This document shows positions 1-64,000 of a DNA stretch of 64,000 nucleotides, piece after piece. Below the pieces are notes generated by a model, which was given only the letters and a program-made list of their open reading frames with translations, made no database searches and was not told where the DNA came from. The stretch spans positions 21,560-85,559 of the forward strand of contig CAZLAD010000002.1 of assembly GCA_964557535.1 (NCBI GenBank). The letters run 5' to 3'. Origin of the DNA: an uncultured Candidatus Saccharibacteria bacterium (GTDB lineage Bacteria; Patescibacteriota; Minisyncoccia; Phycocordibacterales; CSBR16-119). Positions within the stretch are counted from its first letter, which is position 1. Each line of letters begins with the position of its first letter. A program made the translations under genes and the position numbers.

Positions 1-8
1 TCATCGAG

Positions 9-482
9 GTGAGCAGTTTAACGCAGTTCCCCGAGATGATGGGCGGCAGATTGAAAACCTTGCACCCGATGGTCTTTGGACCCATCCTTGGAAGGACAAG
101 TGTACTGAGCGACATCAAGTCCATGCAGGATCACAAGATGCCGCTCATCGACATCGTCGTCGTGAACCTGTACCCTTTCAATGAAGAAGTCGAGAAGGGC
201 GCCAATACAACCCATCAGAACATCATCGAGAAGATCGACATCGGTGGGCCATCCCTGATCCGTGCCGCAGCCAAGAACTACGAACGCGTCAGCGTCGTCT
301 GCGACCCGCGGCATTACGATGTTCTGGCGGACCTTATCGAAAAGGGTGCCGGTATCTCACATGACCAACGCGAGGACTGGGCGGGCCAGGCCTTCGATCT
401 TACTTCCGGTTACGATGAACCGATCGGAAGCTACTTCGCTCGAAGGAGGCTTGCACGCCAGGAAACAGTCACCGGCGCCTAA
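9..482 (+). CDS. purH: PurH-like IMP cyclohydrolase (MGS-like) domain only; 5' end lies outside the window and the ORF stops before any AICAR-transformylase domain (truncated, possibly pseudogene or HGT fragment)
   Basis: Motifs FPEMMGGRLKTLHP, IDIVVVNLYPF and IDIGGPSLIRAAAKN match the PurH N-terminal domain. The ORF ends after the linker. Local GC is ~55%, against ~40% for the neighbours. Confidence 0.55.
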   Translation: MSSLTQFPEMMGGRLKTLHPMVFGPILGRTSVLSDIKSMQDHKMPLIDIVVVNLYPFNEEVEKGANTTHQNIIEKIDIGGPSLIRAAAKNYERVSVVCDPRHYDVLADLIEKGAGISHDQREDWAGQAFDLTSGYDEPIGSYFARRRLARQETVTGA

Positions 483-508
483 CCCGTACTTCACCTCGCA
501 TCCGCAGA

Positions 509-541
509 AAGCCCCGGACCCCGGGGCTTTCGCTTTTTTCT
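509..541 (+). terminator. Rho-independent terminator (GC hairpin aaagccccgg/ccggggcttt followed by a T-run)
   Basis: Inverted repeat plus tttttt seen directly in the sequence. Confidence 0.6.
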
Positions 542-567
542 TAAATCTTAAATCCTAATTCTTAAAT

Positions 568-948
568 CTAACCAAACGGCCACCATGGCTTCATCCCCTT
601 AATCCTTTTCTTGAGACTTCGCGCCCCACGGACAAACATCGTCTGAGATCTTCCCTTTCTGTCTTTAATCTCGCGCAGAGCTTCGTCACGTACGAGATCA
701 ATGGCCGCGAGTAATTCTCCTGAATGATTTTTTATATAAAATTCTTTACCTTCAAACGTAAACCGAACTTCTGCCATATACACGTCTTCGCCTTTCTGGT
801 GGTGGTTTGATTCTTTGCCAATCTCTACGAAGACATTGAAATCTCGATCATGATCTAAAAATTTACTGAATGAATTTATTTTTTCGTTTACGTAATCTTT
901 GATTTCTAGCGTCAGATCAATATTGGTTGCCTTGATATTTATGTTCAT
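568..948 (-). CDS. hpf: Ribosome hibernation promoting factor / ribosome-associated inhibitor (HPF/RaiA family)
   Basis: Size and sequence pattern (NINIKATNIDLT..., VRFTFEGKEFY) are typical of sigma-54 modulation protein/HPF. Confidence 0.7.
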   Translation of the reverse strand: MNINIKATNIDLTLEIKDYVNEKINSFSKFLDHDRDFNVFVEIGKESNHHQKGEDVYMAEVRFTFEGKEFYIKNHSGELLAAIDLVRDEALREIKDRKGRSQTMFVRGARSLKKRIKGMKPWWPFG

Positions 949-992
949 ACGATATATCCGTGAAGTGCTAATACTTCCATTTTAACACACTC

Positions 993-1220
993 TTATTCCT
1001 GGTCCGGTATAGACAAAATCTTGGCTTGACTGTGGTGTCCGCTTACAATGCGCACCTTGCCTGTCGGTATGGCAAAATGCCTAGCTACGAGCTCCCGGAC
1101 CGCCTCATTGGCCATATTTCGCTCAGCCGGAGCCCGAACCCTGGCCTCAAAGCGCAGACTAGAAACCTCCTTCAAAACGTCTTTTTTAGAATCAGGAAAG
1201 ACTTTTAGTTTGATATACAT
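993..1220 (-). CDS. DUF167 (YggU-like) small protein
   Basis: 75 aa; the C-terminal GKVRIVSGHHSQAKIL resembles the DUF167 signature. Overlaps ddl by 16 nt (operon). Confidence 0.5.
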   Translation of the reverse strand: MYIKLKVFPDSKKDVLKEVSSLRFEARVRAPAERNMANEAVRELVARHFAIPTGKVRIVSGHHSQAKILSIPDQE

Positions 1221-2068
1221 TGTTTAATCCATTCTTGTAATAAAACGGCTAAAGAAATCCCCGCCTGATTCAACATCTTCGGAATCAGTGAAGTTCTGGT
1301 CATTCCTGGAATGGTATTTATCTCCAAAAAATATATTTCATTTTCATGCCTAACAATAAAATCCGATCTAGAAATATGTTTGGCGTTTATTTTCTTATGA
1401 ATCGCAAGTGCTTGTTTTTGCAATTCTCTATTCAAACTCTCATCAATATCAGCAGGACATATTTCTGTCGCCAAACTCTTTGGGTTGTACTTATTTTCAA
1501 AATCAAAAAATTCGCCTTTTGGGATTATTTCTATGACGGGTAGAGCAATTATCTTTTGATTGTGTTCTATGATTCCAACAGTAAACTCCCTGCCATTTAT
1601 TGGCTCCTCCAATATAAATTCGGTTTCAGAATTTGCAGAAATCAATTTATCCAATTCTTCTTGCGAGCGACACAATCCAGAATCTACCGATGAACCACCC
1701 AAATTAGGTTTGGCAAAAAGTGGAAACTTGCTCGTCTCTGGTGCTATTTTAATTCCAATCGATTTGGCGATTTGCTTCGTTGTCTTTTTATCTATGCCAA
1801 CAGCATGAGCACCCGAATCAGAAAAAATATACGGTACTTTTATTTCTTTGAGAAACCCTTGAAGTGCTCCGTCCTCTCCACCGACACCGTGAATTACCGG
1901 TATTGCCACATCAAAATTTTTTGAGACATTCAAAAATCTCTCTTTTTCTTCGGGAAAAACAAAAACCTCGGTGTCGGCAAAATCAATCAAATTTACAACA
2001 TTTTCAGCCGACCTCATCGATATTTCTCGCTCGCCCGATTCTCCTCCCGTAATGATAGCAACCCGCAT
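1205..2068 (-). CDS. ddl: D-alanine--D-alanine ligase
   Basis: MRVAIITGG... and HGVGGEDGALQGFLKEIKVPY match Ddl N- and central-domain motifs. Carries an ATP-grasp C-terminal half. Confidence 0.8.
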   Translation of the reverse strand: MRVAIITGGESGEREISMRSAENVVNLIDFADTEVFVFPEEKERFLNVSKNFDVAIPVIHGVGGEDGALQGFLKEIKVPYIFSDSGAHAVGIDKKTTKQIAKSIGIKIAPETSKFPLFAKPNLGGSSVDSGLCRSQEELDKLISANSETEFILEEPINGREFTVGIIEHNQKIIALPVIEIIPKGEFFDFENKYNPKSLATEICPADIDESLNRELQKQALAIHKKINAKHISRSDFIVRHENEIYFLEINTIPGMTRTSLIPKMLNQAGISLAVLLQEWIKQCISN

Positions 2069-2193
2069 CTTCCTATCTTATCAAAAGTTTGCTTTTTAAG
2101 CCCTTTTTGGCTAATATTTGGCAGTATCTTCGAAAAGGTACACATTGAAAACTAAATATTCCCCGGTAGCGCAGCGGTAGCGCAGTTGCCTGT

Positions 2194-2756
2194 GAGAAAT
2201 GTAATGGTATACTTATTTTGTGTCTACCACAAGAAAAGAGACCAGAACATACTCCGATCGTGCAGAATATATGCGAGAAGCAGTTAAACGAAGACGTATA
2301 AAGCTTCGTGTAATGGCTCGTGAATATGCTGGCGGTAAATGCAGAATCTGTGGGTACAATAAATCTTCCCGAGCATTAAATTTCCACCATCTTGATCCAA
2401 AGAAAAAAGACTTTGGTTTGGCGGATGGCGGAATAACCAGATCTTGGGAAAAAACTCGCAAAGAAATAGACAAATGTATATTACTTTGCGCAAATTGTCA
2501 CATGGAAGTGCACGACGGAATTACGCAGCTCCCTTCGGAAACGAAGAGATGAAAAACAAGGTGAATTGTCTGGAAGCCCGAGCTGTAACAACAGCGGGTA
2601 ATCAGCAGCCAAGCCTCAATAATTTTTGAGGAAGGTTCAGAGACTATCCTAAACGGAGTAGGCCGAGAGTTTCGGTCGAAGCGCCTTGCACCTAAATTCC
2701 GATTCGGAACACGGTGATGATATAGTCCATTCCTAGAAGTGATTTTAGGGTAAATG
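2194..2756 (+). ncRNA. Group I self-splicing intron (ORF-containing), inserted between tRNA positions 35/36
   Basis: The catalytic-core conserved elements are all present: P-like caacagc (~2600), Q aatcagcagcc (2610-2620), R gttcagagactat (2636-2648) and S gatatagtcc (2719-2728). The intron ends in G before exon 2. Confidence 0.75.
2220..2552 (+). CDS. HNH homing endonuclease encoded inside the group I intron
   Basis: Carries CRICGYNKSSRALNFHHLDP...CILLCANCHMEVH, the HNH/zinc-finger motif. Lies entirely within the intron, 5' of the ribozyme core. Confidence 0.75.
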   Translation: MSTTRKETRTYSDRAEYMREAVKRRRIKLRVMAREYAGGKCRICGYNKSSRALNFHHLDPKKKDFGLADGGITRSWEKTRKEIDKCILLCANCHMEVHDGITQLPSETKR

Positions 2757-2834
2757 TAAGCAATTGGTCGCAGGTTCGAATCCTGCCCGGGGAGCCAAGT
2801 CGTGCGGAGTTATCCCGCACGAGACGCATCAATA

Positions 2835-2871
2835 TTTGTATCAGAAAAACCGCTTAGAATGAGCGGTTTTT
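2835..2871 (+). terminator. Rho-independent terminator after the tRNA (aaaaaccgct...agcggttttt), preceded by a second hairpin at 2799-2825
   Basis: Perfect 10-bp stem plus a T-run. Confidence 0.6.
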
Positions 2872-2901
2872 CTGTAGCCAATTAAATGATAAAATTAAAG
2901 C

Positions 2902-5900
2902 GTGAATTTTGAAAGAAATCTAAAACCCAACAAACTGGACGTCGGGTCAGTTGAGGATTTGTCCGAAAATCAAGAATCAAAGGAAAATCTAAATCAGGCA
3001 CATGAAAAAATTGTGTCTGTCTTGAAAGTTTTTAAACCAGAAGATATTTCATCAGATGAATTTCTTGATGAGGTGGTGGATAATTTATTTGAAGATGCTA
3101 AAAAACTCCAATTATCAAGGGGTCAACTTTTAGAGACCGATGAAGCTGTTTACTCTGAAATGAGAGAAATTTTGATTTCAAGATTCAAACAAATTTCCCA
3201 AGACTACTATGCTGATTATAAAGATATGAAAACGGAGCAATCTGGCCGAGATCTTTGTAGAAAAGCCAGACTTGGTTTGATTTTACTTGATGATCTGTCG
3301 GACTTCGAAGAAGAATTCACAAAAAGATATAACACGCCAAAAAATGACGATCCGAGACAATTAAATTTTGATAATGTTGTTCGCTATTTAAATTTGGATT
3401 GGCAAAACCCACTGAAAGTCAATGAAATAGAACTGTTGATACAAAATGGATACCTAGAAAAGATGTGTGACTTCAATGGAACACTCTACGGTTATATCGA
3501 AGGGACGCCAGAAGAGTTATTGAATGAGATGTCAAAGTCCGGTTTTGCTGGGTCTGCTCGTTGGTCAGACATAAATCATGCTCTTGGGGCTGTAGCGGGA
3601 AGCGAAGATCAGAAATATAGTAGAAAAGCGTTTGAGAATCTAATTGCAGGAAAATATATTAGAGGTATTGCTGAAAATATAAACGCTTTTGAAAACATAG
3701 ATCTAGAAGACCTAGCGATGGTTGGCCTAGACGCCAAAGACTTTATCAAGTTAATACTTGATAGATACGGAATAGACGACCCAACAATAGGAGATAAATT
3801 GAAGGATTTTGTTAAGCATAGCCAGATTAATTTTTTCGATGAAGAGCTAATTGTAAAAAAATGGCTAGGTTTAAAATTAAACAAAGTTCTGGAACAAGAC
3901 AGTAAGTTTTTTGATATTAGAGATGTAGAGCATTGTAAGAAAGTTATAGAGGCAGGATATCTAGGATTGGCGATATGGGACAATAAAATCTTTGAGGAGG
4001 TTGTTAAGAATGATTATGATTGGCTGCTCAATATAGCCAGAGAAAATCATCAAGAGCATCTCCTGCTCCGCTGTCCCGGTATTGGAAACGTCCTTAAAAA
4101 GGAAGATCAACTTGTATATGGTAAGAAACTTATTTCGGAGGGCAAATGGTATGTATTATCATCAATATTGGGCAATATAAGATACGCAGATTCACATTTT
4201 TCTTCTCAAACATTTGATCAAGATATATACGATTCTATCTCGAGCCATGATTTCCATCCGCATCCTGGAAGCTTTAAAAACTTAAATGAAGAGACTCTTG
4301 AGATTCTTTCTGAAAGGTTCCCTGATTTTATAGAACAGGATCCTCTGAGTATAACTAGTTTCGAATTCGGAGAAAATTCGAGATTAGAGGGATATAAGAG
4401 ATACAAGGAATTTATGCTTGAAGTTGAAGCTTTGTTCGACATTCGATTAAGTAAAGAGAGGCTAGAGACGATGAATTTTAATTTTAAAAGATTATCAAAG
4501 CTTTCTTTGGATCAAGGCTTAGAAAATATAAGAAGAAAGGCTTCTTTATACAAAAAAATCGAATCAGTGGCTATTTCTCAGGGGCACGACAAAGAACAAG
4601 TTTTTGATACCTTTGGTTGGATGTTGAATGATTCACATAGCGCTACACCCATAAGAGAAGAGGTCATTGATGAACTAAAATATGTTCCGAAGTCTCTTCA
4701 CGAAACTGAGAGATGTTTAACTATCTTGAATAGATTGACTGGACTTGATCGAGATAAAAAAACCCGAATAGCAATGGAACTATCTATGATCGCAGGATCA
4801 GAATTTTTGGGGGCCGAAGATGTTATATATGAACGATATTTCCGTATTACTTTGCCTGAAGAATCTAGATCTCCCACCAAAGATGAATTTCCTGCGCGAG
4901 AATCTATGGTTACTCAAATACCTGATTTTTCTACAGAATATAAGGAGATGAGCGAGCATTCGCAAGCAGTGTGGCAAAAATTATTCCCATGGTCTGAATC
5001 TTTGAGAGAACTTGAAGGTATCCAGAAACATGCAAAGAGGAGAGAATATGACCCTTGGCAAACAGAACTAGTTCCGCTTCTTAAACACGAACTTGGAAAT
5101 CTGTCATTTGCTAATCCAGAAGATGGAAAAATTTTAGTTGAATACGTAAAGAGATTTGGAATGAAAAATATTCCCTATCTATATTCGGTATTTTCCCAAG
5201 TTTATAAAAGTAAAGATGTAGATCAAATACCACCTCACATTAAGGGAATCCTTGCAGATGATTTCGGTATCAACGCAGAAGAACTTTGTAAAAAAGATAA
5301 AAAGAATTTGGGTCTAATTTTTGCTGAAATGGAGAAAATGCAGACTAGACTAGTTAGCGATATCAGGAATGAAGATTTATCCTTGCTAGAAAGAGTACAA
5401 AAATCACCTTATTTACTTGAAACGATTAAATCTATAGTTGGCAATTCGGGCCATGCGCATGGAGTAAGTACCGAAGAGGCTTTGGAGCTTTATAGAAAAG
5501 CCGTAAAAGAATCACCTAAGAAATTTTTGTTACCAGAAGGATATGAAGAAGTAGAAGTGAGTGTCCCGCAGGTTATATTTGAAGAGGAAGAAAAATCTGA
5601 GGTGATTCAGAAAGAAAAAGAGAAAATATTAAGCAATTCAGATCTAAGAACTTTGGCTGTTGGCTATCGTGACGTTTATAAGCAAAATAAAGACTCAGAT
5701 AACACAACTGATCTATCTAGCAAACGAGATGAAATTAGAAGTTTTATTCAGAGCTCGATAGATGATTTGAACTTACGTTTAAAACAAGAGGAAGAAAAAG
5801 AAATTAAAAATGAAAAAGCAATCTTCGGTCTAAAGTCTAGGATGCAAGCGCTTGAAGAAAAAAAGAAAGATTTCGATATAAATTTTGAAAAATCTTTGAG

Positions 5901-6798
5901 TAAAGAAATTTCTATAAAAGAAAGAATGGAAATACTTTTCGATCAAATACCAGAAAATTGGCCAGGAAAAAAGAACCTCATGATGGATATTAGCCTTTCA
6001 GATATAAAAAATAAAATGCCAGAAGGTTATGATCTGTTCAAATCAGGCATTCAAAATCACGATGACGAGGCTTCAATCTCTCAGATTTATGAATTTATAG
6101 CAAACCATGTTAAGGAACACTATTTAAACAAAAAACATGGACAAGGAGAAGCTGTGGAAACTGATAATAAGGCTTTGATCAAAGCGTTGAAGCAATATTG
6201 GGGTGTACAAGACTTTGATAACTCAATCTTAGCAGTTAGCCATGTAAAATTAGCGGAGTTAAACAAGGGTTCGATCTCAGAGAATAATCTTAATTTAAGT
6301 TTTGTGCCTTCAAAGGGACTGCAAAGAATTTTCAGTGGCGATTTAGGAAGAGCGTGTACGAGTCGAGAAAACGGCAACCTCGCAAAGGGTGAATTTGAAC
6401 CTATCACATCTTATTCAATCATATTAGATAAAGGAACAAAAAACGAAAGGTTTGCCGGATCTTTCCTGGTTATAGAAACGGGGACAGAAGACGGTAAGCC
6501 AGTAATGGTGCTTAGAGCAAACAACCCGCAACAAAATCTGTTTAATATGGTCCACGGTGACTCATTGGTTGCGTCTATTGTTAGTGAAGTAAAGGCGCTT
6601 GCGAAAAGAAGGGGTATAGATAGAGTGGTGGCGCCTCTATCTGGGGGAGCAACTTCAAACAGAACAGAGGTTGCGGAATACTATGACAAGACGTTTTCAA
6701 GTGGTCAGAAAATTGGTCTTAAAAAATCTCCGGAAACAAACTTTAATGGCTATGATATTTGGAATAAGGAGTCAGTGAATGCCGTCACTGTCATTTAG
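2902..6798 (+). CDS. Giant (1298 aa) acidic/lysine-rich hypothetical protein, GTG start, no signal peptide and no recognisable catalytic motifs; cargo of the tRNA-Asn-linked insertion
   Basis: Uninterrupted 3.9-kb ORF in a compact genome. No Walker, HExxH or other motif recognised. Confidence 0.6.
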   Translation: MNFERNLKPNKLDVGSVEDLSENQESKENLNQAHEKIVSVLKVFKPEDISSDEFLDEVVDNLFEDAKKLQLSRGQLLETDEAVYSEMREILISRFKQISQDYYADYKDMKTEQSGRDLCRKARLGLILLDDLSDFEEEFTKRYNTPKNDDPRQLNFDNVVRYLNLDWQNPLKVNEIELLIQNGYLEKMCDFNGTLYGYIEGTPEELLNEMSKSGFAGSARWSDINHALGAVAGSEDQKYSRKAFENLIAGKYIRGIAENINAFENIDLEDLAMVGLDAKDFIKLILDRYGIDDPTIGDKLKDFVKHSQINFFDEELIVKKWLGLKLNKVLEQDSKFFDIRDVEHCKKVIEAGYLGLAIWDNKIFEEVVKNDYDWLLNIARENHQEHLLLRCPGIGNVLKKEDQLVYGKKLISEGKWYVLSSILGNIRYADSHFSSQTFDQDIYDSISSHDFHPHPGSFKNLNEETLEILSERFPDFIEQDPLSITSFEFGENSRLEGYKRYKEFMLEVEALFDIRLSKERLETMNFNFKRLSKLSLDQGLENIRRKASLYKKIESVAISQGHDKEQVFDTFGWMLNDSHSATPIREEVIDELKYVPKSLHETERCLTILNRLTGLDRDKKTRIAMELSMIAGSEFLGAEDVIYERYFRITLPEESRSPTKDEFPARESMVTQIPDFSTEYKEMSEHSQAVWQKLFPWSESLRELEGIQKHAKRREYDPWQTELVPLLKHELGNLSFANPEDGKILVEYVKRFGMKNIPYLYSVFSQVYKSKDVDQIPPHIKGILADDFGINAEELCKKDKKNLGLIFAEMEKMQTRLVSDIRNEDLSLLERVQKSPYLLETIKSIVGNSGHAHGVSTEEALELYRKAVKESPKKFLLPEGYEEVEVSVPQVIFEEEEKSEVIQKEKEKILSNSDLRTLAVGYRDVYKQNKDSDNTTDLSSKRDEIRSFIQSSIDDLNLRLKQEEEKEIKNEKAIFGLKSRMQALEEKKKDFDINFEKSLSKEISIKERMEILFDQIPENWPGKKNLMMDISLSDIKNKMPEGYDLFKSGIQNHDDEASISQIYEFIANHVKEHYLNKKHGQGEAVETDNKALIKALKQYWGVQDFDNSILAVSHVKLAELNKGSISENNLNLSFVPSKGLQRIFSGDLGRACTSRENGNLAKGEFEPITSYSIILDKGTKNERFAGSFLVIETGTEDGKPVMVLRANNPQQNLFNMVHGDSLVASIVSEVKALAKRRGIDRVVAPLSGGATSNRTEVAEYYDKTFSSGQKIGLKKSPETNFNGYDIWNKESVNAVTVI

Positions 6799-6988
6799 AT
6801 TGTAAAATAGATATTTGTTTATCTTTTAGTAAAATTTTCCCTTTAAGATTCCCAAGTAATTCTCGCTTTTCCGAAATACTTCCATCTGCTAAAACGAACT
6901 TAGCATAATTCCGTATATCAACGTCATCAACTTTTACGACTTGGCTTTTACCAGAAACAAGTTTTTGGAATTTCTTGAATCGTGTCAC
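6791..6988 (-). pseudogene. C-terminal remnant (65 aa) of a large serine recombinase, paralog of the intact gene at 48801-50147
   Basis: The translation RFKKFQKLVSGKSQVVKVDDVDIRNYAKFVLADGSISEKRELLGNLKGKILL aligns with the last ~63 aa of the 448-aa recombinase at 48801-50147, at ~80% nt identity. No upstream catalytic domain is present. Confidence 0.75.
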
Positions 6989-7068
6989 TTTTGTAACTTT
7001 TTGATGCGCTCAAGACGCATCAGGAATTCCTGATTTTAGTGCTAAAATAGCCTTACCCTGCAATGAGC

Positions 7069-7101
7069 CAATTGGTTCTAACTCGAGTCGGGGAGCCAAG
7101 T
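7069..7101 (+). repeat. Decayed direct repeat of the tRNA-Asn 3' end (caattggt...cggggagccaagt); candidate attR of the 2798-7101 insertion
   Basis: Blocks of 8 and 13 nt are identical to 2761-2768 and 2788-2800 (T-arm/acceptor/CCA region), in the same order and orientation. Confidence 0.45.
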
Positions 7102-7126
7102 TTAGAAAATTAAGGAGACGGGTATC

Positions 7127-7501
7127 ATGCTTGAATCAAGACGAGAAGAAAATATGGGTCCAGAAAAAGTTGCAAAGATATCTCAAAATATTGTGTCTTT
7201 TTTGTTAAAGAACAAAAAAACGAACGAAGCTCTTAAAAGCTTAATAGGCGTTTATTGTCCAGAATTGAAAATCCTTACAAATCACGATGAAAAACTTTCT
7301 GAAGAATATACCTCAACCATGATTGTCCATAAACTTCCTGGGTTGCCTTTTCCAAAGGAAGATAGCGACTCTTTTATTTCCGACATGCTAAGCGAAACAA
7401 AACTATCCAATGCTGACTTTATAAAATGGCTAGAAAAAATAAAATCTAATAAGAAATCAGGTTTACATTTTGGTATAAAGAATCCTATTTTCCCGAGCTA
7501 A
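7127..7501 (+). CDS. Hypothetical protein
   Basis: ORF preceded by an aaggagacgggtatcATG ribosome-binding site. Confidence 0.45.
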   Translation: MLESRREENMGPEKVAKISQNIVSFLLKNKKTNEALKSLIGVYCPELKILTNHDEKLSEEYTSTMIVHKLPGLPFPKEDSDSFISDMLSETKLSNADFIKWLEKIKSNKKSGLHFGIKNPIFPS

Positions 7502-7609
7502 CAAAAGTATGCAAAAGACCTATTTTCTTGTAAAATAGCATTGCAAACATCGTCCCAAGTTCGAAACAGAATTTTGAAATCGTTTTGCCAAATCTGATAC
7601 AATAATCAG

Positions 7610-8176
7610 ATGAAAGAAACGTTGGCAATTATTGGTGCCGTTATCGCAATCGTCGGCAATATACCTTATTTAATAGATGTAATTAAAAAACGCGTTGAAC
7701 CGCATCCTTATACCTGGCTCGTCTGGACGATCGTCTCTGGGGTCACTTTTTTCGGAGCACTGGCCAAAGGCGCGGGGGTTGGGGCCATACCTACCGGCGC
7801 TGCAGAAATTTTCACAGTCATAATATTTATACTTTCATTAAAATATGGATTTAGAAATATTAGACGAATTGATACATATTTTTTAATCATTGCCCTGCTC
7901 GGACTTGTGCCCTGGGCGCTAACCAAAGACCCGACCATATCAGTCATAATCGTTGTTACGATTGATCTTGTAGCTTTTATCCCGACCCTGCGCAAAACTT
8001 GGAAAAAACCAAAAACAGAAACACCAGTACTCTACAGCATGAACGTCGTGCGTCATATTTTGACCCTCTTTTCGCTTCAGGCCTACAACATCGCGACGAT
8101 GCTTCACTCTATTGCCATGATTATCGTTAATTCCTTTATGACACTCATGATTATACGTGGCAGAAAGAAAGGCTAA
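7610..8176 (+). CDS. Integral membrane protein (about 6 TM, internal two-fold repeat; PQ-loop/SWEET-like?)
   Basis: Hydrophobic segments throughout. Function not assignable. Confidence 0.45.
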   Translation: MKETLAIIGAVIAIVGNIPYLIDVIKKRVEPHPYTWLVWTIVSGVTFFGALAKGAGVGAIPTGAAEIFTVIIFILSLKYGFRNIRRIDTYFLIIALLGLVPWALTKDPTISVIIVVTIDLVAFIPTLRKTWKKPKTETPVLYSMNVVRHILTLFSLQAYNIATMLHSIAMIIVNSFMTLMIIRGRKKG

Positions 8177-8739
8177 TATTTTCTAATAACACCCTTCACA
8201 ACTGCGCATATTTTCAAATCATATTCGGGATATATCGGCTCATAATTTTTATTCGCTGGCTCGAGCCAGACTTTTGCACCATTTTTACGAAAATATTTCA
8301 TCGTAAATTCCCCATCAACTTCAGCGATAATGATCTGACCATCGGTAGCCTTGGTCGTGCGTTCCGCTACCACCAGGTCTCCCTTTTTAATATGAGCATC
8401 AATCATCGAGTCACCGTCGACTTCGAGCACGTAAATAGAATCCTTTTTCGGTATCAAAAACTCATCAAGTGATATTGTCTCTTCTAAAATTTCTTCGGAC
8501 GGCGATGGGAATCCGGCCTTGATTGTTCCGAGCATTGGAACTTCGCCTAAAATTCGATCTGGGACAAGCCGTCCCATTTTATCCTTGGCTACAATTCCCG
8601 CCTCAATCATTTTCTCAACAACGCGGAAAACGGCATTTTTGGATTTGAATCCAAAGAGCTTCATCATCTCAGAATAACTCGGCATGCGCTTGTTGGAACG
8701 ATAGAAGCCAGAAAGGCTATCTTTGTAATTTTCATTCAT
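8173..8739 (-). CDS. lexA: LexA repressor (S24 peptidase)
   Basis: An N-terminal winged HTH, then an Ala-Gly-like cleavage region, then VDGDSMIDAHIKKGDLVV. These are the Ser and Lys of the S24 catalytic dyad. Confidence 0.8.
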   Translation of the reverse strand: MNENYKDSLSGFYRSNKRMPSYSEMMKLFGFKSKNAVFRVVEKMIEAGIVAKDKMGRLVPDRILGEVPMLGTIKAGFPSPSEEILEETISLDEFLIPKKDSIYVLEVDGDSMIDAHIKKGDLVVAERTTKATDGQIIIAEVDGEFTMKYFRKNGAKVWLEPANKNYEPIYPEYDLKICAVVKGVIRKY

Positions 8740-8869
8740 CCCGCTCGAGATAGCAAATTTTTAATTTGCGTATCTTATTTATTTAAAATAATTATTTATA
8801 ATTCGTTCCATTCCCATTATTGTAAAAATTTCTAACCATGAAATCTCTAACGGGATTCATAGATGTAGT

Positions 8870-9121
8870 TTAGAAGAAAGACGGAAAAAGTTTATTAAGC
8901 AATCCCTCGGATTGATGTTTGCGTAATTGATTTACAAGAAATCGATGGCGAAGCGATTCAAAGAAATAATTCTGTCCGCACATAATCTTGTCATCAATTC
9001 TCTTGTTGAGACGCTTGATCTCTGCTTCCAAGGATTTTAAATATTGATTTCGTGTCATGTGAGTGTTTAACTTAAAATTTGTAATCGACCACGAGAGTAT
9101 TATAAGTGAACGACCGTTCAC
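8870..9121 (-). CDS. Small hypothetical protein (possibly DUF465/YdcH-like; the true start may be the internal Met of MTRNQYLKSLEAEIKRLNKRIDD)
   Basis: Short ORF with a coiled-coil-like pattern. Weak call. Confidence 0.3.
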   Translation of the reverse strand: MNGRSLIILSWSITNFKLNTHMTRNQYLKSLEAEIKRLNKRIDDKIMCGQNYFFESLRHRFLVNQLRKHQSEGLLNKLFPSFF

Positions 9122-9218
9122 AAGTCAAATTATTTTAACAAAACGACACAAAAATACTAACTGGTCTATTTATGCCTCTGGGTCAAGCTCGATTCTCTGC
9201 CTAATATGTTAAAATATT

Positions 9219-9992
9219 TTGATGACATTTTTAGATGCGACAATACTTGGAATCATTGAAGGTATCACCGAATTCCTCCCCATCTCATCAACGGGCCATA
9301 TGATATTGGCAGCCGATATATTCAAAATACCCGCAACCGAATTCCTAAAAAGCTTTCAAATCATTATTCAACTTGGAGCTATTACAGCGGTGATTTTCCT
9401 TTATTGGAAAAACTTATGGAAAATCGAAAATATAAAAAAAGTTATTGTTGGATCGATTCCAACCGCCGTAATTGGTTTTGGTCTTTACAAAATAATAAAA
9501 TCAGATTTGTTGGGGTCAACTTCCGTCGTCTTGTGGTCAATGCTTTTGGGCGGAATCATACTTATAATTTTTGAATATTATTATCGTGGCCCAGATATAG
9601 AAAAAGAAGAGACTTCCGACATAACTTATTTACAAGCTTTTGTTGTTGGTATTTTCCAGTCTCTTGCCGTTATACCCGGCGTCTCTAGATCAGCTGCCAC
9701 AATCATTGGCGGACTTGCTCTTGGTATTCCTCGCAGAACCATAATTGAGTTTTCATTCATGCTTGCCATACCGGTCATGCTCGGAGCGAGCGCGCTCGAT
9801 ATCTACAAAAGCCCAGCGATTTTTTCGGATGCAAATATTCCCATCATCTTGGTCGGATTTGTAACGGCATTTTTGGTCGCCATAGTTTCAATTAAATTCT
9901 TACTTCGATTTATCAAAAATAACAATTTCATTCCCTTTGGAATCTACCGCATCGTGGTCGCAATCATGTTTTATTTCATAATTTTTAAATAA
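9219..9992 (+). CDS. uppP: Undecaprenyl-diphosphatase
   Basis: GIIEGITEFLPISSTGHM is the BacA/UppP signature. Multi-pass membrane protein. Confidence 0.85.
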   Translation: MMTFLDATILGIIEGITEFLPISSTGHMILAADIFKIPATEFLKSFQIIIQLGAITAVIFLYWKNLWKIENIKKVIVGSIPTAVIGFGLYKIIKSDLLGSTSVVLWSMLLGGIILIIFEYYYRGPDIEKEETSDITYLQAFVVGIFQSLAVIPGVSRSAATIIGGLALGIPRRTIIEFSFMLAIPVMLGASALDIYKSPAIFSDANIPIILVGFVTAFLVAIVSIKFLLRFIKNNNFIPFGIYRIVVAIMFYFIIFK

Positions 9993-10043
9993 TTTATAAG
10001 TTGGTAAGTAAAGCAAAATATATACGGAAAAGACATTCCGGAA

Positions 10044-10078
10044 CAGAAAACCGGCCTGAGGGCCGGTTTTCTGTTTTC
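10044..10078 (+). terminator. Rho-independent terminator of uppP (cagaaaaccggcc...ggccggttttctg + T-run)
   Basis: Perfect stem seen directly. Confidence 0.6.
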
Positions 10079-10088
10079 TCTCAGCGAA

Positions 10089-10167
10089 GCAAAATCTCCG
10101 TTTTCCGAATCCCGAGGACCTAGTGCGTAGACACGCTTCCGCAGGGTGAGGAAAACGGAGATTTTGC
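10089..10167. repeat. Structured repeat, copy A. A 46-nt conserved core (cgaatcccgaggacctagtgcgtagacacgcttccgcagggtgagg) enclosed by a copy-specific 17-bp perfect inverted repeat
   Basis: Shares the same core (4 mismatches) with 14952-15029, while the flanking stems differ and are compensatory. Confidence 0.6.
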
Positions 10168-10177
10168 ACAGTACCTT

Positions 10178-10345
10178 TTAAAATCTTCGATATCCTCCGC
10201 CACCAGATCCCCCACCTCGCTCATCGCGAGATTTACGGTGACAATCACGACATTTGAGTGTGCCGAGTCTACTTGGGTCTGGTTCAAACGGAAGTTCGGT
10301 AATTGAACCTCCGCAAGTTCCACATGTCCAATTACCCGTAAACAT
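10178..10345 (-). CDS. FmdB-family zinc-ribbon protein with a Gly/Arg-rich tail (start probably at MFTGNWTCGTCG)
   Basis: Motif WTCGTCGG-x17-KCRDC and a C-terminal GGGSGGGGYRRF tail, typical of TIGR02605-like zinc-ribbon proteins. Confidence 0.45.
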   Translation of the reverse strand: MFTGNWTCGTCGGSITELPFEPDPSRLGTLKCRDCHRKSRDERGGGSGGGGYRRF

Positions 10346-10495
10346 CTGACGTGGTGACTGGCTTCCTCCTGTGTTTCCTGTATACATAATCAATACGCTA
10401 AATTTATTAATCTAAACGAAAAAAGTTAACGTATCGACATAACATCACTTTAATTCGTATATTAATTATCAATTAAACCATTCCAAAAGTCAAAG

Positions 10496-11611
10496 TTATT
10501 TGAAAACCTCTTGCACAAGCTCGGGTTTTGTCTCGGCGTCTTTTATTTTAAACCTTATTTCTCCAACTGTCTGCCCCCTGCTTGTCGTAACCTTGACCCG
10601 CCAAGACCCCGGCCAAACATTTGATTTTTGAGAAAATCCTCGAAAACCATCAGTCCGTCCACCGGTGATTGGAATTTTTATACTCGAAGACTCGACCCAA
10701 CGAGTACGTTTGGTATCAAAATATTCCCAAACATGATAAATATCGACACCCAGATTCACAGGTGCATAGACTTCAGTATATACATAAACCGGTTCATTAT
10801 TTGTTCTATTAAAAACACGACTGCGTTTTCTCCAGAATTCAAAGTCCGGAGCCTCTTCATAACTACCATAATATTCAACTGCCTGGATACGATAAAAATC
10901 ATGATAAACTGCGCGAAATTTAAGCGACAGAGGTATTGGTGGGATGACATTTGTAAAATACAAGAAATTAAAAACCAGAAAAATCAAACCAATTCTTGTG
11001 AGAATTTTCGTACGATTAGTGACGAAAGCCGCTCTGTTTATCCTTGAAAGGATAAACAGATAAATCGAAATCAAAAAAAGTCCCGCGAATCCCGACAACA
11101 TATAAATACCCGGACCCATTTGCTTGAAAACCACAGGTAACGAAAATATTAAATAAGAAAAAAGTGCTACGTAAAAAAGACTAATTTGTAAAATAATCTT
11201 TTGAAAATATTTTTTCTTTATCTCGGTCGCAAGCATAAGCGCAAGCAACGCAAAGATAAACGGCCAACTAGAAATAAGCGAGCCTGATTTGGCATAAAAA
11301 ACAGTAAAAGCTGAAAACAATCCGCCAAAAGAAAACAATATTACGGCAGAAATAATTCCATCCTTGTTGGCAATTTTCAGCTTTCTGCCGAGACGACTGT
11401 TCGCCGAAAACAAGAGAGCGATGGAGATTGCAACGATGCAAAGGTGGACCAAAACGACAATATTGTCAAAAGCCTTATCTACTTGGCCAAGTGTCAGTGT
11501 GTCGATAATAAAACCGCCCAAAATAACAGTCGGCAAAAGTAACGTCCTATTACGTTCGATAAAATTCTCGAGGCTTTTTCTTTTTGAGGTAATATAACTT
11601 TTCATAACCAA
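10496..11611 (-). CDS. Membrane protein with an N-terminal polytopic domain and a C-terminal extracytoplasmic domain
   Basis: About 7 hydrophobic helices, then a ~150-aa soluble domain. No function assigned. Confidence 0.5.
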   Translation of the reverse strand: MVMKSYITSKRKSLENFIERNRTLLLPTVILGGFIIDTLTLGQVDKAFDNIVVLVHLCIVAISIALLFSANSRLGRKLKIANKDGIISAVILFSFGGLFSAFTVFYAKSGSLISSWPFIFALLALMLATEIKKKYFQKIILQISLFYVALFSYLIFSLPVVFKQMGPGIYMLSGFAGLFLISIYLFILSRINRAAFVTNRTKILTRIGLIFLVFNFLYFTNVIPPIPLSLKFRAVYHDFYRIQAVEYYGSYEEAPDFEFWRKRSRVFNRTNNEPVYVYTEVYAPVNLGVDIYHVWEYFDTKRTRWVESSSIKIPITGGRTDGFRGFSQKSNVWPGSWRVKVTTSRGQTVGEIRFKIKDAETKPELVQEVFK

Positions 11612-11618
11612 ATCACGG

Positions 11619-11709
11619 AAGTCGGCGCGATAAATTTAAAATGTCTGGTTGAGCTGCAAAAGGCGTAGCCTGGCGGCGACCCGAGGACTTTTAAATTTAT
11701 CACGCCGAC
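11619..11709. repeat. Long hairpin: a 21-bp inverted repeat (gtcggcgcgataaatttaaaa / ttttaaatttatcacgccgac) around a ~48-nt GC-rich loop, between gdh and the upstream gene
   Basis: Seen directly in the sequence, with one mismatch in the stem. Confidence 0.5.
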
Positions 11710-11718
11710 TGGAGTTAA

Positions 11719-12963
11719 TTATACCCTGCCTCGCAATTTCATTGCATCCACGATGCGTTTGACGCCCAGAGAGAAAGCTCCGAGTCGCAAATCAACTTGC
11801 TTGTCCTTGGCCAAAAAATAAACATCTCGATAACTTTTAACGATGATTTCTTTGAGCTTCGACAAGACTTCTGCTTCCGTCCAATAATATCCCTGTCTGT
11901 TCTGAACCCATTCAAAATACGACACGGTAACACCTCCGGCATTGGCGAGCACATCCGGCACGAGTGTTCTACCTTTTTTAAAGAGGATTTCATCGGCTTC
12001 AGGAGTCGTTGGACCGTTGGCCAATTCCAGAATAATTTTTGCTTTAATGTTTACCGCGTTCGACGCAGTGATTTGATTGTCGAGAGCGGCCGGAATCAAA
12101 ACATCGCAATCAACTTCTAAAAGTTCAGTGTTGGTCAAAACTTTGACACCATCTTTTTGAAATTCAATCATGCCCTTCCCGGATTCATCTTTGAAACGAT
12201 TTATCTCTTCGGGATCAAGACCGTTCCCATCATAAAGTCCACCAGAAGAATCCGACACGGCAACGATCTTGCATCCCATGCGATGGAGTATTGACGCCGC
12301 GGTGTATCCGGCGTTACCAAATCCTTGCACGGCGATTTTTAAATCACCAAAATTTAATCCCGCGTCTTTTACCACTTCTTCCAAAACATAAATTCCTCCC
12401 TGAGCTGTGGCAATATTTCTACCAAGTGATCCACCAAGTTCCAGAGGTTTACCAGTAATGACTCCTGGCTCAGCATGTCCAACAATTGATTCAAACTCAT
12501 CCAAGATATAAGACATTATTTGACCATTGGTGTAGACGTCCGGTGCGGGAATGTCTTTGTCGACGCCGATGACAGGCGCCATAGCGCGAGCCCAGGCCCG
12601 AGAGACGAGTTCCAAATCTTTGGCAGAATATTTTTTCGGATCAATTGTCACACCGCCTTTGGCACCTCCTAGTGGAATCCCAACGACAGCGCACTTCACG
12701 GCCATAAGAGCCGCGAGCGCTTTCACTTCATCGAGATCCGCTGCCGAGTGAAAACGAATCCCGCCCTTGAAAGGTCCGCGAGCGTTGTTGAACTGCACAC
12801 GATAGGCGGGGAAAATTTCTTTACCCAAAGATGTTTCAATTTCCAAATTTGTATTGACGATATTTTGCGGTTCGGTCAGTTTGGTAATTTCCGCATCAGA
12901 ATAATTTAAAAGTTTGGCAGTTTTGCCGAGGTTGTCGAGATAATTTTGAAATGGATTATTCAT
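11719..12963 (-). CDS. gdhA: NAD(P)-dependent glutamate dehydrogenase (Glu/Leu/Phe/Val dehydrogenase family)
   Basis: Carries KGGIRFHSAADLDEVKALAALMAVKCAVVGIPLGGAKGG, with the catalytic-Lys region, plus an NAD-binding GFGNAG. Confidence 0.85.
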   Translation of the reverse strand: MNNPFQNYLDNLGKTAKLLNYSDAEITKLTEPQNIVNTNLEIETSLGKEIFPAYRVQFNNARGPFKGGIRFHSAADLDEVKALAALMAVKCAVVGIPLGGAKGGVTIDPKKYSAKDLELVSRAWARAMAPVIGVDKDIPAPDVYTNGQIMSYILDEFESIVGHAEPGVITGKPLELGGSLGRNIATAQGGIYVLEEVVKDAGLNFGDLKIAVQGFGNAGYTAASILHRMGCKIVAVSDSSGGLYDGNGLDPEEINRFKDESGKGMIEFQKDGVKVLTNTELLEVDCDVLIPAALDNQITASNAVNIKAKIILELANGPTTPEADEILFKKGRTLVPDVLANAGGVTVSYFEWVQNRQGYYWTEAEVLSKLKEIIVKSYRDVYFLAKDKQVDLRLGAFSLGVKRIVDAMKLRGRV

Positions 12964-13076
12964 GTTTTTTTACTAATTGTTAGGGCTTAATTATATCCTC
13001 GTTTTGGTATAAAAAGAAATTGGAAGCAGAAAAGCCCCGGATCACCGGGGCTCCTCCACTTCGGTGGGGATACCAC

Positions 13077-14099
13077 CTAGTAGTTTGTGACAACAAGCCC
13101 GCAGGCCCGTCGTTCACCAATCTCACTGGTCTGAACCAACTGATACGCACCGGGTGCGTATCCGGCCAAGCTCATCATCAACGTCGATGATGAACTCGGG
13201 GTTAGTAGGACGTGAACCAAACGACCGTCAGATCCGATGACCTGTAGCGACTGGCCGGGGATGAGGTTTTCGATCGTCACCGTTTCAGCTTCAGTAGCTG
13301 GATTCGGGAAGACCCGCATCTCGCACGGCTTGCACTCAGCCTGATCATCAATTCCGGTCGAGAAGTCGTGATCAAACTCGACAACAGCGAAAGTGCTGCA
13401 GCTGGAGCTATTGCTGACCAGTTCCCAATTCCAGAGCGGGGCAAGCCCCGCATCCTTGTACCACAGCTCGTATGACAGGACATAGTGTCCGGGTTCATCA
13501 AGTTCGAAGTCGTAATACTCGGTGTTTGAGAACCCTGGGGTGATCATCCGATCTTCGGTCCAGACGCTACCTGTGGTGGTATTGGTCAAGATCCTCCTAA
13601 GCCGAAGCAGAACATCAGGAGCCGGATGACCATATCGAGCCACAACGGTAAAAGTGTAGTTGCTACCGTTAATGAACGGTTCGTCCGACACATTCAGCGT
13701 CGGACAAGCCAGTGGACTGAAGGAGTAAATCCCTCCCCCTGTTTCAGGCCGAGGTGAGGCTAATTCAGTCACGCCACCCAGAGGCTTCAAACGCAACTGA
13801 ATGAAATATTCGTGCTCGTTGATGTACGGCTCGATCGGAACAAGGATCACCTCGATTCCAGCGCCGGTCAAGGTATCCGTCAATTCCGGACGCTGAACCC
13901 AGATGTTGGGTGCACTGGTGATGTCCATCACATATACCCGGCGCAGGTAAGTGTCAGAGCCGAAGTCATACGTAACGTTCACCGTTTCCGAAAGCGGAAA
14001 GATCTCCGCGTTCCAGTTGATGACCATCGTCTGCGCCTGCGCGAGGTTCGCGCAGAAGACCGTCGCCACGAAGGCGAACAGGGTTTTCAGGTTCTTCAT
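13077..14099 (-). CDS. GC-rich secreted protein with a C-terminal T9SS (Por) sorting domain (CTD)
   Basis: Signal peptide MKNLKTLFAFVATVFCANLAQA. The last ~80 aa (RVFPNPATEAETVTIENLIPGQSLQVIGSDGRLVHV...) match the Bacteroidetes-type secretion-system C-terminal sorting domain. ~55% GC. Confidence 0.6.
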   Translation of the reverse strand: MKNLKTLFAFVATVFCANLAQAQTMVINWNAEIFPLSETVNVTYDFGSDTYLRRVYVMDITSAPNIWVQRPELTDTLTGAGIEVILVPIEPYINEHEYFIQLRLKPLGGVTELASPRPETGGGIYSFSPLACPTLNVSDEPFINGSNYTFTVVARYGHPAPDVLLRLRRILTNTTTGSVWTEDRMITPGFSNTEYYDFELDEPGHYVLSYELWYKDAGLAPLWNWELVSNSSSCSTFAVVEFDHDFSTGIDDQAECKPCEMRVFPNPATEAETVTIENLIPGQSLQVIGSDGRLVHVLLTPSSSSTLMMSLAGYAPGAYQLVQTSEIGERRACGLVVTNY

Positions 14100-14288
14100 G
14101 ATTTGAGGGTTGTTTGGTTCGTGAAGTTTGCAAGGTACGTGGTCAAGAAGACCAAACCTTTGCTTTGTATACTATCACAAATACTCAGAAAAGTCAACCT
14201 TTTTGAGGCTCTAAAAACCCTTATTTTACAAGGGTTTTTAGGACCCGCCAGTATGGGCAGGTAAACTCTTTGGTTCAATCTTTCTATT

Positions 14289-14939
14289 TTAAATTTTACG
14301 AGCCTTTTTGATGTCAAACTCCCCTATTTTCGTCCGTCGGAGATTTGCCAAAGTTGCAGGGGTGTCCAAGAAATTTCCGATGAATTCCACAAGCGATCTG
14401 ATATAAACTCCGCTCGCCACATCAAAATTTACTCTCAAAACAAAGCCATTTTCTGTTTCTTCGATTCCTCGAAGCTCACTTTTATAAATTTTCATCTTCT
14501 TCACCGGCAAAGGAACGTCGATTCCATCCCTCGCATATTCATAGAGCGCCTTGCCATTACGCTTGATTGCAGAATATTTTGGCACAGCAATATCAAACTC
14601 GCCGTGAAAAGCTCGTATGACTTCTTCGACATAATCTTCTTCGACATTGGTAACTTCACGTGATTCGATAATTTCGCCCTCCAAATCTCCGGTGTCGGTT
14701 TTGGTCCCGAGTAAAATTTCCGCTTCATAACTCTTGTCGAGTTTCAAAAATTGCTCCATCTGTTTCGTGCCGTCATTAACGCCGATAATCATAAGACCTG
14801 ATGCAAGCGGATCGAGCGTTCCAGCGTGTCCCATTTTCCGTATCCCCAAATCCCTTCGCAAAATGCGAATAACGTCAAAGCTTGTGATGCCTTTGGGCTT
14901 GTCGACGAGTATTATATTTTCAGGTAATTTTTTATTCAT
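14289..14939 (-). CDS. truB: tRNA pseudouridine(55) synthase
   Basis: VDKPKGITSFDVIRILRRDLGIRKMGHAGTLDPLASGLM is the TruB catalytic-Asp motif. Confidence 0.85.
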   Translation of the reverse strand: MNKKLPENIILVDKPKGITSFDVIRILRRDLGIRKMGHAGTLDPLASGLMIIGVNDGTKQMEQFLKLDKSYEAEILLGTKTDTGDLEGEIIESREVTNVEEDYVEEVIRAFHGEFDIAVPKYSAIKRNGKALYEYARDGIDVPLPVKKMKIYKSELRGIEETENGFVLRVNFDVASGVYIRSLVEFIGNFLDTPATLANLRRTKIGEFDIKKARKI

Positions 14940-14951
14940 GTTTCAAAAAAT

Positions 14952-15029
14952 AAAATTACAAAATTTTCGAATCCCGAGGACTTAAGTGCGCAGACACGCT
15001 TTCGCAGGGTGAGGAAATTTTATAATTTT
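14952..15029. repeat. Structured repeat, copy B. The same 46-nt core as 10089-10167, enclosed by a different 16-bp inverted repeat
   Basis: Core cgaatcccgaggacttaagtgcgcagacacgctttcgcagggtgagg. Flanks are aaaattacaaaatttt / aaaattttataatttt. Confidence 0.6.
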
Positions 15030-15042
15030 ATTTTTTGAAATA

Positions 15043-15636
15043 CTAGACATGATTTTTTAAAAAAGAAATTCGATGCAATGGCGTCGTACCAAATTCTCGT
15101 ATCGCATCCATATGCGATTTCGTTCCGTATCCTTTATTTTTTCTCCAACCATATTGATCTTCTTCGCCCGCAAGTTTTTCCATTTCCCTGTCACGCGAAA
15201 CTTTGGCCACAATTGAGGCGAGCGAAATTACGGGAATATTTTCATCACCCTTGATTATGGTTTCTTGATTATATTTATCCAATGCCCGAAGTCCACCATC
15301 GAGGAATACTTTCGTTTCAGCCGGATCGAAGTTTAATTTCTCTAAACAATTATCAACCGCCGCGCGGATACACACAGCAATGCCCTTGTCGTCAATTTCT
15401 ATATTTGAGGCCTTGGTCATCACATATCTGATTTTTTTCTCTTTAGCCAAACCATCCAAATATTCAAACCATTTCTCACGCATTTTGGCCGTGAGTTTCT
15501 TGGAATCTCGAAGCGGTAATTTCGCCCCGGAGACAATCTCGTCTATCGCGTTTGACGCGACCAAAAAGGCACAAACGTAGACCGGCCCAGCCACCGGCCC
15601 CCGCCCAACTTCGTCAATTCCGACTAAAAATTTCAT
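15043..15636 (-). CDS. rnhB: Ribonuclease HII
   Basis: GIDEVGRGPVAGPVYVCAF is the RNase HII active-site motif. Confidence 0.85.
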   Translation of the reverse strand: MKFLVGIDEVGRGPVAGPVYVCAFLVASNAIDEIVSGAKLPLRDSKKLTAKMREKWFEYLDGLAKEKKIRYVMTKASNIEIDDKGIAVCIRAAVDNCLEKLNFDPAETKVFLDGGLRALDKYNQETIIKGDENIPVISLASIVAKVSRDREMEKLAGEEDQYGWRKNKGYGTKSHMDAIREFGTTPLHRISFLKNHV

Positions 15637-15702
15637 AACTGCATTCTAACAAAAAGCGAAGGCCCCGGTAAGTTCCGGGGCCTTCAATCGCCAACAAGCA
15701 CA

Positions 15703-15936
15703 CTACCAGCCGGCCATTTCCAGAGACTCCTCGGATAAACGAGAAGGCCCTGAATGACGTAACTCGCTAGAACGATCCGAGCTTCGCTCGTACGACTCCA
15801 CCGATGGATAGTAGGTCGTGACGGTCTGAGACCGTGAAATTCGACCGATAATCCAGCCGATAAAGCCAGAGATGGCGGCCGCAAGAAATATCTTCATGGT
15901 GATGGGGTTTTTCTGAATATAACAATACTTTGCCAA
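15703..15936 (-). CDS. Small membrane-anchored hypothetical protein, GC-rich
   Basis: N-terminal TM (IFLAAAISGFIGWIIG). Followed by the GC hairpin gaaggccccgg...ccggggccttc at 15655-15690. Confidence 0.35.
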   Translation of the reverse strand: MAKYCYIQKNPITMKIFLAAAISGFIGWIIGRISRSQTVTTYYPSVESYERSSDRSSELRHSGPSRLSEESLEMAGW

Positions 15937-15945
15937 CTCGTCAAC

Positions 15946-17199
15946 CTACTCGTTGATTTTATTCCATATTCTATCTCGGATGTATTTCGCAACCTCCAAA
16001 TCATGTTTCTGAAGAGCGGTACGAAGAAAAGTGAAAAAATTCTTTATGTCTTCCGGTATGCCCGGCCCAAATTCGAAACCATAGATAAAGAAAGCTTTTA
16101 TGTCGTCTTTATACTCTTTGCTCATTGATCGAATTGCGTTTTGCGATTCATTGAAGTCCTTATCTTTGAAATGAGTCTCGTTTTGAGCCAAAAATAGTAA
16201 GTCCAGCATGAGACTATTTTTTTTCTCCTGTTTTCTGAAATCTTTCATACGCTCAATTTCTTCTGTCCAGGCATCTTTATTCTCAACAAACGAGCGTTCG
16301 ATTTCCGGAAACAATTTTTGTTGCATGCTCCGCCAGTCTCCTTTTTTCAAAACCTCGGCGTATTTTTTAGATAGCTCGTACACTTCTCGACGAGACCCTG
16401 GAACAAGGTCTACTTCTTCATTGTTTGCAACACTTTTAAATATCGAGATATTCTCAAGCACTTCATACATCACAGCACGATTAAAATCATGCACGATAAT
16501 AAATTTCTGATCGATCGGATTGCCAGATTTTTCATCTTCTAAACCTCCTTCTCTGTCGTCTGGCGACACATGATAAATTTTGTAACCGTCTTTCTCGTCA
16601 AAAACTCCATGCAATTTTATAGGAGGCCTCTGTCCGTCAACTATATACTGGACTCCTTCGGCTTCGACAATCACCATGGGATGGTCTGGTGTTATACCAA
16701 GCTCGACTTTCAATCCTCGTTTTTTACAGTAAGCTCCAAACATTGTTGTTAAGCCGACACAATTCGTTTCCACATTTTCTTCATTATCGTATTTTGCAAG
16801 CTTGGGAGTAAATCCTCGACTATCGTATCCATTACCTTGATCAAAAACAGAAGTCATGCCAAATCTTACATATAAATGCCATAGAAATTCCCTTTCAGGT
16901 AAATCCATCATACTTGGTGTAAAAATGTAGTGTTCTTTGTTTCTTTGTTCTATTTGTTCAGAAGTTAAAAATCTGGCTTCAAATCTGTTTATGCTTTCCA
17001 AATTTCTTCTGCGACGTTCTGTTTGAATATTTATAAATTGTTGCTGCATAGCTTCGGATATCGCCGGAATATTTTCTTTTGATAATGGTAGGTCTACTTC
17101 CTCCGTAAAAATCATTTCTTTCCCAAGTTCTCTAAAAGACTCCTGTTCTTCGGGTGAAATAAGGGGCTTTTTTCTTTCAAATACTTTCTTTAATTCCAT
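15946..17199 (-). CDS. Hypothetical protein (possible transglutaminase-like Cys/His/Asp fold: NCVGLTTMFGAYC...PDHPMVIV...IVDG)
   Basis: Long ORF. Only a weak motif resemblance. Confidence 0.4.
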   Translation of the reverse strand: MELKKVFERKKPLISPEEQESFRELGKEMIFTEEVDLPLSKENIPAISEAMQQQFINIQTERRRRNLESINRFEARFLTSEQIEQRNKEHYIFTPSMMDLPEREFLWHLYVRFGMTSVFDQGNGYDSRGFTPKLAKYDNEENVETNCVGLTTMFGAYCKKRGLKVELGITPDHPMVIVEAEGVQYIVDGQRPPIKLHGVFDEKDGYKIYHVSPDDREGGLEDEKSGNPIDQKFIIVHDFNRAVMYEVLENISIFKSVANNEEVDLVPGSRREVYELSKKYAEVLKKGDWRSMQQKLFPEIERSFVENKDAWTEEIERMKDFRKQEKKNSLMLDLLFLAQNETHFKDKDFNESQNAIRSMSKEYKDDIKAFFIYGFEFGPGIPEDIKNFFTFLRTALQKHDLEVAKYIRDRIWNKINE

Positions 17200-17263
17200 G
17201 GGAAAATTATACCAAAATATTGATTAGAATTGCGTACGAAGCCCTGCTATAATAGCCCTACTT

Positions 17264-20200
17264 ATGTCCGCAAAATTCGTCCATCTTCATACACACTCGC
17301 ATTACTCCCTACTAGACGGAATGTCAAAAATCGGCGATTTGGTGGCCAAAGCCAAAGAATTCGGCATGACGGCCATGGCCCTAACCGATCACGGCGCCAT
17401 GTACGGCGCGATTGAGTTCTACAAAGAATGCAAAAAGGCTGGTATCAAACCAATCCTCGGCGTCGAAGCCTACATTGCCGAACGCACGCGTTTCGACAAA
17501 GAAGCCAACGTCGATTCGAAACGTTATCACCTGACGCTTCTCGCTAAAAACGCCGCCGGTTACAAAAATCTGATGAAGCTCGTCTCAGCATCTTTTATCG
17601 ATGGCTACTATTACAAGCCACGCATGGACGAGGAACTCTTGCGACAATATTCTGAGGGCGTCATCTGTCTATCGGGTTGCCCGGCTGGCGAACTCGCTCA
17701 CGCCATCCGTGCCAAAGACGACGAAAAAGCTCGCGCCATAATTAACAAATACCAAAGTATTTTCGGTAAAGAAAATTTCTTCTTGGAACTCATGAGTCAT
17801 CCAGAAGTTGAAAATTACGAAATCGTCCGTGACGGCATTAAAAAATATTCCAAGGAACTAAGTATTCCAATTGTCGGAACCTGGGACTCACATTATCTCC
17901 ACGAAGATGACTCGGCCGCACACAATACCCTTCTCGCTATCAACACGCACGGCGGCGAAATGAAAATGAGTGGCGACTATTCTTTCATTGATCCAGAAAA
18001 GGCATCAAAGTTTTTCGCTGAAATTCCTGAGGCTTTGGAAAACACCGTTAAGGTTGCCGACCTGATAAATATTGAACTCGAACTTGATACGTGGGTCTTT
18101 CCCAAATTCGAGCTCGACCCTGGTCTCGATGCCGATGCCCAAGTGCGAAGAAATGTTTACGCGGGGATTCCGACGCGTTATGGTGAGACGTCGAAGAAAA
18201 TCGAAGATCGTATCGAATACGAGCTCGCCATCATCAAGCAAAAAGGCTTCTCAATCTACTTCCTCATCGTCGCCGACCTTATCCGCTTTGCTCGTGAGAA
18301 TAAAATTTTGACAAACATCCGAGGTTCGGTGGCCGGCTCCATCTGCTCATACCTTCTCGGCATCACCACCGTCGATCCATTTCGCTTCCAACTTCCTTTC
18401 GAGCGATTTCTAAACCCTGAGCGTCCATCCGCGCCCGATATCGATATGGACTTTGCCGATAACCGCCGTGACGAGGTCATTGATTATGCGCGTCAAAAAT
18501 ACGGAGAAGCTGCCGTGGCACAGATTGGAACATTTGGTACCATGCTCGCTCGCGGATCTGTACGAGACGTCGCTCGTGCGCTTGGTTATGCTTATGGAGT
18601 CGGAGACAAAATTTCGAAATTGATTCCTTTAGGTAAACAAGGCTTCCCGATGACGATTGATCTCGCCCTAAGTATGGTTGAAGAATTGAAAAAAGCGTAC
18701 GACACCGACGCCGTCACCAAAGAAATCATCGACATGGCCAAGAAAATCGAAGGCTGCGCAAGACACATCAGCGTGCACGCGGCGGGTGTCGTTATCTCGC
18801 CAACTCGCGTCGACGACTATGCGCCAATCCAACTCGACCCTAAAGGTGGAAAGATCATCACTCAATACGACATGCACTCCGTCGAAGCCGCCGGACTTAT
18901 CAAATTCGACTTTTTGGGAATTAGAAATCTCGCCATTCTCGGAGGCGCCGTGGAGTTGGTCAAAAAAATCGAAGGTGTAGAAGTCGATATCGAAAATATC
19001 CCGATGGACGACAAGAAAACTTTCGAAATGCTCGCACGTGGCGAAACTATCGGACTTTTCCAACTAAACGGCTCCGGCATGACACGATATTTGAAAGAAC
19101 TTCGTCCAACGGTTATCGACGACATCAACGCCATGGTGGCGCTTTATCGTCCGGGACCGATGGAAATGATTCCCGAATATATCCGCCGCAAACAAAATCA
19201 TCACCTCATCAGATTTCTAGATCCTCGCATGTCGGACATTCTCGATTTGTCGTACGGAGTTATCACCTACCAAGACGACGTCATGATGATTGCCATCAAG
19301 CTCGCCGGATATTCTTGGCTCGAGGCCGACAAATTGCGCAAAGCCATGGGTAAAAAAATTCCCGAAGTTATGGCCGCTGAGAAAGACAAGCTGATGGCGG
19401 GACTTTTGAAAAATGGTATGACCAAACAAAAAGCCGACGAGCTTTGGGCGCTTATCGAGCCATTCGCCGCGTATGGATTTAACAAGGCTCACGCTGCTTC
19501 GTACGGTCGTGTGGCCTATCAGACGGCTTATATGAAAGCCCACTTCCCGGTTCCTTATATGACGGCTATTCTCACGGCCGAGTCGGGCGACATCGAAAAA
19601 GTCTCCGAAATCATTCACGAATGCGCTCGTATGGGTATCGACGTCTTGCCACCAGACGTGAACGAATGCTTCGGCGGATTCACCGTTATCAAAGACGATA
19701 CTGGTTCTGGTAAAGACAAGATTCGTTTTGGCTTCTACACGATCAAGAACTTAGGAACAGATATCGCCGACGCCATCATCGAAGAACGCAAAGTCCGCGG
19801 AAGATTTACAAGTCTCGAAAATTTTCTCGAACGTGTCACACATAAAAATGTAAACAAGAAATCTCTCGAAGCCCTCATCAAGTCCGGCGCCATGGATTCG
19901 TTCGGCGATCGCGGAGTCTTGGCTGGTAACATTGAAAATCTAACAGAATTCAACAAATCATTTTCAAAAGTCGACAAAGACCAAGTTAGTCTCTTTGGCG
20001 GATCTTTGGCTCCTAAATCAATCCTCCGGTTGGGCGATGTGCCTCCCGTCGACATGAAAACCAAACTCGCCTGGGAGAAAGAACTTCTGGGGCTTTATGT
20101 TTCCGGTCACCCACTCGATGGTATTCGCGAGAAAATTGAAAAAGTTGGTATCAACATAAACAAGATTAAACTAACTGGTCGGGAAGACCAACCAGTGACT

Positions 20201-20431
20201 CTGGCTTGTGTAGTTCAGTCAGTTCGAATAATCATCACCAAGAAAAATCAACAAATGGCTTTCGTCCAGCTCGAAGATCTAACCGGCACGATCGAAGCCG
20301 TGGCATTCCCAACAATTTACAAAAACTTCATGAACATGCTCATGGAAGACAAAATCCTGGCAATCAAAGGTAAAGTTTCAATCCGCGAAGGCGAAAAGAC
20401 GCTCGTTATAGACGAGGTCAAAGAAATTTGA
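17264..20431 (+). CDS. dnaE: DNA polymerase III alpha subunit
   Basis: PHP domain VHLHTHSHYSLLDG, a polymerase core and an OB fold. 1055 aa. Confidence 0.9.
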   Translation: MSAKFVHLHTHSHYSLLDGMSKIGDLVAKAKEFGMTAMALTDHGAMYGAIEFYKECKKAGIKPILGVEAYIAERTRFDKEANVDSKRYHLTLLAKNAAGYKNLMKLVSASFIDGYYYKPRMDEELLRQYSEGVICLSGCPAGELAHAIRAKDDEKARAIINKYQSIFGKENFFLELMSHPEVENYEIVRDGIKKYSKELSIPIVGTWDSHYLHEDDSAAHNTLLAINTHGGEMKMSGDYSFIDPEKASKFFAEIPEALENTVKVADLINIELELDTWVFPKFELDPGLDADAQVRRNVYAGIPTRYGETSKKIEDRIEYELAIIKQKGFSIYFLIVADLIRFARENKILTNIRGSVAGSICSYLLGITTVDPFRFQLPFERFLNPERPSAPDIDMDFADNRRDEVIDYARQKYGEAAVAQIGTFGTMLARGSVRDVARALGYAYGVGDKISKLIPLGKQGFPMTIDLALSMVEELKKAYDTDAVTKEIIDMAKKIEGCARHISVHAAGVVISPTRVDDYAPIQLDPKGGKIITQYDMHSVEAAGLIKFDFLGIRNLAILGGAVELVKKIEGVEVDIENIPMDDKKTFEMLARGETIGLFQLNGSGMTRYLKELRPTVIDDINAMVALYRPGPMEMIPEYIRRKQNHHLIRFLDPRMSDILDLSYGVITYQDDVMMIAIKLAGYSWLEADKLRKAMGKKIPEVMAAEKDKLMAGLLKNGMTKQKADELWALIEPFAAYGFNKAHAASYGRVAYQTAYMKAHFPVPYMTAILTAESGDIEKVSEIIHECARMGIDVLPPDVNECFGGFTVIKDDTGSGKDKIRFGFYTIKNLGTDIADAIIEERKVRGRFTSLENFLERVTHKNVNKKSLEALIKSGAMDSFGDRGVLAGNIENLTEFNKSFSKVDKDQVSLFGGSLAPKSILRLGDVPPVDMKTKLAWEKELLGLYVSGHPLDGIREKIEKVGININKIKLTGREDQPVTLACVVQSVRIIITKKNQQMAFVQLEDLTGTIEAVAFPTIYKNFMNMLMEDKILAIKGKVSIREGEKTLVIDEVKEI

Positions 20432-20473
20432 CATTGGTCATATTGGTGATAGATTGAAGCAAAACCCGACGCC

Positions 20474-20845
20474 ATGCCCTTCCCACAGAACGAAGATGCT
20501 TTCTGGAACGATTACAGAAGCCCCTGGACCCAGGGCCAACACATGAGATCCACTGGATCAGGACAACCTTTGGACGAGCAGCAGGTGGATATCAACGCTT
20601 TACCTGTCCCGACACCAAATCCGGTCGCGTGGACGAATGTGCCCAATCTCCCTGATCGATTCATGAAAGTTCATTGCAAGGCCCGTCGCAGTGGACGAAG
20701 AACTTATCCTGGCAGACAACCTGTCGAGATGAAGATGACAAATGGTTCAATGGTCGTATATTTTTACGACCCGTGCGACAAGACTTTTCGAACCAAGAAA
20801 GGTCGAAACCGTACCAAGTTCATCACCAGTTGGAAACCAGCCTAG
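20474..20845 (+). CDS. GC-rich hypothetical protein
   Basis: ORF in a ~55% GC patch, followed by hairpin terminators at 20860-20955. Confidence 0.35.
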   Translation: MPFPQNEDAFWNDYRSPWTQGQHMRSTGSGQPLDEQQVDINALPVPTPNPVAWTNVPNLPDRFMKVHCKARRSGRRTYPGRQPVEMKMTNGSMVVYFYDPCDKTFRTKKGRNRTKFITSWKPA

Positions 20846-20963
20846 CACGCCACTCTTCACAAGCTCTACCCGCTCCGGCGGGGTTTGTCTTTTTAATTGA
20901 AAAATTTTGCAAACAAAAAGTCCCGGTGATTGCTCACACGGGACTTTTTGATTTACTTTTGAT

Positions 20964-21644
20964 TTAGGCTTGGGCAAGGACACGAGTGTCGACTTGCATG
21001 TTTCCAATATCGTTCATAACCTTTACAGCCTTACCATGATAATTTTTCGTAATACCAGGTGTCGCTGGGGGGTTATAGACTTCTAGGACCTCATCGAGAG
21101 ACTTACCTTTGTAAAGGTGAGAAGTTTTCTCGCCATTCCCAGACAAAGTCTTGGCAACAGCGTCGAAGGCTTCCTCGAAAGTGTTGAAGTGAATCTGGCA
21201 TGATCCGAAACCGAATGGGTTGTGGTTAACAATTCCGTTCTTGGTCTTGTCACACAAGTTCTTACCACCAGTAGTTTCAAGCATAGCCAAAGCCGGGAGC
21301 AATCTCCAATCGATACCGTACTTATCAGCAGCTTCGATCATACCTTTACCGTGTCCGGCAAGCGGGAGATCCCACTGAGCAAAGTAAGCATCGATCTTTT
21401 CGGCACGAGAGTCAACAATGACTTCCGGAGCCTTGAGGTCTTTGAAAATTTGAAGGTTCAAGCTGATTCCTTCTTTCGGGGCCTCCTCGATCTTGTTGTT
21501 AATAGCAAGACCTGGAGTAGCAATGTTCGAAAGAAGAAGCGGGAGAAGAATAAACGAGTTAAGTCTATTCTTGAAGTAATTGTTGATTTTGGTCATATTT
21601 GACGGTTTCGCTCCGACAACACCATGAAGGTAAATCTCCGGCAA
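20964..21644 (-). CDS. Secreted peptidoglycan hydrolase, glucosaminidase (FlgJ-C/PF01832-like) domain
   Basis: N-terminal TM/signal. LAMLETTGGKN...NPFGFGS resembles the glucosaminidase motif. Confidence 0.5.
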   Translation of the reverse strand: MPEIYLHGVVGAKPSNMTKINNYFKNRLNSFILLPLLLSNIATPGLAINNKIEEAPKEGISLNLQIFKDLKAPEVIVDSRAEKIDAYFAQWDLPLAGHGKGMIEAADKYGIDWRLLPALAMLETTGGKNLCDKTKNGIVNHNPFGFGSCQIHFNTFEEAFDAVAKTLSGNGEKTSHLYKGKSLDEVLEVYNPPATPGITKNYHGKAVKVMNDIGNMQVDTRVLAQA

Positions 21645-21718
21645 CTGAACATTTGCGTTCTTCCCTTGGGAAATGGTTGCGGGAAATTAAAAAACCCCTT
21701 TCGGGATTTACGAAGTAA

Positions 21719-21741
21719 TACTAGCATGCCACCCCAAACTT
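21719..21741 (-). promoter_or_regulatory. Predicted promoter of the glucosaminidase gene: duplicated gcTTGACAag -35 boxes, a 17-nt spacer, then TGcTAGTAT (minus strand)
   Basis: The minus strand reads gcTTGACAagtttggggtggcatgcTAGTAT. Confidence 0.35.
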
Positions 21742-21891
21742 GTCAAGCAATAAAAAGTTGACCTTGTCAAGCTCCAAAAAGCCTTATTTTATAACGCTTT
21801 TTGGCCTTTTTTAAGAATTGTCAGTCCGAGAATTTTGGATTCTAAAAATCGACTCCACCGCCAAAACTCGGCAAAAAGAGGGATCTAAAAG

Positions 21892-21920
21892 TTGACAAAT
21901 AAGATAAAAGATGCTATTGT
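21892..21920 (+). promoter_or_regulatory. Cassette promoter 1: TTGACA, 17-nt spacer, TGcTATTGT (extended -10)
   Basis: Consensus -35, a 17-nt spacer and an extended -10. Two near-identical copies sit at 22688 and 23181. Confidence 0.6.
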
Positions 21921-21979
21921 CTAGTGGTAGTTTGAACCTTGTAACCACCCGTCCAAGCGAGAGCTCGGACACAAAACCA

Positions 21980-22567
21980 ATGGACATGCACACACCTATG
22001 CAACTTCGGAAGAATTCCGAGATCATCAACCAGCAAGCAAAACGGCTGGTGAAGTTCGTACTCGCCAACCCTGGTAACAGGAAAAAGGGGGGTAACAACT
22101 ACCTGGGTCAAGATGAATTGGAAGCAGTAGGCTTCAGTGGTATCAAATACCTGACAGCTGAAGAGAGGGTTGTGCTCGATCATGGATGGGTTTTCTACCC
22201 AAACCTACTGAAAGGCCATGGCTATGATAGGTATGGAAAAACCCTGGAAGGACTCTTCCGTAGTCGATCCAACAGCCAGAACTGGAACAGGAGTATTAAC
22301 ATCAAGTCGAAGGCTACAAAAGGCCAACGACTGCTTGAGATCTCCATACGCCTGATCGATCCCCATTACGAGAGAAACTACGTCCTCGTAAACGAGGCCG
22401 GCAAGATCGTTCCTTGCCAATTCGCCGCCATGCAATCCCACAACTGGGATGAAGATTCTGATGAAACCTTGGCCTTGATCAAGGAACCCGAACCAGCGGA
22501 TGTCTACGACTGGGATCAGGACGATGACCCAGATCGTGGCATGGAAGTCCGTGCTGATGAGTACTAG
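21980..22567 (+). CDS. Cassette gene 1: hypothetical protein (start MDMHTPMQ after the conserved leader)
   Basis: ORF following the conserved promoter and leader. GC-rich terminator at 22590-22625. Confidence 0.5.
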   Translation: MDMHTPMQLRKNSEIINQQAKRLVKFVLANPGNRKKGGNNYLGQDELEAVGFSGIKYLTAEERVVLDHGWVFYPNLLKGHGYDRYGKTLEGLFRSRSNSQNWNRSINIKSKATKGQRLLEISIRLIDPHYERNYVLVNEAGKIVPCQFAAMQSHNWDEDSDETLALIKEPEPADVYDWDQDDDPDRGMEVRADEY

Positions 22568-22687
22568 CAAGGACAGTCCCTGCCAAAAGAAGCGCCCCGA
22601 GCAATCGGGGCGTTCTTGTTTCTATTTCTTCACTTCCTTTATCGTCCAGCCTTCCACCAAAACTCGGCAAAAAGAGGGATCTAAAAG

Positions 22688-22716
22688 TTGACAAATAGAC
22701 TAAACTATGCTAGTTT
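22688..22716 (+). promoter_or_regulatory. Cassette promoter 2: TTGACA, 17-nt spacer, TGcTAGTTT
   Basis: Shares a 32-nt upstream block (aaaactcggcaaaaagagggatctaaaag) with copy 1. Confidence 0.55.
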
Positions 22717-22785
22717 TTAGTCAGTAACTTTGAACCTTTACACTCACCTGCTCAGGAAAAAGCCTGGGACAAAACAACTGCACTC

Positions 22786-23112
22786 ATGCGCTACAAAATT
22801 CTCCTTGCCACGATTCGAAAAGCCGGCGAAAAATCGAGGGTAATAGCCTTCGTCACGGAACGCCACAAGACCGAAGAAGTCATCAAGCAAAAACTTTGGA
22901 AGAAGGGATTCAACGTCCTGAAACTCCAACAATTAGTAGTCGACCCGAACGATGATCTCATGATCAAGGCTCTGGACTATCTGGAAACGCAGTTGCTGCC
23001 CAGTCGAGGATTGGAGGCCGAAAGACACTTCAATCTGATCATCAGTGCGATTGCAGGACAAAGCGCCAAGATTGGCGCGCAATACGTCCAGGAGTCCCTG
23101 GAACAGTCCTGA
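22786..23112 (+). CDS. Cassette gene 2: small hypothetical protein
   Basis: ORF following the conserved promoter and leader. Terminator at 23133-23168. Confidence 0.5.
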   Translation: MRYKILLATIRKAGEKSRVIAFVTERHKTEEVIKQKLWKKGFNVLKLQQLVVDPNDDLMIKALDYLETQLLPSRGLEAERHFNLIISAIAGQSAKIGAQYVQESLEQS

Positions 23113-23132
23113 TAAAGAACAGGACAAAGTCT

Positions 23133-23168
23133 GAAGCCCCGGCGCACGCCGGGGCTTCTCCATTTTTA
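23133..23168 (+). terminator. GC-rich hairpin terminator gaagccccggcgcacgccggggcttc; an identical copy at 23734-23759
   Basis: Perfect 10-bp stem plus a T-run. Two 26-nt identical copies. Confidence 0.6.
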
Positions 23169-23180
23169 TATTTTAAAAAT

Positions 23181-23209
23181 TTGACAAATAGACTAAATTA
23201 TGCTAGTTT
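23181..23209 (+). promoter_or_regulatory. Cassette promoter 3: TTGACA, 17-nt spacer, TGcTAGTTT
   Basis: Same spacing and sequence as copy 2. Confidence 0.55.
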
Positions 23210-23277
23210 TTAGTGGTAACTCTGAACCTTTACACTCACCCGTTCTGGCAAAAGCCAGAACACAACAATCCAAACCC

Positions 23278-23712
23278 ATGGCAAGCATCGCTTTCGGTAA
23301 TGTAACGGTCTACCTGACCAAAGAAGAATTGCTGGAGCGCCTGTTCCCCAACCTCCCCGCAGAACTCAAGCGGACAGCAGAGGTCGTTCAGAATCAGGGG
23401 AAAGACGCCGCCCTCGAGTTCGAATTCCAGATCTACGGTGAGACGGAAAAAGGCGAACTGGAAGAGCTCAAGAAAGAGGTCGAAAGACTTCGCCTTGGTA
23501 CAACAAAGACCCAAGGCCCGGCCCAGCAAAAGATCGTCGATCAGGACATCACGGTACGAGCACTGAACGCCGCCAAACGTCACAATTTGGAAACGTTGGC
23601 GGACATTGCCTCCTTCACCAGCGACAAGTTCCTCGGCCTGGTTGGCAGGAAAAACTGGACCGAATTGGGAGACTTACTGGAAGCGAAAGGTCTCAAGTTC
23701 AAGGAGGAGTAG
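23278..23712 (+). CDS. Cassette gene 3: hypothetical protein with a C-terminal RNA-polymerase-alpha-CTD-like helix-hairpin-helix domain
   Basis: ITVRALNAAKRHNLETLADIASFTSDKFLGLVGRKNWTELGDLLEAKGL resembles alphaCTD (LSVRSANCLK...GELV...LLKxxNxGxKSLxEIxxxLxxxGL). Confidence 0.45.
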   Translation: MASIAFGNVTVYLTKEELLERLFPNLPAELKRTAEVVQNQGKDAALEFEFQIYGETEKGELEELKKEVERLRLGTTKTQGPAQQKIVDQDITVRALNAAKRHNLETLADIASFTSDKFLGLVGRKNWTELGDLLEAKGLKFKEE

Positions 23713-23733
23713 TCCGCAAGCACGACAAAGTTT

Positions 23734-23766
23734 GAAGCCCCGGCGCACGCCGGGGCTTCTTTCATT
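23734..23766. terminator. Bidirectional terminator between cassette gene 3 and secA (identical hairpin to 23133-23158)
   Basis: Sits between convergent genes. Confidence 0.55.
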
Positions 23767-23774
23767 CTTGGTTG

Positions 23775-26312
23775 TTATTTTTTGACTTCCCTTATCGTCC
23801 AGCCTTCGGCGAGCAATTGCTCGGCTTTTTTGTATTTTAATTCTTGAGTTTCGCTTCCCTTTTGGATGATGACGATGTCGTTTCGACCGATTTTATCTTC
23901 TTCTGATTTCTTGACCGTGCCTCCGACATCTCCTTTGTTGTCGCTTCCTCCACCCGACGTAATGTATTCTTTTTTCTTTTCTACAACTTCAGCTTGTGGT
24001 GGGGCTTGTTTGATCGTTTCGATGAGCGACAAGACTTGTTCGCGGAACATTGCTTCCATCTGAGTAAATCTCGTGAGGCCCTCCTTTTTATACTCGACAA
24101 GCGGTTCACGCTGACCATATGCGCGCAAGTTTACCGATGAACGCACATAATCCATCGTTTCGAGGTGTTCCACCCAGAGCAAGTCAGTCACATGGAGAAT
24201 TATTCGACGAACCGTATCCCAAAATGGCGCCTCGCCGACTTCTTTTATCCTATCGGCAATGATTTGCTCAAGCTTCGTCTTGTCATCGGTCAAAGACATG
24301 GTGAATTCTTGGACCTCCGGAGTTTCGGCAAAAAGCATCTTTCTTCGTCGTTCATAAATAGCGAATCTTTGAGTATTGAGAACGTTGTCGTATTCGAGCG
24401 TGTGTTTACGCGAGTCGAAATGGAAGCCTTCGATTTTCTTCTGAGCGGTTTCAATAGCATTTGAGACAAATTTGTTCTGTATCGGCTCGTCTTCGGGAAT
24501 GCCGAATCGACCCATCATGTTTTTGAGTCTGTCACCACCGAAAATACGCATAAGATCGTCCTCGAGTGAGACATAAAACTGAGTTTCGCCCGGATCACCC
24601 TGACGGCCCGATCGTCCTCGAAGCTGATTGTCGATACGACGAGACTCGTGCCGTTCGGTTCCAAGGACAAAAAGTCCGCCAAGATTTTTGATCTCTTCGG
24701 AAAGTTCTTTGGTCGAAGGATCACCGCCGAGCTTGATGTCGATTCCACGACCGGCCATGTTGGTCGCAATAGTAACTGAACCTTTTCGTCCCGCCTGAGC
24801 AACTATCTCACCCTCTGATTCGTGTCGTTTAGCATTTAGAATCGTGTGAGACACGCCCTCTTTCTGGAGATACTCGGAAAGCATTTCACTTCGCTCAACT
24901 GAAATAGTACCGACGAGGATCGGCTGACCCGAAGCATTTACTTCTTTGATTTTCTTGGCAATGGCTTTGAACTTACCAGCTTCTGTCTGAAAAATTAAAT
25001 CAGATTCGTCACGACGCACTACGGGCTGGTTCGTTGGGATAGTCATAACGTCGAGTCCATAGACAGTATAGAATTCTTCGGACGAAGTTTTGGCCGTACC
25101 GGTCATACCCGAAAGCTTCTTGTAGAACTTGAAGTAGTTTTGGAAAGTAATCGAAGCGACTGTCTTCGTCTCTTGTTTGATTTCGACGGCTTCTTTGGCT
25201 TCAATCGCCTGATGAAGACCCTGATTGAAACGTCGGCCTGGCATCATGCGTCCAGTTGACTGATCAATGATTATAATTTCTCCGTTGTGAACAACATATT
25301 CTTTGTCTTTTCTAAACAACGCATCTGCACGAATAGCGGTTTCTAAATGGTGGACATATTTGATGCCCTGTTCGGTATAGATATTTTCAATTCCCAGTAA
25401 CTTCTCGGCCAAAGTAATTCCTTCGTCGTTCAATGTAATGGCGCGAAGCTTTTCATCCACACCATAATGCTCAATAGGTTTTAATTGTTTGGCAATGCCA
25501 GCAAATTTAACATACAGTTCGCCTGAATCTTCGGCTGGAGCGGAGATGATGAGCGGTGTTCGAGCTTCGTCGATGAGAATCGAGTCAATTTCGTCAACGA
25601 CAGCATAAAAGTGTCCGCGCTGAACGATACCGTATTTGGATTGGGTCAGGTTGTCACGCAAATAATCAAAACCAAATTCATTGTTCGTACCATAAGTAAT
25701 GTCCGCATCGTAGGCTTCTTTCCTGCTACAAGGCTTTAGAAAATCATAGACGACCTTGAAAGACCCGACTTCGTCACGAAGCTTGTCTTTGTCTGGTCCT
25801 GCGGTTCTATCATATAGATAAGAAACGTTCTGAGAATTTACGACACCAACACTAAGTCCAAGCGCGTCGTAGATTTCCCCCATCCAAGTAGCGTCACGAC
25901 GAGCCAAGAAATCGTTCACCGTAACCAAGTGTGCGCCCTTGCCAGCCAGGGCGTTTAGATACATAGCAAGTGTTGCGACGAGAGTTTTACCCTCGCCTGT
26001 TTTCATCTCGGCAATTCGGCCCTTGTGGAGAGCGTATCCTCCGATGATCTGAACATCGTAGTGTCTTTGTCCGCGGGTACGTTTCGAGGCCTCACGGACG
26101 AGAGCAAATGCTTCTGGCAGGACATCGTCCAGACTTTCGCCTTTTGTCAGGCGGTCTTTTAATTCGAGGGTATATTTGGGCAAGTCTTCTATAGGAACGT
26201 TCAAAAACTTCTCTTCTAGAGAATTGACCTTGGCGACGATGGCTTCGACCTCTTTCAAAAATGACGTATTTTCATCCCCGAAAAGACTTTTTAGACTATT
26301 TAAAATAGACAT
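23775..26312 (-). CDS. secA: Preprotein translocase ATPase SecA
   Basis: DEAD-like motor with Walker A GEGKT, the preprotein cross-linking domain and a helical scaffold. 845 aa. Confidence 0.9.
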   Translation of the reverse strand: MSILNSLKSLFGDENTSFLKEVEAIVAKVNSLEEKFLNVPIEDLPKYTLELKDRLTKGESLDDVLPEAFALVREASKRTRGQRHYDVQIIGGYALHKGRIAEMKTGEGKTLVATLAMYLNALAGKGAHLVTVNDFLARRDATWMGEIYDALGLSVGVVNSQNVSYLYDRTAGPDKDKLRDEVGSFKVVYDFLKPCSRKEAYDADITYGTNNEFGFDYLRDNLTQSKYGIVQRGHFYAVVDEIDSILIDEARTPLIISAPAEDSGELYVKFAGIAKQLKPIEHYGVDEKLRAITLNDEGITLAEKLLGIENIYTEQGIKYVHHLETAIRADALFRKDKEYVVHNGEIIIIDQSTGRMMPGRRFNQGLHQAIEAKEAVEIKQETKTVASITFQNYFKFYKKLSGMTGTAKTSSEEFYTVYGLDVMTIPTNQPVVRRDESDLIFQTEAGKFKAIAKKIKEVNASGQPILVGTISVERSEMLSEYLQKEGVSHTILNAKRHESEGEIVAQAGRKGSVTIATNMAGRGIDIKLGGDPSTKELSEEIKNLGGLFVLGTERHESRRIDNQLRGRSGRQGDPGETQFYVSLEDDLMRIFGGDRLKNMMGRFGIPEDEPIQNKFVSNAIETAQKKIEGFHFDSRKHTLEYDNVLNTQRFAIYERRRKMLFAETPEVQEFTMSLTDDKTKLEQIIADRIKEVGEAPFWDTVRRIILHVTDLLWVEHLETMDYVRSSVNLRAYGQREPLVEYKKEGLTRFTQMEAMFREQVLSLIETIKQAPPQAEVVEKKKEYITSGGGSDNKGDVGGTVKKSEEDKIGRNDIVIIQKGSETQELKYKKAEQLLAEGWTIREVKK

Positions 26313-26377
26313 GTCCTAAAGATTATCATAAAAACGAAAATCCCGCGAGGCGGGATTTTCGTTACAAGGCAAATGAA

Positions 26378-26470
26378 ATTATCGTCGTCGTTTTGCTGCT
26401 TTCTTCTTTGCGACTTTCTTCTTTGCTTTCTTTGCAGTCTTCTTTGCTGCTTTTCTTTTTTTAGCTGCCA
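26378..26470 (-). CDS. 30-aa Lys/Ala-rich basic peptide (MAAKKRKAAKKTAKKAKKKVAKKKAAKRRR), with a hairpin terminator at 26334-26360
   Basis: An ORF in a frame the track does not list. Composition resembles the K/A-rich protein at 35006-35275. Speculative. Confidence 0.3.
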
Positions 26471-26705
26471 TAGTATTTTCAATTAGTTTATAAATCATGC
26501 AACAACTTTCGACCAAAAATTTTTTTCAAAAAAATATCTTGAAAAAAGTTGTCGCTGCTGTAACTAAATTATCTTACAAACAAAGTTTACTTACAATAAT
26601 TTAAAAACAAATGTGTGGATAACTCCTGTCCGAACAAAAATATTTTTGGACGAATTTTTAAAATAAATTTTTCGCAAAAATTATTTTTGTAAAAATAATT
26701 CTATT

Positions 26706-26939
26706 TTAGAAAATTAAAATCAAATTGATTAACGCAATAACGGCCCAAATGATATTTAGAATTGCTGGTTGATAGTCACGACGATGAAATGCATGAAAGA
26801 CGATGAAAACTGAACCGACGATATTTAAAATCAGATAAACCAAACTCTTTGTTTGGATAATTTCAAAAATATTCAACGTGTAGGCCGTTAAAATCAGAAC
26901 GATCCCAAACCAACTTAATAAATTTGAAAAATTTTTCAT
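26706..26939 (-). CDS. Small 2-TM membrane protein
   Basis: Two hydrophobic helices. Confidence 0.4.
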   Translation of the reverse strand: MKNFSNLLSWFGIVLILTAYTLNIFEIIQTKSLVYLILNIVGSVFIVFHAFHRRDYQPAILNIIWAVIALINLILIF

Positions 26940-27114
26940 AAGATTATTTTAGCATTAGTTACTTTATTGGCTTCTATTCTTTGTTTTATAAGCGCAACCA
27001 CCACCCAAACAGTAAAAATAATCAGTGCCCACTTTAAACTTATTACATCGAACGCCCTCTCGCCAAGCAACGACACGAGGCAGAATGCTTAGAATTTTAG
27101 GAGATTATTTATTT

Positions 27115-27678
27115 TCATAAATTTTCTATCGCCTCCAAAACAAACGGCACCGGACCAAAACCTTCTTCAGAAGTTATATGTCCGGCATTTGGTATGACAG
27201 TCACTTGTGCGCCCAGATTTTCTTCAAACTTCTTCTTGGTAATTTCAAGAGGCACAAATTTATCATTATCACTCAGAAAAACAATTGTCTTTCCGACAAC
27301 CTCTTTCAATTTCCCAAAATCAATCGGCGTTTCGATCCAAGGCTTGGCAATCTCCCCCACTTCGCCATTTTCAAGTCCGATCAAATCAAACCAACCCGCC
27401 ACAAAAACAACTCCGGCAACTTTTTTCTCTTGCTCTGCTAAAAATCTCATAATCGTCTGACAGCCAATGCTGTGACCGACAAATATTGTATTTTCATCAA
27501 TCTCGCCCGCTTCTTCGCGCAATTGCGAAACCCATTCACCAATTATGGGAGTTTCCGGATCTTTCATGTCAAAAGCAACAACCTCGTATTGTTTCTTTTT
27601 CAGTTCGCCAACAAGCCACGGGAACCAAAATGATTCCATGCTACCGTCCCAGCCATGAACCAAAATTACTTTTTTCAT
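27115..27678 (-). CDS. Alpha/beta-hydrolase-fold serine hydrolase (RBBP9/YdeN-like)
   Basis: VILVHGW... and FVGHSIGC, the nucleophile elbow GxSxG. Confidence 0.6.
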   Translation of the reverse strand: MKKVILVHGWDGSMESFWFPWLVGELKKKQYEVVAFDMKDPETPIIGEWVSQLREEAGEIDENTIFVGHSIGCQTIMRFLAEQEKKVAGVVFVAGWFDLIGLENGEVGEIAKPWIETPIDFGKLKEVVGKTIVFLSDNDKFVPLEITKKKFEENLGAQVTVIPNAGHITSEEGFGPVPFVLEAIENL

Positions 27679-28241
27679 GAATTTATTTCTTCTAAAAGCT
27701 CTGGAAATTCTATCGTTCCAAGATCATCCAAACAAAAATGTCCCTTGTCAGTAAATTCAATAAATTTAATATTCTGTGTATTTTCTTTCAGGAGATTTAC
27801 GCTGTCGGTTATATAATCTTCGTCATCTGATGAAGATAGTACTGTGATTCCAGAAGTTTTGGAGACAATATCTGAATCAATCTTGAAATCAAACATACCT
27901 GTCGTTAGATATTTCTCGGTATCTAGCCATGGAGCGACCAAAACAACCTGCGAGACTTTTATATTATTTTCGCTCAACCAACGAACAATGAATCCGCCCC
28001 CACAACTATGTCCAATTAATATAGTTTCTTCGTCTGGATTTAATTGTTCAAATATTTTTCGCCAGTTTTCATATACGGGATTGTAAGGCTCTGGCATTTC
28101 CGGAGTCTGAGCCAAAATATTTTTTAATAAGAGTTTCTTTTGAATCCATGGAAGCCAATGACAATTCGATGAAGCTGGACGATTTACGTCGTAATATTCT
28201 TCCTTCGACGGCATCCCGTGAATTATGATTGCTTTCTTCAT
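27675..28241 (-). CDS. Alpha/beta-hydrolase-fold serine hydrolase, tandem paralog of the preceding gene
   Basis: AIIIHGM... and LIGHSCGG. Overlaps its neighbour by 4 nt. Confidence 0.6.
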   Translation of the reverse strand: MKKAIIIHGMPSKEEYYDVNRPASSNCHWLPWIQKKLLLKNILAQTPEMPEPYNPVYENWRKIFEQLNPDEETILIGHSCGGGFIVRWLSENNIKVSQVVLVAPWLDTEKYLTTGMFDFKIDSDIVSKTSGITVLSSSDDEDYITDSVNLLKENTQNIKFIEFTDKGHFCLDDLGTIEFPELLEEINS

Positions 28242-28242
28242 T

Positions 28243-28785
28243 TTAATTCTTCTCCAACCACTCGATCATTTTCTTGTAAGTTCCTTCGCCCGCTTGGCCA
28301 TCCGCTAGCAGACCTTGTTCTTGTTGGAATTTTTTGACCGCGTTTACGGTCGTATCGCCATAATCGTTATCCACACCCACTTTTATCCCGTATTCGTTTA
28401 GAAACTTCTGCACCGTTCCCACACGTGTTCCACGCGAACCTTTTTTCATGAGAATCTTGTCAGTAATGAGTTTTTGAATATCTTTTATAAGCTGTGCGTT
28501 TTCGCCCACCGGTGTCGTCGATGTCGGCACTTCATTTGGCTCAACAGGATTTGGGGTTGGTGCTTGTGGAGCAGGATCTACGACTGGAGTTTCTGGCGTC
28601 GTATTTTGTGGAGGAACGTAGCTATCTTCTGGTTCTGTCGTAACTACCGGACCTATATCTATAGACTCATAGCCTTCTATAATAGAGTCATTTGCAGAGT
28701 TAATGCTTTTAAATGCCCAAATTCCCAGAGCCACAACCCCAAAAATAAAGACAAATATTATAAAATTGGTCTTTAGGCTTTCCAT
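28243..28785 (-). CDS. Secreted protein with a Pro-rich linker and a C-terminal peptidoglycan-binding (PG_binding_1) domain
   Basis: Signal/TM, PxxP repeats, then GSRGTRVGTVQKFLNEYGIKVGVDNDYGDTTVNAVKKFQQEQGLLADGQAG. Confidence 0.6.
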   Translation of the reverse strand: MESLKTNFIIFVFIFGVVALGIWAFKSINSANDSIIEGYESIDIGPVVTTEPEDSYVPPQNTTPETPVVDPAPQAPTPNPVEPNEVPTSTTPVGENAQLIKDIQKLITDKILMKKGSRGTRVGTVQKFLNEYGIKVGVDNDYGDTTVNAVKKFQQEQGLLADGQAGEGTYKKMIEWLEKN

Positions 28786-28955
28786 CTAGATAGTGATAGG
28801 TCACGATCTTTAGATTAATAAACTGTCAGACATTCCCCCGAGAGTAACCGCGTGCGCTATCGGGATCCATACAATAGATATTACCAAGTCCGAGTAACTT
28901 CGCCAAACGGCATGGGTGTTTGCAAAATTTTGAAGGCTTTGATAGTATATTCCCC

Positions 28956-29177
28956 ATGGAAGGAATACTCTCGTGGCTACAGATAATATTCTCTATCGTA
29001 CTGGTAATAACCATACTGTTACAGAAATCCGAATCAGGTATCGGAGGCACTTTTGGCGCTGGCAATGACGGCGGTGTGACATACCACAAAAGACGTGGTT
29101 TCGAGAAGTTTATTTTCTACATGACTATTGTATTCGCGGTGCTTTTAGTTGCTTCGCTTTTGGCAGAATTTTTCTAG
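28956..29177 (+). CDS. secG: Preprotein translocase subunit SecG (track ORF starts at 28920; the internal Met is the likely start)
   Basis: LLQKSESGIGGTFGAGNDGG is the SecG glycine-rich signature between two TM helices. Confidence 0.65.
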   Translation: MEGILSWLQIIFSIVLVITILLQKSESGIGGTFGAGNDGGVTYHKRRGFEKFIFYMTIVFAVLLVASLLAEFF

Positions 29178-29236
29178 TCAGAATCTAATTTTTGACTCCT
29201 TAGACGCTTAAATTTATAGATACTATTTAATTAAAC

Positions 29237-31003
29237 ATGACAGAAACAAAAAGTCATTTGACTAAATTTACTTCGTCGATAATTCAAAATAAAAAAACTC
29301 TAAAAAATGTTTTGGATTCTTTTTCGCCGAAGCAAACATTTATTTTCATAACTTTATTCATAGTGATGCTTGTCAGCGTTTTGTTTATTTTGGGCAAAAT
29401 CAACAAAACATTTTTGGTCTATTTACCAGAAAGAGGTGGTGGGATTTCAGAGGGAATCATTGGCTCCCCACGGTTCATAAACCCCATACTTGCAATTTCA
29501 GACACGGACAAAGACCTAACTTCACTCGTATATTCCGGACTGATGAAGAAAAATCCAGATGGAACGATTGTTCCTGATATCGCAGAATCCTATACTATTT
29601 CCGAAAACGGATTAACTTATAGTTTCAAGATAAAGCCGGGCATCAAATTCCAAGACAATAATCCCCTCACAATCGATGACATAATCTTTACTGTCGAAAA
29701 AATCAAAGACGCGGTAGTCAAAAGCCCACTTGAATCAACATGGCAAGGCATCCTCGTTTCAAAAGATCAGAACGATCCGCAAACAATTGTTTTCAAACTA
29801 GCTGCTCCGTACGCATCATTTTTAGAAAATACAACTTTCGGAATCCTCCCAAAACATATTTGGAATGAATTTCAAACCGAAGAATTTAATTTATCGAAAG
29901 TAAATCTAGAAGCAATTGGTTCTGGCCCGTATAAAATTTCTTCTATAACCCAAAACAAAAATGGAGTTGTCGAAAAAATTGAATTAAATCAATGGCGTAG
30001 ATATTCCGGTAAAAAGCCCTTTATCAAAAAAATCAAACTTGTTTTCTATAGAAACGAAGCAGACATGATTCGAGCTTACCGCAGGGGTCGCGTGGACCAA
30101 ATCAGTTCCATAAGTCCGAAAAATGCCAACGAACTGCGCGATGCGGGATATCAGCCCACAACAGCTGTTTTGTCTAGGATTTTTGGACTATTTTTCAATC
30201 CAAACCAAAATGAAATATTTCGTGACAAAAGCATAATCACGGCGATCAATCTCGGAATAGACAAAGAAAAAATCATCGATGGAACTCTGTATGGTTTTGG
30301 AAAAGTGATCGACTCACCCGTAACCAATCAGGATTCGGATGAAAAAATCGACAACAATTTTGCCGAAAATTTATCAACCGCCCAAAACATCTTGGATAAT
30401 GCTGGATGGAAAATAAACGAAGCAACTGGTTTTCGAGAAAAATCTGGTAAAAGATTGCAATTTTCTATCTCGACAGCTGACGTCGGAGAACTCCGTGCCA
30501 CAAGTGAATCAATCAAAGAAGCTATGGCCAATCTCGGTATCGAGGTCTCAGTCAAAGTCTTTGAGATCGGGATGTTAAATCAGACCATCATTCGACCGAG
30601 AGACTACGAAGCACTATTTTTCGGTCAAATTGTTAGAAATGATTCGGACTTGTTTGCTTTTTGGCATTCGTCGCAAAGAAATGATCCCGGACTAAACATT
30701 TCTGTTTATACAAATGCCAGGGTAGACAAAATGCTCGAAGAACTAATTGCAACCACCGACCAGACGACAAGAGAAGCGAGACTTGCCGAGATAGCTAGTC
30801 AAATAAAATCTGATCTACCAGCAATCTTTATCTATTCGCCAGAATTTATTTACATGAAAAGTGAACGTATAAAAGGAATTGAGCTTGGTCAAATGACTTC
30901 TAGTTCAGAAAGATTTCTCGGAATAGCTGATTGGTATGTTAGAACTGACGCTGTGTGGAAGTTTTTGAAGCCAAAAGACGAACGCGCAATGACTGAAAAT
31001 TAA
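29237..31003 (+). CDS. ABC transporter substrate-binding protein, family 5 (oligopeptide/nickel type)
   Basis: N-terminal TM anchor. The SBP_bac_5 region has matches in ...LVYSGLMKKNPDGTIVPDIAESYTIS... Confidence 0.7.
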   Translation: MTETKSHLTKFTSSIIQNKKTLKNVLDSFSPKQTFIFITLFIVMLVSVLFILGKINKTFLVYLPERGGGISEGIIGSPRFINPILAISDTDKDLTSLVYSGLMKKNPDGTIVPDIAESYTISENGLTYSFKIKPGIKFQDNNPLTIDDIIFTVEKIKDAVVKSPLESTWQGILVSKDQNDPQTIVFKLAAPYASFLENTTFGILPKHIWNEFQTEEFNLSKVNLEAIGSGPYKISSITQNKNGVVEKIELNQWRRYSGKKPFIKKIKLVFYRNEADMIRAYRRGRVDQISSISPKNANELRDAGYQPTTAVLSRIFGLFFNPNQNEIFRDKSIITAINLGIDKEKIIDGTLYGFGKVIDSPVTNQDSDEKIDNNFAENLSTAQNILDNAGWKINEATGFREKSGKRLQFSISTADVGELRATSESIKEAMANLGIEVSVKVFEIGMLNQTIIRPRDYEALFFGQIVRNDSDLFAFWHSSQRNDPGLNISVYTNARVDKMLEELIATTDQTTREARLAEIASQIKSDLPAIFIYSPEFIYMKSERIKGIELGQMTSSSERFLGIADWYVRTDAVWKFLKPKDERAMTEN

Positions 31004-31033
31004 AAAACAAAAATTAATTATAAAAAATAAAAT

Positions 31034-33001
31034 ATGATAAAAAAAGGAGACGAGCGAAACAACGCGAGCCGAACTAGAACCTATGTTTCTAATGGAGCAC
31101 CCAAGAAAAAGACGCACACCTCGACATCGGTTGTTGGTGCCAGCGCGCCAAAACAAGCGCCACGCAGACCAAACCAAGGATCAACAAAAAAAGCTTTCGG
31201 TGACAAACCCATATCTGGACAGACGAGAAATTTTAGAACGCAAAAACCGTCCGGGAATTTCCGTTCCGGTGATCAAAGACCGTCTCATAACCACCCCGAA
31301 CGCAAGAGTGCTGATAAAATTCCGCCACTCGCACCAGGTGATATCCGCATAATTCCACTTGGAGGCGTCGAAGAAATCGGTCGCAACATGACGATTGTTG
31401 AAATGAACGATCAGATCATCGTTATCGATGCTGGTATAGAATTTGCCGACGAAGATAATCCGGGTGTGAATTATATTATCCCAAACACTAGATATCTAGA
31501 GGAAAACAAACACAAAATCAAAGCATTGGTTATCACGCACGGACACCTCGACCACATCGGCGGAATTCCCTATCTCATCGACCGTATTGGAAATCCACCA
31601 ATATATACTCGTGAGTTTGGAGCATTGCTTATCAAATCAAAAGCGACGGATTTCCCAGGTCTCAAACTCAACATAAAAATAGTTGAGAAAGACGACGGAG
31701 CAATTCCTCTGTCACCTGACTTCAAAGTGCGCTTCTTTGGTCTGACTCACTCTATTCCAGACTCCACAGGAGTAATCATTGAAACTCCTTATGGTGACAT
31801 CGTCTCAACCGGAGATGTTCGTATTGAAAACACCGATGGCGTACCGGCTGAGAAAGAAATTGCCCAATATGAAATTTTCAAAAACCGCAAAGTCCTTCTC
31901 ATGACGATGGATTCCACTGGAATCACTACGCCAGGATGGTCACAATCTGAACGAAAAGTTATTGAAACGATCGACGGTATCATGAAAAACGTTACTGGTA
32001 GATTGATTATTGCTACATTCGCCTCGCAAGTCGAACGCATTGTTGAATTCATAAAGATCGCCAAAAAGTACGGTAAATATGTGGTCGTCGAAGGCCGTTC
32101 GATGAAAACAAACATCGGTATTGTCGAACAGCTTAAACTTACAGAAATGTCACATGTCATTCCTGTCGAAGAAATGGAAAATTACCCACCACACAAAATC
32201 ATGATGCTTGCAACTGGCGCTCAGGGTGAGGAATTCGCCGCTCTCATGCGTATGGCAAACAAAACACACAAACAAGTGCGTCTAACGCCACACGACACCA
32301 TCATCCTCTCGTCATCAGTTATTCCCGGCAACGAAATGTCAGTAACGAAGCTCAAGGACAATCTATACCGAAGTGACGCCAAGATCATAACGTACATCGA
32401 TAACGTCGTTCATGCTTCTGGTCACGGTAAGCGAGATGAGCTCATGTGGATTCATAGCCAAATAAAATACAAATATTTTATGCCAGTCCATGGACATCAC
32501 CACTTTGTCAAAATCCACGCCGAATTGGCGGTTGCTCGTGGCGCAAAACCAGAAAACGTCATAGTTCCAGACGACGGATCAATTATCGAAATCAGAGATA
32601 AGGGCGAAAGTATCACCAAACTCAAAGAAAAAGCCCCGGCAGACGCAGTTATCATCGACGGTCTCTCTGTTTCTGACACTCAACACTTGGTTATCCGCGA
32701 CAGAAAAGCTCTGGCCCAAGACGGAATCTTTATGATTATCGTCATGATCGACGTTCACAATAAAAAAGTAAAAAAATCCCCAGACCTAATTTCACGTGGA
32801 TTTGTTTATCTCAAAGAAAATCAAGAACTTCTGAAAAAAGCCCGCACAATGATCAAAACCACGACCGAAGAAACAATACTAGGTATGGACCCGATTGATT
32901 TTGACTATGTCAAAGACACCATCAACCGAAAAATCTCGAAATTCCTGTTCCAGTCAACTGGTAAGCGCCCTGTCGTTATCCCAGTAGTGCTCAGTGTCTA
33001 A
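31034..33001 (+). CDS. rnj: Ribonuclease J with a ~100-aa basic low-complexity N-terminal extension
   Basis: Metallo-beta-lactamase VITHGHLDHIGG, plus a beta-CASP and a C-terminal domain. Confidence 0.85.
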   Translation: MIKKGDERNNASRTRTYVSNGAPKKKTHTSTSVVGASAPKQAPRRPNQGSTKKAFGDKPISGQTRNFRTQKPSGNFRSGDQRPSHNHPERKSADKIPPLAPGDIRIIPLGGVEEIGRNMTIVEMNDQIIVIDAGIEFADEDNPGVNYIIPNTRYLEENKHKIKALVITHGHLDHIGGIPYLIDRIGNPPIYTREFGALLIKSKATDFPGLKLNIKIVEKDDGAIPLSPDFKVRFFGLTHSIPDSTGVIIETPYGDIVSTGDVRIENTDGVPAEKEIAQYEIFKNRKVLLMTMDSTGITTPGWSQSERKVIETIDGIMKNVTGRLIIATFASQVERIVEFIKIAKKYGKYVVVEGRSMKTNIGIVEQLKLTEMSHVIPVEEMENYPPHKIMMLATGAQGEEFAALMRMANKTHKQVRLTPHDTIILSSSVIPGNEMSVTKLKDNLYRSDAKIITYIDNVVHASGHGKRDELMWIHSQIKYKYFMPVHGHHHFVKIHAELAVARGAKPENVIVPDDGSIIEIRDKGESITKLKEKAPADAVIIDGLSVSDTQHLVIRDRKALAQDGIFMIIVMIDVHNKKVKKSPDLISRGFVYLKENQELLKKARTMIKTTTEETILGMDPIDFDYVKDTINRKISKFLFQSTGKRPVVIPVVLSV

Positions 33002-33023
33002 AATTGTTTGCTACAATTAAAGT

Positions 33024-34199
33024 ATGCAAAAAAACAAACCTGATTTATCTGGTCAAAAAATACGTTCGGTTTTCTTGATTGGTTTTCTGCTTACGGTTGC
33101 ACTTGCCCTCACTGGCTACATCGATTCGAGCTTCCTTGGAACCAAAGTCAACGTCAAAACAGTTGGGCTTTTGTTCTCTCTTGGGTCCATCGCCTCTATC
33201 GTCTTTCTAACTTATCTGCCAGAAATATTGAAAAAGATAGGTATTCGTGGCGTTTTCCATTTGACGGGATTGACCTACCTCGTGTCAGTTCTAGGAATGT
33301 TGAATACCGAAACACCTTTGGTTTTCGGAATATTGTTTATCTTTTATATTGCTTCGGGCTACGGCATGTATTTCGCTATTGATCTACTCATAGAAAGCAT
33401 GTCCAAAAAGAAAACAACTGGTGTGACACGCGGGATTTATCTTGCGATTTACAACTTGGCGTATCTTCTCGGACCACTTCTGGCCGGAATGATTCTAAAA
33501 GATAATTCTTTTAATCTCGTATACCTCATCGCCGGAGTGTTTGTTATTATCATGTTTTTGGTCTTCATCAAAGATTTGGAAAAGCTCGACATTGAAACCT
33601 CGCATCGAAAGATTTCCCCGCCCGAAATCATCAATCGACTTTTTAGAAGTGAGAACCTTTTTAATATTTTTATCGTAAGCTTGATGCTGTCATTTTTCTT
33701 CAGCTGGATGGCTATTTACACGCCTATTTATCTTCATACATTTTTGGGATTTAATTGGCAACAAATCGGCACAATGTTTGCCATCATGCACATCCCCTAT
33801 ATTACTCTCGAGGTCCCGATCGGACGTTTGGCTGACAAATACAATTGTGAAAAATATTTACTCACGATTGGTCTCGTCATCATAGGACTCTCGACTGCCG
33901 GTCTATCTCTTTTTGCCGATGGTAGTTTCTGGGCTTGGACTCTGGGGCTTGCAATAACTCGTGTCGGCGCAAGTTTTGTACAAGTTGGCCACGAAAGCTA
34001 CTTTTTCAAGCGTGTCGACGCGCAAGACTCACACATGATTGCACTTTACCGAAACGCCTCTCCGCTTGCATATATCTTGGGACCAATAATCGGAACGATT
34101 GTTTTAGCATTTACAAATTACAATGCTTTGTTTATAGTGCTCGGAGTTATCATGCTTGGCGTCACCTACTTTAGTGTACGCCTAAAGAAATTTCGATGA
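33024..34199 (+). CDS. MFS transporter (12 TM)
   Basis: Twelve hydrophobic helices with an MFS-like loop arrangement. Confidence 0.6.
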   Translation: MQKNKPDLSGQKIRSVFLIGFLLTVALALTGYIDSSFLGTKVNVKTVGLLFSLGSIASIVFLTYLPEILKKIGIRGVFHLTGLTYLVSVLGMLNTETPLVFGILFIFYIASGYGMYFAIDLLIESMSKKKTTGVTRGIYLAIYNLAYLLGPLLAGMILKDNSFNLVYLIAGVFVIIMFLVFIKDLEKLDIETSHRKISPPEIINRLFRSENLFNIFIVSLMLSFFFSWMAIYTPIYLHTFLGFNWQQIGTMFAIMHIPYITLEVPIGRLADKYNCEKYLLTIGLVIIGLSTAGLSLFADGSFWAWTLGLAITRVGASFVQVGHESYFFKRVDAQDSHMIALYRNASPLAYILGPIIGTIVLAFTNYNALFIVLGVIMLGVTYFSVRLKKFR

Positions 34200-34243
34200 A
34201 TCCCATTAGAGATACCCTTATTTAAGCCTACAATAAAAAATTT

Positions 34244-34969
34244 ATGAAAAAAACGAATGACAAAATCTCTAACGGGATGAGAATAAACAAATATCTGGCT
34301 CACAAAAATTATGCCACCCGCCGAGGCGCAGACGCCCTTATATCTGCCGGAAAAGTCCTTATAAACGGTAAAAAAGCCGTGCTTGGCGATCAGGTAACCG
34401 AAACTGACAAAGTCACCCTCAAAGGCGATGTGGCTGCCACAGAGGCAAAATACGCCTACTACGCCTACTATAAACCGACAGGAGTCTCGACCATCGGTGG
34501 TACAACCGAAGAGAAAAGTATAAACGATGTGGCCAAATTCCCCGAGCGAGTCTTTCCGCTCGGTCGCCTAGACAAAGATTCCGAAGGATTACTTTTGATG
34601 ACCAACGATGGTCGCCTAACCGACAAACTTCTCAATCCCAAAAACGATCACGATAAAGAATACTTGGTCACACTCGAGGAAGAAATTACGCATCAGTTCT
34701 TGGTCAAAATGGGACTTGGGGTAAAAATCGGCGACTACAAAACAAAAAAAACAAAAATTCGTCGTGTCGATAAACATTCATTCGAAATAATTCTAACTGA
34801 AGGCAAAAATCGTCAAATTAGAAAAATGTGCGGAAACCTAGGATTCAAAGTCAAATATTTAAAACGCATCCGTATCATGAACATTCTCTTGGGCAAACTA
34901 AAACCAAATCAATTTAGAAAACTAACCCCTGCCGAACTTAAAACACTTTTCAAAGACTTGGGATTTTAA
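34244..34969 (+). CDS. RsuA/RluB-family rRNA pseudouridine synthase (S4 domain + catalytic domain)
   Basis: S4 region MRINKYLAHKNYATRRGADALISAGKVLINGK, and the catalytic-Asp motif FPLGRLDKDSEGLLLMTNDG. Confidence 0.8.
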   Translation: MKKTNDKISNGMRINKYLAHKNYATRRGADALISAGKVLINGKKAVLGDQVTETDKVTLKGDVAATEAKYAYYAYYKPTGVSTIGGTTEEKSINDVAKFPERVFPLGRLDKDSEGLLLMTNDGRLTDKLLNPKNDHDKEYLVTLEEEITHQFLVKMGLGVKIGDYKTKKTKIRRVDKHSFEIILTEGKNRQIRKMCGNLGFKVKYLKRIRIMNILLGKLKPNQFRKLTPAELKTLFKDLGF

Positions 34970-35000
34970 AAAGAAAAACCAGAGCGATCTGGTTTTTCTT
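34968..35000. terminator. Bidirectional hairpin terminator (aaaaaccagagcgatctggttttt)
   Basis: Sits between convergent genes. Confidence 0.55.
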
Positions 35001-35005
35001 TTTGA

Positions 35006-35275
35006 TTATTTCTTGATTGCTTTTTTGACGGCTTTCTTCATCACGGCGACTTGCTTGGCGACCTTCTTTACTGTTTTCTTGGCGTTCGCAACTTTTTTCT
35101 TGGCGGCACCCATCATGGCTTTGCCGGTTACTTTCGCTTTGGCCATTACCTTCTTTACCTTGGCGCGATTTTTCTTACCATTTGGTCCAAGTAACATATA
35201 TGCCGCTGTTCCCGCTGCCACGACTCCTGCACCAATTGCTAACTTCTTGCCTAGATTTCCTTTTTTCTTTGCCAT
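35006..35275 (-). CDS. Lys/Ala-rich basic protein (histone-H1-like tail) with an N-terminal hydrophobic segment
   Basis: Composition: KK(V/A)xKAxKK repeats. Confidence 0.45.
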   Translation of the reverse strand: MAKKKGNLGKKLAIGAGVVAAGTAAYMLLGPNGKKNRAKVKKVMAKAKVTGKAMMGAAKKKVANAKKTVKKVAKQVAVMKKAVKKAIKK

Positions 35276-35341
35276 AATATTTTCTTTCTTAGTTTAATAA
35301 TCTTTGCTTTCCTGTTTTATTATACTCCAAAAATCACCGAA

Positions 35342-35707
35342 TCAAGACTTTTTCTTCCTGCGCCCTCCCAGGGCTTTGCGCGTAGACGGTTTCACTTCCG
35401 GAAACATCAACCTAAACAGAAAGCTCTCTTTGACGCGGGCAACCATGTCTTTAGCATCATTACTAACTTCGTTCGCACTAGTTTCGATATTTTTTGCAAT
35501 CCTGTTACAAGTCGAAAGAAATTGAGCCAAGTGAAAAAGTGCAAAAATAATTCCAGCTGTTATTACAACAACGGCAATCGTCGTAACGAAGAAGAAAATG
35601 TCGGCTTTCATAAATGTTTCCATCCCGGTAGTGATTGTCGCGGTCTTAAAAATAATAAACTTCAGATAATTTCCCCGAAGCTTATCGCAATCACTGTCGG
35701 GATCCAT
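35342..35707 (-). CDS. Single-TM membrane protein (DUF948-like?)
   Basis: One hydrophobic helix, then a coiled-coil-like region. Confidence 0.4.
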   Translation of the reverse strand: MDPDSDCDKLRGNYLKFIIFKTATITTGMETFMKADIFFFVTTIAVVVITAGIIFALFHLAQFLSTCNRIAKNIETSANEVSNDAKDMVARVKESFLFRLMFPEVKPSTRKALGGRRKKKS

Positions 35708-35745
35708 GTCTAAATTATAGCAGATACTCGTGCTAATATACCCAC

Positions 35746-37017
35746 ATGAAAGACAAAGTCTGGGACGTGATCGTCGTGGGTGGTGGACCAGCTGGCATGA
35801 TGGCGGCTATTTCTGCATCTGGGAAAGGCGCACAAGTAATCCTGATCGAGAAAAATCGAACTCTTGGCAAGAAACTCCTCATCACCGGTGGGGGGCGCTG
35901 TAATGTGACCAATGCGGAATTTGACGACCGTAAACTTCTAGCCAAATTCCGGGGTCAAGGGAAATTTCTCTTTTCAGCATTTGATAAATGGAACGTCGAG
36001 AAAACTCTCGAATTTTTCCACACCAGAAACATGCCAACTAAAATTGAAAACGAGAAGCGCGTCTTCCCCGTTTCTGATTCGGCCCAGTCCGTCTGGGATG
36101 TTCTCGTTGACGAAATGAAAAAAAATCATGTAACTATTCTTTCTAACTCTCCGGTCACCGAAATAATCCTAAGTGACGACAAAAAATCCGTCCTCGGCGT
36201 AGCTCTTAAAAACAAAACTAAAGTATTGGGCAAGTCGGTCATCATCGCAACCGGAGGCACGTCTCGTCCCGAGACAGGATCGACTGGCGATGGCTACAAA
36301 TGGCTCGACAAAATCGGTCATACGATATCCAAACCGACGGCTTCACTGGTGCCGATCGCGGTCAAAGACAGATGGGTTAAATCTCTCGCTGGAATAAGTC
36401 TAAGAGATATAAAAATCAGTCTATTCCAAAACAATGTTCTCCAAGAAAAAATCTTGGGTAAAATTCTATTCACTCACGTCGGTGTCTCTGGTCCAACAAT
36501 TCTCAATATGAGTAAAAGTATAGGCGAACTACTCAAGTACGGCGTAGTCACGGTGTTGCTTGATCTATTGCCGACAATGAACCACGGAGATCTCAATCTC
36601 GGACTCCAAGAAATATTCAATAAAAATCCAACCAAGAAGTTCAAAAATGTTTTGGGCGAATTGGTGCCAAATGCAATGTCTCCAGTCATTGTCGAACTCT
36701 CTGGAATCAATCCGGACATCATCTGCAATGCCGTGTCTCGCGAGCAAAGACTAGCTTTGGTGAAATTACTCAAAGGCATTCCGCTCCATGTCGACAAACT
36801 TCTCGGTCTCGACAAGGCCGTCATCTCATCTGGTGGAGTAGACTTACGTGAAGTTGATTTCAAAACTTGCGCTTCTCGCTTGTACCCAAACCTCTATCTA
36901 ATTGGAGATATACTAAATATTGACCGGCCATCAGGTGGTTACTCTCTGCAACTTTGCTGGACGACTGGACATGTCGCCGGTATTTCATCCACAGAAAAAC
37001 TTTTTTCGAGAAAATAA
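35746..37017 (+). CDS. HI0933-family flavoprotein (BaiN-like NAD(FAD)-utilising dehydrogenase)
   Basis: WDVIVVGGGPAGMMAAISASGKGAQVILIEKN...LLITGGGRCNVTN, 423 aa. Confidence 0.75.
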   Translation: MKDKVWDVIVVGGGPAGMMAAISASGKGAQVILIEKNRTLGKKLLITGGGRCNVTNAEFDDRKLLAKFRGQGKFLFSAFDKWNVEKTLEFFHTRNMPTKIENEKRVFPVSDSAQSVWDVLVDEMKKNHVTILSNSPVTEIILSDDKKSVLGVALKNKTKVLGKSVIIATGGTSRPETGSTGDGYKWLDKIGHTISKPTASLVPIAVKDRWVKSLAGISLRDIKISLFQNNVLQEKILGKILFTHVGVSGPTILNMSKSIGELLKYGVVTVLLDLLPTMNHGDLNLGLQEIFNKNPTKKFKNVLGELVPNAMSPVIVELSGINPDIICNAVSREQRLALVKLLKGIPLHVDKLLGLDKAVISSGGVDLREVDFKTCASRLYPNLYLIGDILNIDRPSGGYSLQLCWTTGHVAGISSTEKLFSRK

Positions 37018-37046
37018 TTTTATATAATTGGTAAAACCCATCTGCC

Positions 37047-37451
37047 ATGAAAACTCTGCTAGTTTTCCTCTTGGCCTTCATGCCAAGTTTTGAGATCGTG
37101 GCTCAAAGTCACGCAATCAAGAATCAGTGTCCGTGCGCACACGAGCGGATCGAAAGAGCACAAAAAAGAGCGAGGTGGATGTGGGAGAACGGCTGGGTCC
37201 TGCAAATAAAATGCAGACGTCAGTCATTTTTCTTCAGGGTCAATCTTCCTGATTCCAAGGATGGCATACTTCTAACGAGAGACACACCGTTTAAGAAGAC
37301 GGTGAAGATCTCGTACCGGGACCACCATTCTTTTGGAGTTGATTTAGGAGACGGTACAACTGTCTACTACAATTTCAACTCACAGAAATGGAGCGAGCCA
37401 AGCCGACCGCTCAGCCCCGGAGAAATTCGACCGGGAGAATACAGAGAGTAG
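37047..37451 (+). CDS. GC-rich secreted hypothetical protein
   Basis: Signal peptide MKTLLVFLLAFMPSFEIVAQS. GC-rich hairpin terminator at 37455-37510. Confidence 0.4.
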   Translation: MKTLLVFLLAFMPSFEIVAQSHAIKNQCPCAHERIERAQKRARWMWENGWVLQIKCRRQSFFFRVNLPDSKDGILLTRDTPFKKTVKISYRDHHSFGVDLGDGTTVYYNFNSQKWSEPSRPLSPGEIRPGEYRE

Positions 37452-37596
37452 CTTGGGTCTACACAAGCGCACGTTCGCCCCCGCCAACAGGCGGGGGCTG
37501 TTCGTTTATTTTTTATTACGCAACTTACTTATAGCAATTTCACTCCAAGCAACAGCAAAAGCCGAGTAATTTACAATCACAAACCACGTTGGGTTT

Positions 37597-38037
37597 TTAC
37601 AACGACGCCAAGCTCGTCACGAAAAGCACTACCAGCCCCCACCAGCCGAGGAATGAAATTACGAAGCTTGCTATTATTTTGTGCTGAAGGCTCGTTGTGA
37701 GGAGCTCACGGGACTTGCCATCTTTCTCCCTTTGGATAAGCGCGGGGCTCACGACAAACGAAAGAAAACATCCATTTACGATGAGTATAGCGATGACGAC
37801 GAGACGACTTGCGAGTTCCCCCTCGACGAAAACTCCCTGTTTCGACAGGAGAATATGTCCCACAAACACAAGTAGTGTCCCAACCCAAATCAGTGGCTTG
37901 GTAATTTTATGCGTACGAATAGTTGCCTCCGTCCAGTACGAAGACGTGCGGCCGAAAAATCCGTGCAGATCGATAACCGTGACCGCGCCAAGTCCGATGA
38001 CAAATCCTGCGATAGTGAGAAAAAGTGCGATGAACAT
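37597..38037 (-). CDS. Integral membrane protein (4 TM)
   Basis: Hydrophobic helices. Confidence 0.4.
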   Translation of the reverse strand: MFIALFLTIAGFVIGLGAVTVIDLHGFFGRTSSYWTEATIRTHKITKPLIWVGTLLVFVGHILLSKQGVFVEGELASRLVVIAILIVNGCFLSFVVSPALIQREKDGKSRELLTTSLQHKIIASFVISFLGWWGLVVLFVTSLASL

Positions 38038-38038
38038 A

Positions 38039-38458
38039 TTATTTGAAATTTAGATACGTAATCGTGAGTTGAAGGACCGTTGCGAAAATAACCCAAAGCA
38101 GATACGGAATATTGATAAGAGCAATCCATTTCGCGTATGGATATATGGCAATCATCGCCCAGATGAGCGTCGCAAGGACGAGAATGATGTCTCCAGCTGC
38201 GAGGAGATTGTTCTTCAGTCCAAATTGAATCGGCGTAAAAAGTAAATTAAAAACGAGATTAAGAATAAATGGCAAAGCAACAATGAACGGAATCTGGCGC
38301 CCGAAAAGCATCATAAAAACTTTTCCAAATGAAATGGCGATGAGGATGTAAAGCACAGACCACACCGGACCAAAGAGCCACGACGGCGGAGCCCAGTCGG
38401 GCCTTATGAGCGTCTGATACCATTCATAAGAATTTTTCATACTTAAATCATGCACCAA
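38039..38458 (-). CDS. tspO: TspO/MBR family tryptophan-rich sensory protein
   Basis: LIRPDWAPPSWLFGPVWSVLYILIA is the TspO signature. 5 TM. Confidence 0.7.
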   Translation of the reverse strand: MVHDLSMKNSYEWYQTLIRPDWAPPSWLFGPVWSVLYILIAISFGKVFMMLFGRQIPFIVALPFILNLVFNLLFTPIQFGLKNNLLAAGDIILVLATLIWAMIAIYPYAKWIALINIPYLLWVIFATVLQLTITYLNFK

Positions 38459-38484
38459 GTCCTAATTTTTTACAACCCGAATCT

Positions 38485-39966
38485 TTATACCGACTTCTTG
38501 TCGAGATCGAGAGTTTCGTCGATACGGATTTGCTTTACGAATTCTGGAACGTGAGAAACGAGAATCATCGCGCCTTGGAATTCATCGAGCGCTTTGGCAA
38601 TGACCGGCAAATGTCGAAAGTTTATATGATTCGTCGGCTCGTCGAGAATGAGGAGTCCGGGTCGTTCGAGCACGAGCCGTGCAAATGCTACGAGTCCTTT
38701 CTGACCTTCGGACAAAGATCCGATTTTGGTTTTGATCATGTCGCCGGTAAGCAGAAATCCAGCCGCGGTTGCACGCAACCGTTCTTCGTTTAGGGGCATG
38801 TTCGCTATAGCCATACCATCACGCAGAGATTCGTAAATCGTTTGATTAAAATCAAGCGTCGAAAAATCTTGGCGATAGTAGCCAATGCGAACTTCTGGCG
38901 CAATTTTTACTCCCTCGGCCGTTCCACGGGCCAAATTCTCAAGAAGCGTCGACTTCCCTATTCCGTTTGGACCCGCGAGAAGAAGATGATTATTTTTCTT
39001 TAATTTTATGTTTACTTTTTTCTTTGTCGGTTTGTGATTTTTCAAAACGGTAACAGATTCGAAAGTAACCAAATCACCAATCAGATCACCCTGATATGGA
39101 ATAGTAAAATTCTTGATTGTTTTGTCTTCGCGTCGTACATCCACCAACTCTTCTTCGAGATCGGCCGCGAGGTCACGCATACGTTTCGCGACCGCACGCA
39201 AATTACCGCCTTTATGAGCAAAGACGTTAGCTTGATCCTTCTTGGCCTGGATGATTTTACCCAGTCGTGCGTTTTTGATATTTTCTTTTTCGACGCGCGC
39301 AGTAATGTCTTTGATCACATCGAAATAGTTTCCGACGTAGCGCTCAATTTTTCGCGTGAAAACGTCGAGATATAGCACGCCGTCAGTAAACGAATTCAAA
39401 AAGTCGGCGTCGTGAGAGATGACCAGACAAGTTTTTTGATAATTGATAAGAAAATCTGTAAGGTGTGCGATGCCGGCTTTGTCCAAATTATTCGTCGGCT
39501 CGTCGAGAAGAAGTATGTCTGGTTCTTGGATTAAAGCCGAGGCGAGAAGTATGCGTGCCTGCTGACCACCAGAAAAACTTCGAATGACGCGGTCGTGAAC
39601 TTTTTCATGACCTTTCAAGTGAACAATTTCTAGAACTTCATCGATGCGCGGATCAATGTCGTAAACCTTTGCTTTGAAATAACTTTGAAAAAATTCTCGC
39701 ACGGTCATGTCCATCTTCTCGCGCGGAATAACTTGTTTGGCGATGGCGATAGTAACTCCCCGCACAACGTGGATATCGCCAGAGTTCGGCTCGTGCTCGC
39801 CAGTAATGAGCCCAAAAAGTGTAGATTTACCCGCGCCGTTTTGACCCATAATAGTGAGCTTCATGCCCGAGCGCACCGAAAAAGACACCTCGTCGAGGAT
39901 CGGCTTCAAGGGATTGTATTCAAATGTGACTCCTTCGAATCGGAGAATCGTTTCGTCTTTGGACAC
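38485..39966 (-). CDS. ABC-F family ATPase (two tandem ABC domains, no TMD)
   Basis: Two Walker A motifs (GQNGAGKST, GPNGIGKST) and two LSGG signatures. Confidence 0.8.
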   Translation of the reverse strand: MSKDETILRFEGVTFEYNPLKPILDEVSFSVRSGMKLTIMGQNGAGKSTLFGLITGEHEPNSGDIHVVRGVTIAIAKQVIPREKMDMTVREFFQSYFKAKVYDIDPRIDEVLEIVHLKGHEKVHDRVIRSFSGGQQARILLASALIQEPDILLLDEPTNNLDKAGIAHLTDFLINYQKTCLVISHDADFLNSFTDGVLYLDVFTRKIERYVGNYFDVIKDITARVEKENIKNARLGKIIQAKKDQANVFAHKGGNLRAVAKRMRDLAADLEEELVDVRREDKTIKNFTIPYQGDLIGDLVTFESVTVLKNHKPTKKKVNIKLKKNNHLLLAGPNGIGKSTLLENLARGTAEGVKIAPEVRIGYYRQDFSTLDFNQTIYESLRDGMAIANMPLNEERLRATAAGFLLTGDMIKTKIGSLSEGQKGLVAFARLVLERPGLLILDEPTNHINFRHLPVIAKALDEFQGAMILVSHVPEFVKQIRIDETLDLDKKSV

Positions 39967-40284
39967 GTTCTAGAAGATTACTTTATTTTATATAAAAATG
40001 AAACCCCAAAATGGTTGAAGCCCGCCTTACGGGACGGGCTTCTCAACCGGATCGTGAGCTATAGCTACCACGACAGACCGAAGTCCGTACGACATCACGC
40101 TCATAACTCAAGCGACCCCAGTATAAAGGTCTAGCGTCCCCCAAGAAAACCCGATTTCTTTTCACCAACCGGCCAAGCATGTGGGACGATTACCTTTGAT
40201 AAATATTCTACACTCTCTTTATAATTTTACAATACAAACGAAGAAGCCCCCGCGCGGGGGGCTCTCGGGACCAGATCGGTCTTT

Positions 40285-40608
40285 CTAATGATGCCAACGA
40301 GGTAGTCCATCCTTTGAATGTGCACGCTCCCACTCTTCTGGGGTCATGTCATTTATGAGCCAAACCAGCCTCTTACGGCCATCAATCCTCCGATAGCCAT
40401 GCTTTATCTGGTCGGCCCCAGGAACATGGTATTTGTCCATGAATTCTTTGAGGGTGAGTCCTTCGACAGGATCCCGTTCCGCCAAGGGCTGATTCAGAAA
40501 GTCTTCGGCGGTTTGAAGGCCGTTTGCTCTTGCGTGACGATCGGCATCTTTCTCCCAGGCACTCTGGCCGATTGGAGGCATCTTGGGTCTTATGTTCTCA
40601 ATTCTCAT
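40285..40608 (-). CDS. GC-rich hypothetical protein
   Basis: ORF followed by the GC hairpin gaagcccccgcgcggggggctc. Confidence 0.35.
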   Translation of the reverse strand: MRIENIRPKMPPIGQSAWEKDADRHARANGLQTAEDFLNQPLAERDPVEGLTLKEFMDKYHVPGADQIKHGYRRIDGRKRLVWLINDMTPEEWERAHSKDGLPRWHH

Positions 40609-40651
40609 GGTGGCGGGTTTTGCTAAAAATTATAACACTGGTTTTATTATA

Positions 40652-41161
40652 CTACAAACGACGCGTATCGTACGCCCAGTGTAAAAGCGCCTGACGCTGA
40701 CGCGGACGACAAGCGAGATCTCCTACTCGGCAATTATGCGATATCTGGGCCAGATGGCGACGCATGGCATTCCAACGTTTTATCTGACGAGTGTCTTCAT
40801 CAGGAATTCTGCGACCCATGTAATAGCGACAATACCATTGAAACCACCCCCGCGGATCTTCGTGGTAAATCCAACCTTTGGCTCGCCAGACGGACAGCGG
40901 TTGGCTTGCATTTATTTTGAAATAATTTATTTTCGCATCACGAGCACCTTTGGCAAATTTGGCAAGCGTAAACCACGACTTTGGAAACTCTTTGCCACAA
41001 TCACGCATGTACACCCCGCCAAAAACTCCAATAGCAAGCATTTCGGCTGGCGTCAAATCTGGACGAAAATCGGGATGAAAATTTCTACCAACGGGAGCAG
41101 ACAAAACATATTCGTATTTTTTCTGCATTTTGTCGTTTACGACAACTTTCTTTTTGGGCAT
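40652..41161 (-). CDS. GC-rich hypothetical protein with a Trp-rich motif (RGWFQWYCRYYMGRR)
   Basis: ORF; family not recognised. Confidence 0.4.
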   Translation of the reverse strand: MPKKKVVVNDKMQKKYEYVLSAPVGRNFHPDFRPDLTPAEMLAIGVFGGVYMRDCGKEFPKSWFTLAKFAKGARDAKINYFKINASQPLSVWRAKGWIYHEDPRGWFQWYCRYYMGRRIPDEDTRQIKRWNAMRRHLAQISHNCRVGDLACRPRQRQALLHWAYDTRRL

Positions 41162-41164
41162 ATC

Positions 41165-41377
41165 TTAGAGCTTACCGAGTTCTTTCAAGTCTTTGTCGGG
41201 AAAGTATAGAATGAAGATTCCGACAATTATCCCAGCAATAGCGGTAATGAAATGATCGCCGTTTAAAAGACGATGGTCAACAATATCTAGCAAGTGCCAC
41301 ACTCCCCGCCAAATCAAAACGATGGCCACGCCAACAAGGAAACTATCTACTAAGTTCTTTGCTTTTTTTGATGTCAT
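41165..41377 (-). CDS. Small 2-TM membrane protein
   Basis: Hydrophobic helices. Confidence 0.35.
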   Translation of the reverse strand: MTSKKAKNLVDSFLVGVAIVLIWRGVWHLLDIVDHRLLNGDHFITAIAGIIVGIFILYFPDKDLKELGKL

Positions 41378-41410
41378 GATGAGAAAATTATAACATGATT
41401 GTATAAAAGA

Positions 41411-41734
41411 CTATTTTATTTCTTTCCATTGCCGAGTTTTTTCGTCATATTCTGCAAGATTTTCTGACCAAAAAGGCATATCGTTTTTGTAATGAATCGC
41501 ATGAACAACGGTCACCGACGAAGAAATTTTATTAGGAAATTCTCCTCTTCTTGTGTATTGATATTCAATGAAACGCCCTTCTTCCAAGTCTTTTTTTGCT
41601 TCATAAAAATAAAGTCCTTTTTCGTCAGAAAGCTCTCTAGTAAAAACGGCGCCTTCGGCAAAGCGGTTCATAACTTCTAAAACCTGTTCTCTGGTGAGTA
41701 TTCTCTCGGGACTTGCTTCCATAAATTCTTTCAT
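41411..41734 (-). CDS. Hypothetical protein
   Basis: ORF. Confidence 0.4.
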   Translation of the reverse strand: MKEFMEASPERILTREQVLEVMNRFAEGAVFTRELSDEKGLYFYEAKKDLEEGRFIEYQYTRRGEFPNKISSSVTVVHAIHYKNDMPFWSENLAEYDEKTRQWKEIK

Positions 41735-41830
41735 AGCTTTATTCTATCACTTCCTTGATTTTAATTCCCATAATAGTGACAATTACGAACTTCTTCTCTC
41801 AAATATTTTAGGACTATGTTTCTTTAGAAT

Positions 41831-42052
41831 TTGGATTATAATAAAAGTATGCAAAAAATTACAACAAAATTGTTTATTATCGCTTCTGTCGCTTTCGGCA
41901 TCGCCGGAATCCTCCTCATCCTGACGACCGAAGGACCGGATGGCACAACGGCTTATAACATGATTCTAACCAAAATCATGATGACGTCAGTCTTCGTCCT
42001 CCTACCCTCTTTTGCGCTAAGTGTCGCGAGTAAATATCTAAACACTAAATAA
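41831..42052 (+). CDS. Small 2-TM membrane protein
   Basis: Hydrophobic helices. Confidence 0.35.
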   Translation: MDYNKSMQKITTKLFIIASVAFGIAGILLILTTEGPDGTTAYNMILTKIMMTSVFVLLPSFALSVASKYLNTK

Positions 42053-42680
42053 AATCGGTCTTTAGATAATCGCGCAATTTTGAAACAGAATCGACAATAG
42101 CCACGAGGTTTTCGTGCGGTTCACGGTTGAAATAAGCATGATCGTGAATCCCCCATGTCACGGCAATCGTCGGCACGTTTTCGTGATCGGCCTCGCGAAT
42201 ATCACCCAAGGTGTCGGTGATGAAAATCATATCTTTTGAATCAACACTATACTTTTCTTTAATCATTTTGAATTTCTCAGTTTTCTTGATCGAAACTTCT
42301 TTGGTTCCGAGAAAATCAAAAAGATCGAGTATTCCGTGGCGTTCCAAAACAGGAAAACAAGTTGTTTTACCCGCAGAAGTATTGAGACACAGGGTTTGCC
42401 CGGAAGCGAAAAGATCTTTTACGAGTTCCGCAATCCCATCAAATAAGACACACTCTTTTTTGTCTTTTATGTACTTGTTTAAGCGGGCTTCTTTTTCTTC
42501 GGGGGTTTCGATTTTTTTAAAATCAGTCAGCTTGGCAGATTCTTCGATAAAATTACCGCACAGCGTTTCGCGGTACAGTTCTTCCCCGGCATTTGGGTGG
42601 ACATTATAAAAATCCTCGACTGTCAATTTATTCGAGTCCACCAAGACTCCATCAAGATCGAAAATTATGATTTTAGACAT
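42045..42680 (-). CDS. HAD-superfamily hydrolase
   Basis: KIIIFDLDGVLVDS is HAD motif I with the nucleophile Asp. Confidence 0.7.
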   Translation of the reverse strand: MSKIIIFDLDGVLVDSNKLTVEDFYNVHPNAGEELYRETLCGNFIEESAKLTDFKKIETPEEKEARLNKYIKDKKECVLFDGIAELVKDLFASGQTLCLNTSAGKTTCFPVLERHGILDLFDFLGTKEVSIKKTEKFKMIKEKYSVDSKDMIFITDTLGDIREADHENVPTIAVTWGIHDHAYFNREPHENLVAIVDSVSKLRDYLKTDFI

Positions 42681-42822
42681 GGGCTGGCCTGTTCGGTCTC
42701 GGAAGTTTTAAAACGTTACCCCACAAGGCTTTCCAGGTAACTTTCATTCTACCATTTCGACCCTCTTCGGACAGCTCTAAAACGAGACAAACGAGACACT
42801 TTTTCGCTTCGATTTTTATCTA

Positions 42823-43230
42823 TTGACGAGCATGATAATGAATGATATTATGCCAACAAAATACCCTGAAATGAAAGCACTAAAGCTCTCGTCTGTATGG
42901 GATTGGACCTTGTCGGCCACTCTGTACGTTCTCTTCTTGCTCCTACTCGGTAAGATCGTCGACATCTTCTCACCCGTCACAACCATGTTCTTCGTACTGA
43001 TCGGTACGGGATACGGTTTGATGAGTGGATGGCTCAGAGCGATCATTACCATTTCGGGTATCGCCATGTACATCCTGTCGTGGGTGGCATTGTGGAACTG
43101 GAATTGGAGTCCGAACGAAGCGATGTTGCTATGCGGAGCCGGCATCCTCACCTGGATCGCCGCCGTCTTTTCTCCAGCAGCATCACATATCTTGCCGCTG
43201 ATTTTCGCGGCAAGACAACGTCCCTTGTGA
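42823..43230 (+). CDS. GC-rich 4-TM membrane protein (an alternative minus-strand ORF overlaps it)
   Basis: Hydrophobic helices on the + strand. Terminator hairpin at 43245-43280. Confidence 0.35.
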   Translation: MTSMIMNDIMPTKYPEMKALKLSSVWDWTLSATLYVLFLLLLGKIVDIFSPVTTMFFVLIGTGYGLMSGWLRAIITISGIAMYILSWVALWNWNWSPNEAMLLCGAGILTWIAAVFSPAASHILPLIFAARQRPL

Positions 43231-43505
43231 CGTAGACCACTTATGTGGAACGAAGCCCTTAGCGAAAGCGGGGCTTCTTCTTTTTCTCTAATTAAATCTT
43301 TATCCACACCCCTCATTCGTTGACATTATTCCGTACCGATATACATTTAGTTTATAAGATATTTCATAGATAAATAGTTTCTAAGTAAAGCGTTGTAAGC
43401 ACTTACAGTGACAAGTAAGGGTTTGGCCCAAGCGTGGATAACCAAGAGTGTTGGCTAAAGGCGACAATATCTTAGGTTTTAGGAACTAACGCCTATCTAC
43501 GAAGT

Positions 43506-44816
43506 ATGAAAACTAATATTGAGGTTGTTTATGTTCGCACGGATCTACTTTCTGCTGCGGAATATAATCCACGCACGTGGGACTCAGAAGCCAAGAAGCA
43601 TTTAACAGAGAGTATTAATAAATTTGGTGTTGTTGATCCGCTCATCGTGAACGGTGCAACGAATCGAAAGAATATTGTTATCGGTGGGCACTTTCGTCTT
43701 GAAGTGTTAAAAGAACTTGGGCATGCCGAAGTTCCTGTCGTGTATCTAAACATACCCGACATAAACAAAGAGAAGGAACTAAATATTCGTCTCAATAAAA
43801 ACCAGGGAGAATTTGATCTCGATCTTCTAACATCTTTCGACGAAGGCTTATTAGCCGATATTGGTTTTTCAAGTGAAGAGCTTGATGATATTTTCCTTGA
43901 TGACATTGAAGAAGATGAGTTTGATCTAAAGAAAGCACTTGAGAGACTAGATATACAAAAAATTTCGGTAAAACCAGGAGATGTATACGAGATAGACGGC
44001 TCGCGTCTTATGTGTGGTGACTCGACAATAGAGTCTGACATGAAAAAGCTTGTGGGGAATGAAAAAGCCGACATGGTAATGACAGATCCACCATATATTC
44101 TCGACTACCTAACAAAACCAAACCAAGGAGGTTTTGGCGCAAATCAGAATAGAAAATATCTTGGAACCGACAGCTTGCCTCCAAACTTCACGGAGCTTTG
44201 GATGAGTAATGTTGCCGGGGCAGCCCAAAAGGATTTCTCTATTATCGTTTACGAGAATTGGAAGAATATTAGAACCATCTGGAATGAAATGGAGAAACAT
44301 TGGCGCGTCCGAAATATGATCGTTTGGCATGCCGCCAATAGAAGCCAGGGATATGCCGGCAAACACAAGTTCTTCAACAAGCACGACATCGCGATTGTTG
44401 GTACGACGCCAGGAAAAGATGTATCCAGCGAACAAGAAGATGCTCTTATCGAAAATGAATATGAGACGGCACTATTTGCAATTTCTGGAAGTCCTCATTG
44501 GGAGAAATATGAGAAAGGTAATCCATACTGTCCAACCGATTTCATCTCTCACAATGTAGCAACTGAAAAATCTTCTGGCCAAGGGGTTGTCTTTGGAACA
44601 AAACCAATCGAACTCTTGATTCCGTATATCAAGGTGCTGACCAAGCGTAATCAGTTGGTCCTGGAACCATTTGGCGGAAGCGGATCAACCCTCATCGCCT
44701 CCATTAAGATTAGTCGTCGATGCTTTACCATGGAGAAATCTCCCGTCTATTCTGAAGTCATCCTTACACGGTGGGAAAAATTAACTGGTAAGAAAAGAGT
44801 AAAAATAAATGCATAA
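43506..44816 (+). CDS. ParB-like nuclease domain fused to an N6A/N4C DNA methyltransferase (circularly permuted motifs: DPPY before FGGSG)
   Basis: N-terminal ParB/Srx fold (VDPLIVNG...GGHFRLEVLKELG), then MVMTDPPY (motif IV) and EPFGGSGSTLIAS (motif I). Confidence 0.75.
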   Translation: MKTNIEVVYVRTDLLSAAEYNPRTWDSEAKKHLTESINKFGVVDPLIVNGATNRKNIVIGGHFRLEVLKELGHAEVPVVYLNIPDINKEKELNIRLNKNQGEFDLDLLTSFDEGLLADIGFSSEELDDIFLDDIEEDEFDLKKALERLDIQKISVKPGDVYEIDGSRLMCGDSTIESDMKKLVGNEKADMVMTDPPYILDYLTKPNQGGFGANQNRKYLGTDSLPPNFTELWMSNVAGAAQKDFSIIVYENWKNIRTIWNEMEKHWRVRNMIVWHAANRSQGYAGKHKFFNKHDIAIVGTTPGKDVSSEQEDALIENEYETALFAISGSPHWEKYEKGNPYCPTDFISHNVATEKSSGQGVVFGTKPIELLIPYIKVLTKRNQLVLEPFGGSGSTLIASIKISRRCFTMEKSPVYSEVILTRWEKLTGKKRVKINA

Positions 44817-45264
44817 CAATGATATTAGAAAACAATTTATTGAAACTCTCGAAGAAGTCCCTTTCGTTAAATATGCTGCCAAGAAGGTCGGTATCAATCG
44901 TACGACTATATATCGATGGATGCAGGAAGACCCAAGATTCAGAATTCAAGTAGAAAAGTCTTTGGGTGAGGGCCGTAAATTACTTATCGAAGACGCGGAG
45001 TATCAATTACTAAAAAAGATTAGAAAAGATGGCAACCAAAGAGCCATAGAGTTTTTCCTAAAACATAATAATAAGAAGTATTATCCAAGAAAAACGATGG
45101 AGGTATATCCATTGGCTGAAGACCAGTATCAGATGTCGTTTGAAGAACACGCGGCTATCGAGTTGTGGTCAGAGAAGTTTGTTGAGCTATCTCCTATGTG
45201 GCGACGAATCTTCTCTGACATGGAAAAGAAGCTAGGAAACCCCGACGAAGACCGATCCTTATAA
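44809..45264 (+). CDS. HTH DNA-binding protein (terminase-small-subunit-like or regulator)
   Basis: VGINRTTIYRWMQ helix-turn-helix. Overlaps the upstream gene by 8 nt. Confidence 0.5.
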   Translation: MHNNDIRKQFIETLEEVPFVKYAAKKVGINRTTIYRWMQEDPRFRIQVEKSLGEGRKLLIEDAEYQLLKKIRKDGNQRAIEFFLKHNNKKYYPRKTMEVYPLAEDQYQMSFEEHAAIELWSEKFVELSPMWRRIFSDMEKKLGNPDEDRSL

Positions 45265-45276
45265 GGAGGAAGATGA

Positions 45277-45882
45277 TTAGTCGATTTGCACTAAGGTGTT
45301 GCAAGCCGTATCGTAACCATCACTCTCATTCTTCAAGAATTCACAGAGATTGCCACTATCGAAGTTCGACCAAGCGATCTTTTCATAGGTCGCTTTGTCG
45401 ATTGTATATACCAAGATCACTTTGTTTTCTGCATTCCCATATTTATCTGTCGTGTCGCCGTAGTACCAAACCAAGACATCGTACGCTTCTGGATGAGAAG
45501 AATATATTTCTTGGAATGTTTTGGCGGATAGCTCTCCTGTATTTCGGTATAAGGAATCTTTGTTGTAGAACGAAGAAAGAGAATATTTAACCGTGATCAT
45601 TTTCGTGTCGACAGGACGATCTGGGTCAGATTTCTCTATGTCCATTCCTACATAGGAAGCATGTGCAAGCGGAATGTCTTTAACAATCGCTTTTAGTCTA
45701 TCTTCTGGCGTTAGTGATTGTGCTGGAACATTTGTTGCAACAGTTTGTTCTGTTTTCTTGCCATCACCAGATCCGGCGATGACGAAAAGAAAAATAATAA
45801 AGACTACAATTCCAGTAATTACTGGGTGGCGTTTGATCCAGGACTTGGTTGTCTTAGGATCCATCATTGGGTGTTTATCCAT
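45277..45882 (-). CDS. N-terminally membrane-anchored extracytoplasmic protein, hypothetical
   Basis: TM helix VITGIVVFIIFLFVIAGSG, then a ~160-aa domain. Confidence 0.45.
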   Translation of the reverse strand: MDKHPMMDPKTTKSWIKRHPVITGIVVFIIFLFVIAGSGDGKKTEQTVATNVPAQSLTPEDRLKAIVKDIPLAHASYVGMDIEKSDPDRPVDTKMITVKYSLSSFYNKDSLYRNTGELSAKTFQEIYSSHPEAYDVLVWYYGDTTDKYGNAENKVILVYTIDKATYEKIAWSNFDSGNLCEFLKNESDGYDTACNTLVQID

Positions 45883-46167
45883 ATGTTATTACTAATTAAT
45901 AAATCCCGATGATGGATACAAAAAGCCCACCACGGGTAGGGCCCGAAAGCCCTCATACGAGTTTCCTCGTATGGCCAATCAGACAACCCCATGATGGGTT
46001 CTTTATGTCTGATTGGACTTTTTCACCATGCCCAGTAAGGGGTTTAGGCTACTTTATTTATTCGATTGTTCGACCATAATACCAAATAATAGGCATTACG
46101 CCCACCACCATAGCAGATTCCAGGATTTTGCGAAGGGGGTTACCAACAAGTTTAGATCTAAATTTTT

Positions 46168-48780
46168 TTACTTGATATCTTTTTTAGTTTCCACATTCTT
46201 GATACCCCAAGTTTCAAAAACCTCTCCTGTTATCCTTCTTAGATTTTCATTTTTTGATTTTATTAAATCAGGCATTTTTTTATCTAAGGGGTATTTCGAT
46301 AAGTTAACCCATGGCCACTGGTTCTTTTTAAGAAAACCGATTAATTGTTCTTGGGCGGCTTCATCGGAAGCATTAATCTTATCGACTAGCATGTCCATAA
46401 ATTTAGATGCGTATTCTGAGGGAGGAGGAATTTTTTGGAATCCTTGATTGATAAAATTAGCAATATTATCTGACAAGGCGGCTATATGTTTAGGGATGAT
46501 TCTTTTCCATATCTCTTCGGGTGTGGAAATATTTTGTTGAATTATAAAATTTAGACTCTGAATAAGAACATTAATATCAACTGAATCTTCAATCTTTTTC
46601 AATAGCTCCCCTTCGATCTCGGAAACCTTCCACGAACTATCGTCGGCTTTTGAGACTGCCCAAGTCGTAACGTCTGCATTTAAATCGTATACTTGTTTTA
46701 GAATTTTCTCTTTTAAGATTGTAATTCCGTTAGGTATAAAATATTTCAAAATTTCGAATCTCTTATCTCGTAGATCGTTATTCTCTCCTAACAAACCATC
46801 AGCAAAAGTATTTTCCATACCTTCCATTTCTTTTTGTACCGCAGGTTTATCTAGTTGTGGAAATAGATTTAACATTCTATTTGTTAAATCTGTTGGATTC
46901 TGAGGATAGAAATTCCTGTACCATCTAGTAAGTAGAGAGCTTGTGAAAATTCCAGGCTCAATAATGTTTGCGTTATCAAAATCGTTGGAATTTAGTATAA
47001 AATCAAATTTATTTTTAAAGCCATCGAAGATCGATTGTTCCTCGATAAGATCAATCCAGTGCGTAAAAGAATTAACGATATCAAATTTTTGTGCCAAATT
47101 TACAATAAAGTTGAGGTCTACGTCTTTTAATTTATCTGCAAATATTTTATGAACGGAATACTCTTTGGGAAACTGGGCTAATGCTATCATCAGAGCTTTT
47201 AAGATGCTTCCTCGTGTTTCTTCACCAAGACCTGGTAGTCTAGTCGAGACTACGCCCGCATAGTTAGATAAATTATTATCCCCAGAAGAAGCAAGAACGT
47301 TTTTTATTTGTACTGGATCACCAGTATCAATAATAGAAACAAAATCATCCCCAGATAATCCTCTATGATCACCAAAACTTGCATCTGCCGCCAAGAAAAT
47401 GAATGGTCGTATGTCAGCAATATCTAGACTGAAACCTTTATAGAATCTAGGATCCTCGTAGAGAAATGCCTCTATGAAACTTTTCTGACCCGAAGACATA
47501 TCTGTTCCGTACTTAGTTACTTCTTCATTTATTTTTACAGAATCTTTTTTCTCAACTAGGTACTCTAACTTTAGAAGTATCTCTTGATCATTGACAATTT
47601 TATCAAAAAGAGGCGGGCAAAGTTCTTGTAACATCAGAATACGTACTACGAGGAGGGGTTTATCGAGCATTTCCATAAAGTATTTCTTTTGTATTTCATC
47701 CTGATCACCAGATTTGCTTTGAATGATTTCAAAGGTGAATAATGTAGTTTCAATAAACCTGATAATTTGGCGATAGTTCTTACTGAAATATTTTTTTAAA
47801 TATCCGGCAAAAATAGTTTTATCATCTTCTTTAAGGAATATCTTATCTAGAGCCGAGTCTTTCTCCTTTAGCTTTTTATCAATGAATGAATCGATTTCCT
47901 TTTCTAATGGGAGAGGTAGGCGCCAATAAATATTAAATATTTTCTTTAAAAATCTTCTACCCTCCTCAAGTTGTTCAGGGCTGTTCGAATCCGGAAGAAT
48001 ATCTTTACCTAAATATCTTTCTAGAACGGTATGATCACCTGTTACCACGAATGTAATATCTTTTTTATCGAAGAACGTTCTTAGGTTATCTAGAACAGTA
48101 TGAGCAATTTCTGGAGTTACCCTATCAAGATCATCAACAAAGATAACAGGCTTCTTTTTATCTGATTTAAACGCATCAATAATTTTTCGCAAAAGCTCAT
48201 CAAATTGATCAATTGTAGAAATGGCATGATTACTTTTTTGCACAGTAATCATATTGCCCACAATACCAAGAAAGATTGGTATTCCCATTAACATTATCAA
48301 TGACTTCCAGTTTTGGATGAAAAGTTTGAAAGGATCAGAACATTGCATAACCATGTATACAATAAAGATCGCACCTGCAATCAAGAATAGATTTCCCCAA
48401 TGGACATTTGTCTCCGACGTGTCAAAATCTAGTGCTTTAAGGTCTTCTTTGACACCCGTATCAGTCAAATCACCAGCTAGTGTTTTCAAAAAATTTCTAA
48501 GGAAAGACGTACTATCGCTATCAGAAGCAAATTTCCAAGGATTAATTCTAAATATTTTAAATTTTTCTTCTTTAGAATCGGTCTGACTAACCAAATCTTC
48601 TTCTAATTGGTCCAAAAAGTGTGTTTTACCCTCGCCCCATTTCCCAGAAATACCAAAAATGAAGGATTCGCTATGCTTTCCGTGATTATCCTTTATTGTG
48701 TTGGCTACTTGTTTTACGAAGTATTTTTTACTATCCATAGTCTCGAATTTAGCATAAAAATCTTCATATTTATAGGGCAT
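46168..48780 (-). CDS. KAP-family P-loop NTPase (870 aa) with two TM helices inserted in the NTPase domain
   Basis: Walker A GISGKWGEGKTHF. The hydrophobic helices LFLIAGAIFIVYMVM and LIMLMGIPIFLGIVGNMI sit between Walker A and Walker B (VIFVDDLDR). A long alpha-helical C-terminal region follows. This is the defining KAP architecture. Confidence 0.7.
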   Translation of the reverse strand: MPYKYEDFYAKFETMDSKKYFVKQVANTIKDNHGKHSESFIFGISGKWGEGKTHFLDQLEEDLVSQTDSKEEKFKIFRINPWKFASDSDSTSFLRNFLKTLAGDLTDTGVKEDLKALDFDTSETNVHWGNLFLIAGAIFIVYMVMQCSDPFKLFIQNWKSLIMLMGIPIFLGIVGNMITVQKSNHAISTIDQFDELLRKIIDAFKSDKKKPVIFVDDLDRVTPEIAHTVLDNLRTFFDKKDITFVVTGDHTVLERYLGKDILPDSNSPEQLEEGRRFLKKIFNIYWRLPLPLEKEIDSFIDKKLKEKDSALDKIFLKEDDKTIFAGYLKKYFSKNYRQIIRFIETTLFTFEIIQSKSGDQDEIQKKYFMEMLDKPLLVVRILMLQELCPPLFDKIVNDQEILLKLEYLVEKKDSVKINEEVTKYGTDMSSGQKSFIEAFLYEDPRFYKGFSLDIADIRPFIFLAADASFGDHRGLSGDDFVSIIDTGDPVQIKNVLASSGDNNLSNYAGVVSTRLPGLGEETRGSILKALMIALAQFPKEYSVHKIFADKLKDVDLNFIVNLAQKFDIVNSFTHWIDLIEEQSIFDGFKNKFDFILNSNDFDNANIIEPGIFTSSLLTRWYRNFYPQNPTDLTNRMLNLFPQLDKPAVQKEMEGMENTFADGLLGENNDLRDKRFEILKYFIPNGITILKEKILKQVYDLNADVTTWAVSKADDSSWKVSEIEGELLKKIEDSVDINVLIQSLNFIIQQNISTPEEIWKRIIPKHIAALSDNIANFINQGFQKIPPPSEYASKFMDMLVDKINASDEAAQEQLIGFLKKNQWPWVNLSKYPLDKKMPDLIKSKNENLRRITGEVFETWGIKNVETKKDIK

Positions 48781-48800
48781 TCAATCCTTGACCTCCAAAA

Positions 48801-50147
48801 GTGTTTGCGTCATCCATAGAGTATATGGAAAAAGCGATTACAGGGCTTATAAGCCCACCAGTGTTACCCAGTATAGAGAAAGTCAGGTATTGTCTCTACG
48901 CTCGTAAATCCAGTGAGGATTCCAGCGAAAAACAGGCCCTTTCGGTGGATTCCCAAGTTAAGGAAATGTTGGCTATTGCCGAGCGAGAAAACTTAGAAAT
49001 CGTGGATATTCGGCGTGAGTCTCATTCGGCCAAGGATTCTGGTCAAAGACCTGTTTTTAACGAATTGGTTCGGGATCTCCGTAGTGGAAGATACACGGGT
49101 ATTTTAACCTGGGCCCCGGATAGACTTTCGAGAAATGCAGGAGATTTGGGCTCGCTCGTTGACCTGATGGATCAGAAACTTCTTCATGAGATAAGAACCT
49201 ACGGCCAGTACTTTAGAAATTCTCCGAATGAGAAATTTCTTTTGATGATTCTATGTTCACAAGCGAAACTTGAGAATGATAATAAAAGTATCAATGTTAA
49301 ACGTGGTCTTCGTACACGATGTGAAATGGGACTGTGGCCTGCGCCAGCTCCAATGGGATATTTAAATGAAATGAAGACGGACAGAAAAGGATATGTCTAT
49401 GTTGATCCAGAAAGAGGACATGTTATTAAAAAAATGTTTGAGAAAGTTGCCTTTGAAAAATGGAGCGGTAGAAAACTTTATCACTGGTTAAAGTTTGAGC
49501 TAAATTTTAAGACACCAAACGGCAATAAAGGCTTAACCTTGAGTTGTATTTATCTGATTCTTAGCAATCACTTTTATTATGGTACTTTTGAATTCCCAAG
49601 AAAAAGTGGTGTATGGTACAAAGGCATACACGAACCTATTATCACGAAAGAATTATTTGATCAGGTTCAAGAGCAGATGAGAAGCCAGTTCGTGAAATCA
49701 GAAACAAAAGAGTTTGCTTTCACGAAGCTTATGGCCTGCGGGCTGTGCGGTTCTGGCGTAACGGCTGATGAGAAATTTAAAAAGCAGAAAAATGGAAATA
49801 TACACAGACATGTTTATTATGGGTGTACTAGGGTACGCGACCAAAATTGTAAATGTGCATATATTAATGAGCCAGATCTTATTAAAGAATTTGAGTGCCT
49901 AATGGACGAAATTGATCTCAATGAGTTGGGGATGAAAGAAAAGATTAAACTTGAAATTGAACGATTCAAAAAGTTCCAGAAACTCGTTTCTGGTAAAAGC
50001 CAAATCATCAAAATTGATGAGGTTGATATACGAAATTACGCAAAGTTTGTTTTGGCTGAAGGAGCGCTGATTGAGAAACGTGAATTGCTTGGGAATTTAA
50101 AAGGAAAGATTATATTAGGAGATAAGAAAATCTCTTTAGTTTCCTAA
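48801..50147 (+). CDS. Large serine recombinase (resolvase catalytic domain + recombinase domain + zinc ribbon)
   Basis: YARKSSEDSSEKQALSVDSQ (catalytic Ser), DRLSRN, and CGLCGSGV...YYGCTRVRDQNCKC zinc ribbon. 448 aa. Confidence 0.8.
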   Translation: MFASSIEYMEKAITGLISPPVLPSIEKVRYCLYARKSSEDSSEKQALSVDSQVKEMLAIAERENLEIVDIRRESHSAKDSGQRPVFNELVRDLRSGRYTGILTWAPDRLSRNAGDLGSLVDLMDQKLLHEIRTYGQYFRNSPNEKFLLMILCSQAKLENDNKSINVKRGLRTRCEMGLWPAPAPMGYLNEMKTDRKGYVYVDPERGHVIKKMFEKVAFEKWSGRKLYHWLKFELNFKTPNGNKGLTLSCIYLILSNHFYYGTFEFPRKSGVWYKGIHEPIITKELFDQVQEQMRSQFVKSETKEFAFTKLMACGLCGSGVTADEKFKKQKNGNIHRHVYYGCTRVRDQNCKCAYINEPDLIKEFECLMDEIDLNELGMKEKIKLEIERFKKFQKLVSGKSQIIKIDEVDIRNYAKFVLAEGALIEKRELLGNLKGKIILGDKKISLVS

Positions 50148-50954
50148 TTCTTTTTTAAGAACAAAAATTTTCTTGGTAATCGTGAATTGAATAGTATTTC
50201 CTAGATCTTCGTACTTGAGCTTTTCTTTTAATTCGGGGTTAAATCTTTCGCGGATGTATTGGTTGAGCTGTTCAAGTTTCGACATGTCGCCGCCGAGCTC
50301 TTGTTCAAGTCGTCGAATAGAGTTAAACCGATAGTGGATAGGATGAAATTCATGAATGTTTCCGAAACCAGCCTTTTTAACATTTTCAATAAATTCATCT
50401 TCTCTAAAAAAGTATCTCTCGGTCATGAGCATGTCGAAGCCGCTCAATTCGTCTTTCTTGCGGATAATGTCTTGGAACAAGGTTTGAGTTTCATTGTCGA
50501 GCATGATGTCCCAGATGACAATCTTGCCAGTTGGCTTTAGTAACTTGTGGAACTCTTGTAGCACCTCGAGTTGCAAGGCCTTGGAAACCTCGTGGAGCCC
50601 CATTTTGAGTGCTATGGTATCGAAAAAAGATTCTTTGAATGGAGCTCCGGGCAAAGATGCGACAGAAAATCTTTCGGCTGGAAGATTTGGCAAATTTTCT
50701 CTCGCTCGCTGTACCTGTACATCACTTTCATCGACGAGATAGACGACTGCGTTCGGATTTCTCTCTAATACCTCTTTACCGATAGCTCCATATCCGCCCA
50801 TGGCGTCCAAAACGATCTCACCATCTTTCGGATCAATAGCATCAATAAACGCCTTTTTATCCGCAGGGTCAATCGAGTGGATGTACTCATAGGAAACTAT
50901 TCTATTGTCGAATCCTTGTTTCATAATTTTACAGATAATCTCCTCCGCTTTCAT
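50136..50954 (-). CDS. Class I SAM-dependent methyltransferase
   Basis: VLDAMGGYGAIG (motif I), YLVDESD (acidic post-I), KPTGKIVIWD. Confidence 0.65.
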   Translation of the reverse strand: MKAEEIICKIMKQGFDNRIVSYEYIHSIDPADKKAFIDAIDPKDGEIVLDAMGGYGAIGKEVLERNPNAVVYLVDESDVQVQRARENLPNLPAERFSVASLPGAPFKESFFDTIALKMGLHEVSKALQLEVLQEFHKLLKPTGKIVIWDIMLDNETQTLFQDIIRKKDELSGFDMLMTERYFFREDEFIENVKKAGFGNIHEFHPIHYRFNSIRRLEQELGGDMSKLEQLNQYIRERFNPELKEKLKYEDLGNTIQFTITKKIFVLKKELGN

Positions 50955-51750
50955 TTTTGAATTCCTTTCTGAATTGTTTCCATCCGATAAGATTGCCCAT
51001 TCTTTTTCTTGTGTTTAGTGCTTGAGCGACATGCTCGAATGGACTCCAGTGTCCAGACGAAGAAAGCCTCTCACATAATTTTAGATCGCTATTGATATCA
51101 GAAGTTTTTCCATCAAAAAGAGAGTAACTCACTCGTGCGCATCGAGCCGCACTAATCTTTTTTCTCATCTCTAGATCAAGGGTATGTTCAGTGTCTAAAA
51201 TAAAAGGAAGATGCCATTCATCAGATTGCAATATGTTTGGTTTCTGATCCTGTAAGAGTAAATTCATCCTTTCTGCGACATATCTGATTTCAGGCTGAGC
51301 GGCTTCGTTTGATCTTAGAGAAATAAAGTTGGACCACTCTGTCGCAGTTATAATCACATCAACCATGAGCCAAGGTTCTATGAGTCGATTCACCACCTCC
51401 TTATGCATTCCTAGTTTTTCTCCCAGCCAATGAAAGAAAACAGGTACATACCTAGACCAAAGCCATATCTTTTTTGCCAAGAATAGTTTTAGACCTCTAA
51501 AGGGCTTGCCAGATTGCATGCCAGCCCTGTTCTCACCGAAATATACTGGCAAGAAAGGATCATTAAGAACATATTTTCTAATTCTTTTTGCTGGAATAGC
51601 CCTACTCGAGGCAGAGTTTCTTGAAAGCGTTCGATGACTAATGATATGTCCCCAAAGAAATTTGGGGATCTTGAGAACAAAAGTTGCCAGACGCTTTTGG
51701 GTATCTGTTGATTCAGAATAAGTAATTAATGATACTTTAATTTTATTCAT
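50929..51750 (-). CDS. ThyX-like (flavin-dependent thymidylate synthase fold) protein with altered motif order and a degenerate signature
   Basis: N-terminal FVLKIPKFLWGHIISHRTLSRNSASSRA aligns with the ThyX segment [28 protein letters not shown]. The first Arg of the RHR signature motif is replaced by Ser. C-terminal AARCARVSYSLFDG...GHWSPFEHV resembles the ThyX N-terminal segment AARVSFD...GHETPFEH. Confidence 0.5.
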   Translation of the reverse strand: MNKIKVSLITYSESTDTQKRLATFVLKIPKFLWGHIISHRTLSRNSASSRAIPAKRIRKYVLNDPFLPVYFGENRAGMQSGKPFRGLKLFLAKKIWLWSRYVPVFFHWLGEKLGMHKEVVNRLIEPWLMVDVIITATEWSNFISLRSNEAAQPEIRYVAERMNLLLQDQKPNILQSDEWHLPFILDTEHTLDLEMRKKISAARCARVSYSLFDGKTSDINSDLKLCERLSSSGHWSPFEHVAQALNTRKRMGNLIGWKQFRKEFKNESGGDYL

Positions 51751-52879
51751 GTTTGTCTAGTATATCAGTTACCGTATCAGGGACGTCGATAAACCCAAGC
51801 TGTCCAATTTCGTTGTTTGTCAGAGCTTCTAAAGTTGATCCGTACAATAGGCCAATAGTACGTTCGATTTCTTCTGGGGTTGATTCGTATCGATTACCTT
51901 TGAATGTTATTGGAAACCCGTTGTTTATGAGTACCAAATTATCCCAAATAACATCTCCATGGATTTCAGAAGATTTAATACTGTTTTTTCTTATGTATAT
52001 TGTCGGGAACTCGCGATCAGCCGATGACATACTTATAAGGTAGAGCTTATAATCTAAAAGATCTTTAATTTCTTGAAGCTGTTCCTCGTTTAGAATATTT
52101 GAACCCGTCACACCAACCACAACATTAATATTATTATCTCGAATCAGGTTCACTAATTCAGATTTATCATGGTGAGCAATATCGTACCCTAATGCAAAAT
52201 AACCTTTCTCTTTAAATATCGAAAGCGTATTACTACCCATAGGTCCTAGTCCGACAACGAGAATTCTTGGTTCAGCAATGGAATACTGCTTGAACGCATC
52301 TACCATTCTATTGCACCCCAGCTCCGCGATGAGAGGACTTTCTTTTATAAGTTTGACCGAAGCACGGGCGACATTGAATATTGGGAAATGAACTTGTGAT
52401 TTTTCAAGCTTTCTAAAACCAGATGAGGTTTGTTCGATGCCGATGACAGGAATCTCTTTGGATATAGAATCAAATTTATCATTTACGATTCTAAGCAACT
52501 CTCCACCATCATCTAAAATAATAACTTTTGAAGGATTCTTGATCCGAGACAAGAATAAATCGAGTTGCTTGGTGCAATTTTCAGCATGTTCGATATCGAA
52601 TGAGACAGATTGATCGAAGTTTGGTTGGACAACATTAAATCCAGCGTCAGATAATTCTTTCAATACTTCATTACTGGTTGAATAGATCTTGCCGAAGATA
52701 TGAATGTTCTCTTTTGGAACACCAAACTCTACCAATAACTCAAACATTTTTGCTTGCGACTCGAGTATGTGCTGACAGGCGAGAATATAGACATTATCAA
52801 ATCCACCCTTTTTTGAATCAAAATAACGGGAGATCTCCTCCAGTAGAGAATACTTATAAGCTGTTTCCATGACTTCCAT
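51743..52879 (-). CDS. S-adenosyl-L-homocysteine hydrolase-like protein (divergent)
   Basis: ILACQHILESQAKMFELLVEFG...IHIFGKIYSTSNEV matches GCLHMTxQTAVLIETLxxLGA...CNIFSTQDHAA. VIILDDGGEL matches ILDDGGDL. NAD-binding VVGLGPMGS matches AGYGDVGKG. Confidence 0.55.
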   Translation of the reverse strand: MEVMETAYKYSLLEEISRYFDSKKGGFDNVYILACQHILESQAKMFELLVEFGVPKENIHIFGKIYSTSNEVLKELSDAGFNVVQPNFDQSVSFDIEHAENCTKQLDLFLSRIKNPSKVIILDDGGELLRIVNDKFDSISKEIPVIGIEQTSSGFRKLEKSQVHFPIFNVARASVKLIKESPLIAELGCNRMVDAFKQYSIAEPRILVVGLGPMGSNTLSIFKEKGYFALGYDIAHHDKSELVNLIRDNNINVVVGVTGSNILNEEQLQEIKDLLDYKLYLISMSSADREFPTIYIRKNSIKSSEIHGDVIWDNLVLINNGFPITFKGNRYESTPEEIERTIGLLYGSTLEALTNNEIGQLGFIDVPDTVTDILDKHE

Positions 52880-52950
52880 TATACTAAATCCTTAGGTGTT
52901 TTAACCTAGGGACTTTCAACGCGTCTCGAGCGCGATAACCTAGCTCAAGT

Positions 52951-53024
52951 TGGCTGCGGAACCTGGACTCGAACCAAGATACCCTCCTCCAGAGGGAGGT
53001 GTCCTACCATTAGACGATTCCGCA
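52951..53024 (-). tRNA. tRNA-Gln(CUG), CCA encoded
   Basis: Cloverleaf UGCGGAA-UC-GUCUAAUGGUAGGAC-A-CCUCC-CUCUGGA-GGAGG-GUAU-CUUGG-UUCGAGU-CCAGG-UUCCGCA-G-CCA, similar to E. coli tRNA-Gln2. Confidence 0.75.
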
Positions 53025-53109
53025 ATGGTCACATTTTGCCCGAAAATAACCTTAAAATCAAGAATGGATTTATTTTGTTAAATACGCACAAAAACTCTGT
53101 GCTAGAATA

Positions 53110-53838
53110 TTGTCCATGACTGAAAACAATAAACCTTTTAGACCAAAGAAGCTTTCGATCGAAGAAATCAAGAGTGGCTGCGTCTATGTCTACGGCAAAG
53201 ACTCTGACGAGACTCAAATCTGCGTCATGAACGAAGAATTTCGCCAAGGCTTCGATATAGTGAAGAAAAACAAAGACGGAAATAAATCCGTCACTTTCTG
53301 GGGATCAGCCAGATTCCCCGTCGAAAACGAATACTATCAAAAGGCTTTACGACTCGGACGCAGACTTGCTCAGGAACTCAACTGCATGATCGTCACCGGC
53401 GGCGGCCCAGGCATCATGGAAGCCGGCAATCGCGGAGCTTATGAAATGGGCAAACCGTCTCTTGGCCTCACCATCAATTTGCCGATGGAACAACAGACCA
53501 ATCGCTACGTCACGGAGGAAATTCCTTTCTACTTTTTCTTCACCCGAAAAACACTTATGGCATATTCTGCCGAAGCATATCTGTACTTCCCCGGCGGATA
53601 CGGCACACTCGACGAACTTTTTGAAATTTTGACACTTGTCCAAACGGGCAAAATTTCCAAACTACCGATCATCCTCGTCGGCGAGAAATTCTGGAGACCG
53701 CTCGATGAGTTCATCCGCCAAACACTCGACACCGAGAACCAAACCGTCTCTCACGAAGACTTAAATCTTTATCAGATCATCGATGACGAAGACCAGATCA
53801 TCGAAATCGTCAAAAACGCACCGATGAGAAATGATTAA
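53110..53838 (+). CDS. LOG-family protein (TIGR00730 Rossmann-fold nucleotide-binding / cytokinin riboside 5'-monophosphate phosphoribohydrolase-like)
   Basis: IVTGGGPGIMEAGNRGA and YFPGGYGTLDELFE motifs. Confidence 0.75.
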   Translation: MSMTENNKPFRPKKLSIEEIKSGCVYVYGKDSDETQICVMNEEFRQGFDIVKKNKDGNKSVTFWGSARFPVENEYYQKALRLGRRLAQELNCMIVTGGGPGIMEAGNRGAYEMGKPSLGLTINLPMEQQTNRYVTEEIPFYFFFTRKTLMAYSAEAYLYFPGGYGTLDELFEILTLVQTGKISKLPIILVGEKFWRPLDEFIRQTLDTENQTVSHEDLNLYQIIDDEDQIIEIVKNAPMRND

Positions 53839-53841
53839 TTT

Positions 53842-54708
53842 ATGTCACTTGGAATATTAGCCGCCATAATCGCCATGCTCTGTTGGGGCTTTGGCGATTT
53901 TCTAATTCAACGTTCGACGAGAAAAATTGGCGACTGGGAAACACTTTTCCTGATTACTCTTCTAGGTACGATCGGACTGCTTCCATTTGTTTGGAAAGAT
54001 TTTCCAAATTTTTTCCAAAACATTGATTCGACAGCGTGGATACTTGGTGTGGCCGGAATCCTTCTATTTATAGCCGCACTTTTAGAATTCGAAGCCTTAA
54101 AAGAAGGCAAAATTTCGGTAATTGAGCCAACTTGGTCGCTCGAGATTCCGGTGGCAGCAATATTGGCGGCTTTTATCCTAAGCGAGTCTCTCACTATCAC
54201 GCAAATAATTCTTGTCGCGACACTTATCGTCGGGCTTTTCTTCGTTTCATATAAAGGCGCAATCACGAAGAAATTTTTCCTAGAAAAAGGTGTTGTTATT
54301 TCTGTGTTTGCGGCAATCATGATGGGTACAACAAACTTTTTCGTCGGCTGGGGCGCACGAGAAACGGATCCACTTATGATAAATTTTGTTATCAGCTTCG
54401 TCTCGCTTCTTGGATCTTTTATTTTTTTGGTCGTCAGGGGAAGAGTTGAAAAGACTTTTTCTCATTTGATTAAATATTCAAAAACACTTCTCCCTATGAT
54501 GGTTCTCGACAACAGCGCCTGGATCGCGTTTGCCTTTGCCATGACGCTCGCGCCAATCGGGATCACGGTCGCGCTATCTGAAAGTTATATTATCATCGCA
54601 GTAATTCTGGGGATCTTCATAAGCAAAGAAAAACTCAGCAGACGTCAACTTGCCGGGCTCTTGGTCGCACTAACCTCAGCCATACTTTTGGCGATGGTGA
54701 CTATTTAG
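53842..54708 (+). CDS. EamA/DMT-superfamily transporter (10 TM)
   Basis: Two 5-TM repeats. Confidence 0.6.
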   Translation: MSLGILAAIIAMLCWGFGDFLIQRSTRKIGDWETLFLITLLGTIGLLPFVWKDFPNFFQNIDSTAWILGVAGILLFIAALLEFEALKEGKISVIEPTWSLEIPVAAILAAFILSESLTITQIILVATLIVGLFFVSYKGAITKKFFLEKGVVISVFAAIMMGTTNFFVGWGARETDPLMINFVISFVSLLGSFIFLVVRGRVEKTFSHLIKYSKTLLPMMVLDNSAWIAFAFAMTLAPIGITVALSESYIIIAVILGIFISKEKLSRRQLAGLLVALTSAILLAMVTI

Positions 54709-54727
54709 ATTAAATTTATAAAAAAAT

Positions 54728-54843
54728 AAAATGTAACAATTTCCAGCTATAGCATGAAATTGTTACATTTTATTTTCAGGTCGGTTTGGATGTTTAATCT
54801 AAATGTAACATTAACATGCTATAGCTACTTAATGTTATATTTT
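54728..54843. repeat. Pair of related palindromic elements: E1 54728-54771 (16-bp perfect inverted repeat aaaatgtaacaatttc/gaaattgttacatttt, loop cagctatagcatg) and E2 54801-54843 (shorter stem, loop the reverse complement of E1's loop)
   Basis: Seen directly. Located between convergent genes. Confidence 0.55.
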
Positions 54844-54854
54844 TTATTTCAATA

Positions 54855-55277
54855 TTAATTCTGTCGTGCATTATCAACCCTTAGGAGTATTTCATTAAAT
54901 TTTTGTTGTAATTCTTTCCATTCGTCATTGATAGCGTCAAGATGAATGTTTCGTAGAGTCATTTCATCAATCTGGGATTGCAGTTTTCCTATATCGGATT
55001 TTATTTTTTCTATTTCTCGTTTAGATTTTTCTATCTGTTCAGTAGAATATTTAGATGTGCTTTCAGCTCCCATTATTTCTTTTTCAAGTGTCGTAAAATC
55101 CTTTTCACTTTCCGTGTGTTCTAGATAGCCCGTTTCAGAGTCTAAAATTTCGATACCCTCTTTTATTGAAACCATGGCTTCTTGAATAAGCAGTTTTTGT
55201 TCCTCGACAAATTTCTCGTTATCTCTTATCTGCTTTTGAATTTCTGGGTCAAATATTTTTGGTTTTCTACTTTCCAT
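54855..55277 (-). CDS. Coiled-coil hypothetical protein
   Basis: Heptad-like charged pattern. Confidence 0.4.
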   Translation of the reverse strand: MESRKPKIFDPEIQKQIRDNEKFVEEQKLLIQEAMVSIKEGIEILDSETGYLEHTESEKDFTTLEKEIMGAESTSKYSTEQIEKSKREIEKIKSDIGKLQSQIDEMTLRNIHLDAINDEWKELQQKFNEILLRVDNARQN

Positions 55278-55281
55278 AAAA

Positions 55282-55812
55282 TTACTCGTTATTTTCTTCT
55301 CTTGCTAATTTCAAGATATTTTGCAAAAAATCATTTTTGCCGGCACGATAAGCCGGATAATCTTCTGGGAAATCTTCATTGAGTTTTATTTTCAAATCTT
55401 CATATTCTTTCAACGCCTCTGGATGATCTAGAAAATATTTTTTCGTAATCAAAAATTTCTCGGCCTCCCGATGTCCTTCTGGCACAACATGAATATTTTC
55501 AATTTTTCTTTCACCTTCTAATTTATAGACAAATACAGTATCAGGCGCAATGTAATTATCTTCCCATAAATACCCAAACTCTGTCATTTTTTGCTTTTCG
55601 AACGCAATATCATCAATATCTTTGACCACAACCAAAACATCAAGGAGTGGCTTCGCTCTGATAGCAAATGAATTACTACCAATATGTTCTATCCGCAAGA
55701 CCTTATCACCAAAGACCGACTTTAATATTTCTCTGACACTATCAAATTTCTTGACCCAGGAATCGTTTGGCGCCTCCAAAGAATATGGTCGTTTTTGCAT
55801 CTTATCGAGCAT
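55282..55812 (-). CDS. GrpB-family protein (UPF0157, nucleotidyltransferase fold)
   Basis: EHIGSNSFAIRAKPLLDVLVVV matches the GrpB HIGSTSVPGLxAKPIIDI motif. Confidence 0.65.
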   Translation of the reverse strand: MLDKMQKRPYSLEAPNDSWVKKFDSVREILKSVFGDKVLRIEHIGSNSFAIRAKPLLDVLVVVKDIDDIAFEKQKMTEFGYLWEDNYIAPDTVFVYKLEGERKIENIHVVPEGHREAEKFLITKKYFLDHPEALKEYEDLKIKLNEDFPEDYPAYRAGKNDFLQNILKLAREENNE

Positions 55813-55813
55813 A

Positions 55814-57478
55814 CTATTTCTTCTTTATACACGCTTTTACAAACGCTGAGAAAAGCGGATGTGGTGAAAGTGGTCGCGCTAGGAATTCCGGATGAAACTG
55901 TGTGCCCAGCATAAACGGATGCGCGGATTTTGGCAGTTCAGCAATTTCCATAAGGACGCCATTTGGAGACTTGCCGGAGAAAACGAGCCCGGCCTTTTCG
56001 ATTTTCTCCACATACGCCGGATTGACTTCATAGCGATGTCGGTGACGCTCATCGATTTTCGTTTTGCCGTAGGCCTCGTAAGCAATTGTGTTTTTCGAGA
56101 CGACACACGGATATGTGCCGAGACGCATTGACCCGCCGAAATTTTTAATTTCCAACTTCTTCTTCTGATCCGGCATAATGTCGATGACCGGATTTTCCGT
56201 TTTTGGATTGATCTCGACAGTGTTCGCGTCTTTGAGGCCCAAAACATTGCGTGCGTATTCGACAACCATAAGTTGCATGCCGTAACAAAGCCCGAAATAT
56301 GGGATTTTGTTTTTGCGAGCATGTTCGATAACTTTTATCTTGCCCTCGACGCCCGTTTCTCCAAACCCACCCGGCACAAGTATGCCGTCAAAATTTTTGA
56401 GCTTTTCGAGAGTTTTACCGCCTTTTTCAAAAGACTTCGCGTCAAGCCACGAAAGCTCGGTTTTGACACCGTTATACGCACCAGAAATTTTGAGTGCCTC
56501 TATGACTGAAATATACGCGTCAGAGAGAACGAAGTCGCCCGTTTCGAAGTACTTCCCAACAACGGCAATTTTCACTGCACTTTTGACATTATCCATTTTC
56601 GATACAAATGCTCGCCACTCTTTCAAATCTTTTTTCTTTGGCTTGATATCAAAATATTTGAGTATCCGCGCAGACAAACCATCGTTTTCAAAATTAATTG
56701 GGACGTCATAAATATTTTTGACATTCGGCGCTGAGATAACATCATCGGCCGAATAAAGTCCTGACATGTTGGCAATTTTCTCCTTGCGCTTCTTGTCGAC
56801 TGGTTGGTCGGCACGAGCAATAATGATATTTGGGTGGACTCCGTAACCATTCATCTGAGACACAGCGTTTTGGGTTGGTTTGGTTTTCATCTCCCCAATC
56901 GAAGACGGCATCGGCAGGTATGAGACCATCACAAACATCACATTTCCCGGATTTTGGAGTTTGAGCTGGCGTGCGGCTTCTAGAAAAATAGCATTTTGGT
57001 ATTCGCCAATTGTCCCGCCAATTTCTACTATGACAAATTCACTTTTATTTACTTCGATACATTCATCAATACGACGCAGAATTTCTTCGGTGATGTGATA
57101 TGTCGGTTCGACGCATTTACCCCGATAACCGAGCGCGCGTTCTTTGTCGATGACGTATTTGAAGACCATGCCGTTCGTCATATAGTTCTGCTTCGGCAAA
57201 CTCTTATTTAGAAATCTCTCGTAATTGCCCATGTCTTGATCGGTTTCAAGTCCCGAGTCGAGCACGAAGACTTCGCCGTGCTCGGTCGGATTCATAGTGC
57301 CAGCATCGACATTTAAATAAGGGTCGGCTTTTATCAAGCTGACCCGAAAACCTTTTGACTCCATAATAGTGCCGATAGAAGATGTCGTGACTCCCTTACC
57401 CACCCCAGACATTACGCCCCCGACAACAAAGATATATTTTGTATTTCTTTTATTTTTCATCCCATTAGTGATTATCAA
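55814..57478 (-). CDS. pyrG: CTP synthase
   Basis: YIFVVGGVMSGVGKG, and a C-terminal glutamine amidotransferase with GLCYGMQ. Confidence 0.9.
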   Translation of the reverse strand: MIITNGMKNKRNTKYIFVVGGVMSGVGKGVTTSSIGTIMESKGFRVSLIKADPYLNVDAGTMNPTEHGEVFVLDSGLETDQDMGNYERFLNKSLPKQNYMTNGMVFKYVIDKERALGYRGKCVEPTYHITEEILRRIDECIEVNKSEFVIVEIGGTIGEYQNAIFLEAARQLKLQNPGNVMFVMVSYLPMPSSIGEMKTKPTQNAVSQMNGYGVHPNIIIARADQPVDKKRKEKIANMSGLYSADDVISAPNVKNIYDVPINFENDGLSARILKYFDIKPKKKDLKEWRAFVSKMDNVKSAVKIAVVGKYFETGDFVLSDAYISVIEALKISGAYNGVKTELSWLDAKSFEKGGKTLEKLKNFDGILVPGGFGETGVEGKIKVIEHARKNKIPYFGLCYGMQLMVVEYARNVLGLKDANTVEINPKTENPVIDIMPDQKKKLEIKNFGGSMRLGTYPCVVSKNTIAYEAYGKTKIDERHRHRYEVNPAYVEKIEKAGLVFSGKSPNGVLMEIAELPKSAHPFMLGTQFHPEFLARPLSPHPLFSAFVKACIKKK

Positions 57479-57561
57479 TTGTGTTTTTTAACTAATTCAA
57501 GATTAATTTAATTTTTGAATCTTTTTGACATTTTATAAGTAATAATTTACGAAACAGGTTT

Positions 57562-58485
57562 TTATTTATTTAAATACGCACGGACAGCAGAAAAACTTGA
57601 GATGGCGCCCAAAATCATACCGAAGACCGCAGTGATAATAAACAACTGGAAGAAATTCGAAACATAATACGTATGGAGATTTAGTCCCAAAAATTCTGTC
57701 ATATTCGCGCCTACCCAAAGAGTAATCGGGTAGAAAATTATCATTGTAATAATCGAAGAAATAATGCCATAAAGCATTCCTTCGACCAAAAACGGTCCGC
57801 GAATATAGTGATTTTCGGCCCCAACAACTCGCATGACTGATATCTCATCACGAGAAATATAGATAACCAAACGGATAGTGTTGAAAGTAATGATGAGCGA
57901 AATAACCATTAGAACGATGGTGACAGCAATCCCTAGGCGTCGCGCACCTTCGGTAATAGAAATTAGGCGATCAATAACAAGTTTATTTTGAGAATAGTTA
58001 ACTTTATCAATTATGACCTTGTTGCCAGACCCAAGAGCGCCCTTGTTATCGAGAAATGTCGCAATGGCTTCGTAATCAGCCGTGTCGATGGCTTTTATAT
58101 TTAGAGTCGCTCCAAGAGGATTGCCGTCGAGTTCTTCGAGAGCCTGCAGAGTCAGAAAATCATTGGCGTGCCTTTCTTTGAAATTTTCCAAGGCTTGTTC
58201 AGCAGAAATATACTTTACCGAAGCAACTGTTGGCAATTCTTCGATTGATTTTTTGATTATTAAAATATCGGATTCTTCTGCTCCGACAGTCATATAGACA
58301 GTGACGTCAACTTTATCTTTGATTGAAGCGAGAGAAAAATTCAAAATTGCTTGAGAAAAAATTATCAGCGTCACGACCGACAAGGTAATAGTCATGACGA
58401 GAACGGAAGAAAGCGAAACAAAACTGCTTCTCTTGAAGTTAATGAATCCGGATTTTATGATGCGTCGTAGATCTAATATTTTCAT
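57562..58485 (-). CDS. ftsX: Cell-division ABC transporter permease FtsX-like
   Basis: 4 TM with a large periplasmic loop. Immediately downstream of ftsE. Confidence 0.75.
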   Translation of the reverse strand: MKILDLRRIIKSGFINFKRSSFVSLSSVLVMTITLSVVTLIIFSQAILNFSLASIKDKVDVTVYMTVGAEESDILIIKKSIEELPTVASVKYISAEQALENFKERHANDFLTLQALEELDGNPLGATLNIKAIDTADYEAIATFLDNKGALGSGNKVIIDKVNYSQNKLVIDRLISITEGARRLGIAVTIVLMVISLIITFNTIRLVIYISRDEISVMRVVGAENHYIRGPFLVEGMLYGIISSIITMIIFYPITLWVGANMTEFLGLNLHTYYVSNFFQLFIITAVFGMILGAISSFSAVRAYLNK

Positions 58486-58554
58486 CCCGTTAGAAATTTA
58501 ATCTTTTAAAACTTTTTTCATAATATTTCCCCGTATTTCTAACGGGACGTGTAA

Positions 58555-59238
58555 CTAAACAATATATTTACCATGTGCTTCGTCACGCACAATTCTACCG
58601 TCTTCGAGCGTGACAACACGTTTTTTAATCGAATCAATAACACCCTTGTTGTGTGTGGTTAAAATTACTGTCGTACCCAAATCATTTATCTTTTTCAAAA
58701 TCTGAATAACTTCGAAAGTGTTAACTGGATCCAAATTCCCTGTCGGCTCATCGGCAATCACGACATCGGGGTTGTTGATAATAGCGCGGGCAATCGATAA
58801 ACGCTGTTTTTCTCCGCCAGAAAGCTGTCTAGGAAAATGATTTGCTTTGTCTGACATATCAACAAGTTCTAAAACGTGCGGGACATCTTCGGCAATTTCT
58901 TCGTCCGTCTTGCCTGCCATTTCCATAGCAAAGGCAATGTTTTCGTATGTTGTTTTGTTTGGCAACAAACGGAAATCTTGGAAAACCGTACCAATACCAC
59001 GACGATACTTGGTCAATTTCTTGCGTCGAAGTTTATGAATGTCGTGGCCATGAAAAGTAACTCGACCTTCGGTTGGAGATTCTTCACACAAAAGTAGTTT
59101 GGTAAAAGTTGTTTTGCCCGCGCCAGAATGACCAACGATCGATACGAATTCGCCCTTTTTTATTTCCAAATCCATATCCACAATAGAAGGATTCTTCGCA
59201 CCTTTATAAAATTTTGTAACACCCTCAAAAAGAATCAT
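58555..59238 (-). CDS. ftsE: Cell-division ABC transporter ATP-binding protein FtsE
   Basis: Walker A GHSGAGKTT, LSGGEKQR, Walker B VVIADEPTGNLD. Confidence 0.8.
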   Translation of the reverse strand: MILFEGVTKFYKGAKNPSIVDMDLEIKKGEFVSIVGHSGAGKTTFTKLLLCEESPTEGRVTFHGHDIHKLRRKKLTKYRRGIGTVFQDFRLLPNKTTYENIAFAMEMAGKTDEEIAEDVPHVLELVDMSDKANHFPRQLSGGEKQRLSIARAIINNPDVVIADEPTGNLDPVNTFEVIQILKKINDLGTTVILTTHNKGVIDSIKKRVVTLEDGRIVRDEAHGKYIV

Positions 59239-59283
59239 GCCATAAAGTATAGCAAAAAATTGGCTCAGTCCGAAAAACTTTTT

Positions 59284-60162
59284 CTACAATTCGCGCTCGG
59301 CTTCGAGAAATTCGTCAATTTCGCCATTTTTAAAAACCTTGTCAATATTTCTCTCTTCGATTTCGGTTCTGTGATCTTTGATCATTTGATAAGGATGTAG
59401 GACATATGAACGAATCTGACTACCCCATTCGTTGGCTGTCGTTTTAGAAATCGATAACTCTTCGATGCTATCTTTCTTTTGCTCTTCGAGAATTCGAACG
59501 AGCTTACCTCGAAGCATTTCCATGGCTTTGGCGCGATTGGCCTCCTGACTACGTTCGGAGCTTTCATGAACAGCTATTCCCGTCGGTTTGTGAGTTATGC
59601 GAACAGCGGTGTCACGCTTGTTGACGTTTTGTCCACCGGCACCACCCGAACGTGTAAATGTCACCTCCAAATCATCGGGGGAAATCTGAATCTCATCGCT
59701 TTTATCCATAACCGGAATCACTTCAACCATCGAAAAAGATGTCTGTCGTTTTGAATTTGCATTAAATGGTGAAATGCGGACCAAACGATGCACACCAGAC
59801 TCGTTTTTTAGTTTGCCATAAACTCCCTTTCCCAAGATTTCAAAAACAATCGAACGATACCCTCCCGAGTCGGCACGCGTCTCGTCGTTGATTTTAAAAC
59901 CAAACGATTCTTTGTTCGCGTACTTCATATACATCTCAAAAAGCATGCGTGTAAAATCTTCGGCATCATCACCACCAGCACCGGAAAAAATGGTGATAAG
60001 GGCCGACTTCTTGTCGTACTTACCCAAGCCATCGAGGGAATCTTTTAATTCGCCGAGTTCTTTTATCATAGCTTGCGCCTTGTTTTTGTCAGACCAAAAA
60101 TCCGCCGAATTCATGGCGTTTTCGATTTCATTTATCCTTTGATTGATTACGTCTTTGTTCAT
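59284..60162 (-). CDS. prfB: Peptide chain release factor 2 (the track ORF extends spuriously to 60240)
   Basis: SPF tripeptide ([15 protein letters not shown]) and GGQ motif ([11 protein letters not shown]). Continuous frame, with no frameshift site. Confidence 0.8.
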
Positions 60163-60276
60163 TGTTTTATACTTTAGCGAAAAAAAGATAAAGAAGAAAG
60201 CCCGACACGAATTCACGCATCGAGCTTCCATGAGACTCACAAATGATCAGGTTCGTCCTTGTTGACCAAGATGATC

Positions 60277-60741
60277 TTAATCAAACGACAAGACGATGAG
60301 CTTACGAAGGAGCACCTCTGCTTCTCGGGGCTTTATCCTCTTGGAGTTCGAAAAGATTGCATAACTGTCACCGTCCGGATCATCTTTGATGGCCCCGACT
60401 CCTGCAGTATTCAAGCTGTTGTTTAATTCACAACGCTCATCTTCGGTAAGACCAAAAGCAACGACTCCCTGGCAATCCGGGTTGGTGGCCAAGTCGACGA
60501 TTTGCTCGAGATCTTCCGATACATAATTGCTATGATTTCTAAGAGACGTACCTGGAATTCCCAATTTCTCTTCGATTTCTCCTACGAACTTGGTGGAACT
60601 GCAAGACAGCTCTCCAATTAGTAGAAAAAATTGCTGTTTGTTTCTACTGTAATGTTCTCTTGCTTTGTGTCGAAGCTGGTCTGGACCAAGACCACGCTCT
60701 ACGTACAGATGAGGCGCCTTCCCTTTGAGTGCTTGTAGCAT
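60277..60741 (-). CDS. GC-rich hypothetical protein
   Basis: ORF. Confidence 0.35.
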   Translation of the reverse strand: MLQALKGKAPHLYVERGLGPDQLRHKAREHYSRNKQQFFLLIGELSCSSTKFVGEIEEKLGIPGTSLRNHSNYVSEDLEQIVDLATNPDCQGVVAFGLTEDERCELNNSLNTAGVGAIKDDPDGDSYAIFSNSKRIKPREAEVLLRKLIVLSFD

Positions 60742-60832
60742 GGTGTCTTGTTTTTTCTATAATATAATTATAAAAACCTCAAAAGTCAAGGTGATTTTAA
60801 AATCATCCACATCCTATATTTAAAAACGTTTT

Positions 60833-60909
60833 TGAGCCATCTCCCGGGATTGAACCGGGGGCCTCATCTTTACGAAAGATGCGCTCTACCAACTGAGCTA
60901 AGATGGCTC
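60833..60909 (-). tRNA. tRNA-Thr(CGU)
   Basis: GAGCCAUCUUAGCUCAGUUGGUAGAGCGCAUCUUUCGUAAAGAUGAGG-CCCCGGUUCAAUCCCGGGAGAUGGCUCA. Anticodon loop UUCGUAA. Confidence 0.75.
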
Positions 60910-60939
60910 GCCAATTGTGTGCGACATTTATCCCGTGAG

Positions 60940-61012
60940 AGCCGATGGCGAGACTTGCACTCGCGGCCTCCCCCTTACCATGGGGGTGCTCGACTACCTG
61001 AGCTTCATCGGC
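60940..61012 (-). tRNA. tRNA-Thr(GGU)-like gene with unusual features (T-loop TGCAAGT, A8, U73, acceptor helix extendable to 11 bp by flanking complementarity); possibly a divergent or pseudo tRNA
   Basis: GCCGAUG-AA-GCUC-AGGUAGUC-GAGC-A-CCCCC-AUGGUAA-GGGGG-AGGCC-GCGAG-UGCAAGU-CUCGC-CAUCGGC-U. Confidence 0.5.
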
Positions 61013-61170
61013 TCTCATGAGACAAAGTATTTTATCTTGGCGACAGTCGTCATGATAGCCAAAAGCCCGCTATATTTCAAGCGAGCTTTCTTTGACGAGA
61101 ACAAAAAGGGATTGAAAAGTAGAGGCTTTTATGTTAGTTTTTACCTATTGTCGCGTCAGACGCGACTTAT

Positions 61171-61244
61171 GTCGGGGTAGCTCAGACGGTTAGAGCGTAG
61201 CACTCATAACGCTAAGGTCGAGAGTTCGATTCTCTCCCCCGACA
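61171..61244 (+). tRNA. tRNA-Met(CAU) (elongator-type; could also be tRNA-Ile2)
   Basis: GUCGGGG-UA-GCUC-AGACGGUUA-GAGC-G-UAGCA-CUCAUAA-CGCUA-AGGUC-GAGAG-UUCGAUU-CUCUC-CCCCGAC-A. Confidence 0.75.
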
Positions 61245-61371
61245 CAGCGTGCGGGGAGGAAAGCAAACGACTTTGCTTTCCGTGAGGAATCGAAGGCCGG
61301 AGTCATGTCTCAAGCAATTAAAGAGACAGGCGAGGCGGGGTCGCGACCTTTTGCCAGGCAAAAGAGTTGTG

Positions 61372-61392
61372 ACCGATTCTCTCCCCCGACAC
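61372..61392 (+). repeat. Direct repeat of the last 20 nt of tRNA-Met plus 2 flanking nt (cgattctctcccccgacaca), 128 nt downstream of the tRNA
   Basis: 61227-61246 and 61373-61392 are identical. Confidence 0.7.
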
Positions 61393-61444
61393 AAAAACAT
61401 TGGCGATTTTAGGCTTTTTGTGATAGACTTTCGCCATTGTTATT

Positions 61445-61518
61445 GCGGGCGTAGCTCAACTGGTTAGAGCACTCCCCTGTCACGGGAGAGGTTGCGGGTT
61501 CGAGTCCCGTCGCTCGCG
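61445..61518 (+). tRNA. tRNA-Asp(GUC)
   Basis: GCGGGCG-UA-GCUC-AACUGGUUA-GAGC-A-CUCCC-CUGUCAC-GGGAG-AGGUU-GCGGG-UUCGAGU-CCCGU-CGCUCGC-G. Confidence 0.8.
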
Positions 61519-61520
61519 CA

Positions 61521-61560
61521 GCAAAGTGAAAAGCCGCCTTTTGGCGGCTTTTCACTTTTT
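61521..61560 (+). terminator. Strong rho-independent terminator (aagtgaaaagccgcc tttt ggcggcttttcactt + T-run)
   Basis: 15-bp stem. Confidence 0.7.
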
Positions 61561-61570
61561 CTTAAGTTTG

Positions 61571-61641
61571 TTGCGGGGGGCCGACTCGAACGGCCGTCCT
61601 CAGGTTATGAGCCTGATGAGTTACCACTACTCCACCCCGCT
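61571..61641 (-). tRNA. Initiator-type tRNA-Met(CAU) (1:72 mismatch, A73, CUCAUAA loop; ends approximate)
   Basis: AGCGGGG-UGGAGUAGUGGUAACUCAUCAGG-CUCAUAA-CCUGAGGACGGCCGUUCGAGUCGGCC-CCCCGCA-A. Compared with E. coli tRNA-fMet CGCGGGG...CCCCGCA-A. Confidence 0.65.
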
Positions 61642-61690
61642 ATAATAAGTAGGTTGATTATATATATTTTGAAGATTTTGACAATAGTAA

Positions 61691-62254
61691 CTAAATAATC
61701 TCAAACTCTTTAAAAACACTCTCGTAGAGTTCGATAGTTTTTTTCGCCTCTCGATAAGATAAATTGTAAGACAAACCTTCGTGCGCTATTCGATTTCTAA
61801 CTTTATGAGCTTCCCATGCATTGTCTAAATTTTTAAAATGATTAGGATTTGCATTCTTTAGCCTTTCTCCCAAATCTGCACCAACAAGCCCCAACTTCAC
61901 TGTCAATTGATCGAGCATGTTATCGGCCTCGATTATCGCGATTCGCCAATCAGTAGAATTGTCTGATTTTATGTGTTTAACAATCGCTTGCCATCTTTCA
62001 TTGTTTGTACCATCTTTGTGGGCAGTTTCTGCATGACGGATAAGTTCAAAATACTTATCATCATTTTTCTTTTTCCTTTCTCTCAGTCGCATCACAGAAT
62101 ATATAGTCAGGCCCAAAAAAAATATTCCGACAAGCGCCAAAAGAAACATTATAAAATTTTTAAATCCCTGACTTGGGCCACTTAGGCTGACGTCTGTACT
62201 AAACAGATTATAAATCTTTAGGAAAAACCAATCTAAGAAATTTGGACCATACAT
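61691..62254 (-). CDS. N-terminally membrane-anchored hypothetical protein
   Basis: TM FIMFLLALVGIFFLGLTIYSV, then a helical soluble domain. Confidence 0.45.
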   Translation of the reverse strand: MYGPNFLDWFFLKIYNLFSTDVSLSGPSQGFKNFIMFLLALVGIFFLGLTIYSVMRLRERKKKNDDKYFELIRHAETAHKDGTNNERWQAIVKHIKSDNSTDWRIAIIEADNMLDQLTVKLGLVGADLGERLKNANPNHFKNLDNAWEAHKVRNRIAHEGLSYNLSYREAKKTIELYESVFKEFEII

Positions 62255-62257
62255 AAA

Positions 62258-63670
62258 TTATTTTTTATAACTCTCATAATTTTTTCCGACCTCAAACAAC
62301 AATTTTTCACCAAAATGTGGCGCCATGAGTTGAATATCAAGCGGTAGCCCTTTTTGAGAAACGCCGGCAGGGATAGAGATGGCGGGCACACCAGTGATGT
62401 TGGCCGGTACGGTGAAAATGTCAGATAGATACATGGCAAGCGGGTCTTTCTTGGCACCAGGTGCGAATGCTGGGCTTGGCGTTGTTGGCGTCGCAATCAA
62501 ATCAACTTCTTCAAAAACTTTGTTCATGGCAGACGTAATAGCATGGCGAAGTTTGATGGCTTTGTTGTAATACGCATCATAATAGCCGTGTGAGAGAACA
62601 TACGTGCCGAGCAAAATGCGACGCTTGGCCTCTTTGCCGAAGCCGGCTTCTTTGGTTTTCTTGTACGAATCAGCCACATCTTTGCCTTCGACCGAAAGTC
62701 CAAAACGAATTCCATCAAAACGCGCGAGGTTCGTCGAAACTTCCGCCGGCATGAGAACATAATACACGGCTAGAGAATACTCCATGAGTGGGACTTCAAT
62801 ATCAACAATTTCATAACCAAGCGCACGAAGCTTCTCGAGACTTTTTTCAAAGTTTTCAAGTGTTTCCGGATCAATTCCCTCGCCCTTTAGAAATCCTCGG
62901 GGCACGCCGATTTTTTTCACTGTAGTTTTTTTACAAATTCTATCTTTTTCTAAAATAGCCGTGCTATCTTTTGGATCTTCTTTGGCGAGTGCACTAAAAA
63001 CAATTTCTGAATCTTCTACTGTCTTAGTAAAAGGTCCGATGATATCAAGTGACGATCCCATAGCCATGAGTCCGCTTCGGGAAATTGTGCCATATGTAGG
63101 TTTCAGTCCAACAACTCCACAAAAACCCGCCGGTTGGCGAATTGATCCACCCGTATCAGAACCAAGGGCAAAGAGCGCCATATCACCAGCGACAGAGGCG
63201 GCTGACCCGCCCGATGAACCTCCGGCAACCGTTTCGAGATTTCTTGGATTTTTGGTAATTCCATACGCACTTGTTTCGGTCGAAGAACCCATGGCAAATT
63301 CGTCCATGTTTGTCCGGCCCAAAATCACAGCGCCTTCAGCTTTCAGAGTTTCAATAACTTTGGCGTCATACGTAGCAATATAATTTTCAAGAATTTTTGA
63401 AGAGGCGCTAGCGTGATGACCCTTGAATAGCAAGTTGTCTTTGATCGCCAGAGGAATGCCGGTCAGATTTTTCATCTCGCCACGAACAATCATTTCATCA
63501 GCAACTTTTGCCTGGGCGAGCGCATCGTCAAAAACTTCCAAAAATGCATTTATGTCTACGTTTTTATTTTTAATTTCTTCTATATATGCATTCGTAAGAT
63601 CGACAGAAGTAAATTCTCCGTTTTTTAGAGCCTCTCGCGCTTTTGCAATTGTTAGATTTTTTAAATCCAT
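62258..63670 (-). CDS. gatA: Glutamyl-tRNA(Gln) amidotransferase subunit A
   Basis: Amidase signature GGSSGGSAASVA and the Ser-cisSer-Lys triad region. Confidence 0.9.
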   Translation of the reverse strand: MDLKNLTIAKAREALKNGEFTSVDLTNAYIEEIKNKNVDINAFLEVFDDALAQAKVADEMIVRGEMKNLTGIPLAIKDNLLFKGHHASASSKILENYIATYDAKVIETLKAEGAVILGRTNMDEFAMGSSTETSAYGITKNPRNLETVAGGSSGGSAASVAGDMALFALGSDTGGSIRQPAGFCGVVGLKPTYGTISRSGLMAMGSSLDIIGPFTKTVEDSEIVFSALAKEDPKDSTAILEKDRICKKTTVKKIGVPRGFLKGEGIDPETLENFEKSLEKLRALGYEIVDIEVPLMEYSLAVYYVLMPAEVSTNLARFDGIRFGLSVEGKDVADSYKKTKEAGFGKEAKRRILLGTYVLSHGYYDAYYNKAIKLRHAITSAMNKVFEEVDLIATPTTPSPAFAPGAKKDPLAMYLSDIFTVPANITGVPAISIPAGVSQKGLPLDIQLMAPHFGEKLLFEVGKNYESYKK

Positions 63671-63674
63671 AAAA

Positions 63675-63950
63675 TTAGAGAATCTTTTTAACTTTCACAA
63701 AGCCATTTTCTGTTCGCGGTGCTGAAGCAAGCAAGTCGTCAGAAAATTCTCCGGTCTGGTGAGTCGCGACATCTGGTCTGGTAACGTTTTGCGTAGGATA
63801 CGAAGGCGAAACATCGCCCACATCAACCGATTCAATTTGATTGATGTAGCCCAAAATCAATTCAAAATCTTTTTTGAATCCTTCGGCTTCTCCCGAACCT
63901 ATTTCTATCTTGGCTAATTCTGCCAATTTCTCTATCGCCTTTTCGTCCAT
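63675..63950 (-). CDS. gatC: Aspartyl/glutamyl-tRNA amidotransferase subunit C
   Basis: 91 aa, MDEKAIEKLAELAKIEI..., located directly upstream of gatA. Confidence 0.75.
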   Translation of the reverse strand: MDEKAIEKLAELAKIEIGSGEAEGFKKDFELILGYINQIESVDVGDVSPSYPTQNVTRPDVATHQTGEFSDDLLASAPRTENGFVKVKKIL

Positions 63951-64000
63951 CCCATTAGAAGATTTTAGTAATAATTTGACCTTTTCCCGTAACTTTTCGA

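Follow-up and report, generated by a model that had tools for sequence, protein, structure and literature searches.

Does a protein whose flavin-dependent thymidylate synthase (ThyX or FDTS) segments stand out of their usual order, and whose RHR motif lacks its first Arg, still make dTMP? The question is raised by a 273-residue open reading frame (ORF) in a 64,000-nucleotide stretch of DNA (the window) from a Saccharibacteria-type CPR bacterium. ThyX is a model for flavin-mediated methylene transfer and an antibacterial drug target, and its motif and active-site map were derived from canonical enzymes alone. A sequence-only reading of the locus had proposed a circularly permuted ThyX with a substrate other than dUMP. 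Our analysis makes it probable that the ORF encodes a rearranged-chain ThyX/FDTS that belongs to a large, distinct subfamily and most likely makes dTMP, with the product of the adjoining gene probably in an accessory role.

Homology and segment order of the ThyX-like ORF

The similarity to ThyX was confirmed by profile searches. The ORF matches PF02511 (Thy1) in two stretches (E = 5.6e-15; 56.1 bits, well above the gathering score of 24.8), with residues 22–171 on profile positions 59–190, and residues 198–243 fall on positions 15–60 of TIGR02170. In a phmmer search of the PDB, residues 195–272 aligned with residues 17–91 of T. maritima ThyX (Tm; native numbering, 29–103 in the tagged chain), and the phage family PHROG_85, ‘thymidylate synthase’, was matched at E = 3.4e-60. 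The TIGR02170 equivalog cutoff, the passing of which permits transfer of the name ‘FAD-dependent thymidylate synthase’, was missed (53.7 bits versus 87.9), so that name transfer of this kind fails for the protein.

An AlphaFold model of the ORF (pLDDT 91, pTM 0.87) was compared with the PDB by Foldseek. The best 50 matches listed were exclusively ThyX/FDTS or PolB, at probability 1.00, and no different fold appeared among them. The alignments span ~151–218 columns (TMt 0.41–0.69; ~151 columns at an rmsd of ~4 Å), those of 200–218 columns having higher TM-scores than those of 151. As expected for a sequential aligner applied to a rearranged chain, coverage is partial. A phage homologue from BFVD matches the model over its full length (TMq 0.89). 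An identical protein is encoded on an independent contig; a single-protein scan of genomes with the ORF returned two loci only. The ORF and its segments are as follows (positions in the window).

50929–51750, minus strand: ThyX-like ORF, 273 residues, probable flavin-dependent thymidylate synthase of the rearranged subfamily (ORF list, PF02511, PHROG_85, AlphaFold, Foldseek)
51688–51750, minus strand: residues 1–21, N-terminal β-strand (E5–14) in a hairpin with the pre-motif strand, probably canonical β2 (AlphaFold secondary structure, rearranged alignment)
51238–51687, minus strand: residues 22–171, core equivalent to canonical ThyX ~62–199 (Pfam, hhalign)
51601–51639, minus strand: residues 38–50, ThyX motif variant S-H-R-T-L-S-R-N-S-A-S-S-R, SHRTLSRNSASSR (sequence, conservation)
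51160–51237, minus strand: residues 172–197, linker with the family-specific invariant W179-H180-x-P182 (conservation)
51028–51159, minus strand: residues 198–241, relocated module equivalent to canonical ThyX 19–60 (TIGR02170, hhalign)
50932–51027, minus strand: residues 242–273, conserved tail GN-x2-GWKQ-F/Y-RKEF-x2-E-x-GGD (conservation, profile test)

The family alignment was compared with canonical ThyX by hhalign, with and without rearrangement of the query. Residues 22–171 correspond to Tm 62–199 (probability 97.7%, E = 1.5e-12) and residues 200–241 to Tm 22–60 (probability 96.3%, E = 1.7e-9); both matches are significant, and they stand in reversed order along the native ORF. The resemblance of the C-terminal segment to the ThyX N terminus, pointed out in the sequence-only reading, is thereby borne out. 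The core contains a strand, a helix, the ThyX motif, the helical domain, an NR..EP helix, NF..LR and AQPE, and the relocated module carries α1 (AARCARVSY), α2 and GHWSPFEH, in which H234 corresponds to Tm H53. When the alignment was cut in silico anywhere in residues 172–200 and its halves were swapped, one colinear match resulted (Tm 21–201, E ~1.7e-19), and with rearrangement the E-value against ThyX fell from 1e-12 to 1e-19 and then to 1e-23. The same segment order is found in 241 of the 241 family members on file that have both motifs.

The permuted order proposed earlier is therefore real, but the permutation is not a clean circular one, to judge from the profile scores. The order [1–19]+[198–241]+[20–172] scores 153 and covers Tm 7–199, whereas a plain circular permutation scores 132; keeping the N-terminal strand first raised the score of the rearranged alignment from 147 to 153 and widened the colinear match to that same span. 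The N-terminal β-strand thus appears to have been kept in place, and the α1–α2–GHxSPFEH module (Tm 19–59) appears to have been shifted to the C terminus. Sequence profiles and the lengths of the Foldseek alignments suggest that the relocated residues 198–241 would be the three-dimensional equivalent of α1–α2. Taken alone, residues 1–21 gave no significant match to canonical ThyX (best match Tm 6–17). No canonical counterpart of the linker was detected by profile comparison, and placing residues 176–192 as the equivalent of canonical β1–β2 brought no gain in the alignment to ThyX.

The earlier reading had also seen part of a second ThyX repeat in the tail (IGWKQFRKEF versus ARQWFRHR) and had explained the whole arrangement by tandem duplication followed by truncation at both ends. 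Duplication and subsequent loss could reasonably account for the arrangement, but the supposed remnant of the second repeat lacks significance: residues 241–273 alone matched canonical ThyX at a probability of 2%, and the similarity shows up only where the adjoining alignment is extended at low confidence. Few parts of the family are as well conserved as the tail (N253, Q259 and R261 are invariant), which argues for a functional segment and not a decaying remnant, and its assignment as a second repeat was dropped. The pLDDT drops to 80 in the penultimate 10-residue block and to 54 in the last.

The rearranged subfamily comprises ~4,250 clusters at 50% identity; 4,254 representatives at E ≤ 1e-30 all match over the full length and in the same order, and ~36 columns of the family alignment, the catalytic core included, are invariant. 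We know of no biochemical characterization of any member, and the label ‘thymidylate synthase’ on members is an annotation by homology. A 2004 report by Liu and Yang is said to treat ‘distinctive ThyX motifs’, and the differences in motif that mark this subfamily may already be set out there. Elsewhere in the literature on permuted ThyX, no published account of the rearrangement was found.

A coupled gene with an AHCY-like fold

The ThyX-like gene is the second of a two-gene, translationally coupled operon; the stop codon of the first gene, here called the partner, lies in an 8-nt overlap with the start of the ThyX-like gene.

51743–52879, minus strand: partner ORF, 378 residues (375 from the second Met), divergent SAH-hydrolase fold with an NAD-binding Rossmann domain (ORF list, profile, Foldseek)
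52340–52375, minus strand: partner residues 169–180, NVARASVKLIKE, counterpart of AHCY NVNDSVTKSKFDN (family alignment, AHCY profile alignment)
52235–52252, minus strand: partner residues 210–215, GLGPMG, dinucleotide-binding glycine motif (invariant columns; aligned to AHCY GYGDVG)

A profile of the partner family matched S-adenosyl-L-homocysteine (SAH) hydrolase, AHCY, in the PDB at E = 7.9e-11, and Foldseek aligned the partner model (pLDDT 92.3) with AHCY over its full length (~400 columns, TMq 0.71–0.73), so that the two-domain folds are alike throughout (TMq ~0.72). The relationship is distant: a Pfam search gave no AdoHcyase match, and the TIGR00936 score of 28.5 bits lies far below the cutoff of 497.6. 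Several motifs can nevertheless be paired (partner/AHCY: DDGGEL/DDGGDL, EQTSSG/EETTTG, NVARSxxKLxxE/NVNDSVTKSKFDN and GLGPxG/GYGDVG), and an invariant Asp, D233, lies past the strand that follows GLGPMG. We take the AHCY catalytic set to be H55, D131, E156, K186, D190, H301 and H353 (human numbering), in which case K176 and E180 of the partner presumably occupy the positions of the catalytic Lys and Asp. In the distant alignment, partner H37 (H55), D124 (D131), K176 (K186) and E180 (D190) are invariant, whereas E156 aligns with Gln and H301 with Ser; on our reading of this alignment, the GHFD His and the residues that contact adenine and homocysteine in AHCY are not conserved.

The partner family has 346 detectable members, and all those with organism names are from CPR bacteria. 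The gene pair recurs in several CPR contigs amid unrelated neighbours, and for at least 23 ThyX-like clusters the longest contig is equal in size to that of a partner cluster. Fusions of the two proteins are known in both domain orders, the reverse order in two independent samples. Distant partner homologues in Parcubacteria and Paceibacterota do not adjoin a ThyX gene, and no AHCY-like partner was found beside the phage homologues, which together indicate that the subfamily as a whole does not require the partner. A search of the literature on ThyX in Saccharibacteria or Patescibacteria, or on a link between ThyX and AHCY, returned nothing relevant.

The overlapping codons, the retention of the pair amid changing neighbours, the fusions in both orders and a partner that keeps the NAD motif and the positions of the AHCY Lys/Asp-like pair, and not the other AHCY substrate residues, could be read as the signs of an obligate two-component enzyme in CPR bacteria, sometimes fused and unlike classical ThyX. 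In such an enzyme the partner might provide NADH reducing equivalents, modify the sugar of the nucleoside, or deliver or take away a metabolite related to one-carbon units. We consider an obligate assembly rather unlikely, however, since the phage members and most of the bacterial ones do without a partner, distant partner homologues stand alone and nothing in the data indicates the reaction of the partner. Moreover, SHMT supplies methylene-THF, and a gene for it is located 0.6 kb from one fused homologue, a sign that the enzyme depends on folate in the ordinary way. The preferred reading is that the partner and the synthase probably work together, the partner being an accessory or redox subunit. 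CPR bacteria have a minimal nucleotide metabolism; that the ThyX-like gene is coupled, and sometimes fused, to one for an AHCY-fold protein points to an unrecognized accessory function in their dTMP synthesis.

Next to the ThyX-like gene, the window also has a SAM methyltransferase gene and a DNA-methylase island. The downstream methyltransferase was considered as a member of the unit and rejected, being absent beside homologues. An upstream scan for a THF or other riboswitch gave the tRNA only, and when the surroundings of the island were searched for att-like direct repeats, only short repeats at chance level turned up.

Active site, phage homologues and the identity of the substrate

Residues 22–50 had been placed on the region of the ThyX motif with Ser for the first Arg, an assignment that stands: every position of RHRxxSxNxxSxR is kept except the first. 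The exchange is a trait of the whole subfamily, in which the first position is Thr in 176, Ser in 61 and Arg in 4 of the 241 members on file. Throughout the family, the motif residues H39, R40, S43, S48, S49 and R50 do not vary. Also invariant are the counterparts of Tm H79, R80, S83, S88, R90, N169 and R174 and those of H53, T55 (as Ser), P56, E58 and H59; the counterparts of N85, R28 and S30 are nearly invariant, and Q180 and E182 are the commonest residues at their positions. The core shared with canonical ThyX thus comprises H53, E58, H59, H79, R80, S83, N85, S88, R90, N169, R174, Q180 and E182. Among these are the residues that read the uracil ring in canonical ThyX (S88, R90 and R174), and all six of the uracil-ring and flavin residues (H53, H79, R80, S88, R90 and R174) are invariant in 39 family members.

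Other parts of the pocket have changed. In the family alignment, R78 is replaced by Thr or Ser, Y91 by an invariant Ala and R165 by an invariant Thr, R74 is mostly Ala, Ser, Gly or Pro, and E86 is mostly Ser, Ala or Thr. The Tyr ‘lid’, Y91, is invariant in the canonical ThyX set compared here, and in canonical phage ThyX with a deviant motif (KHQ or KHK in some cases) the first residue is still basic. The first Arg of RHR touches both the isoalloxazine ring and dUMP (PMC6514825). The sequence-only reading took SHR as a sign of a substrate other than dUMP; the subfamily-wide occurrence of Ser or Thr and the invariance of the uracil-reading residues speak against that interpretation.

Full-length homologues, annotated as thymidylate synthase, occur in 1,034 phage records, about half as many as contain canonical ThyX (2,141), so that a variant with a transposed module and without the first Arg and the Tyr lid is common in phages. 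These counts, together with the thousands of clusters, suggest that the accepted residue requirements of ThyX are not universal. The PHROG_85 phage proteins (N4 gp30-like) belong to the same subfamily, being colinear with the ORF over its full length, 30–41% identical and alike in their T/S-H-R; they are carried by N4-like, Pakpunavirus, rV5-like and phiCbK-like phages, Vibrio phage ICP1 and Myxococcus phage Mx1. The phage genes have no AHCY-like neighbour, whereas the CPR gene is chromosomal and coupled to its partner. In phage JWAlpha the rearranged gene lies in an early region shared with dCTP deaminase and thioredoxin genes. Barbavirus phages have either a canonical 223-residue ThyX or a 303-residue rearranged form in one slot, between RNR genes and Trx/MazG, and the authors of the Barbavirus study detected no blastp identity between the two forms. 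The shared slot and the lack of identity argue for in situ replacement by an isofunctional enzyme, and canonical and rearranged forms have the same genomic role in phages.

An enzyme with the ThyX fold and flavin chemistry but another substrate or product, such as a UMP or dCMP C5-methylase or a hydroxymethylase for modified DNA bases, seems to us distinctly improbable. The loss of R74, R78, E86 and Y91 would then reflect changed specificity, and the active site has clearly been remodelled; the missed TIGR02170 cutoff and the adjoining methyltransferase and DNA-methylase island could be cited on the same side. So could PolB (polyoxin biosynthesis; PDB 4P5A), a UMP/dUMP methylase with the ThyX fold that is among the best structural matches (TMq 0.47–0.48) and illustrates that the fold can switch substrate. 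PolB is colinear with Tm 6–208 and so has the canonical order, and no specific similarity to the ORF beyond the common fold was seen. Against another substrate, the neighbouring methyltransferase is not kept beside homologues, S88, R90 and R174 are invariant, canonical ThyX has been replaced at the same Barbavirus locus, and the phage neighbours are dCTP deaminase, RNR and thioredoxin. Moreover, the subfamily is present in the well-studied ICP1, rV5-like, N4-like and Pakpunavirus phages, for which, to our knowledge, no thymine replacement has been reported. A non-dUMP substrate is thus possible but not indicated, given the subfamily-wide S/T, the phage nucleotide modules, the Barbavirus replacement and the invariant uracil-reading residues.

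The idea of a degenerate, non-catalytic ThyX relic, or of an assembly or frameshift artefact, could appeal to the missing canonical residues and the metagenome-type source genome, but a family this large and this well conserved effectively refutes it, and the uniform segment order, the high-confidence model and the identical protein on an independent contig also speak against it.

Proposed reaction and comparison with canonical ThyX

The canonical enzyme (T. maritima TM0449; PDB 1KQ4 and 1O26; PF02511) shares ~190 homologous residues with the ORF and, by Foldseek, the same fold; the ORF is ~50 residues longer, with its extra conserved WHxP linker and C-terminal tail. In the canonical chain, a ~45-residue module of α1, α2 and the GH-x-S/T-PFEH loop, which bears the flavin/folate-stacking His, separates the first strands from the ThyX motif. 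In the rearranged enzyme this module follows the last core helix, which leaves the ThyX motif near the N terminus, directly after the N-terminal β-hairpin. The fold suggests a homotetramer with active sites shared between subunits. NAD(P)H most likely reduces the bound flavin, and the methylene of 5,10-methylene-tetrahydrofolate would pass to flavin N5 and then to C5 of dUMP, most likely giving dTMP. In the remodelled pocket, where Tm R74, R78, E86, Y91 and R165 are replaced, the family-invariant R203, H116-K117 and W179-H180 and the tail residues Q259-R261-K262 presumably assume the phosphate and flavin contacts.

A further proposal, which we hold tentatively, is that the CPR enzyme is a two-component system, sometimes fused, with an NAD-dependent AHCY-fold module, and that the subfamily has a binding mode that dispenses with the first Arg and the Tyr lid. 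If so, the CPR enzyme would represent a thymidylate-synthase system of a new kind, in which the partner gives reducing power or performs sugar-level or one-carbon-linked reactions for which classical ThyX has no need.

Inteins are found at three conserved sites of the rearranged family. Inteins prefer conserved sites of replication and nucleotide-metabolism enzymes, and their placement here fits that preference.

Segment order in the ThyX-like protein

The ThyX matches fall in two stretches whose order is reversed relative to the ThyX models.

50929..51750, minus strand: ThyX-like ORF, 273 aa

Pfam Thy1 (PF02511) is above threshold in this ORF (56.1 bits versus 24.8, E=5.6e-15), with profile positions 59-190 corresponding to residues 22-171, and the NCBIfam ThyX model aligns its positions 15-60 to residues 198-243. 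In a search against solved structures, Thermotoga maritima (Tm) ThyX residues 17-91 aligned with residues 195-272 and Tm 159-194 with residues 131-166 (native numbering; the structure chain has a 12-residue tag). The ThyX motif lies at residues 38-50, where SHRTLSRNSASSR corresponds to RHRxxSxNxxSxR with the first Arg replaced by Ser. Both the out-of-order stretches and this substitution had been described accurately in the sequence-only reading. The TIGR02170 equivalog cutoff is missed; the family identity of the gene is already known, thyX being its routine annotation.

Profile alignments were performed with and without permuting the query, as that reading had proposed, using an alignment of 39 homologues and a canonical alignment of T. 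maritima ThyX (checked to be identical to 1KQ4) plus ten phage ThyX. In native order, hhalign returned two significant out-of-order matches: residues 22-171 to Tm 62-199 (P 97.7%, E 1.5e-12) and residues 200-241 to Tm 22-60 (P 96.3%, E 1.7e-9). When the halves were swapped after a cut anywhere in 172-200, these became a single colinear match to Tm 21-201 (score 132, E ~1.7e-19); cutting outside residues 172-200 gave no gain in hhalign score. HMMER against a doubled T. maritima sequence likewise found a single domain spanning the junction, with profile positions 133-271 equivalent to Tm 161-220 and then 1-89.

The AlphaFold2 model (pLDDT 91, pTM 0.87) has the ThyX fold: the 50 PDB matches that Foldseek lists are without exception ThyX/FDTS or ThyX-like PolB. 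Most of these alignments end at ~151 columns (rmsd ~4 Å, TMq ~0.41), as expected of a sequential aligner on a rearranged chain. In BFVD, a phage homologue matches the model over its full length (TMq 0.89), and canonical phage ThyX match over ~150-170 columns only.

Plain circular permutation, as suggested by the sequence-only reading, captures the changed segment order but is not the best description of it. Leaving the N-terminal strand first, in the order [1-19]+[198-241]+[20-172], gave the best colinear fit (Tm 7-199, 191 columns, score 153, E 1.8e-23), compared with 132 for the plain permutation; the score of this order drops to 147 without the strand. In the model, the strand (E5-14) pairs as a hairpin with the strand preceding the ThyX motif, and those Foldseek alignments that extend to 200-218 columns, covering almost all of the target, do slightly better by TM-score. 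Placing the linker (residues 176-192) in the role of beta1-beta2 of canonical ThyX did not improve the fit. The most economical reading, with a small score margin, would be that the N-terminal strand stayed in place and a ~45-residue module (alpha1, alpha2 and the GHxSPFEH loop) was relocated from the beta2/beta3 interval to the C-terminal end. This arrangement is what a duplication would leave after an internal deletion and a C-terminal truncation.

Part of a second repeat had also been proposed in the tail; however, residues 241-273 alone match canonical ThyX with P of only 2%. Few parts of the family are conserved as well as the tail (N253, Q259 and R261 invariant; W257, K262 and E267 nearly so), which is thus functional and no decaying remnant.

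The rearranged subfamily and its active site

ThyX-like proteins with the alpha1-alpha2-GHxSPFEH module C-terminal of the ThyX motif, here termed the rearranged subfamily, are widespread. At E<=1e-3, a 90%-identity collection contains 6,134 homologues of the ORF. The ORF's closest relatives are in Candidatus Saccharibacteria MAGs. Searching 1.84 billion representatives with a profile gave 4,254 clusters at E<=1e-30, and the best 150 of these, mostly full length, have the same segment order throughout. The motif precedes HxSPxEH in 241/241 members carrying both motifs, in which xHR starts with T (176), S (61) or R (4). Full-length homologues (30-41% identity), mostly annotated thymidylate synthase, occur in 1,034 phage records, including N4-like phages ('N4 gp30-like'), Vibrio phage ICP1, Pakpunavirus, rV5-like and phiCbK-like phages and Myxococcus phage Mx1; canonical ThyX occurs in 2,141. 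Many members contain inteins (~100 clusters; for example, proteins P0300, P0313, P0346 and P0338), often with an HNH domain, at three insertion sites, all conserved: inside the HR|S motif, DAQ|PE and GH|xSPFEH.

Residues of the rearranged subfamily mapped onto T. maritima (Tm) numbering
Kept, invariant (Tm): H79, R80, S83, S88, R90, N169, R174, H53, T55 (as S), P56, E58, H59
Kept, mostly conserved (Tm): N85, R28, S30, Q180, E182
Lost (Tm): R74 (A/S/G/P), R78 (T/S), E86 (S/A/T), Y91 (invariant Ala), R165 (invariant Thr)
Ambiguous (Tm): R147, alignment to N121/R122 uncertain by one residue
Invariants specific to the rearranged subfamily: S49, P68, G77-M78, W96, H116-K117, E125, W179-H180-x-P182, R203, N253, Q259, R261-K262, E267

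In canonical ThyX, RHR holds the FAD by its phosphates and ribityl chain, with the first Arg additionally touching the isoalloxazine ring and dUMP, and the Tyr forms a lid above the reacting atoms (PMC6514825). Set against such roles known from ThyX structures, the loss of R74, R78, E86, Y91 and R165 indicates that the pocket is remodelled, with the residues predicted to read the uracil ring and stack on the flavin remaining. In the fused homologue P0185, SPFEH reads SPFEY (residues ~612-618), with Tyr for a second His that is elsewhere invariant; this could be either a genuine substitution or a sequencing variant.

The altered motif had been taken to suggest a substrate other than dUMP; such a substrate is possible, though nothing here points to it. 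Among Rheinheimera Barbavirus phages, a canonical 223-aa ThyX is present in 52 isolates and a 303-aa form in 2; according to the authors, the two forms share no significant identity by blastp (PMC6715854). The 303-aa gene belongs to the rearranged subfamily, and both genes occupy one slot, between the RNR genes and thioredoxin/MazG (395-1063 in locus L013 versus 4684-5595 in locus L022). These closely related phages are a natural case of one ThyX form replacing the other and provide the strongest functional evidence: same-locus replacement argues that the rearranged form would do the same job as canonical ThyX, dUMP to dTMP. In the N4-like phage JWAlpha, dCTP deaminase and thioredoxin lie in the same early region as the rearranged-subfamily gene. 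We know of no biochemical characterization of any member.

Our literature search turned up no earlier account of the rearranged order or of an AHCY-fold partner of ThyX, nor of any whole ThyX subfamily that lacks the first Arg and the Tyr lid. Liu and Yang (2004) reportedly described 'distinctive ThyX motifs' in the intein-bearing thyX of Trichodesmium and may already have noted the motif differences, which is plausible given the many inteins in the subfamily.

An AHCY-fold partner

The more surprising element is the partner rather than the rearrangement.

51743..52879, minus strand: partner ORF, 378 aa, upstream of the ThyX-like ORF

The ThyX-like start codon overlaps the partner stop by 8 nt, and the pair is translationally coupled. 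The partner matched no Pfam family; its family profile matches adenosylhomocysteinase (E=7.9e-11), and its model (pLDDT 92.3) aligns end to end with AHCY structures (TMq ~0.72). Its motifs resemble those of AHCY, with DDGGEL for DDGGDL in AHCY, EQTSSG for EETTTG, NVARSxxKLxxE for NVNDSVTKSKFDN and GLGPxG for GYGDVG; other AHCY residues are altered. The family is small: 346 members were detectable, and all named organisms are CPR bacteria.

The gene pair recurs in other CPR contigs beside unrelated neighbours (TrmB/LMWPc, NYN, NusA/TIM-PGK), and at least 23 ThyX-like clusters have a longest contig of the same length as that of a partner cluster. Partner-ThyX fusions form three clusters; a fusion of opposite order forms one, from two independent samples, with residues 346-693 matching the partner profile (E=1e-55). 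Together these fusions, all in other organisms, are P0185, P0208, P0215 and P0256. Fusion in both domain orders is good evidence that the two proteins share a joint function. Three observations speak against the partner being obligate: distant partner homologues occur alone, phage enzymes of the rearranged subfamily lack such a partner, and in another CPR contig an SHMT gene (locus L025 4673-5854) is only 0.6 kb away from a partner-ThyX fusion, which fits ordinary methylene-THF dependence. Within a joint function, the partner could provide NAD(H)-linked redox support, nucleoside-sugar chemistry or regulation. The reverse-order fusion P0256 has a hydrophobic end resembling transmembrane helices (residues ~700-775), and the partner-type proteins P0397 and P0398 carry a similar extension.

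Genomic surroundings

The window is ordinary bacterial chromosome, encoding D-Ala-D-Ala ligase, BacA, TruB, RNase HII, CTP synthase and tRNAs. A search of the window for a riboswitch at the operon found none, and no att repeats were found flanking 43506-50147.

43506-44816: ParB-N6/N4 DNA methylase
within 43506-50147: HTH protein
46168-48780: KAP-family NTPase, 870 aa, with PifA/QatA-like matches
48801-50147: large serine recombinase
50136..50924, minus strand: SAM-dependent methyltransferase, UbiE-like, directly downstream of the ThyX-like gene (PADLOC 'mad2' match, E=8e-14)
52951-53024, minus strand: tRNA-Gln(CTG), directly upstream of the two-gene operon
53110-53838, plus strand (opposite to the operon): LOG-family (Lysine_decarbox/SLOG) gene
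60834-61641: five further tRNA genes, clustered

The methyltransferase was rejected as part of the ThyX-like unit because it is not conserved beside homologues elsewhere. The stretch 43506-50147, adjoining the operon and the methyltransferase, is likely to be a mobile or defence island, and GC content falls to 0.34-0.37 across 46-50 kb of the window.
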